The position numbers were made by a program, and so were the translations under genes. From positions 310,001 to 374,000 of the forward strand of contig NW_026931824.1 of assembly GCF_032062105.1 (NCBI RefSeq): a stretch of 64,000 nt of DNA, in the 5' to 3' direction. The notes under the pieces are model-generated. The model was given only the letters and a program-made list of their open reading frames with translations, searched no databases and was not told the DNA's origin. Every line of letters begins with the position of its first letter. Positions within the stretch are counted from its first letter, which is position 1. Positions 1 through 64,000 of this stretch are shown here, one piece after another. Source of the DNA: Saccostrea cucullata. Taxonomy: Eukaryota.

Positions 1-13164: not shown

Positions 13165-14592
13165 ATGAACGAAAAAGAAAAAAGAATAGTTCAACGTCTT
13201 CATTACAAATTAATTACGAACATACGGACAGAGGAAATTGCGCCACTGTTATACTCAAAAGAAGTTATAAGTGGCAATTTCTTAAGTGATATCCTCCATA
13301 AAAGTACCCCCAACGCCGAGAAAATGTCAGCTCTTTTGTTTGAGGTGTGTGATCGTTGTTCAATGCCGGACTTTGTTGAATGCTTGGACGAAGCAGGATA
13401 TGATTTTTGGGGGACAGAAATAAGGCTGTTGATAGAAAAACCTGATAGCTCTCTTCAGATTCGAAATTATGCCAGACAGTCTACCTCTCAAAATTCCTCT
13501 TTTGTGGATAGTTTTGCAGAAAAAGTAAAGTTTAAGATTCTTAATGCAGAGGCACGAAACTTCAAGTGTGATTTTAAACGCTGGGCCAAGCGGTTACTGT
13601 ATAGTCTGCGTCATGGCCGACTCTCTTTATCCGAGTCTCGTCTGCAAGCCGATTGTTGCTTTATACTGCTCGACTCTCTGGCTGTCATTGAGAGAACTCA
13701 CTCCTCAGACAAGGATAATCTCTGGAAATCACCGGTGTTTCCCGAAATGGAATATCTGATATCTAAAACTTCTAACCCTATTTCAAGTAGAATACGACAT
13801 CATGCTCGATACGGCGTCGCTCTTTTTCTTGGAGGTAAAGATGACGAAGGAGAAGAATATATTGAGGCAGCTCTGAAGGACGCCAAAACATTTCTACAAT
13901 CAGGTCGTGACATCGGAAACTGCATATTTGCACTGGTCAATTTTAAATTAAATCAATTCAGGAAAAGGAATGCCATGGATGGTAAACAAAACATTCTTAA
14001 TCTTATAGAAGATGGAATTGGGTATTTTCAGAACGAAGATGATGACACTAGAAATAATTGGCGAGGGGTGTATCTTGACAAGAAAATATCTTGCCATTTG
14101 GCTCTTGACCCTACAGGACGAGCTATTACTAATGTCCCGATTTCGAACGAAGATCTAAAGGTTGCCAAGGAATGTCTCTGTGAAATGGCCAATCTGAGTA
14201 GGAAAGACAAACGAAGAAAAATTCATTTTTATCGAGAACAAGCATGTTTGTGCGAAAGAGAATCAGAATTTTGGATTGCGAAAGGCTATCTATATCAGGC
14301 TTTGGAATTATGTAAGGAGGGAGGATATGAATCCGAATTGCACATTTTAGAACAAGAATTAGGAGAGCAAAGCTCTAATTTGACAATCAATGACAATGTT
14401 ACACCATGCATGACAGTAGATTTGACGTGGGACGATGGCTCCCAAAGTCCGGAGGAGGATCAGAATGGGGGTTGTTTATCAGAGACTGCTGCTTCACATG
14501 GCATATCAAACGCATGTATGTCAGAAATATCTCATAAATTAAAAATCGAAAACAATTCTTCAACAGAGAGTGATCTAGTAATGGATGGGTAA
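13165..14592 (+). CDS. Intronless protein with N-terminal CARD/death-fold-like domain, TPR-like alpha-helical core and acidic tail (paralog A, 475 aa)
   Basis: Uninterrupted 1.4-kb ORF in AT-rich DNA. Residues ~1-90 follow a CARD-like pattern (KLITNIRTEEIAPLLYSKEVIS...KMSALL...FVECLDEAGYDFWGTEI). The core has TPR-like helices (YGVALFLGGKDDEGEEYIEAALK; AKGYLYQALELCKEGGY). Clear homology to 15904-17400. The ORF call is firm; the domain call is pattern-based. Confidence 0.8.
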   Translation: MNEKEKRIVQRLHYKLITNIRTEEIAPLLYSKEVISGNFLSDILHKSTPNAEKMSALLFEVCDRCSMPDFVECLDEAGYDFWGTEIRLLIEKPDSSLQIRNYARQSTSQNSSFVDSFAEKVKFKILNAEARNFKCDFKRWAKRLLYSLRHGRLSLSESRLQADCCFILLDSLAVIERTHSSDKDNLWKSPVFPEMEYLISKTSNPISSRIRHHARYGVALFLGGKDDEGEEYIEAALKDAKTFLQSGRDIGNCIFALVNFKLNQFRKRNAMDGKQNILNLIEDGIGYFQNEDDDTRNNWRGVYLDKKISCHLALDPTGRAITNVPISNEDLKVAKECLCEMANLSRKDKRRKIHFYREQACLCERESEFWIAKGYLYQALELCKEGGYESELHILEQELGEQSSNLTINDNVTPCMTVDLTWDDGSQSPEEDQNGGCLSETAASHGISNACMSEISHKLKIENNSSTESDLVMDG

Positions 14593-15903
14593 ATAAACAT
14601 ATACTTATATTTGAGTTTATGTTAACTATAGTTCTAACTCATGGGGTATATATGTTGCTCTTTTAAATCAAATAACAGACATATGTCAAAATTTAAATAT
14701 CGAAAACAATACGCTTACATCTTTAAAAGATAGTGATGTTTTATTTGTTAAATGTTTTTAAAAATATTAATTTAATAATTTTTGGTATTATTTAATTAGT
14801 TATTAATCACAAATTAAAATTGGTATCGATAATAATGATTTTTTTTATATTTGTATAACTAAAACAGTTCTTCCAAAAGACACCAAAGTCAATGACCTTG
14901 TGACCTTGACTGTGACCTACAAGCTAAAAATAGCTTTATCGATTTTTTTCAATAACTTTAACCTATCTGTTTTATAAATAAAAAATTCCCATATTAAAAA
15001 ACATGTATTATGGGAAATTTTTATATACATAAAAAGATATGTTAAAAACTTCAAGCGCCTGTGCATCATTTTAAATTTTTAAAGATTAAGTATATAAATG
15101 TATACATTGTTAACGTTTACATTGTTTTTATTAATGTTTAATAATTACATGGTATAAGGGTGTTCTCTTTAACGCATAGTTTTATTATTCTCTTTGTTTA
15201 TATCTTATTTGCATAAATTGTTGAAAAAAAATTATTTTTATGTTAATATTCAAAAGTTGTTTGGTAAGTCTACATGTGTACCTTAAAAGCTTTAGAAGAG
15301 AGTGGCTGGCTGACTGTATGAATACATTTGAAAAAAATGAAAGAGATATAAAAGATTCTCAGATTTGATGCCTTTACCTAATACTAGTATTTCAAAGATA
15401 TCACCATAAGTTTCTTCAACACAAATGGTTCATCGCTATACATATGTAGCTATACAACAATTGAATGAAGAAAAACCGCAAGGCATAGCAGAGTAAGAAC
15501 TCAATATTTAACAGGAAAAAGAACTAGCGAATCCGGCCGACGCGTTGTTATCATAAAAAGGATTCTTACAGTAGTCTACTTATATTTCATTTATAAAAAA
15601 GAGCACGCCTTTATATCACTAACATGCAGTTGCGGAAAATAAACATCACACAAGGAGTTGGTATTTCCTGCGTTCAAGGCCAAATGCAGCTAAATACATG
15701 TATATCTTTCTATTGAACACTTGTATACTTTATGCAAGACAGTGCAAGTTAGTATGCAGACGACTTTCTGAATGGAAATATTTTTGAAAGGGATTATTAA
15801 AAAACATTCCGAACGGTATAAATACCAATGAGCTGTATTGTACTTTATTCGAAAAGTAAACATTATGTGGGACCGTTTTCTGTTATAATTTCGGATGTGA
15901 AAA

Positions 15904-17400
15904 ATGAATGACATAGAAAAAGGAATATTGCGTGGCTTTTATCCTATGTTTATAGCTACTATACGTGCGGAGTTAATTGCGCCATTGTTATACGCCAAGA
16001 AAATAATTAACTGGAAGCTGCTAAACAGAAGTTCCAGTAAGGATTTAACAAATGTCGCAAGAATCACGAGTCTGCTACGCAAGGTGAGACGACGATCTTC
16101 TATGGAGGACTTTTTGGAATGTCTGAACAAAGCAGGGTATGACTTTTGTTGTGAAGAAATAAAACAAAGTCTTCAAGTAAAACAAAATGAAAATAACCAG
16201 CTTTGTACTTTTACCAGACAGCCAGGCACTCAGAGTCTGTCTTTTGTTGATAGTTTTGCAGAGAAAGTAAAGGTAAAAATTCACAATTCTGAGGCACGAA
16301 ATTTCAAGTGTGATTTCTTAAGCTGGACAGAACGGCTTTTGAATCAGCAGGATCTAAGTCAGTGTTCTCTCTCCGAGACGCGTCAAAGAGCCGATTGCTG
16401 TTTTATACTGTTAGACTCTGTTGCAGTTATTGAGAGAACTCATTCAGCGGACATCGAAAATCTCTGGAAATCACCGGTATTTTCCCAAATGGAGAATCTG
16501 ATATCTAAAACCTCTAACCCTATATCAAGTAGAATACGACATCATGCTCGATACGGTGTCGCCCTTTTCCTGGGGGGTAAAGACGAAGAGGGAGAGGAAT
16601 ATATAGAGGCAGCTCTGAAGGACGCCAAAACATTCCTGCATTCAGGTCGTGATATCGGAAACTGCATGTTTGCACTGGTTAATTACAAACTTAAAAGATT
16701 CGCTAAAACAAAATCCGTTAAGGATAAAGAAGACATTTTGAAACTCACAGAAGAGGGGCTTGGTTATTTTCAGAATGAAGACGAGGGCATACGAAACACA
16801 TGGCGAAGAGTTTACCTTGACAAGAAAATATCATGTCATTTAGCCCTTGAACCTTCAGGACGAGTAATAGAGAATGTTGACATTTCAAGTGAGGACATGA
16901 AGGCAGCAAAAGAATGCCTCTGTGAAATGGATAAAGCAGTAGAAGTGATGGACAAAAGAAGGAAAGTCCATTTTTATCGAGCAAAAGCTCATCTTCACAA
17001 CCTGGAATCAAATTTTCGAATTGCAAAAGGTTATTTAGAAGAGGCTTTGGAATTATGCGTAGAGGGAGGGTACGAATCTGAGCTTTGTGCTATAAAAGAG
17101 GAACTAGGTGAACAAGCAACTCCGGTTACCCAGAGTGACACTGCCATGGATTTAGATTTGACGGAATATGCAGAGGGACATGCTGTAAAAGACGTCAATT
17201 TAATGAGTGAAATTCCTAGTTCTCTTCCTAAGACTAGTTCATCTATATCAACTCTCGTTAATAAATGTATCTCAGATTTATCAGGGAAACTAAACTTCAG
17301 TAATACTTTGATGCCCTCCTCAGTCAAGAGAAAGTTGGACACTGATGAACTTTATGCCAGATATAAGAAAGTAATTCACAGGAGCTCGTGCGATACGTGA
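15904..17400 (+). CDS. Intronless CARD/death-fold-like plus TPR-like protein (paralog B, 498 aa)
   Basis: Uninterrupted 1.5-kb ORF, collinear with paralog A, with long near-identical blocks (e.g. LISKTSNPISSRIRHHARYGVALFLGGKD). Ser-rich tail ending in a basic motif (KRKLD...RYKK). Confidence 0.8.
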   Translation: MNDIEKGILRGFYPMFIATIRAELIAPLLYAKKIINWKLLNRSSSKDLTNVARITSLLRKVRRRSSMEDFLECLNKAGYDFCCEEIKQSLQVKQNENNQLCTFTRQPGTQSLSFVDSFAEKVKVKIHNSEARNFKCDFLSWTERLLNQQDLSQCSLSETRQRADCCFILLDSVAVIERTHSADIENLWKSPVFSQMENLISKTSNPISSRIRHHARYGVALFLGGKDEEGEEYIEAALKDAKTFLHSGRDIGNCMFALVNYKLKRFAKTKSVKDKEDILKLTEEGLGYFQNEDEGIRNTWRRVYLDKKISCHLALEPSGRVIENVDISSEDMKAAKECLCEMDKAVEVMDKRRKVHFYRAKAHLHNLESNFRIAKGYLEEALELCVEGGYESELCAIKEELGEQATPVTQSDTAMDLDLTEYAEGHAVKDVNLMSEIPSSLPKTSSSISTLVNKCISDLSGKLNFSNTLMPSSVKRKLDTDELYARYKKVIHRSSCDT

Positions 17401-18090
17401 TACACAAGAAAAAAAAATTAACCTTCGAAAAAAATTAATATGAACAGAAAACTCGAAGTATGTGTTTTTCATTTGTGTCTGCAACCTCTTAAAATTAAAT
17501 AGTTCTTAATGCGGCTGTTAAATATCAGCGCATACATTATTTTCTGCATTCTACATCAATGAGAGTTCCTTTACATTAAAGAAGGTGTGGTTTTAGCTAT
17601 ATTGTGAGCTAAAAATGTAATGTCATAAAAAGGTTTTGAAACTGGCTTAAATATTAGTTAAGTGTATGACTGTGATAAATCGGGAAAAAATATGGCACAA
17701 AGGATTACTATTCTGAAAATATGACGTCATTAATGTGATGCATTTCTGTATTTTTAACAGAAAAAGCCTCAAATTAGCCAATTTCAAGGGGAATTTTCCT
17801 TTAGAAAATCGTGTCCACAGCTGTCGCCCACTTTAATTTTTTGACATATTGAGCAAAAAACAATTTTAAAAAATCACATCTCCAAATCTTTCTGGGCTAT
17901 GCCCGTAGACAATATTTTCTGAAAGAAAATTCCATTTAAAATTTCAGTATTTATTGCGAAATTAATTGTTCGTTTTCTACCGGTAATAGTCACTGTAACG
18001 CAAAGATTGTTTTTATCTATTTGTCGACACTACGGTCGTATTCAATAGATAAGACAGAAAATATTCCATGCGAAGAGCCGACAGAACACC

Positions 18091-21000
18091 ATGGCATTGC
18101 AGAGAAAAATCATTATACCGACATTGACAGGTTAAGTAATTGAAGAAATTATGACTTTTATCCAAAAGTAAGATTTCATACTGATACGAAGGTCAATAAT
18201 TCTTGCTTTTACATTGTCATTATTCAGTAGACACATTAGGTATGATATAACTTTGTCTATTTATTAATGATTCATGAATAACTATTTCGAAGACTTTATG
18301 ATCCTTCACATGTTCATGTATATTGTGTCTCAGTTGATGAAAAGTATCTTTCTAAATTTAATGATTTAACCATATATGAGATAATACATGTAACTTAACT
18401 TACTTTGAAGAATTCTGGATCTTGTATATTTTGTATAGGTTAAGATATGATACATATATTCGTATATTTCTTAATTCAATATTTTGACCTAATGATAATA
18501 AAAAAGTAATTTTGCTCTTTGTATTACTATTATTATTCACCTGGCTTGGTATAGTTTTCTAAAGTTTATATTACACTTTTGGCACCAAGGTAACATATTC
18601 TGAAATTTATTTTCACCTGTAAACCTTAACTGAGTGTAATATTACTAATATTTTCCAAGTTTATTTCATTTTCCAGTTCTTAGGAGAAAAAATGCTAAGA
18701 ATTATCTACATTTCTAAACTTGTGACATGATATTAAGACTATTCAAAAGAAAAAAATTGTTTGTATCATCTGTCCTTAAATTCATTTCTTAGTTCTGTCG
18801 TGCTTGATTGGATTTTTCGTTTCACCGACTGATGGCGCCCTACCTCCCAGCTGCACGCCTCTCGAAGAACACCCTTTGGACACAGCTGACCCAGGGATCA
18901 TATTTGGAAGAACCGCGGAGGTAGGGAACAAAGCGTCTCCGGTTAGGACCGGTAATATGCGTCAACATGGACCGCTTCCAACTCACCATTTTGCAACCAA
19001 TGAAATAAAGAATAACAAACCAATTCCAATGAGGCTGTTCCCTTATGAAGGCAGGTGAATTATTCTGAAAAATTGGGTGTAGCTACATATCAAATACGAG
19101 CTAAATTTCACAAATGAAATTTTTTTTCTCGAGTGATGAAGATGGGAAGGAACTTTTACCAATCTTTCAGCAATAATGAATTCCGCTGGTATTGTGTACG
19201 ACGCATATACAATGGACAGGTGGACAAATCCGGATCGAACGGATTTGATGATGCAGCAATCAGCATGGAAGTCTGGTGAGCCTTGGAACAAATTGACAGA
19301 CATGGGAACCAACATGCGACAAGTGGTAAGCGGTCCAGACGGGAATCCCGGAGGTGAATTCTCAGGTAAATATGACTAAAACACAGTATTGGTCGCATAT
19401 GCTGTTTCTACTAGATATTATCATCAAGTTTTCATCCATGTTCAGGTGAGTCCGGTGTCAGAGTAGGAATTTCCGGAAGTTCCGATCCGGTTTTGACAAG
19501 TTTTGGAGATCTGTACGCCAACTTTGAATATCATGGCAACGGAGGGAAAATGGAGGTATCGTATACCGTACTATTTTCTTTCGAATACAAGTAACATACG
19601 ATGTACATTGCAAAGACAATACATATTAAGGTGAAGATGTTCCACGCTTCAGGTGCCCTTGGTGCGTGGATCGGCCTTGCTGACCCATCTTTTCACTAAC
19701 GCCAATCCCGTTATTAAGCCTTTCTGTTTGTCCAACTTTGCAGGACACCATGTAAATTTCAACTGCCCTTTAGAAAGAACAGGTATGTAATGTCTGTATA
19801 TTTTTGCGACATACCTCTGTATAGAGACATAATTTATCTGATTATGTCCTAATTTTCATGAAGTATTGGATGCTGGAAGTGGGCATGCTAGCGCCACCTG
19901 CTCTGGTGGAACATTGCACCTAAGACTTCAAAACACCAAAAGAATCACAGATGTGACTAAGATACAGTTTGCTGCCAGACCGAAGGCTCGCTGGACTGCC
20001 GGGGATCACCCTATGACTAACTGTGATGCCAGAAAGTGTAGACTTTCTAGTGATGGAAAGATCCTGCAAATAGACGTGCCCAATGCTCATGGTTAGATTT
20101 CTTTTGACTATCATCTATGTCTTCCAACGTTTACAATCTATTGGAATTCCCATGGGTTCCATTTGCGCTCCGTTTTTAGCAGACCTATTTTTGTATTCAT
20201 ATGAAGCAGAATTTATGCAAAATCTTATGCGTGAAAAGAAGAAAACACTTGCCGTGGCCTTCAAATCGACTTTCAGCTATATCGATGACGTATTGTCAAT
20301 TAACAATGGTGATTTCCATTCCTACGTCGATACGATACACCCAAGAGAGCTTGAGATTAAAGACACGACAGAGTCTGACACATCTGTTTCATACTTGGAT
20401 ATTTTACTTTAAAAAGACGTTAATGGTAACTTAACAACCAAGCTGTATGATAAACGTGACGACTTTAACTTTTCTATCGTCAACTTCCCTTACTTATGCA
20501 GCAACATTCCTTCATCACCTGCATACAGAGTGTATACATCTCAGTTGATTCGATACGCAAGAGCATGCTCTACGTATAAACAATTTCTAAAACGAGGTAA
20601 ATTATTGACAAGCAAGTTGACGAAACAAGAATATCAACAGCCTCGTTTAAAGTCATCATTTCGTAAGTTCTATGGTCGATACAATGACCTTGTCAGCAAA
20701 TACAATTTATCATTGAGTCAAATGCTGACTGACGTTTTTCATACCAATTGTTAGTCCATTATTGATACACTGAATTGACGACGGATTTTCCCGTTATTTC
20801 CTGACAATGGTGACAAGGAGCACACGACGGGTGTGACCGGTAAGCAGGGGATGCTCACTCCTCCATGACACCTGATCCCACCTCTGATGTTTCGGAGGTC
20901 CGTGTTTGCTCTGCTCTTATTTTGTATTGTTTTATGGACTTTGAGATTGAATACTGTTCGTTGTCTCCATATCCTTCCTTATGCAAAACCATTAACAATG

Positions 21001-24000
21001 GTCCTTAGATTATTTAGGGATTTTGAAGTTAAGGTGCTCCATTGATCAATGTTGAAATGCGTTCATTCTTTGAAAATCTTGGGTATTTTCCGAAGAGAAA
21101 TTATGTACATAACTCTAATGAGCAAGAGTGCTTCTTCCGAACTTGTGAAATCCATGGAACACTTCATCGTGTCTTCTGGAGATGAGGGGGCTCTTTGTTG
21201 CTCAAGAGAAAATGTGTTATTTTTTAATAAAGATCTTCATATAGCTCTGCTCCCAGAATTTTTTAGCAGACAAAATAAATACATAACTATAATGCATGGC
21301 TTCCAAAATTGTGAAATTTTAGATCTTGTGGGTGAGAATTTTACTATTAGGACACGGAATTTTATGGGCATATTCTTGATTATATTAATTTTATCAAATT
21401 TGATCCAAACCCTCAAAACTAAATTTCTTGCCGTTTGCCTGTGTATGCCAAACTTGGTTGGCATTGGATTATAAATCATTGTATGAGTTCAAGCGGGTTC
21501 TGAGAGTGTATCGTATTCTTTATGCTGCTAGAATCTGCATGCTTGATAGAAACATTGCAAAATTTATATTTGCTATGTCAATATTTTGAGCAGGTGTTAT
21601 GGCGTTTGCTTTTAACTACGTTGGTCACTACGTCACTCCTTGGGATTGGATAAATCACCCGGAAGAAGTCACGTGTCATAGTCGACGCAGCGAAAAAAGA
21701 GCTGGGGGTCATATATCGTTACATGCATCGTGTGACTCCAACAGGAATCTGCAGCTTGATGTTGACCTTGGTCACTATAACATCCCAGGTGTTGACAAGG
21801 TTGTTTAAGCATGTACATTTTGATTACATTACTTGTATCCATTGACATGGCAGTAATTCAATGTAATGTTTTTCAGTTTAATATGTCAAAACAAAAATAA
21901 GGCTCAATATAAATATCAAATCTCCATTCATATTCGATTTTAAACTTTGAAAATGGCGATATTGCATGACCTTTAATAAGTAAAATGCTATCACTTATTT
22001 ATACCTTAATGGTCACTAACAGATTCAGTATGCTGTTGAGCCGGAGAATGCCTGGGGGAACCCCCCACCTATGCGCACCTGTAACCCCACCCTCTGTACC
22101 CACACCGGAAACACCGTCACTGTCAAACTGCGAGCACCTGCTCAGAACATTAAGTAAGGAGAAAGCAAAATATAGGCAAAAGTTTACATTCTAATCTTCT
22201 TATGCGACCGGAAACTCTCATTTAGCTGTAAGAAGTATATCTTCATGCTTTATCTATCGAAAAAAGGAAGTCACATGCAAACAGCATAATATGAAAATGT
22301 GTTATACTTTCTAAAGAGAAAACTTTTACATGTACTGTTTTTTTGTTTGCGACTTGAAATAATTGCTATGTGGGAGACTTCTAAGTTGAGGAAGTGTCTG
22401 TTTCTTACTTGAATATTGTACAATAAAAACAGTTTTTAATCATTTGATGATGATCTATTATCGAAATTCTAATGTAAGGAAAAAATTTCAATTTGAAACT
22501 GTGATTAAAAATTTAAAGTAATTAGTCTTCAATTGCTAGCAATGTTCCAATTTGCTTATAGACTTGCAGTCAACGTCATAGGTTACGTAACCCTTCCACA
22601 CTCTTACTGGATAGAACGCCCATATAGAATGGTCTGTGGGGGACCTGACTTAGGATCAACGGCTTCAGGTAATAAAGCTATGAAAACCGGAAACATATAC
22701 ATGTGTAAACAAGAGGTTGAGTTAATAAATGTGAAGACAGCAATGTAATGTAAGGGTTCTGTCTGAAAGAAATATGACTTTATTAAGAGTAGTACTCAAA
22801 CCATGTATGCAACTTGGTGTTTACCTTACATCACAATAGGAATTTTTTTATATCCTGCATTCAGGTGGAAGTCACGTGACTCCAGCCCCGACCCTACACT
22901 CCATCACCACACCCCCTCAACATCAGACACACTCACCTCACACGATTCGGACGACTGCCTCTTCCCGACCTCTAACCCAGGGGTCGAAGTTTATCATGGA
23001 ACTGAATGAACCAGGTGATGAATTACCAAACCAAACAAGAAAATTCTTACTGTATTTCCAAAGTCCAGTCACCCCGCACATCAACGAGGTCGACAATACA
23101 ATAATTTTTACTCCTTCAAACGGTGGTCATTACTCAGGATTCATGCAGCTAGCTTATTTAGGAGCGGGTCCAAGGGGAGATCACTCAAATGATACAGTTC
23201 TAGACAGGTATCTTGGGGTGTATTCCTATAAGCCTAAGGCGTCTTACTGCGTCAAGAATGACCGAGCATATGCCAGTTTTGATTGGAATCCCAACAACCA
23301 GTTTTCCTATCAGTCAGCAGGAACGCTTCTCATGATCACGATGCCACACCATGTATGTTAAAGCATTTTACGTACATATACATGTACGCTAGTATTTCAA
23401 AGGAAGTTTTGATAATGAAGAGACCATATTGACAAAGAAAACCTTCACTTCAAAATAAGTGACATTTAAATTATGATATGAAGGAGAATGTCTAAAAAAT
23501 ATTATCTTAATTTTTCATTGCAGGCATACATCTTAAAAGATCATTTTGCAGCAAATTTGCGGTCTACAGTCTATACGTTCAAGGGTTTTGAGGGAGCGAG
23601 CTGGTTATTAGACATGGAGGCACCACGTGCCGCTATGGAACCCGATCCTGCTGCTGTACAGGCTATAAAGGCCAACAACCAACATCTTCAGGTAGTTCTA
23701 GCCCTGGATTCCACAAACTAAGGTCAATGAAATAGTACCAATTATCTACCTTTTCGCCAATGCTACTAAGGTATTTGAAGGTCGTATTTTCTACCATCTA
23801 CTAGTAACATAAACATCCTTCATTGTTTTTAGAGATGGATTCATGCCTTTTTAGTCTATCTCATTTATCCTTTGTATGAAATTCTGCAAGCTATTGAGAC
23901 GATGGGTGCATCCTTTGTATACAATCCCTTTGATCCTTTACAGAACACACTGCAGGCTATAGAGATGGATTCATACTTTTGTAATCAATATCTTTGATTC

Positions 24001-37320: not shown

Positions 37321-37772
37321 GTTCCTGAGTATTAAATAAACTAATTAAGTACATAGTTATGATGAGCAAGAATGCCTCTACCAAAATTGTGAAATTCATG
37401 GCCCCAGGGTCAGGGGTTCTGGTGTTAGGGCGGGGTTCTATTGATTATGTAATGAAAATGCATTTATTCTTTGAAAATCTTCTTCTCTGCTTCTGAGTAT
37501 TAAATAAACTAACAAAGCACATAGTTATGATGAGCAAGAGTGCCTCTACCAAAATTGTGAATTTTATGGCCCCAGGGTCAGAGGTTCTGGTGTTAAGGCG
37601 GTGCTCTATTGATTATATAGTGAAAATGCATTTATTCTTTGAAAATCTTCTTCTCTGCTTCTTCTGTATTAGATAAACCAACGAAGTAAAAAGTTATCAT
37701 GAGCAAGAGTGCCTCTTTCAAAATTTTGAATTTTATGGCCCCAGGGTCAGGGTTAGAGTGGGGCTCTATTGA

Positions 37773-37811
<39 letters not shown>

Positions 37812-40800
37812 TATCTGCTCCTAGGTATTAAATAAACTAACTAAGTACATAGCTAGGATGAGCAAGAATGCTTTTACCAAAATTGTGAATTTTATGGCCC
37901 AATGGTCAGGGGTTATGGTGTTACGGAGTGGTTCTATAATGATTATATAGTGAAAATACATTTCATCTATGAAAATCTTTTTCTCTACTCCTGGGTAATA
38001 AACAGATGTACTACCTATATAGTTATGATGTGCAAGGGCTCTTCTTCCAGAATTGTAAATTTCAAGGCCCCTGGGTCAGGGATACCTAAGAGGGGGGGCT
38101 CTACTTATATACTAAAAATGAATTGTTTGAAATCTGCTCCTTATTATTAATCAAACATTATTGAAAAGCAAGTGTGCCTTTTCAAAAATTATGCAATGTG
38201 TATACCTAGGGCCAGGAGTTCATGTGTGATAAGGGGACTTATGATTATTGCTGAATATTACTGATTAGTTGAAATGCATATTTTGTTCCCCTGCTCTGCT
38301 TATGTGTATTAAGTAAGCAAACTAAACAATTGCTAAGAGTATAGTTATGATTAGCAATGGTGCCTCTTTTAGAATTGTGAATGCCATAGCATCTAGCTTG
38401 AAACATTAACCAAATTCAATCATTTGAAAGTTGTTGCATGATGCTCAGGTGACCTATAAGGCCCGTGGGCCTCTTGTTATTGTTAGAGGGTAAAAATTTT
38501 GAATCTCAGAAACACAACATTATTTTTGTGTATTCCTTGTGACAGACCTTTCTTTGGGTACCACCAAATTTGACCTTTTGACCTTGACCTTGGAGTTTGA
38601 CCCACTTTTACACAAAAATTCCAAACATTTACTTTGGCCATAACTTTTGAATGGTAGGTACTAGGACTTTCATATTTCACACATTTTCTTTAGAGCAAGA
38701 CCTTTCATTGAATACCAACAACTTTGACCTTTTGACCTTGACCTTGGAGATTTATGAACTTATGAAAAGTCTTTAACCTTGACCAAAACTTTTGAATGGT
38801 AAGGGCAAGGGCTGATATGACTTGAAACCTTTTCTATTTAAGGTGTACAGCATGAGACGGGAGCGTCGAGGGTTAGTTTTTATCATCAACAATGAACAAT
38901 TCCTCCCAGGGTCTGGCATGTCACACAGAACTGGAACAAAATTTGACAGAGACAATCTAAATAAATTATTTGAAGGTCTCCACTTTGAAGTAATTATAAA
39001 AAACAATTTGACCAAAGAGGTGAGTCAATACTCAATAGTTATAACATTTATATTGGTATCCTTTTCAAAGAGAGTTGATTCAAAGCTCTCCTGACTGACT
39101 CTTTTCCTAAACTCACTGAGTTAGAGGGAAATTTGTATATATGAAAAAAAGTCTTCAAAAAATCTTTTGCAGTTGGAAAAATTTCTCATGACTAAAGAAA
39201 GATAGTAAAAACTTAAATAGTCATGTACATACATGTATATAAATGCAAGCATGCCTGCTGCATTTATCAAATATGGAATCAAAAGTGTGTTCAATAGGCC
39301 AATGTTTATTTTTACTTTTTTTTTCTTACAGAGGTTTCTTCTTCATTCTTATCAGAGAAACTGATTCAAAAAGATACAACACCAAACCAAAAACCTCCAT
39401 TTTGCATCTCTTGAATTAGATCTTTATTTGTCTTTTTTAGGAAATAATCAAAGAAACTAAACATGTAAGTCGGAGTGATAAAATAAAAGACAGTGACTGT
39501 TTTATCTTTATTATTCTGACTCATGGTGATGACAAAGGTGTGTGTGGTATTGATGGATCTTCTGTCCCTGTGACAGAACTTACAGAAATGTTTGAACCTA
39601 ACAACTGTTCAGAGCTGAATGAGAAGCCAAAGATATTCTTAATTCAGGCTTGTCGTGGGGGTGAGTTGTTTTCAGGTGTATAATTCCTGGGTGTCCTCTT
39701 ACTATATGTGTGTTACTGGAGAATGTGTGCATATTCCTGTCATGCGCCTAACTGCTATGTTTTATTTACCTAGATAAGAGAGAGACTGTAAATCCATCCA
39801 GTGGTTCTGGACAAGTGGGGTCAGTGGGGGATGGAGGAGGGACACAGGACAGTGCTGATGCCGTAGACTCAAAACAATTTGCAGAACCCAATATTTCTGC
39901 CACTGCAACTGTTCATTCCAAGTCTGATTTCCTAATTGCTTACTCCACTCCAGAAGGTATACTAGTAATTCACTATTATTCAGGATTTGTTTATTTTTAT
40001 TTTCATTTTTCAGAGACCAGAAGAGCTTATGCGATATGAAATAATACGTCGTCCGTTCGTCCGTCTAAGGATAAAGTCTGTCTGTCTGTCAAGCCAAATT
40101 AAACAATCTTTCAAAATGACTCCTAAAACAGTTTTGGTCTGATTTCAATATAACTTGGCACACAAGTAGACTACACTAAGATACATAATTCTGTGTATCG
40201 GTTTTTAAATTTATGTCAACGGTGTTGCCGTTGTTCTAAAAATAGAAATTTCTGTGAAATTCTTTCAAAATGCTACTTCTCCTACAGTTTTGGTCTGATT
40301 TTAATATAACTTGGCACATAAGTAGACTACACTAAGATACATAATTCTGTGTATCGGTTTTTGATTTCGATGAACGGTGTTGCCGTGGTTACTAAAAATA
40401 GAAATTTCTGTGAAATTCTTTCAAAATACTCCTCCTCCTACATTTTTGGTCTGATTTCAATATCATTTAATTTCTATAAAATACTTGATTCTGATTGGAT
40501 AAAGAATTCTTTTGATAACTGCATCAATAAAATCTAGAGTTCGGTTGCACTAAGAGCCGGAACTATTTGACAGTCGGTACATGTGTATTCCCCGCTTCCA
40601 GGTTACTTTTTGAAGGAATAATTAAATACCTTTGCTTTAATAAATATTTTCCTGAAGTTTGGTAACCTGTCCGTTAGCTTCCTGAACTTTCTACTTTCGT
40701 TTCAAATTATCCCCCTTTGCTAAACAAATTAAAATCGTCTGCATGACGAGAAAGAAGGGAAGAAATCGTTTAATCGACATACTTTTCTTAAATGTTTGAC

Positions 40801-43800
40801 TTTGAGATATCTGGTATGAAACAATAGAACTCTGAAAAAATGTTTTATTATGCTACCAAAGCGGGGAAAAAAAATCTGTTAAATCGTGTAGTATCAAAAC
40901 GACACTGCATGAATTGAGGATGGAATTCTAAAATCTTGAACTATCGGCAGCAGACTCTTTCAGGTATTACAGCATTGACAGGTTATGATACGTATTTATA
41001 TATTCGGTTTGAAATTCAAATGAAAAGATGCGCAAATGAAATCCAAAATTTCTGTGACGTAGACCGGCCTGTTAGGATATTTGAGTAGCTTCCCTTTACA
41101 TTTACGAACTTAGATAAAATTTGGGGAAAATATAAGGGGATAACACAGCAGGTATTTTTTTGTGTTAAAGAACTGTAAATTATTTTGGAGACTGTTTGTA
41201 ATCACACGACAATATTTGATAACGTTTTTCGTTAGCATGGTTAGAGCCATTTTGAATTTTTAGCCACGTTAACGTTATGGTGATGTATTCGTGCGCACTG
41301 TTTTTGATACATAAATTTAATAGAAAATTGAAAGAAACTTTCATTTTAATAATTTAAAATCATAATTAAATGATAAGAAATGAATGTCAATAATTTTTTG
41401 TTGAAATGTATCAAAGAAAAAGGCAAGCAAAACTTTTTCATCAATGCGCTACGCGCATTGATGAAGTTTTCCGTCCAAATTTTTCTTTGATACATCGATC
41501 AAAGAAAAAATTATAACATTCATTTCTTAAATAACTTAGCACACAAGTAGACTACACTAAGATACATAATTCTGTGTAATGATTTTTGATTTTGATGAAC
41601 GGTGTCGCCGTTGTTGCTAAAAATAGAAATTTCTGTGAAATTCTTTCAAAATGCTACTCCTCCTACAGTTTTGGTCTGAAAAAATATAACTTGGCACACA
41701 AGTAATTTACACTAAGATACATAATTCTGTATATCAGTTTTTGATTTCGATGAATGGTGTTGCCGTGGTTACTAAAAATAGAAATTTCTGTGAAATTCTT
41801 TCAAAATGCTACTCCTCCTACAGTTTTGGTCTGATTTCAATATAACTTGGCACACAAGTAGACTACACTAAGATACATAATTCTGTATATCGGTTTTTGA
41901 TTTCGATACAACGTTGTTGCCATGGTAACTAAAAATAGAAATTTCTGTTAAAAACTCTCAAAATGCTACTCCTCCTGCAGTTTAAGATTTGATTATAATA
42001 TAATGTGGCATGCAAGTAGACTATATGTTAAAATGTAAAGAGACTTAATCAAGGATCATTATTCTTTTTATTGCTGTGGTAAAGTTTCAATTCCCAACTG
42101 CTTAAGAACTTTTCTCTTCCTCTGCTATATTAAGTACAAACCAGTAGAGCTTCAGTCTCGACAGAGACTTCTGGTTTTTATTTTCATTTTTAAGGAATAT
42201 TGGGTTTTGTATAATGAAATAATACACATAAAGTTTAGTTTAAGGATAAAGTTTCTATAATTCAAGCCAAATTCCAAAGTCAAGGTCAAAAGATTAAAAA
42301 ATGTTGGAACCCAAAATATTAACAAGTAATACCTGTGAAAATGAAAGCTAGAACCAATCATTTAAATTTTTGTCAAAGGTTAATGTGTCTAAAAAGTAGA
42401 TCAAACTTAAAGATCAAGGTAAAAGGGTTAAAATTGCAGTCATCAAAGGAAAGATTTTGCTACCAGGAATATGCTTTTGACTTAAAAGCCTTAGCAACAA
42501 ATTTTCAAAAGGTATTGGCAATACCTTTTGAAAATTTGTTAAAAAGGTAAAGGTATTTTATAAGTATTTCAAACTTTAAGGTCAACGTCAAAGGGTCAAA
42601 ATTGTTGGTACCTAAGGGTAGGTCTCATTCAAGGAGTGAGCTTACATGTATTTAGTAAATTTAAAACCTTAGCTCTAAGCATTCAAAACTCAAGGACATG
42701 ATTAAAGTTTTTAAAAGAAGGGTCAACCTCTATGGTCGAGGCCTAGGAAACTTCTTTTCACAAGAATTACACGTGTGAAGTATGGAAGTCCTTGCACTTA
42801 GTGTTCAAAAGTTATGATCAAGATTAAAGTTTGGTAAAAGTTTTTCAGAAGTGAGTCAAACTCCAAGGTCAAAAGATCAAATGTGTTGGTACCCAAAGAA
42901 AGGTCTTGTCACAAGAATTAAACACATGAAACATGAAAGCTGTGTCTCCAACCAATCAAAAGTTATTTGCAAGGGTCAAGTTCTTCTGGACAAACAAACA
43001 ATCAGACAGAGAGGGCAAAAACGTGTACAATACATGTATATCAAAATCATTGATTACTGGGGCATAAAAAGCACAGACCTGCCTACCCTTCCGCTTTTGG
43101 CGCAATTCTTCCGCTTTTTACCACAAAATTACGCTATTACACCACTTAAATTAATTTTACGCTTTTGATATTTGTCTATAAAATCCATTATGAACGTCTA
43201 AATTTAGAGTCAAAGTACGACCCGCTGAAATGAAATGAGAAGTTCTAATAGAGTAATTAATAGAGGACCAGTTCGAAAACGTACGTAATATACCTAGTAG
43301 TTATATGTATACCGGTATGGCGAAGATTCGGAAGTAAACAAGAAGGCACTATACTTACGTTTACTATTAAATGATATTGCAATAAGTACAATGCTATGCT
43401 CAATTTAGTTTATTAAAACATTGCTTAGAACAAGATAGAGAAATGTGAGTGTTAAAAAGATAAAAAAAAAAAAACAGTGCTTAGTATCATGTACGATTTG
43501 TGTAAGCATGCGAACGCAAGCCTTCAATTAAGTGATTTGATACAAATTGACCAAATGCTTCATCAAGGTTGTACGGTTGGTTTAAGTTTAATATAGGATA
43601 CTGGTATTTTACAACACTTTTTGCCAATAGATGAATTGAAAAAGAAAAGTATATGCCAGCTTTGTTAAGATATATACAATTTTGGTTGTTTTGAAAGAAA
43701 ATAAAGTATATAGCGGGTTATTATAGTGGGGTGCTTACTTTGGCGTTTTGATTGTAGCCCACTAAAATTCTACTCGCGAAAATCGTCAGTACTCTTCTTA

Positions 43801-44655
43801 GTGTTCAAATCCTAAAAGCTGAAACACTGTGGCCGCTAAACATGATTGATTATGCTTTAACCTCTGAAATTCCACCAAACATTTACTGAAATTACACCCT
43901 TGAAAAGAAAAGGGTAGGCAGGTCTGAAAGCATAAAAATCCAAACAACAACTGTTCAGATTTAAAATTCAAAAGTATTGACCAAGGACTAAGTTGACATG
44001 TCAAGACATATGAAGTTTGAAAACCCTTGCAACAACCATTCAAAAGTTAAGGCCAATGTTAGTGTTTGGTAAAATTTGGTTAAAGTCATAATGGCTCATT
44101 GCATTGCCTCTTCCTTGTTGTAACTTGAATTTCTACAAATGTTTGTAATTGTAGAAATGAATGTAGCTTACTCATAACATGCTTCCAGAAAGTTTTCATC
44201 TGAGTAATTATCTACTTTTTTGAGCAGGTTCCCTATCATGGAGAAAGACAAATTCTGGTTCTTGGTTTATGCAGGCAGTTGTATGGATCTTAAAATATGA
44301 AGCTCATCTCAAAGACCTTGTTGAAATGCTGGGAAAGGCAAGCATAGCTTTAATAAGCATTGTTCAGCCCAATTACATATAAAATCATTAGTTATTGATT
44401 TAAGGATTGTGAACAAAAGTGATCAGATTACATTAGCTTATACTGAAATTATAAGTTAGAATAATATCTTCCATTGCATCATTTTTATGCATTCTGTAAT
44501 TGTAGGTAAACTACCTGGTCAGTAAAGGCAAGGCTTCACATGGAGAACATCACTATGTAACAGTCTCCAACTACCACTCCTCACTCAGGAAAAAATTATA
44601 CTTCTTCCCAGGAATTTATGGAGATAAAAGAGTGCATCCCAGCTGTATAAATTAG
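32422..44655 (+). CDS. CARD-prodomain initiator caspase (caspase-2/9-like)
   Basis: Exons 32422-32568, 35220-35400, 36285-36388, 38843-39019, 39441-39660, 39774-39956, 44228-44337, 44506-44655. CARD: AIRRNYSYFKNNIADPLDVVEYL...KMLDILLRRGPR. p20: RGLVFIINNEQF, HRTGT, ILTHG, KPKIFLIQACRG. Linker TQDSADAVD. p10: SDFLIAYSTPEG, SWR, GSWFMQA, LRKKLYFFPG. Confidence 0.93.
32626..34978. mobile_element. Nested TAGCTGCAGAACTGTAG-TIR elements in caspase intron 1
   Basis: Outer TIRs at ~32626 and ~34978; inner pair at ~32760 and ~34723 (TAGCTGCAGATCTGTAGCGTTATGGTTTTATATA and its reverse complement). A related end occurs near 810-825. Confidence 0.65.
32880..34287. mobile_element. Mutator-like non-autonomous element
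   Basis: TIRs GGGTGTTGCTAAAACGCGGAACGGAAA / TTTCCGTTCCGCGTTTTAGCAACACCC; 9-bp TSD TTTGGGGAG (32871-32879, 34288-34296). Confidence 0.8.
36900..38478 (+). repeat. HINE-like element carrying a ~160-170-bp satellite array
   Basis: 5' CTCAGGTGACC plus a GTCC/GTC microsatellite; about 6 tandem units containing GAAAATCTTCTTCTC...CCAAAATTGTGAAATTCATGGCCCCAGGGTCAGGGG; 3' stem-loop AGGCCCGTGGGCCT-CTTGTT. A related opposite-strand copy lies at ~35720-36220. Confidence 0.75.
40005..42178 (+). repeat. HINE-like element with a 155-bp tandem array, interrupted by an ~1.07-kb insertion
   Basis: Unit AAAATGCTACTCCTCCTACAGTTTTGGTCTGATTTCAATATAACTTGGCACACAAGTAGACTACACTAAG..., period 155 (41641 vs 41796). The array is broken at ~40463-41531. 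Confidence 0.75.
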
Positions 44656-47600
44656 TTCCTGATGCAATGTGTTCCTCTAAAGTCTAGAAATACACTCAAT
44701 ATTAAGGATTAGTGAATTTAACTACAGTGTATGAAGACAAATTCAAATCGAATTATTCTCCTACCAATTCCATGCCTTTTTCTGCTGCTCAGATTCCTTA
44801 TAAATACATACACACTGTTTTAAAATTTCACCTGTTTTTAAAAAACATTTTGTATTTCACATATCACATGAAAATTTGTACTTTTATGAGATTTTATTTA
44901 TGTAGATGCATTGTGGTATAAATATCTATATGTTAAAATGTAATGATTTTCCTTTTAATGCAATTGTAGCAACTACAAAGAGCTTTAGGCAGTTAAAAAA
45001 AGATTTACTGTAGAAGCACAAATTTTCGTGGGGATAAAATTTCATTGATTTGCCATTAAAAAAAGTTTCGTGGGCATTTAATTTCATTGTTTTGAAAGTT
45101 ACTCTATTCAATTTATAGTCATATAAAATTTTGTGTGGGATTTAATTTTGTTCATAATTGTAAACAACGAAATAAACGAAATTTAATCCCCCATGAATAT
45201 TTGTGCTTTACGATAATCGGTACTTTTGGTCAAATAAACCTTTATTGTAGGTGATGGCCGAAAATCCTAGTTGCCTACTCTTTCTGATACCAGTATGTTC
45301 AACAGGACTAATCAGTGCTATATTTCAAAGTATTTGCATATATAATTATTATTTGTTACATTTTTCACTTTTTTAAAAATAAATCTTTTTGTTAGTTTTC
45401 ATGTTTTACATGTACTGAATGTATATAGTGTAAACACAGTAAAACTGGGTTAAAGTAAAGCATTGTGAATCTGTGTATTTGGGGACTTTGTAATTTGTTA
45501 TGGCTAATTAATAAATTTGTTAAAATTACACTGTAACAAAGTGCAATATAAATGATTCTCAGTTATGACTACTAATTGAATATGTTCATGGGGGTATCAA
45601 ATACAAAAAAAAATATCTTGGAGAACTCTAAATTTCATATGAATTTAATTTCAACAAGCAAATTCAAAGAATTGTGGTCCCCCACTCTCTGTGTCTTTCT
45701 GGTTGGGATGTCATTTTTTATGACATATTGAGTCAAATCTTGTCAAAGGTAATGCACATGTCAGATATGAAAGCCCTTTCTCTTCTCAATCAAAAGTTAT
45801 AAGGAAGTGAACAGAACCTGATGACCCCGTATGACAAAATAGATTTTATATATTGGTAGTTTCTTAAAAAAGAGTCTTGCCACAAGTATTACATATGCAA
45901 AGTATGAAAGCCCTTGCTCAAACCGTTCAAAAGTTATGGCCAAGGTTAAAGTTTTTAAAACGTAGGTCAAACTCCAAGGTCAAGGTCAAAGGCTCAACGT
46001 TCTTGGAATCCAATGAGAGGTCTCCTCACAATGATTACATATGTGAAGAATGAAAGTCCTAGCCCTTACCATTCAAAAGTTATGGCCAAGGTTGACGTTT
46101 TTTCATAAGTATGTAAATCTCCAAGGTCAAAAGGTCAAAGAATACATGTGAAATTTGAAAGCCCTAGTATCTACCGTTCAAAAGTTATGGCCAAAGTAAA
46201 AGTTTAGAATTTTTGTGTAAAGTGGGTCAAACTCCAAGGTCAAGATCAAAAGGTCAAATTTGGTTGTACCCAAAGAAAGGTCTTGTCACTAGGAATATAC
46301 ATGTGAAATATGAAAGTCATAGCTCCACTAAATCAAAAGTTATGAGCAAGGTTAAAGTTTTTGTGACGGACAGACTGACTGACTGACGAATGAGATTTAA
46401 TGAAATTAATGTCCCCTCGCTTTCGCGAAAGGGGGGGGGGCAAAAATAATGAAATGAACGATTTGGAATAATTTTTTCCTGCTGAAAGTGAGGGATGTAT
46501 ATTTCGGTGTTTCTTTTCTTCAGTCCATCCATCTGTCTGTATTTCTGTCTGTCACACTTTCGTTTCCATATGATATCTACAGAAGCCCTTGAGCTTTTGC
46601 AACAACATTTTACACAACTCTCTTTGGCTGGAGGAAAACCCCAGGCCTATTTATTTCAGAGAATATGTACCCCCTCCCCCCTACCCTCCGCATGAGGAAA
46701 AAAAACAAGCTCAGAAAAGCTCGGTATTACGTATTACGCTTTAACGGGAAAGTAGTCCCGAAGAGTTGACATTGTATGGAGTTTGACTAAAATGAGCATA
46801 TGGTCATGATAGGTATTTCCAATTTTCCTACAGGAACTTTATTGTTCCCAAAAGAATTTTCTGTTCAAAGGTGATTACCTCGCCTGACAGACGAGATTTA
46901 CCTGTAACAAGGGTAGTTATGAACTCTGTGAGTCTACCACTTGGTATACATGGTTTTTATGTGTAATGAGAGTTTGGCGGGCGCCAACATGCCACTTTTG
47001 AAGTGGCAGAATTATCAGGCACAGTGTTGTAACATTTTATGGCGATCTAATCCCTGGAATGCAAAACTTTGGCGAATAAACACACAATTTTATGGAATTA
47101 CAAAAATCGCTTTTAATGTAAAACTTGCAAGATGTAAACCGAAATTTCACAGGATTGATAAAAGTTATTTTGTTCAAATGAATCTAATATCTTGAAAGCT
47201 TTTCATTGAATTTGCCCCCCCCCCTCCCCCGGCTGAAAGTATTAATCTAGGTCTGTCTGTGCGTCCATATGTCGATCTGTAACACTTTCGTTTCCATGCG
47301 ATATCTCGAGAAGCATTTGACTTTTGCAATGGCGCGGATCCAGAAATTTTTACCAAAGGGGGGTTCATCCTCGTCAAAAAGAAAATCCCAACTCGGAAAT
47401 TTCTGAACAAGCATAAAAAACTAATCTCATTTCCCAAACGTGAAAACCCTATTCCGAGGGGAGGGGGGAGTCATACTAATGACTTAATTTTCATACCAAT
47501 ATGACAAAGATCAAAGTCTTGGAGAAGGGGTATCCGTTTTCTATATAGGGGATCCAAGATCACTTTTACTTTAAGACATTTATATACATGTAATAACTCT

Positions 47601-48449
47601 GCAAAGTCCAAGGGGGTGGGGTGGGTGGGGGTCCGGACCACCACCACCCCCCTTCCTCTAGACCGGTGCATGAATGACATTTAGTACCACAACCCTCTAT
47701 GGCCTAAGAAAGACCATTTATTTTTAGTCATAAATTCATATACTTTCGTGTCAGGAAGACGTCACAAATCACTTCCAATTTCATATCATTTGTAACATGT
47801 AATAAACATTGGTATTTAAGGCTAGATTAAAAAATATCTTATTTCTCTAAAACTGTATGTTTTTCTTCCCCTTTTGTTGGTAACAAAAGTCAACATTTCA
47901 TAAGACCCTTTCTTAAAGACTTCCCAAAAACCTGATCATGTAAAAATGAAGAAAATGAAAATGGTTGCATGAAACGTTTTTCAAGTTATCCTTCCTGGCT
48001 GAATATCAAATATCCCTAAAATGGACCCCTCCCCTTTCTCAAAAAAAAAAAAAAAAAAAACCCAAAAAAAAAACCCAAAAAAAAACCAAAAAAAAAAAAC
48101 CTTGATTCACTAATGTAGATATCCCTGTTAATTTAATTATGAATTCTGGGAGTTGCTTTGCAATCTCACATGATCTCGATACTGACGTAGGCTGATGGAG
48201 AACTGAAATCAGGCACGTAGCATCGATTTTGAAAGGGGGTTGGCAGCCAGAGAAAATTTTTTTTTGACTTACCTGAAAAAGTTGACAAGCAAAATTAAGT
48301 CGAAAATCCTATTTCGTGGGGGGGGGGGGGGGGTCAGCTAGGCAAACTTTTCTTACTACCAATTCCTTTCAAAAGCCATTTTTTAACTTTACAATACTAT
48401 ATCCCCTTCATATTACTTTACTATTGTATAAAGGGGGGGGGGGGGACAA

Positions 48450-49402
48450 CGGTCCGTGTAACACTTAACAATTCAAATTTCTAAAACGATTTAGAGTTTT
48501 AGAATGTTGATATATTAGTTCAAATATCTAACTTTCAAAATATCAAACTGATTTGGTATATTGAATTTTAATATTTTAGTTCAAAAATCTAAAATTTCAA
48601 TTTTCCAAATAGGTTTAACATTTTGAGTTTTAAGATTTTTACCTTAAATATTCAAAATTCAAATTTCCAAAAACACATTTTGTATTTTAAACTTTTGAGT
48701 TTTTAATCTACCGTTTGTTTAGAAAGTTTACGCTTAACAATCTAAAATTCGATAACATTTTCGTCTTTTGATTATTCAAAATTTACTTCAAACTTCCAAC
48801 TTTCAAACGCTTTAGATTTTTAGAAATTTAGAATTTTGATTTAAAAACTCAACTTTTAAATAACCAAAACACGTTTGTACATTTTGAGTTTTTAGAAGTT
48901 CAAATATCCAAAATATGAAATTCTATACCTGGTTTAAATTTTGGATATTTAAAGTAAAATTCTAAAAACTCAAAGTGTTAAGTTATTAGAAATTTAAACA
49001 TTTAAACCAAAATTCCAAATTTCTAAAAATCTTAAAAGTTTCAAAGTTGGATTTTAGAAGTTTGAAGCTAATTTCAAATAATCGAAAGAAGAAAAATATT
49101 ACCGAACTTTAGATTGTTAAGTGTAAACTTTCTGAACAAACGGGCTAAAAACCCAAACGTTTAAATTCCATTAATCGTTTTTGGTAATTTGAATTTTGAA
49201 AATTTAAGGTAAAAATCTAAAGTATCAAAATTCTAAAACCTATTTGGAAATTTGAAAATTTAGATTTTTTAACTAAAATATTAAATTTCATTATACCAAA
49301 TCAGTTTGAGCTTTTGAAAGTTAGATATTTGAAATAACATATTAACATTTTAAAACTCTAAATCGTTTTAGAAATTTGAATTGTTAAGTGTTACACGGAC
49401 CG
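48450..49402. mobile_element. Foldback-type element (long inverted repeat)
   Basis: CGGTCCGTGTAACACTTAACAATTCAAATTTCTAAAACGATTTAGAG... and its reverse complement, with arms matching for several hundred bp; 4-bp TSD ACAA. Nested in a CAGGCACGTAGCA-TIR element (48210-49502). Confidence 0.8.
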
Positions 49403-49584
49403 ACAACCAGACTTTCAATGAACATTTTCAATAGTAAAAGTATTGTTGGCAAAAAAAGTGGGGGGCCCGCCCCCCCCCCCCCCCCCGGTTGCTACGTGCC
49501 TGGAAATGTTTTTAGACTCTCAATGAACATGAGTGAAAGTGGCACTGAGTAAATATTAAACTTATAATTATCCATCCTCTTTTC

Positions 49585-49943
49585 CAGCCACGTAGCATCG
49601 TTTTGGAAAGGGGGCAGCCAGAGAATTGTTTTTACTTACCTGAAAGAGTTGGCAAGCAAAAAAAAAAAAAATTGAAAATTGCCCAAACTCTGAATTCCTA
49701 TTTCGTTGGAGGTAGGGTGGGGGGTTGAGGTAGGGACCAACCTTTTTTCAATGCCAACTACTTTCAGTAACATTTTTTTTTGCATTCATTATTACATTTC
49801 CCCAATATCAACTTCCTGTAGTATAAAGCGGGGGGGCGCAACCAGCCTTTCAATGAACATTTCCAATTGAATACTAGTAGTAATTTTAAGTAATGTTGGG
49901 AAAAAAGTGGGGACCCCCCCCCCCCCCCGTTGCTACGTGCCTG
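49585..49943. mobile_element. MITE of the CAGGCACGTAGCA family
   Basis: TIRs CAGCCACGTAGCA / TGCTACGTGCCTG; internal homology to 48210-49502 and 28317-30159. Confidence 0.7.
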
Positions 49944-50261
49944 TTTTCAAACATATGGTACCTTGCACCCCCTCCCAGTTTTAAGATATTGATGATCAGA
50001 ATTAAATCACTGATGTTCACTTATGTGTGATTTTTTTTTAAAATGCCAATTATAAAATGTTACATGTATATTATTTTATTTTAGTATAACTAAGGCATAT
50101 AAAAGGTCTCTGACTGAAATGCACGTTTATAATGCTAAAATCGACAAATTATTTTGTAAAATATTGCACATTTTTAATTATTTTGAATTCATTTCATGGG
50201 ACAGATTGATATTACTGCATTAAAAAAATACATGCACAACAAAATCAAGCCTATGAATGTA

Positions 50262-50755
50262 CAGTTGTGTGCCAAAAGTGAAGATAATTTTATTTTTTCT
50301 TTATATATTTCATTGAAAACAATATTTTGTAAAATCGCTGGTATGACAACATTTCTTTTTGGATAATTTTTTTAAAAATTTTTTGATAATCCAAGAAATT
50401 ATTGTAGTTAAAAACAACAATAGCTAGTTTTTATCAGATAAGCATTGATAATTTAGAAATATTGTAATTTAAGTGTGACATGAATTTTTAAGTCATATAT
50501 TCACAATGAATTATATAGTCAACATTGATCTTGAATTTTAGAACTGATGTTTAGTGATGAACTATATTTTACTACATATTGAAACGTGTAATGATCTTTT
50601 GAAGAAAGATAACTACTCATTTTCTGGTTTAATTACTGAAATAAATAATTAAATTGGACAAAAATTGACCATTTACCTATGATTTTACAAAATGTTGTTT
50701 TCAATGAAATATATAGAGAAAAAATAAAATTATCTTCACTTTTGGCACGCCACTG
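50262..50755. mobile_element. Tc1/mariner-like MITE
   Basis: ~75-bp TIRs CAGTTGTGTGCCAAAAGTGAAGATAATTTTATTTTTTC / GAAAAAATAAAATTATCTTCACTTTTGGCACGCCACTG; TA at the left flank. Confidence 0.75.
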
Positions 50756-51120
50756 TGTACATGTATCAGAGACATATAAAACCATGTCTCTGCTATTTTA
50801 CTAAAACTTAACATGACTTAACAAGAAAAACATTTCGAATCTACAAGTTGATAATTATAGGATTTCTAAATTTGGAGGAAATGAGGCCCCTGAGGACTCT
50901 CATTTCTTTTTGGATAATTTTTTCAAGGTGCATGTTTTTTGTTTTGTTTTATTTTGTAATTAACAAATTAATTATTTATCTATTCGTATTGCATATTTAT
51001 TTATTTATTGTTTGTTTGTTTGAGCTATGCAATAAAAAATCGAAGAATTTTTCGTACAATTTCCCAAAACTTTTGCGCATGTGCATTGAATAAAAAATAA
51101 TGTACACATCCGGCATGTGA

Positions 51121-60359
<9,239 letters not shown>

Positions 60360-61851
60360 CTGGGGTCAAAACTTACCAAGGAGGAGGCGTAATCTGTGCA
60401 TATTGAACTGTGTGTTTGTAGGTAAACATGTATTATTAGTCGTGATTGTGACACAGGTTGTATGGCAATCAGAGTGAATGATATGAGAGGACCAATGTAA
60501 ATACACGTATTCATTTTTGTGTGTATTTGTTACTTGTGATAAAGAGTGTAATTGTCTTTGTACATATTTGAATGATTGTTACTTAGGTTGATGAAGACTG
60601 ATGCAAGCATGCTATTGGTTGTAATTTAGTTTACCTACTGTGTAGAAGTTAAGAGTTTAATTTACTTGTATGATTTTGTTTTAAATTGTTGACCAATGAA
60701 AGGAAACCATATGCTTAGTTTACCTAGGTGTATCAAGCAGTATTTTAAGATAAATCAAAATAAAATCAAAGACATTAGGGTTTGTAACCTTGGCTGAATT
60801 CTTTGTTGTATTTAGTATAGGTAAAAATTATTTGTCATGTTAAAATTTGCCATCATCACTAGAATTAGAATTTTTGTCACCCAAACACCCTATTAGGGCC
60901 CAGTATTAAATTGAGGATACATGTACTATATTAGATAAAGGTAAGACCTTAAATGTCAAGGTTAAATGATTCAACTGATTTTCTTTTACACTGAATCTAG
61001 TAACATTAAAATTACATTATCATGGTTGACTTGCCAGTTGGTCTAAATGGTTTATTTTTTCAAATGGATTAGGCATGCATTTAGAAATTGCTGTTCTTTT
61101 TCTTCATGGTATGATTACTGATTGAGTCTTCAGATTAATACAATTTACTAATGAGAGCAGTATCCCTTAGATTAAATAGTGATTGTTTCCTGATTGGAAT
61201 ATGTGTTTATTTTGTCACTGCCCAGAGCCATTACTTAAGGACTTTTTTTATGACTTGCTGAATATGATTTAATAATTTCCAGTGCATTAATTCACACTTT
61301 ATACTTTTATTATACAATGTGTATTTTGATAAGTTCATCTGATTGCATTTTGAACAAGTTTTTTTGCACAATATTTCATGTTTTATTTTTAGAAGTATCT
61401 GGTTGTACAAAATATCTAGTTGTATAGATTTATTGATAGACTTAGCTAAATACAATTTTTATCACTTTTTGAATGTGCTTTCTTTTCCCTCATTGAGCTT
61501 TTGGTACAAAGCTGACACCTTACATTCTCATATTCCTCCAGTGTTGGAGATAATGATATAAACTTCTCTCTTTTTTGATACATGTACATACTGCATTAAG
61601 TCATCAAACCTTGCAAAGAGGTTCAACTTCGGCAGACTCCAGCATAATTATAATGAAGATTACACCAGTTTATCTTTATCCATTTGTGTATTGTTATGAA
61701 ACATATGTCACATTTTTGCATGCAACCAAATGAAACGATTTCTTTGATAAACTGAGCATGCTTGGCACTTTTGCTCAAGAATAAATGTCATATTGCAAAA
61801 CAAATATCCATAGAAATAAATAACAGAACATATAGTAATTAAGTCCATAGG

Positions 61852-63978
61852 TCATTTCCGTCCCTTCTTCCTCAGTGATTGACCAGTACCAGAAAACGCT
61901 TCAAATGATTTTTCATCCTAGAAAGAAAATCATAAAAATAAATGTATCATGAGTTATACATGACCATTTAAAATGATGGTGATTTCAAAAAAACTTCCAG
62001 TTTGATTGTTCAAACATGCCCAAATTGAGCTAAATCATATATTTTTCAGACTGATCACAAAAAAGGAAACTGAAATTTTAATCCTCTGTGTAAGAAAACA
62101 AACCTCTGTAGCTTCATTGTTGGTCTGTCTCTGAGTTCTTATGAACTTAATGGTTCCCTTTTTATAGCCATAGTCTGGAATCCCTCTACAAAATGTCCCA
62201 AAAACATCATCAGTATGCTTCTTCTAATTAGAATACAAAAGACTAAAAACCTACAAATCACTCGAAATAATGGCATCCCTCTGTGCCTCTGAGCAAACAT
62301 TTCAGTTGGTGAATGTTTGTTGGTTTTGATGCTGGGAGCAAGGAAATGATGACCTGCTTTAATCACTCGGTCACTTTACAGGACTGGAGAGGAAATAAAT
62401 TAAAATTCATATATTCAATGTATGTAAGTGAAGGAGACTGACCTCTTTTGGACTGCATTTGTAGTTTCTATTGGAGATGGCTCTGTGCCTTTCTTTTTCC
62501 CGTCTAGTCTATTCCCAGCACCACTGAAAACCTGTAATTAAATGAAGAGTATATTAAATTCTGCACATTTCAAAAGATATCCATAGTGAAAAATACTTCA
62601 AGGGAGGCAATTCTTACTTTAAATGAGGAATCTTCAATATCCATGTTATCCTGTTCAATAAAATTTAAAGAAAATCAAGAATGTGCAAGAATACATATAA
62701 TGAATATATTCCCGAGACAGCTTATTAAAATACTAGGTTAAATTTAAAATTTTGCTAATACAGGTAAATGTACATTATGAACTGCAATGCATTAAACACA
62801 ATTGAATTATGAAATATACCTACCACTTCAGCGGATGCCATCTCCTCCTCTCCTTGTGCTTTCTTCCATGACTCAGGTTCTTTGTATCCCACAGGTGGAG
62901 CAAAGTCAACCTACATGTACAGATCTCACGTTAATGAGCATCAAAGGTCCTCAAATTATTGAAATTATCTTAAGATACTTGTGTCTATTATGTGTCAAGG
63001 ATCCTTGTTAATAGTAACTACATGTACTGATCATCTTCAAAATCTATCAAAAAATAAGTAAAGTCACCATTACCAGCAAGGATCCCCGGTCAGTACTCTT
63101 ACTAACCTTGAGGAATATTTAAGGTTCCTAACACATTAATTACAAAAATCAAGAGTCATCAATACATTATTACAGAACATTCTTCAAAGGTCCACAATTT
63201 AACTCGGCAAAATGAGTATCTTAGGTCCTAGTAACTTTATGATGATACTGATATCATTTGCCACAATGTAATCAAGATATAAGAAGAAAGAGGGACATTA
63301 ATATCTTCTGTAAAACAGTAAGTAAATTAATCATTATTTAAATTCATATGCATTATAGTCTATTTCAGCAAAATCCCCACAGGATGTAAATAAACACATG
63401 CATTAAAAGCAGAGACAAAGTTTGAATAATAGGTATTAAACAAAAGTGACACAGTTTTAAACAATAAAATACTTTCTTTTGTTGTTAGTATGGGAATGAA
63501 TGTCGCAGCTGTTGCAGACAAAATACATAACTTCTGCAATTGCTGCAACATTCATCCCGTACTAACAATCAAAGAAAGATATTTCATTGTTTATATTTAT
63601 ATCTGTTTAAAGAATCATTTAAAGTAGGATTAAAAAGATTAATTGTATTAATGATACAAACGTCTTTGTATGTTTCATTAATGGAACAGCCGCTGATCAA
63701 GAAATCTGTACATGTGACATGTCTAGTGTATTTCATGCACTGATTAATGCAATGGGTTTTCTCAAGAAATAAAGGAGGAAAAATATTCAGTGGATATAAA
63801 TATTTTAAAATTAAACAAGTTACATGAACATGTGAAAACAACACCAACATCTAAAAATCAAACTCCCTGTCTGTTATCTCATGATAACTAGAAATAGCTG
63901 TATTCTTACATTCATATCACACTCAATGATAGATACTGCCCTGTCTGGTTTAGTCTCCAGCACCAACATATCATAATT
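61852..63978 (-). CDS. UFD1: Ubiquitin recognition factor in ER-associated degradation protein 1, 3' exons (5' part beyond the window)
   Basis: Minus-strand exons 63910-63978 (NYDMLVLETKPDRAVSIIECDMN), ~62824-62910 (VDFAPPVGYKEPE...), ~62617-62649 (DNMDIEDSSFK), ~62443-62531 (VFSGAGNRLDGKKKG), ~62104-62185 (GIPDYGYKKGTIKFIR), 61852-61917 (FEAFSGTGQSLRKKGRK*). Both SHP boxes are present. Confidence 0.93.
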
Positions 63979-64000
63979 CTGTAAACAAATAATTTAGCGT

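What the first reader, a model, noticed from the sequence alone, without database searches (positions are those of the whole stretch)
13165..44655. Candidate immune/cell-death module: 2x CARD-TPR, secreted GH81 beta-glucanase, CARD caspase (then Chk2), all co-oriented
Seen: three CARD-like genes within ~31 kb, flanking a beta-1,3-glucanase, all on the + strand, followed by Chk2. Known: beta-1,3-glucan is a microbial pattern; the soybean beta-glucan elicitor-binding protein is a GH81 member; initiator caspases are activated through CARD-CARD adaptors (RAIDD/caspase-2, Apaf-1/caspase-9). Inference: the CARD-TPR proteins may be dedicated activators of the neighbouring caspase, possibly linked to glucan processing. 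Adjacency in animal genomes is weak evidence.
Basis: inference. Interest (0 to 1): 0.75.

Follow-up and report, generated by a model that had tools for sequence, protein, structure and literature searches.

The report
Oyster CARD-TPR genes beside a caspase
Two oyster genes from an uncharacterised bivalve family join a cell-death recruitment domain to a ligand-binding groove and sit near an initiator caspase gene, so they are candidate triggers of cell death in animals that lack the usual trigger, while the glucanase between them looks like an ordinary digestive enzyme.

Summary
This is oyster DNA with, on the + strand, two intronless paralogues (A, B), a GH81 glucanase, an intact CARD caspase (orthologue of Pacific-oyster Cg2B/Cg2C) and Chk2.

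A and B have no Pfam hit. They belong to an unnamed family (182 clusters at 50% identity; all 5 named of 10 distant members looked up are bivalve). The fold is a true CARD plus a 13-helix TPR-type solenoid with no NTPase. 13 of 15 conserved charged positions lie on groove-lining helices.

Accession order puts the A/B orthologue close to the caspase in 3 of 4 other oysters. That is indirect and covers one family only. Molluscs are reported to lack APAF-1 and PIDD, so the family is a real candidate for an NTPase-free caspase activator. Whether it binds this caspase is open. Its CARD drifts fast (37-52% identity) while the caspase CARD is conserved (60-95%).

The glucan link is not supported: molluscan GH81 occurs in 0-1 copies and is expressed mainly in the hepatopancreas. 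Co-orientation is within chance.

Verdict: an interesting new protein family with a plausible two-part link, not a four-gene immune module.

The parts
13165..14592 (+). ORF A, 475 aa, intronless: CARD (about 1-92), linker, TPR-type solenoid (about 112-400), acidic tail; lacks the KRK motif of its orthologues
   Evidence: weak RNA depth in a related oyster, 0-3.5x
15904..17400 (+). ORF B, 498 aa, intronless paralogue of A: CARD 1-98, flexible linker 100-109, 13-helix solenoid 114-404, tail with a conserved short helix-like motif and a KRK...KK NLS-like motif
   Evidence: (pLDDT 93.8); RNA depth 6.5-19x in 3 of 3 raw-read runs of a related oyster
18793..27463 (+). GH81 endo-beta-1,3-glucanase gene, about 16 exons (inner boundaries approximate); hydrophobic N-terminal exon 18793-19050 with a GC donor; start ATG not located
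20074..20751 (+). Broken reverse-transcriptase fragment (repeat) in a GH81 intron
   Evidence: Pfam RVT_1 E 0.0034, below cut-off; very high repeat-type read depth
32422..44655 (+). CARD caspase, 423 aa, orthologue of Pacific-oyster Cg2B/Cg2C. Exons 32422-32568, 35220-35400, 36285-36388, 38843-39019, 39441-39660, 39774-39956, 44228-44337 (GC donor), 44506-44655
51121..60356 (+). Chk2 kinase gene (approximate span; exons seen near 51121, 53437, 58540, 58762, 60135)

Best explanation
A and B are tandem duplicates of one member of an uncharacterised, bivalve-expanded family of intracellular CARD-TPR proteins.

Shown: the architecture is CARD, flexible linker, TPR-type superhelix, acidic tail, with no NTPase. 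The solenoid is under purifying selection, and its conserved charged residues sit on the groove-lining helices.

Inferred: the groove binds a small polar ligand, most likely an acidic or phosphorylated peptide or a protein terminus. Binding clusters or releases the CARD, which recruits a CARD partner. The family would thus work as one-piece sensor-adaptors for death-fold signalling, like a STAND receptor without the ATPase switch.

The oyster orthologue is an old neighbour of the Cg2B/C caspase, which makes that caspase the first candidate partner (about 0.3), but not an established or exclusive one. GH81 is a digestive laminarinase and a bystander. Chk2 is probably a bystander too.
For: CARD: the family profile hits Apaf-1, caspase-9 and RIG-I CARDs at E about 1e-7; the model of B matches CED-4 at Z 13.8 (rmsd 2.3, 99 aligned) and caspase-9 CARD at Z 13.7 (rmsd 2.2, 98 aligned).

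Solenoid: pTM 0.91 alone. The best matches are mostly peptide-bound TPR receptors: APPBP2 Z 19.6 (rmsd 3.6, 270 aligned), APC/C chain O 18.1, phage Rap 17.9, LGN 17.0, PlcR 16.7.

Conservation: 105 of 150 listed representatives have CARD+TPR, and 97 of 108 with a near-complete solenoid carry a CARD (profiles built from 96 rows, mostly these same proteins). 13 of 15 positions that are at least 70% basic or acidic lie on A-type helices, e.g. K123, D164, R216, K307, R352, E393 (register from weak Pfam TPR hits). dN/dS between A and B is about 0.19 for the solenoid.

Neighbourhood: C. angulata XP_052713369 vs XP_052713370; C. gigas XP_011414271 vs 267/268; O. edulis XP_056005191 vs 199. Chromosome lengths agree in 3 of 3 species where both are given.

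Context: molluscs lack APAF-1 and PIDD (PMC11463336 passages). GH81 is listed with hepatopancreas expression.
Against: No ligand is identified, and a shared TPR fold shows no function; identities to all structural matches are at most 15% for the solenoid. The A/B CARD is only 37-52% identical to oyster orthologues, against 60-95% for the caspase CARD, which is not what a tightly dedicated pair would suggest. Synteny rests on accession order: C. virginica is about 2,100 numbers apart (same chromosome length), and gene order is often kept within one family regardless of function (general knowledge). No immune-challenge or tissue data were obtained. A is barely transcribed in the runs laid.
Confidence: 0.5

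Rival explanations
1. Dedicated two-gene module: the CARD-TPR protein is the specific activator of the neighbouring Cg2B/C-type caspase, replacing APAF-1 or PIDD-RAIDD, and the linkage is kept by selection.
For: Neighbourhood by accession order in 3 of 4 other oysters. APAF-1 and PIDD are reported absent, with CRADD proposed as the only CARD activator. The oyster members form one clade (100/100). The caspase is tandem-duplicated in C. gigas and the CARD-TPR gene is tandem-duplicated here.
Against: The CARD-TPR CARD drifts fast while the caspase CARD is conserved. The family is dispersed in Mya. Linkage outside Ostreidae could not be tested.
Confidence: 0.22
2. Nuclear, DNA-damage arm: the CARD-TPR protein (NLS-like tail) reads phosphorylated substrates, possibly of Chk2, through its basic groove and activates the caspase-2-type neighbour, as a functional stand-in for the PIDDosome.
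For: A KRK motif is present in 9 of 12 oyster-clade tails against 0.2 expected from shuffles, and is bipartite-like in 8 of 12 (the sequences are relatives, so not independent). The groove has conserved basic residues. Chk2 starts about 6.5 kb after the caspase. PIDD is reported absent. The role of mammalian caspase-2 in DNA-damage death is in the passages.
Against: A lacks the motif, and outside oysters it is at chance level (2 of 87 vs 1.5 expected). Chk2 synteny was not tested. There are no localisation data.
Confidence: 0.1
3. Inhibitor or decoy: the CARD sequesters the caspase or another CARD protein rather than activating it, as the CARD-only genes beside vertebrate caspase-1 do (recalled).
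For: A CARD without a catalytic or NTPase domain lies next to a CARD caspase.
Against: Such decoys are near-copies of the caspase CARD (recalled). Here the family CARD profile scores the caspase CARD at only 16 bits, the caspase CARD is split by an intron while A/B are intronless, and a 290-aa conserved solenoid is attached.
Confidence: 0.08
4. Full immune module as first proposed: GH81 processes or senses beta-glucan and signals through CARD-TPR to the caspase.
For: GH81 lies between them in this genome, and on a chromosome of the same length as the caspases in M. gigas.
Against: GH81 has 0-1 copies, with hepatopancreas and male-gonad expression. Its catalytic-site motifs are intact, so it looks like an enzyme rather than a dead receptor. 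It is in a different compartment from A/B. Mya GH81 lies on a chromosome of different length from both named Mya CARD-TPR members. No accession fits between CARD-TPR and caspase in C. angulata (weak).
Confidence: 0.04
5. Pure happenstance: all neighbours are functionally unrelated, and the CARD-TPR proteins signal to some other pathway (for example RIG-I/MAVS-type or CRADD CARDs) or are scaffolds with a degenerate CARD.
For: The family profile matches RIG-I CARDs as well as it matches Apaf-1 and caspase-9. Microsynteny within one family is common. Co-orientation is within chance.
Against: A CARD gene beside a CARD caspase is uncommon by chance (rough, post hoc estimate of a few to ten percent, from recalled gene counts). 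The CARD is retained in 97 of 108 near-complete members. This reading overlaps with the best explanation on what the family is.
Confidence: 0.35

Closest known systems
APAF-1 / CED-4 and CARD-bearing STAND/NLR receptors
   Same: N-terminal CARD of the same structural class (Z 13.8 to CED-4) and a C-terminal repeat solenoid that could sense a ligand.
   Different: No NB-ARC or NACHT domain; only a roughly 15-residue linker separates CARD and solenoid.
RAIDD/CRADD and PIDD (PIDDosome)
   Same: CARD adaptor logic for a caspase-2-type protease.
   Different: No death domain, LRR or ZU5 region; a 290-aa TPR-type domain instead.
Peptide-binding TPR receptors (APPBP2; RRNPP family Rap, PlcR, NprR; LGN)
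   Same: Same superhelical fold, Z 15.7-19.6; an N-terminal output domain on a TPR sensor is the PlcR/Rap layout (recalled).
   Different: At most 15% identity and no sequence-profile match to them; the output domain is a CARD.
Pacific-oyster caspases Cg2B/Cg2C (PMC7836458)
   Same: The window caspase is their orthologue: XP_011414267/268 in supplement 1, 64-78% identity per domain, QACRG motif.
   Different: One copy in the window against a tandem pair in C. gigas; the passages read do not mention the neighbouring CARD-TPR gene.
Molluscan GH81 endo-1,3(4)-beta-glucanase
   Same: Both Pfam domains and catalytic-site motifs; homologues across bivalves, gastropods, a brachiopod and an annelid.
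   Different: Nothing notable, apart from a GC-AG first intron that the database model P0320 misses.

Membership tests
CARD (death fold) | Six-helix death-fold bundle matching solved CARDs | tested here: met
   Model of B residues 1-98; Z 13.8 to CED-4, 13.7 to caspase-9 CARD; profile E about 1e-7 to Apaf-1, caspase-9, RIG-I
CARD (death fold) | Pfam CARD score above cut-off in A or B themselves | tested here: not met
   0 of 2; CARD_2 matches in 3 of 14 close relatives at E up to 5, best 4e-5; CARD or CARD_2 at E<=0.01 in 13 of 77 distant ones scanned, 2 of them lacking the solenoid
TPR-type solenoid | Stacked helical hairpins forming a superhelix | tested here: met
   13 helices, pTM 0.91; Z 19.6 APPBP2 and many other TPR structures; consensus TPR design E 6.9e-5 by profile
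STAND/NLR receptors (APAF-1, NOD) | NB-ARC or NACHT P-loop NTPase between CARD and repeats | tested here: not met
   All-helical model with a short linker; no NTPase Pfam hit in A, B or 77 relatives
RAIDD/CRADD | CARD plus C-terminal death domain | tested here: not met
   The C-terminal part is a 290-aa solenoid
CARD-only decoys of a neighbouring caspase | Recent duplicate of the neighbouring caspase CARD, without other domains | tested here: not met
   Family CARD profile vs the caspase CARD gives 16 bits; intron structure differs
ALPK1-N / IFIT nucleotide- or RNA-binding solenoids | Specific structural kinship and equivalent ligand residues | tested here: inconclusive
   ALPK1-N Z 13.3, rank 30 among generic TPRs; IFIT only weak; residue equivalence not obtainable
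Caspase activator | Physical CARD-CARD binding to, and activation of, the caspase | not testable with these tools
   Needs bench work
CARD initiator caspase (Cg2B/C type) | CARD prodomain, p20 with His-Gly and QACRG, p10 | tested here: met
GH81 | PF03639 + PF17652 and catalytic-site motifs | tested here: met
   NDHHFH and ESSSE motifs align with a solved bacterial GH81, E 3.5e-20; that these motifs carry the catalytic acids is recalled
GH81 | Signal peptide (secreted) | tested here: inconclusive
   Hydropathy 2.0-2.6 at the exon start, hydrophobic starts in 3 of 3 homologues printed; start ATG not found
Beta-glucan receptor (soybean elicitor-binding GH81 type) | Signalling on glucan binding | not testable with these tools
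   The published tissue pattern points to digestion

The most novel reading that the evidence does not exclude
Bivalves, which are reported to lack APAF-1 and PIDD, use an expanded family of NTPase-free CARD-TPR receptors as direct, ligand-gated activators of their CARD caspases. The oyster member has stayed next to its cognate caspase, Cg2B/C, and may act in the nucleus downstream of the adjacent Chk2.
Probability: 0.22. Interest if true: 0.82.

Novelty: new variant of a known kind. Interest (0 to 1): 0.55.

Why it matters
How mollusc CARD caspases are switched on is an open question. APAF-1 and PIDD were not found, and CRADD was proposed as the only CARD activator (PMC11463336 passages). A large CARD family that Pfam mostly misses widens the candidate list, and the locus supplies a concrete sensor-caspase pair with named pocket residues to mutate. 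If confirmed, it would be a receptor class that activates caspases without an NLR-type ATPase, relevant to oyster disease resistance.

Tried and rejected
Complex prediction of A's CARD (1-94) with the caspase CARD (1-104) gave 'no answer' (score 0.00 in 2 of 2 runs, alignments not used). It is no evidence either way.

No whole genome was held, so synteny could not be read from DNA. A metagenome scan found 597 pattern matches and 0 confirmed loci. Prokaryote and viral contig scans could not start from the deep alignment, so prokaryotic relatives were not tested that way. Two GH81 homologue searches timed out; a third worked but gave no accession numbers for oyster GH81, so GH81's position in other oysters is unresolved.

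Foldseek gave no match at E<=0.001 in the PDB or among viral models. Atlas searches named no specific family beyond generic TPR. ALPK1-like nucleotide-sugar sensing was considered and left as a lead only. Local origin of the A/B CARD from the neighbouring caspase was rejected.

The RNA lay cannot show co-expression: the reads come from a relative about 90% alike, tissue is unknown, 3 of 4 runs belong to one study, the caspase was outside the stretch, and repeats dominate depth.

Literature: 'CARD-TPR' 0 papers (one search listed only generic bivalve papers); gene and accession identifiers 0 papers; broader searches listed nothing describing the family, judged from listings and abstract starts only. 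Supplements of PMC8917759 had no hit, with 5 of 16 files not searched. Subscription papers and bioRxiv supplements were not visible and may describe the family. Earlier-findings look-ups returned nothing.
Full report
1. What is in the sequence. The window is 34% GC animal DNA; its proteins are closest to oyster records of the Saccostrea type. On the + strand lie ORF A (13165-14592, 475 aa) and ORF B (15904-17400, 498 aa), both intronless and 58% identical. Next come a GH81 gene (about 18793-27463), a caspase of eight exons (32422-44655) that splices to a protein identical to database entry P0121, and Chk2 (kinase exon best matching human CHK2, E 5.5e-18). Co-orientation is unremarkable: counting A/B as one unit, four units share a strand 1 time in 8.

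2. The CARD-TPR proteins. Neither A nor B has a Pfam hit. The first search found 13 relatives; 4 of the 10 clusters looked up carried names, all 'uncharacterized' oyster proteins, and a fifth had only an automatic TPR label. A profile search found 182 clusters at 50% identity with E<=0.001, of which 150 were listed. Of 10 distant ones looked up, 5 carried names, all bivalve: Pinctada, Mizuhopecten, Mya twice, Dreissena. The range beyond bivalves is not known.

The N-terminal domain is a CARD. A 96-row profile matches Apaf-1, caspase-9 and RIG-I CARDs at E about 1e-7, and the AlphaFold model of B (pLDDT 93.8) aligns to CED-4 (Z 13.8) and caspase-9 (Z 13.7) CARDs. After a low-confidence linker (100-109) comes a 13-helix solenoid (pTM 0.91 alone). 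Its best matches are mostly peptide-bound TPR receptors: APPBP2 Z 19.6, an APC/C subunit 18.1, phage Rap 17.9, LGN 17.0, PlcR 16.7, all at 15% identity or less. There is no NTPase. 105 of the 150 representatives have CARD+TPR, and 97 of 108 near-complete solenoids carry a CARD (the profiles came from 96 rows that are mostly these proteins).

Of 15 positions that are at least 70% basic or acidic, 13 lie on A-type helices, with the register fixed by weak Pfam TPR hits. A helices line the TPR groove (established knowledge), so I infer a conserved polar pocket; I could not inspect coordinates. dN/dS between A and B is about 0.19 for the solenoid; the CARD value is similar but its synonymous sites are near saturation. 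In a tree of the first 36 of the 96 rows, A and B are sisters (98/92) inside an oyster clade (100/100), so they are a lineage-specific tandem duplication. B and most orthologues end with a KRK NLS-like motif (9 of 12 tails; A lacks it; 2 of 87 in other representatives).

3. The caspase. It is catalytically intact and orthologous to Cg2B/Cg2C. Supplement 1 of PMC7836458 gives XP_011414267 and XP_011414268 for these (rows seen), and main-text passages class them as caspase-2-type and closely located on LG6. Passages of PMC11463336 report APAF-1 and PIDD absent from molluscs and propose CRADD as the activator. I read passages of both papers, not the whole texts.

4. Is the neighbourhood conserved? 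Only an indirect test was possible, using accession order and chromosome length. C. angulata: XP_052713369 and XP_052713370, consecutive, same length. C. gigas: XP_011414271 against 267/268. O. edulis: XP_056005191 against 199, same length. C. virginica: same length but about 2,100 numbers apart. So 3 of 4 species are near and the fourth is inconclusive. The proxy is supported by the consecutive numbers of the known tandem pair Cg2B/C, but numbering is not strictly positional (a C. angulata caspase fragment on the same chromosome is 647 numbers away). Conservation within one family is also expected for many unrelated neighbours.

Against a dedicated pair: the A/B CARD is 37-52% identical to oyster orthologues while the caspase CARD is 60-95%, and two Mya members lie on different chromosomes. 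The A/B CARD did not arise from this caspase (16 bits, different intron structure).

5. GH81 and Chk2. GH81 is an ordinary enzyme with homologues across molluscs, a brachiopod and an annelid and intact active-site motifs. A table row in PMC7560691 (passage only, column heads not seen) lists 0-1 copies in seven species, with hepatopancreas and male-gonad expression. The M. gigas gene is on a chromosome of the same length as the caspases. The Mya gene is on a chromosome of different length from both named Mya CARD-TPR members, and the scallop genes are on different scaffolds of a fragmented assembly. I treat GH81 as a digestive bystander. Chk2 linkage was not tested.

6. Expression. Reads of a related oyster (mostly under 95% alike) laid on 8900-25800 gave 6.5-19x over two bins inside B in 3 of 3 raw runs, 0-3.5x over A, 1-4x over GH81 exon-rich bins, and 0-1.9x over three intergenic bins. 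Contigs of a fourth run cover parts of both A and B. B is transcribed; A and GH81 are weak in these samples. Nothing follows about co-expression.

7. Mechanism and verdict. Most likely these are one-piece sensor-adaptors: a ligand in the TPR groove clusters the CARD, which recruits a CARD partner. The architecture and conservation are shown; the ligand, the clustering and the partner are inferred. The neighbouring caspase is the first candidate partner at about 0.3, and whether they bind is open. I found no description of the family in the searches named under Tried and rejected. The four-gene glucan module is unlikely (about 0.04). Novelty: new variant of a known kind. Interest 0.55.

Noticed in passing
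window 23831-24371: GH81 intron with at least six degenerate 64-72 bp copies of the downstream splice acceptor plus exon start; decayed duplicates of an exon boundary.
   Followed up: partly
window 19050-19051 and 44337-44338: Two GC-AG introns. The caspase one is confirmed by identity to P0121. The GH81 one is inferred from homologues; database model P0320 misses it and so lacks the hydrophobic N-terminus.
   Followed up: partly
window about 17250-17300 (ORF B tail) and the equivalent in A: A short motif (C-I-S-x-I/L-S-x-K-L-N-I type) is conserved in the otherwise divergent acidic tail of oyster members, with a similar stretch in the scallop relative; a possible intramolecular ligand for the TPR groove or a docking helix.
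   Followed up: no
window 13705-13884: A and B are 87-89% identical in DNA here against about 53-78% elsewhere: strong constraint or a gene-conversion tract.
   Followed up: partly
window 9150-9413: Last coding exon of an unidentified + strand gene, no Pfam hit, transcribed in all four runs.
   Followed up: no
P0105, P0116: 660-aa Magallana 'caspase' models are fusions of two tandem caspase genes, probably annotation artefacts.
   Followed up: partly
window 25807-26474, 28658-31181, 37204-38128, 40107-42023: A near-perfect 335-bp duplication, 21-bp satellite arrays in inverted orientation, and 168-bp and 155-bp satellites in introns and intergenic DNA.
   Followed up: no
window 11710-12270, 38527-38813, 42544-42988, 45853-46365: Four copies of one interspersed repeat family, highly represented in RNA reads where laid.
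   Followed up: no
P0247, P0283: One family member carries a C-terminal zinc knuckle, and another has about 240 extra N-terminal residues before the CARD.
   Followed up: no

What the first reader, a model, noticed from the sequence alone, without database searches (positions are those of the whole stretch)
13165..17400. Tandem pair of intronless CARD/death-fold + TPR-like genes of unrecognised family
Seen: two collinear single-exon ORFs (475 and 498 aa) in a region where every other gene is heavily spliced. Each has a ~90-aa CARD-like N-terminus, a ~290-aa helical core with TPR-like segments, no NACHT/NB-ARC P-loop or enzymatic motif that I can see, and a low-complexity tail. Known: death-fold plus TPR architectures act as sensor/adaptor scaffolds. 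Inference: an undescribed ligand-sensing adaptor family (NLR-like but without an NTPase) that could recruit a CARD caspase.
Basis: partly seen in the sequence, partly recalled or inferred. Interest (0 to 1): 0.85.

Follow-up and report, generated by a model that had tools for sequence, protein, structure and literature searches.

The report
Mollusc CARD plus TPR adaptor gene pair
Two neighbouring intron-free genes in this bivalve genome encode proteins that join a caspase-recruitment domain (CARD) to a TPR-type helical repeat domain without any ATPase; they belong to a mollusc-wide family that no database has named and that probably acts in innate immunity or cell death.

Summary
ORF1 (13165-14592, 475 aa) and ORF2 (15904-17400, 498 aa) are the only ORFs over 161 aa in the 64-kb window. 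They are 58% identical and under purifying selection (dN/dS about 0.19). The N-terminal ~90 aa is a CARD: a family profile hits only CARDs in the PDB, with caspase-9 at 6e-10 and Apaf-1 at 7e-9. Residues ~113-405 fold with high confidence (pLDDT 92.7) into a 14-helix TPR-type solenoid. Its best structural matches are APPBP2 (Z 19.3), APC/C subunits, Rap/PlcR, LGN and MalT domain III. There is no Walker A motif and no beta sheet, so no NTPase. The tail is disordered and carries one conserved helix plus a KRK cluster, which ORF1 has lost.

The pair is not an orphan. At least 187 clusters at 50% identity exist across bivalves and two gastropod groups, all named "uncharacterized". The own genome holds about 17-20 single-frame copies, mostly in tandem arrays. 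A few members end in a tail-anchor helix, which is a MAVS-like topology.

Transcription evidence is weak but present, and no splicing was seen. The sensor/adaptor function is inferred, not shown. I found no paper describing this architecture. The scan had also noted this same stretch from another reading (s1-731101).

The parts
13165..14592 (+). ORF1, single-frame gene for a 475-aa CARD-TPR-like protein with an acidic CARD
   Evidence: ORF list; 58% identical to ORF2; dN/dS 0.26 overall; RNA-library contigs at 13161-13343 and 13476-13803
13165..13440 (+). ORF1 CARD, aa 1-92: six helices with helix 1 kinked into 3-11 and 13-19; net charge -4, pI 5.1
   Evidence: phmmer against PDB gives caspase-9 CARD at E 2.4e-4 over aa 1-87; family N-terminal profile hits only CARDs, best 6.4e-10; AF2 helices; charge
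13441..13500 (+). ORF1 disordered linker, aa 93-112
   Evidence: pLDDT below 50 at aa 95-111; dN/dS about 1.1
13501..14379 (+). ORF1 TPR-type alpha-solenoid core, aa 113-405: 14 helices (7 hairpins) and one short beta-hairpin-like loop
   Evidence: core-only AF2 model with pLDDT 92.7 and pTM 0.90; VIA-align Z 19.3 to APPBP2, 19.0 to an APC/C TPR subunit, 17.3 to Rap, 16.7 to PlcR, 15.4 to MalT domain III; dN/dS 0.19, and 0.06 for aa 201-260
14380..14589 (+). ORF1 disordered acidic tail, with the conserved tail helix motif at aa 447-461 (14503-14547); the KRK cluster present in all orthologs is missing
   Evidence: pLDDT about 25 except about 83 at the helix; motif scan; alignment A1
14592..14597 (+). 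AATAAA poly(A) signal overlapping the ORF1 stop codon
   Evidence: pattern scan; sequence
14676..14760 (+). Relic second copy of the 3' coding end downstream of the ORF1 stop. It repeats 14522-14556 at 86% identity and still reads as the tail-helix motif followed by a short C-terminus, which indicates a ~154-bp duplication that remodelled the ORF1 tail
   Evidence: direct repeat D8; frame-1 translation
15817..15822 (+). TATAAA box 87 nt upstream of the ORF2 start codon
   Evidence: pattern scan; an RNA-library contig begins at 15868
15904..17400 (+). ORF2, single-frame gene for a 498-aa CARD-TPR-like protein with a basic CARD
   Evidence: ORF list; oligo-dT RNA-seq depth 1-5 over 16502-17456 in two runs, dropping to zero after 17456
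15904..16179 (+). ORF2 CARD, aa 1-92: net charge +6, pI 9.5; helix 4 alone carries +6
   Evidence: alignment with ORF1; charges per helix
16243..17124 (+). ORF2 TPR-type core, about aa 114-407
   Evidence: 72% aa identity to the ORF1 core; 85% nt identity over 300 nt (repeat D1)
17125..17397 (+). ORF2 tail with the conserved helix motif (aa 455-465, 17266-17298) and the KRK basic cluster (aa 475-477, 17326-17334)
   Evidence: motif scan; alignment A1

Best explanation
The two ORFs are functional, tandemly duplicated, single-exon genes of a mollusc-specific family with this layout: N-terminal CARD, a ~20-aa flexible linker, a seven-hairpin TPR-type solenoid, and a disordered tail with one conserved helix and a basic cluster.

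Shown: the domain architecture, the absence of any NTPase, purifying selection, the family's distribution and its tandem expansion.

Inferred: the proteins work as NTPase-free death-fold sensor/adaptors. This is the logic of AIM2-like receptors (death-fold domain plus a direct ligand-binding domain) rather than of NLRs. In this model the TPR groove binds a peptide, protein or small ligand. The conserved tail helix may occupy that groove in cis as an autoinhibitor. Ligand binding or clustering then frees or concentrates the CARD, which nucleates homotypic CARD-CARD assembly with a CARD-bearing partner (a caspase-2/9-like initiator caspase, Apaf-1, or an RLR-pathway CARD protein) in an immune or cell-death response.

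The CARD evolves fast and has repeatedly flipped charge over a conserved core. This suggests partner switching, pairing between paralogs, or escape from pathogen antagonists.
For: Architecture:
- CARD: caspase-9 CARD at E 2.4e-4 for ORF1 alone. The 42-member N-terminal profile hits 60 of 60 listed PDB chains that are CARDs or CARD-based designs, including caspase-9 at 6.4e-10, Apaf-1 at 6.9e-9 and RIG-I at 7.2e-9.
- Pfam CARD is found in 12 of 86 family members, with a best E of 1.2e-10.
- The AF2 model shows six helices with a kinked helix 1.
- Core: pLDDT 92.7 and pTM 0.90. The best structural neighbours are all ligand- or peptide-binding TPR scaffolds, with Z 15-19. The Atlas neighbours are sensor TPRs of bacterial LuxR/NB-ARC/BTAD/HTH regulators.
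- No Walker A motif in the pair or its orthologs, and no beta sheet.

Functional genes:
- dN/dS is 0.19 for the CARD, 0.19 for the core and 0.06 for the central core, with dS of 1 or more.

Immune-gene style evolution:
- At least 187 clusters, found only in molluscs among all 18 named clusters.
- About 17-20 single-frame copies in the own genome, in tandem arrays that include broken copies.
- CARD branches are 2-3 times longer than core branches, with three independent acidic-to-basic flips.

The tail helix has pLDDT about 83 within a tail of about 25 and is conserved in all orthologs.
Against: No binding partner, ligand, induction by infection or oligomerisation was tested. Expression in the runs examined is very low, and the reads differ from the window by 1-5%, so they may come from alleles. 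TPR solenoids are generic scaffolds, and Z 15-19 among helical repeats shows the fold, not the function (note). No single TPR family stands out. Docking of the tail helix is inferred from pLDDT only, because I could not inspect the coordinates. The KRK cluster could instead point to a nuclear role.
Confidence: 0.55

Rival explanations
1. The pair are soluble members of a MAVS-like adaptor superfamily in the RIG-I-like receptor pathway. Their CARD would dock onto RLR or MAVS CARDs and the TPR would recruit downstream factors, so the pair would modulate antiviral signalling, positively or negatively, rather than caspases.
For: The family CARD profile matches RIG-I (7.2e-9) and MDA5 (2.9e-7) CARDs almost as well as caspase-9 and Apaf-1. 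Seven of 86 members hit the RIG-I/MAVS-type Pfam CARD_2. About eight superfamily members, plus one copy in the own genome, end in a tail-anchor helix, which gives a CARD ... TM topology like MAVS. Such members occur in Haliotis and Patella. Abalone and Aplysia are reported to lack a recognisable MAVS (PMC11103948 highlights; PMC9334734).
Against: ORF1 and ORF2 have no hydrophobic stretch (best Kyte-Doolittle window 1.0-1.3). They have no TRAF2/3 or TRAF6 consensus motifs. The cloned oyster MAVS is described as CARD + Death domain + TM and is not obviously of this family (PMC5557890); it starts differently from every listed representative. The best CARD matches are the apoptosome CARDs.
Confidence: 0.2
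2. The proteins are decoy or inhibitor proteins. Like CARD-only proteins (ICEBERG/COP) or ARC, they would sequester a CARD partner and dampen caspase activation, with the TPR serving only as a stabilising or chaperone-binding scaffold.
For: There is no enzymatic or oligomerising NTPase module. Fast-evolving CARDs with charge flips would fit competitive binding at type I CARD interfaces. Bivalves have greatly expanded anti-apoptotic families (abstract of PMC8917759).
Against: A 290-aa core under strong purifying selection (dN/dS 0.06-0.19), conserved across molluscs, is more than a passive appendage. ICEBERG and CARD8 are among the weakest CARD matches.
Confidence: 0.15
3. The proteins have a nuclear scaffold or regulator role unrelated to cell death. 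The KRK...KR tail would be a nuclear localisation signal and the TPR would bind histones or chromatin proteins.
For: A conserved KRK cluster follows the tail helix in all orthologs except ORF1. Histone-binding TPRs (TSK/BRU1 at Z 16.9; sNASP at 13.6) are among the structural neighbours.
Against: ORF1 has lost the cluster yet stays under purifying selection. Other branches of the family are tail-anchored or have unrelated tails. The CARD is the most diagnostic domain, and its known roles are in death and immune signalling.
Confidence: 0.06
4. The ORFs are not real host genes: they are chance ORFs, decaying retrocopies, or cargo of a transposon or virus.
For: The genes are intronless and dispersed or in tandem copies, some of them broken. 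Interspersed repeats flank the genes at 12300-12870 and 14783-14973.
Against: dN/dS is 0.19-0.26 with saturated dS. Orthologs exist across bivalve orders and gastropods. There is no relative in 2.9 million viral contigs. No inverted or terminal repeats bracket the genes. Only one family member hit a transposon- or virus-type Pfam domain (a single zf-CCHC hit), and neither ORF1 nor ORF2 did.
Confidence: 0.03

Closest known systems
AIM2-like receptors (PYD + HIN) and other NTPase-free death-fold sensors
   Same: A death-fold effector domain is joined by a flexible linker directly to a ligand-binding domain, with no STAND NTPase. This is the best model for how the proteins may work: ligand-driven clustering or release of the death-fold domain.
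   Different: The death-fold subtype differs (CARD, not PYD) and the sensor fold is unrelated (TPR solenoid, not HIN OB-folds). There is no homology outside the death fold. This is a functional analogy only and was not tested.
Apaf-1 / CED-4 / animal NLRs with TPR or WD40 sensors (STAND family)
   Same: An N-terminal CARD whose closest sequence relatives are the caspase-9 and Apaf-1 CARDs, followed by a C-terminal repeat sensor. MalT domain III, the sensor TPR of a STAND protein, is a structural neighbour at Z 15.4.
   Different: The defining NB-ARC/NACHT NTPase is absent. There is no Walker A motif and the structure is all-alpha. The proteins are not members.
MAVS (including oyster CgMAVS, PMC5557890)
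   Same: An N-terminal CARD adaptor. Some superfamily members share the C-terminal tail-anchor topology.
   Different: The window pair has no TM helix, no proline-rich region and no TRAF motifs. The middle region is a folded TPR solenoid, whereas CgMAVS is described with a Death domain.
RRNPP receptors (Rap, NprR, PlcR, AimR) of Firmicutes and their phages
   Same: A small N-terminal helical effector domain followed by a TPR solenoid of similar size that binds a peptide ligand. They are strong structural neighbours: Rap at Z 17.3 and PlcR at Z 16.7, with NprR and AimR among the Foldseek hits.
   Different: They are bacterial or phage proteins, their effector is an HTH or three-helix bundle rather than a CARD, and sequence identity is only 6-13%. 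Fold resemblance only.
APPBP2, LGN/Pins, KLC and APC/C TPR subunits
   Same: The top structural matches over nearly the whole core, with 245-281 aligned residues and Z 16-19. All bind extended peptides in the concave groove, and several are autoinhibited by an intramolecular segment.
   Different: None has a death-fold domain. Sequence identity is 8-12%, and no Pfam TPR model reaches threshold on ORF1 or ORF2.
IFIT proteins (vertebrate antiviral TPR proteins in tandem arrays)
   Same: Similar size (~470-500 aa), TPR solenoid, tandem gene clusters, and a coding region essentially in one exon.
   Different: IFITs have no CARD. No IFIT structure appears among the top 50 VIA or the listed Foldseek matches. 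Rejected as a specific relative.

Membership tests
CARD (Pfam PF00619, death-fold superfamily) | Significant sequence similarity to bona fide CARDs over the whole ~85-90 aa domain | tested here: met
   ORF1 alone hits the caspase-9 CARD at E 2.4e-4 over aa 1-87. The N-terminal profile of 42 members hits caspase-9 at 6.4e-10, Apaf-1 at 6.9e-9, and RIG-I, MDA5, RAIDD, CED-4, BCL10, CARD9 and NOD1; every listed hit is a CARD. Pfam CARD exceeds its gathering score in P0024 (41.7 bits) and P0056 (36.6 bits). ORF1 and ORF2 themselves gave no Pfam CARD hit.
CARD (Pfam PF00619, death-fold superfamily) | Six-helix antiparallel bundle with helix 1 broken into 1a and 1b | tested here: met
   AF2 model helices 3-11 / 13-19, 22-31, 37-45, 50-64, 67-76 and 80-91, with pLDDT 77-94.
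CARD (Pfam PF00619, death-fold superfamily) | Homotypic CARD-CARD binding or filament formation | not testable with these tools
   Needs Y2H, co-IP, filament assays or multimer modelling.
TPR repeat proteins | Tandem helix-turn-helix hairpins forming a superhelical solenoid | tested here: met
   14 helices with pLDDT 92.7. Z 19.3 to APPBP2, 19.0 to an APC/C subunit, 16.5 to LGN and 16.1 to BtubC, with 224-281 aligned residues. Foldseek probability 1.00 to KLC1, LGN and NprR TPRs.
TPR repeat proteins | The 34-residue TPR sequence consensus, detectable by Pfam TPR models | tested here: not met
   ORF1 has no hit. ORF2 hits only TPR_2 at E = 8. Only 4 of 86 family members hit TPR_2 and 2 hit TPR_12 at E of 0.01 or less. 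I therefore call it 'TPR-like' or 'TPR-type'.
NLR / STAND (Apaf-1, NOD-like receptors) | Central NACHT or NB-ARC NTPase with a Walker A P-loop and an alpha/beta fold | tested here: not met
   No [AG]xxxxGK[ST] in the pair or in 8 orthologs. Only one chance match to the stricter GxxxxGK[ST] in 102 superfamily members. The model has helices only apart from one short hairpin. No NB-ARC or NACHT Pfam hit.
MAVS | C-terminal transmembrane tail anchor | tested here: not met
   The best 19-residue Kyte-Doolittle window is 1.04 (ORF1) and 1.27 (ORF2), and neither is C-terminal. The feature is met by other superfamily members: P0041, P0049, P0056, P0061, P0116, P0135, P0136, P0152 and L008.
MAVS | TRAF-binding motifs in the region after the CARD | tested here: not met
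   No PxQx[TS] or PxExx[aromatic/acidic] motif in the pair or in 8 orthologs.
MAVS | Homology to the cloned mollusc MAVS (CgMAVS, KY630189) | not tested
   The sequence is available only as printed text in a supplement and has no reference usable in the tools. The paper describes it as CARD + Death + TM.
IFIT | IFIT-type TPR superhelix as nearest structural relative, with no other domain | tested here: not met
   No IFIT chain among the top 50 VIA or the listed Foldseek matches. A CARD is present.

The most novel reading that the evidence does not exclude
The CARD-TPR superfamily would be a mollusc-specific class of NTPase-free intracellular sensors. Its TPR grooves would read pathogen or danger ligands, and its CARDs would seed signalling filaments. 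Its tail-anchored branch would be the 'missing' MAVS-type adaptor of gastropods such as abalone and limpets. Within this reading, the window's acidic-CARD and basic-CARD paralogs would form a heterotypic CARD pair, a two-component switch that arose repeatedly by charge flipping after duplication.
Probability: 0.15. Interest if true: 0.85.

Novelty: new variant of a known kind. Interest (0 to 1): 0.6.

Why it matters
Death-fold adaptors are the wiring of animal cell-death and innate-immune pathways. In the best-studied animals, CARD-bearing sensors such as Apaf-1 and the NOD-like receptors use a STAND NTPase as the switch. A conserved and expanded family that joins a CARD directly to a TPR sensor-type domain, with no NTPase, would be a different design for an intracellular sensor or adaptor.

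The family occurs in animals (oysters, mussels, clams, abalone) where disease is economically important and where the RLR/MAVS and apoptosome pathways are only partly mapped. Some gastropods are reported to lack MAVS altogether.

The family is currently invisible to annotation. The core has no Pfam model and every public name is 'uncharacterized', so it is missed in immunome surveys and in differential-expression studies. The pair in this window is a compact test case: two single-exon genes with oppositely charged CARDs on a conserved core, easy to clone.

Tried and rejected
- Pfam on the two ORFs gave nothing useful: no hit for ORF1 and TPR_2 at E = 8 for ORF2.
- Foldseek of the full-length and core models against the PDB gave only generic TPR hits with E above 1e-3. 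VIA-align gave higher Z scores, but no single family stands out.
- IFIT-like effector: rejected, because no IFIT appears among the structural neighbours and a CARD is present.
- NLR-like: rejected, because there is no NTPase.
- Viral or transposon origin: no relative in the viral contigs and no bracketing repeats.
- An ancient acidic/basic CARD pair with cores homogenised by gene conversion: the CARD-only tree does not group the basic CARDs, so I prefer repeated charge flips. The lower dS in the central core (0.53 against 1.5-2.3) leaves limited local conversion possible.
- Literature: no paper mentions LOC105318728 / XP_011414271. None of the phrases 'CARD-TPR', 'TPR-CARD', 'CARD and TPR' or 'Death-TPR' occurs in the library. 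Surveys of bivalve death-fold and NLR genes describe NACHT-TPR proteins, but not CARD-TPR without an NTPase.
- Membership of CgMAVS could not be tested, because its sequence exists only as printed text with no reference. I left that step out rather than typing it in.
- Long C-terminal extensions of the larger members (up to 1041 aa) have no Pfam domain.
- The words search of earlier findings returned nothing.

Full report
**Observation.** The window averages about 33% G+C. Apart from one 161-aa frame, no other ORF in the 64 kb reaches 150 aa, so these frames are far beyond chance. The two proteins are 58% identical over 471 residues.

A codon-level comparison gives dN/dS of 0.19 for residues 1-92. 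It gives 0.19 for 113-400, and 0.06 for 201-260 within that stretch. It gives about 1.1 for the 20-residue linker and 0.48 for the tail, with dS of 1 or more. Both copies have therefore been kept by selection since an old duplication. In a tree of the close subfamily, ORF1 and ORF2 are sisters (support 91/88) and lie next to two orthologs from other taxa.

**N-terminal domain.**
- ORF1 alone matches the caspase-9 CARD in the PDB over residues 1-87, at E 2.4e-4.
- A profile of the N-terminal 95 residues of 42 diverse family members hits only CARDs. These are caspase-9 (6.4e-10), Apaf-1 (6.9e-9), RIG-I (7.2e-9), MDA5, RAIDD, CED-4, BCL10, CARD9, ASC and NOD1.
- Pfam CARD is found in 12 of 86 members and CARD_2 in 7. 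CARD exceeds its gathering score in P0024 and P0056.
- ORF1 and ORF2 themselves are too divergent for the Pfam model.
- The AlphaFold model shows six helices with helix 1 broken at residue 12, which is the CARD signature.

I regard CARD membership as established at the sequence and predicted-fold level. Homotypic binding was not testable here.

**Core.** Residues ~113-405 have no Pfam family. Folded alone with an 86-sequence alignment, they give a very confident model (pLDDT 92.7, pTM 0.90). It has 14 helices in seven hairpins, with one short beta-hairpin-like loop.

An exhaustive structural comparison ranks these matches highest:
- APPBP2, Z 19.3 with 281 aligned residues
- an APC/C TPR subunit, Z 19.0
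- phage Rap, Z 17.3
- TSK/BRU1, Z 16.9
- PlcR, Z 16.7
- LGN, Z 16.5
- MalT domain III, Z 15.4

Foldseek gives the same families with probability 1.00 but E values no better than about 2e-3. Atlas neighbours outside the family are sensor TPRs of bacterial LuxR, NB-ARC, BTAD and HTH regulators. So this is a TPR-type solenoid of the ligand- or peptide-binding kind, with no identifiable parent family. Because the Pfam TPR consensus is not met, 'TPR-like' is the accurate label. There is no Walker A motif and no alpha/beta NTPase fold, so the proteins are not NLR/STAND members.

**Tail.** The last 70-95 residues are disordered and rich in Ser, Asp, Glu and Asn. They contain one helix with a motif conserved in all close orthologs (C-[IVM]-[ST]-[DE]-[IL]-[ST]-x-K-L-[NK]-[IF]). 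A KRK cluster follows about 8-10 residues later.

The helix has pLDDT about 83 amid residues at about 25. I take this as a hint that it packs on the core; that is inference, since I could not view the coordinates.

ORF1 is the only member that lacks the KRK cluster. Downstream of its stop lies a second, decayed copy of the 3' coding end (14676-14760; repeat D8; translation). A ~154-bp duplication therefore remodelled its C-terminus.

**Gene structure and transcription.** Two oligo-dT RNA-seq runs of the same species label cover the 3' half of ORF2 (16502-17456) at depth 1-5, and coverage stops just after the stop codon. ORF1 has only about 1x coverage over 13446-13827. Contigs from RNA libraries cover 13161-13343, 13476-13803, 15868-16011 and 16147-16266. 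No splice joints were reported.

ORF2 has a TATAAA at 15817, 87 nt before its ATG, and an ATTAAA at 17494. ORF1 has an AATAAA overlapping its stop codon. This fits short, unspliced transcripts.

The depth is low, the reads differ from the window by 1-5% (probably alleles), and RNA libraries can carry DNA. I therefore call transcription supported but weak. Indirect support comes from the orthologs. Their exact proteins recur on up to hundreds of Logan assemblies of public runs. Examples are 172 and 335 member sequences for two clusters, and nine contigs for the Crassostrea gigas ortholog, always as one uninterrupted frame.

**Family.** A profile search of 1.84 billion representatives finds 187 clusters at E of 0.001 or less and 108 at 1e-10 or less. 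Of 30 clusters looked up, 18 carry a public name. All 18 are molluscan and all are called 'uncharacterized' or 'hypothetical':
- Crassostrea gigas (LOC105318728) and C. virginica
- Pinctada
- Mytilus
- Mizuhopecten
- Ruditapes, Mactra, Dreissena and Mya
- Sinanodonta
- the gastropods Patella and Haliotis

Nearly all full-length members start with the same CARD-type N-terminus.

The own genome (1.17 Gb) has about 17-20 copies that match the whole profile in a single open frame, plus fragments and copies with stop codons. Most lie in tandem clusters, for example six or more on contig C12024. A third, closer paralog (38% identity) lies on C22507 and represents a second conserved subfamily.

C-termini vary between branches:
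- the helix plus KRK tail of the window's subfamily
- long extensions without Pfam domains, up to 1041 aa
- a hydrophobic helix ending 0-10 residues from the C-terminus in about eight representatives and one own-genome copy, which looks like a tail anchor

No relative exists in the viral contig collection, and no terminal repeats bracket the genes.

**CARD evolution.** The ORF1 CARD is acidic (net -4, pI 5.1) and the ORF2 CARD is basic (net +6, pI 9.5). The difference is concentrated in helix 4. The same dichotomy occurs among the orthologs. In a CARD-only tree the basic CARDs do not group together, so the flips arose at least three times. CARD terminal branches are 2-3 times longer than those of the core.

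I confirm the charge switch and the faster CARD. The core, however, is 72% identical overall rather than near-identical; only residues 201-260 reach 93%.

**Interpretation.** What is shown is an architecture: CARD, linker, TPR-type solenoid and a tail with a conserved helix, with no NTPase. It is under purifying selection and has expanded in tandem arrays across molluscs.

What is inferred is the mechanism. I think the most likely one is an NTPase-free sensor/adaptor, comparable in logic to AIM2-like receptors. The TPR groove would bind a ligand or partner, possibly in competition with the tail helix. The CARD would then engage a CARD-bearing partner. The closest CARDs are those of the apoptosome, but RLR CARDs score nearly as well, so the pathway is open.

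Three rivals remain: an RLR/MAVS-pathway role (suggested by the tail-anchored relatives), a decoy/inhibitor role, and a nuclear role (suggested by the KRK cluster). A non-genic or mobile-element origin is effectively excluded.

**Comparison with the literature.**
- I found no paper mentioning the oyster ortholog or the architecture by name.
- Surveys describe NACHT proteins with Death domains and TPR or WD40 repeats in pearl oyster (PMC9646362).
- They also describe large lineage-specific expansions of death-fold and TRADD-N adaptors in bivalves (PMC8195603).
- The cloned oyster MAVS is CARD + Death + TM (PMC5557890).
- MAVS is reported as undetectable in Aplysia (PMC9334734) and in abalone (PMC11103948, highlights).

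The tail-anchored CARD-TPR-like proteins of Haliotis and Patella are therefore a lead worth following. I could not test whether CgMAVS itself belongs to this family, because its sequence has no reference usable in the tools.

**Verdict.** The structural reading is supported and the functional reading is plausible but untested. The sequences are public but undescribed. I class this as a new variant of a known kind: a death-fold adaptor with a direct TPR sensor module and no NTPase.

Noticed in passing
superfamily members P0041 (Patella caerulea), P0056 (Haliotis rubra), P0049 (Crassostrea virginica), P0116 (Mytilus californianus), P0061, P0135, P0136, P0152; own genome L008 (G000:C12024, about 500.8-502.0 kb): These members of the CARD-TPR-like superfamily end in a strongly hydrophobic helix 0-10 residues from the C-terminus. 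That gives a CARD ... tail-anchor topology like MAVS, including in gastropod lineages where MAVS is reported missing.
   Followed up: partly
window 14676-14760: A decayed second copy of the ORF1 3' coding end lies 84 nt past the stop codon. It indicates a ~154-bp duplication that gave ORF1 a new, shorter C-terminus without the KRK cluster.
   Followed up: yes
window 12300-12870 and 14783-14973: Two stretches have very high summed contig depth in RNA libraries (hundreds to thousands) and many loose ends running into unrelated sequence. They are interspersed repeats flanking and separating the two genes, and were not classified.
   Followed up: no
window 10731-12220: A patch of degenerate direct repeats: 44-82 nt units, four copies of D3 spaced 77-146 nt apart, plus D4, D5 and D9. 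It lies upstream of ORF1 and is probably part of a repeat element.
   Followed up: no
G000:C12024:493.9-524.9 kb: A tandem array of at least six family copies within about 31 kb. Several have internal stop codons or are split between frames, which suggests birth-and-death turnover in the family.
   Followed up: partly
window 17031-17342 (- strand): A 103-aa GTG-initiated ORF lies antisense inside ORF2. It is most likely a by-product of the sense frame and has no separate support.
   Followed up: no
window 18091-27463: Other first-stage notes place a multi-exon GH81 glucanase gene immediately downstream of ORF2. I did not examine it, and nothing links it functionally to the pair.
   Followed up: no

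Follow-up and report, generated by a model that had tools for sequence, protein, structure and literature searches.

The GH81 endo-beta-1,3-glucanase gene of the oyster Saccostrea cucullata codes for an insert within the N-terminal domain of the enzyme, which consists of two tandem four-cysteine modules of about 100 residues and a Thr/Pro/Ser/His-rich linker. Modules of this kind, in one to three copies, occupy the same insertion point in 35 of 36 animal-type GH81 matches (from molluscs, a brachiopod, an annelid, amphioxus, a hemichordate and echinoderms) and in 0/13 non-animal matches. We put at about even the chance that they are accessory glucan-binding modules of a digestive GH81 enzyme whose inter-module spacer is cut by a proprotein convertase.

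Results

In the window, the 64,000-nucleotide stretch of DNA that was analysed, the gene spans positions 18091..27463 (all features given here lie on the + strand). It was modelled computationally as 17 coding exons, which are joined at canonical GT-AG sites into one open frame of 1073 aa. The predicted protein is identical to P0001 (Saccostrea cucullata LOC134233642) at 963 of 964 aligned residues, and it matches PF17652 (178.3 bits) and PF03639 (44.5 bits) above the curated Pfam gathering score of 25.6 bits; both families are also matched in 9/9 orthologues. We propose a first coding exon at 18091..18130 that holds the start codon and the first part of a signal peptide, and that joins in frame through a GT-AG junction to exon 2 (18793-19054), where the predicted signal peptide is completed; the NCBI X1 model starts downstream of this position. 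The signal peptide was called from hydrophobicity and orthologues rather than by a predictor: the most hydrophobic 15-mer of the protein begins at residue 7, and orthologue signal peptides end at an equivalent place.

The GH81 N-terminal part that precedes the insert (18793..19874; exons 2-5 and the start of exon 6) aligns to residues 11-70 (weakly) and 128-189 of the fungal enzyme RmLam81A. Beyond the insert, the N-terminal domain resumes in exons 10-11 (22984..23691; the PF03639 part) and is followed by the catalytic barrel (PF17652; 24347..27463). The DHH (24748-24765) and ExxxE (25146-25166) motifs of the barrel align with RmLam81A D475, E553 and E557, as counted from the alignment, which we take to be the catalytic aspartate and the two glutamates. 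Judged from its sequence, the oyster protein is probably a catalytically intact GH81 endo-beta-1,3-glucanase and is predicted to be secreted. It probably digests algal and fungal beta-glucan, and probably belongs to the digestive gland: the hepatopancreas is the site of highest molluscan GH81 expression (PMC7560691 Table 1). A literature search found no animal GH81 with characterised activity.

Module 1 (aa 260-359; 19875..21676) is encoded by 19875-20091 and 21594-21676. It is split by intron 6 (20092..21593), which ends in a tandem NAGNAG acceptor; here P0001 is longer by a single Ala. Inside the same intron lies a broken reverse-transcriptase retroelement fragment, at about 20115-20754 (RVT_1, E=0.0034, short of the cut-off). 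A spacer (21677..21706), whose dibasic RR and KR make it a putative proprotein-convertase cleavage site, leads to module 2 (aa 370-469; 21707..22637, coding 21707-21799, 22023-22153 and 22562-22637), and then comes the variable linker (22638..22983, coding 22638-22668 and 22865-22983), after which GH81 sequence picks up again at 22984. The original prediction had placed two tandem four-cysteine modules and a mucin-like linker inside the GH81 N-terminal region, and this description holds. In the spliced frame its coordinates and shared motifs are correct; each module of the window protein has four Cys, and the two align with 30 identities over 95 positions (score 85, shuffled maximum 55), the module 1-module 2 score being higher than 1000/1000 shuffles in each of nine orthologues. 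The linker, 47-50 aa long and about 50% T/S/P, measures 35-78 aa in molluscs and may be O-glycosylated. The flanks of the insert align to residues 128-189 and 190-702 of RmLam81A (PDB 4k35), and because residues 189 and 190 are contiguous there, modules and linker form a true insert. That the modules were duplicated by exon shuffling is unsupported, because the introns that lie inside both modules differ in position and phase.

Anchor spacing follows the number of modules: 10 non-animal proteins have 58-121 aa between the anchors, and one module brings the distance to 214, two to 326-397 and three to 462-492. Single-module proteins of Lingula have an RRRR site directly between module and core. 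Additional domains are found in some members, namely a CBM39 at the GH81 N-terminus of Mactra P0078, separate from its modules, and a Kunitz domain plus an N-terminal hydrophobic segment in echinoid proteins.

Mean identity is 53% and 42% for the modules, 51% for the adjacent core and 24% for the linker (18 molluscs); by this measure of sequence, the modules are constrained similarly to the adjacent core. Among 65 module copies, C50, C55, C101 and Q31 are each present in 65/65 and A79, N81 and W92 each in 64/65, whereas W40 is found in 56/65, with an aromatic residue at that position in 64/65. The modules had also been called aromatic-rich, which turns out to be wrong: F+W+Y amount to 8.2% over the 65 copies and to 13.2% in the catalytic barrel, so that the modules are the poorer of the two. 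Two disulfides per module, C9-C101 and C50-C55, would account for the four cysteines. A candidate glucan site is made up of the invariant Gln and Asn, which lie on adjacent strands, together with two Trp and a Met, provided that these residues are exposed at the surface. Alternatively, the Q/A/A/N/W/W/M residues could be conserved because they pack into a second structural mini-core.

The AlphaFold model of the module (pLDDT 95.2) is an all-beta, Ig/FN3-like beta-sandwich, in line with the beta domain that had been expected. Each module is accordingly predicted to be a contiguous, discretely folded and non-catalytic unit inside a CAZyme, which is the general architecture of a CBM. The best structural match is the Ig-like domain of the chitinase ChiW (5gzt 464-558; Z 9.8, rmsd 2.0, 86 aligned), and a GH76 accessory domain is similar (6u4z 51-147; Z 9.0, rmsd 2.5, 88 aligned); at 8-10% identity, these Ig-like/FN3 domains represent a generic fold that is uninformative on function. 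The CBM56 chains 5h9y, 6a6c and 5t7a match with Z 8.6-8.8 and rmsd 2.2-2.6 A over 81-82 residues at 12% identity, and stand at ranks 6, 10 and 13 of 48,161 by Z. CBM56 takes ranks 1-4 in Foldseek's top 1000; a Foldseek search gave the module no match at E<=0.001. The match to CBM56 is not distinctive, because FN3, cytokine-receptor and antibody domains tie within 1 Z unit: 40 chains have Z>=8, and many FN3 chains lie at Z 8-9, as befits an FN3-like sandwich topology. CBM39 chains are absent among the 50 structural matches listed.

Sequence searches likewise yielded no described domain, and the modules, which the original prediction did not recognise, matched nothing significant in Pfam (with no CBM match in 9/9 copies and no FN3 match), in NCBIfam (best E 0.0031, 3/38 members, unrelated) or in PHROGs (best 0.035). 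Module profiles A2 and A3 retrieved no CBM56 chain from the PDB at E<=10, the ESM Atlas gave no usable module match, and a scan of prokaryotic genomes with the exon-6 peptide, which detects close relatives only, returned no relative. The lone PDB profile match, 9rku_Ai (E=0.26), which PMC12796354 lists among the structural proteins of phage 7-7-1, was treated as chance, although its alignment with the module includes the W, both C, the G and the A-N. Two further candidates, P0054 with its phage tail repeats and P0058 with repeats of bacterial Ig type, were rejected as relatives because their E-values sum 5 partial repeats. The module is undescribed relative to Pfam, NCBIfam, PHROGs and the PDB, a comparison that reaches only those CBM families that have a Pfam model or a structure.

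A conserved dibasic motif between the modules had been overlooked in the original prediction. KR or RR follows module 1 in 20/21 molluscs, 4/4 other lophotrochozoans and 1/1 amphioxus, against a background of 2-3%, and the spacer often contains two dibasic sites whose use would excise it. No group has a dibasic site after module 2. A predicted secretory signal combined with a conserved KR/RR in a variable inter-domain spacer is the sequence signature of a convertase substrate, and since the motif is conserved after module 1, it suggests that a convertase cut there makes the mature enzyme two-chain. The motif is absent in 5/5 echinoderm/hemichordate proteins, all of which keep modules, so cleavage is not required for the family. 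We found no peptide or gel evidence of cleavage, and two supplements of a scallop hepatopancreas proteome hold no 'glucanase' or 'GH81' entry.

Discussion

What might the modules do for the enzyme? We envision that the GH81 of an early bilaterian gained an Ig-like beta-sandwich of about 100 residues in a surface loop of its N-terminal domain, and that one to three copies have been retained ever since. Each copy would be a non-catalytic glucan-binding module that acts like CBM56 on bacterial GH81, holding the enzyme on the insoluble or helical beta-1,3-glucan of algae, yeasts and fungi. A kexin/furin-type convertase would cut the RR/KR spacer in the secretory pathway and thereby turn a doubly tethered loop into two free arms: the N-chain would end in module 1, and the C-chain would begin with module 2 on its Thr/Pro stalk. 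Since the GH81 N-terminal domain is made from parts of both chains, these would presumably stay together. The earlier suggestion of a possibly new CBM is plausible in this light: the predicted CBM56-like fold, the copy number, the context and the conserved Q/N/W/W residues fit it. A more far-reaching version is tentative and seems to us somewhat doubtful. According to this version, the modules would make up a CBM family that is new, confined to animals and directed at helical beta-1,3-glucan, in which the solution of CBM56 and CBM39 was reached independently, and which was inserted into GH81 before the protostome/deuterostome split. Lophotrochozoans and amphioxus would possess a glucanase that a convertase cuts into two chains (possibly linked by a disulfide), its internal loop opening into a pair of free arms that grip glucan, such that the CBM arrangement arises post-translationally and not by terminal gene fusion.

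It is conceivable, if unlikely, that the modules bind no sugar and serve as Ig/FN3-like spacers or as protein-interaction domains by which the enzyme is anchored to, for instance, proteins of the mucus or the crystalline style, a receptor on gut cells or further molecules of the enzyme. Their best structural matches do include the inter-domain ChiW module and many protein-binding FN3/Ig domains, their aromatic content is low, and the Kunitz domain and hydrophobic segment of the echinoid proteins imply that protein interactions occur in the family. However, an invariant polar Gln and Asn at alternating strand positions, across several phyla, go beyond the needs of a spacer, and tandem copies of variable number on T/P linkers, as seen here, are typical of CBMs.

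We consider it improbable that the insert is a regulatory pro-segment, which would restrain or occlude the enzyme, or aid its folding, until convertase cleavage activates it. Such a role could explain the conserved dibasic motif, with its often paired sites able to excise the spacer, and the RRRR of the single-module Lingula proteins. Yet the cut would release neither module, because each remains covalently joined to one half of the core, and the motif is missing from 5/5 ambulacrarian proteins that have modules.

Quite improbable is a role of the modules as immune beta-glucan sensors, like the CBM39 of insect betaGRP/GNBP3, with cleavage or clustering as the signal. Oyster immune families are expanded, whereas this gene is mostly single-copy; its catalytic residues are intact, its reported expression is mainly in the hepatopancreas, and the profile similarity to CBM39 (one sequence) has a probability of just 0.2%. 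The plant GH81 protein GmGbp, on the other hand, is an elicitor-binding protein. It appears in a list in PMC9609564, and passages of PMC7915573 ascribe a common fold and binding surface to CBM56 and CBM39. Finally, an artefact, in which the modules would be intron or transposon sequence that was wrongly spliced in, or just a diverged part of the ordinary GH81 fold, is effectively refuted despite the computational gene model and the retroelement fragment in the intron that splits module 1: the modules are in frame in independent NCBI models from >25 species and in P0081 (essentially intron-free, since its 1044 aa, both modules included, are coded on a 3298-nt contig), and the flanks of the insert are contiguous in solved GH81.

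Glucan binding by accessory modules, the reading that we prefer, would be of wider interest, given the importance of beta-1,3-glucans as a major carbon store of the sea and as food of filter feeders and grazers. Those endo-1,3-beta-glucanases of molluscs that PMC7551256 cites are GH16. Our analysis delimits a clade of animal GH81 proteins with a strongly conserved but unnamed accessory domain, predicted to be well folded, and a putative processing motif. If it binds glucan, the module would found a new CBM family and exemplify a CBM placed within a catalytic module; being small and disulfide-stabilised, it might be useful as a glucan probe.

By profile, the core of the oyster enzyme is collinear (E=1.8e-73 and 3.4e-73) with Rhizomucor RmLam81A (PDB 4k35/5xbz) and plant/oomycete GH81, and has the same Asp/Glu/Glu motifs. 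RmLam81A lacks the insert, and these proteins have 1/20 of the animal-conserved Cys in common with animal GH81. CBM52 repeats are short and C-terminal, whereas the oyster modules are about 100 aa long, internal and without a Pfam match. Schizosaccharomyces pombe Eng1 (GH81 + 3 x CBM52) is also, in the account of PMC9609564, a eukaryotic GH81 with tandem accessory modules. CBM39 (the betaGRP/GNBP3 N-terminal domain, PF15886) is likewise an immunoglobulin fold of about 100 aa in invertebrates, and binds helical beta-1,3-glucan according to PMC7915573. Aligned by hhalign to one CBM39 sequence, the module profile gave that probability of 0.2% with E 0.39, there was no Pfam PF15886 match, and in Mactra P0078 both types coexist as distinct units, CBM39 having been recruited elsewhere in the protein. 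CBM56 (BhCBM56 of Bacillus halodurans GH81 BH0236, 5t7a; PbCBM56 of Paenibacillus GH64, 5h9y/6a6c; PsLam81A) is likewise an Ig-like beta-sandwich, of 85-100 aa, and accessory to beta-1,3-glucanases, GH81 included; it binds beta-1,3-glucan, and its removal cuts GH81 activity on curdlan 2.4-3 fold, as reported in PMC7915573 and PMC9609564. The oyster modules differ from CBM56 in sequence (12% identity, no HMM match), in their four Cys and W..M..C....C loop, in their place inside the N-terminal domain rather than at a terminus, and in their tandem arrangement around a dibasic site; their glucan binding is putative. The finding extends a known theme, that of GH81 enzymes with CBMs, and is not a new kind of system.

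Results

The forward strand at 18091-27463 reads as one open frame after splicing at canonical GT-AG introns, with a stop-free part of 14 internal exons (974 aa); the complete model with start and stop has 17 exons and 1073 aa, of which exon 1 and the signal peptide are predictions. The product matches P0001, the Saccostrea cucullata protein LOC134233642, at 963 of 964 residues and scores above cut-off for both PF03639 and PF17652. Its DHH and ExxxE motifs align with D475, E553 and E557 of the Rhizomucor GH81 enzyme RmLam81A (PDB 4k35), which we take to be the catalytic residues. The exon 7 acceptor is a tandem NAGNAG (21588-21593); NCBI isoform X1 takes the upstream AG and gains one Ala, and the downstream AG agrees with orthologue length. 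Module 1 spans residues 260-359 of the spliced product and module 2 residues 370-469, with a 10-aa spacer between them and, 3' of module 2, a linker of ~50 aa that is about half T, S or P and ends at 22983. Introns do not mark the module borders. Intron 6 splits module 1 and carries a broken reverse-transcriptase retroelement fragment (20115-20754, + strand; RVT_1, E=0.0034). Intron 11 (23807-24373) consists of decayed ~64-70-nt tandem copies (six are 66-81% alike) that include the exon 12 acceptor site and first codons, the splice acceptor region being internally duplicated, and intron 15 holds an exact 300-nt direct repeat (25807-26106 and 26142-26441), either a recent duplication or an assembly artefact. 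Elsewhere in the window, two tandem paralogous, apparently intronless ORFs (13147-14592 and 15901-17400, + strand; 481 and 499 aa, 58% identical) have no Pfam match at E<=1; the N-terminal ~95 aa of both resemble a death-fold (CARD-like) domain, with what look like helical repeats after it.

Homology of the two modules goes beyond chance similarity: their pair score exceeded all 1000 shuffles in 9/9 orthologues, where 69-95 residues align with 20-30 identities. By alignment they are, together with the linker, an insertion in GH81: in a profile of 37 sequences, RmLam81A residues 128-189 align 5' of the insert and residues 190-702 after it. Two conserved anchors lie 58-121 aa apart in 10 GH81 proteins from outside the animals, 214 aa in two one-module Lingula proteins, 326-397 aa in intact two-module proteins and 462-492 aa in three three-module proteins (P0006, P0009, P0016, P0017, P0036, P0083, P0088 and P0090, partial or low-quality models, are left out of these ranges). 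This split and spacing therefore place the modules outside the standard GH81 fold, in keeping with the original prediction of an insert.

A GH81 catalytic-domain search gave 48 proteins, or 49 with the related protein P0011. A scan of all of them with the module profile found one to three copies at the insertion site in 35 of 36 animal-type proteins (the exception, P0083, is a partial model) and in none of the 13 others, five plant and two oomycete proteins included. Bearers comprise bivalves, gastropods, Lingula, Owenia, Branchiostoma, Glandiceps and echinoderms. Against 1.84 billion representatives the profile gave 55 matches at E<=0.001; a breakdown of 34 of these plus the database protein P0013, leaving out 20 short ones, yields 8 with flanking GH81 sequence, 24 short fragments resembling read-throughs of single exons, their context being inferred, and two repeat proteins, which we discounted as noise. 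A word-based search, run on longer proteins, yielded 8 matches, all mollusc GH81 pieces, and neither search showed a bearer with a context other than GH81 among the proteins examined. A tree was built from 65 complete copies, all longer than 86 aa (103 columns). In it the 31 first-position copies of every phylum lie on one side of a branch with support 81/89, present in 82% of bootstrap trees and under the starred threshold; this suggests, short of proof, a duplication older than the split between protostomes and deuterostomes. Some animal GH81 proteins carry other additions at the N-terminus: a CBM39 in Mactra (P0078), a Kunitz domain behind a hydrophobic segment in sea urchins (P0018, P0085, P0089) and, in Lingula P0020, a six-Cys segment that looks chitin-binding-like, with no Pfam match at E<=0.01. 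The Metallo-beta-lactamase/beta-CASP domains joined to GH81 in Lingula P0080 probably reflect neighbouring genes merged by the gene model.

Q31, C50, C55 and C101 are invariant in the 65 copies, and A79, N81 and W92 (64/65 each), P96 (63/65), and P89 and C9 (61/65 each) nearly so; M47 (58/65), W40 (56/65) and A33 (55/65) are less strict. Q31/A33 on the third and A79/N81 on the sixth main strand occupy alternating positions, out of phase with those of the hydrophobic core, and would by this topology lie adjacent on one face. Mean identity among 18 molluscs is 53% for module 1, 42% for module 2, 51-68% for the GH81 core and 24% for the linker.

Discussion

What might the modules do? As originally proposed, the module resembles no described sequence family (Pfam, NCBIfam, PHROGs, PDB profile and ESM Atlas searches gave no match) and is a predicted beta domain: AlphaFold2, from a 38-sequence alignment, places eight strands and no long helix (pLDDT 95.2, pTM 0.86). 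Foldseek matches were all Ig-type, none at E<=0.001. Among 48,161 chains, 40 reached Z>=8 in VIA-align, led by an Ig-like ChiW domain (Z 9.8, rmsd 2.0, 86 aligned) and followed by cytokine-receptor, GH76-associated and FN3 domains and three CBM56 entries (PDB 5h9y, 6a6c, 5t7a; Z 8.6-8.8, rmsd 2.2-2.6, 81-82 aligned, 12% identity). CBM56 entries take ranks 1-4 among Foldseek's top 1000, with antibodies less than 1 Z unit away. CBM56 is thus tied with generic Ig/FN3 domains; the modelled fold is a known one, and no function can be read from it alone. By sequence, the module belongs to none of CBM56, CBM39, CBM52 and FN3. A weak profile match to PDB 9rku_Ai, a phage 7-7-1 structural protein (E=0.26, module positions 33-80), retains the W, C, C, G and A-N positions and is probably chance.

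Most likely, this is a secreted digestive GH81 glucanase that would carry the modules as glucan-binding accessory units, most plausibly with a function like that of CBM56. We give putative glucan binding in digestion roughly even chances. Against it speak the equally good structural match to generic Ig/FN3 domains and the low aromatic content: the modules had been called aromatic-rich, which fails because F, W and Y make up 8.2% of their residues and 13.2% of the catalytic barrel. Alternatively, the modules may be spacers or protein-interaction units, a reading we consider rather unlikely, if the strongest competitor of glucan binding.

A feature absent from the original prediction is a KR/RR motif behind module 1. 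It lies within 15 residues past the module in 20/21 molluscs, 4/4 other lophotrochozoan proteins and 1/1 amphioxus, and also past module 1 in 2/3 remaining animal-type proteins (counts from related species and hence not independent), against a background of 2-3% in equivalent windows. It is found within that distance in 0/5 ambulacrarians, and past module 2 in no group examined. The mollusc exception, Dreissena P0077, is a model from which the spacer is missing, as is strand 1 of module 2. Although the spacer is only 31% identical and variable in length, the motif is kept, usually as G-K-R or G-R-R with another KR after it, and as R-x-x-R in several proteins; these are recognised convertase patterns. 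Convertase-type cleavage between the modules is therefore predicted, and in our view likely, in molluscs, and would give a two-chain enzyme. Three conserved Cys of the predicted N-chain lie outside the module; since this number is odd, a disulfide between the chains might form, which is speculative. That the whole insert is a pro-segment seems improbable, and a role of the modules in immune sensing slightly more so. The two-module insert is real, and we give almost no credence to an artefact.

We found no description of the module or of animal GH81 processing in the open literature (subscription journals and CAZy were not covered), including passages of PMC7560691, PMC7915573, PMC9609564, PMC6015868, PMC5159873 and PMC7551256; both supplements of PMC5159873 gave no match. 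GH81 enzymes with appended CBMs are known from bacteria and fission yeast (PMC9609564). Compared with these, a Cys-containing Ig module inserted inside the GH81 N-terminal domain, with variable copy number and a conserved processing motif, appears to be an undescribed arrangement.
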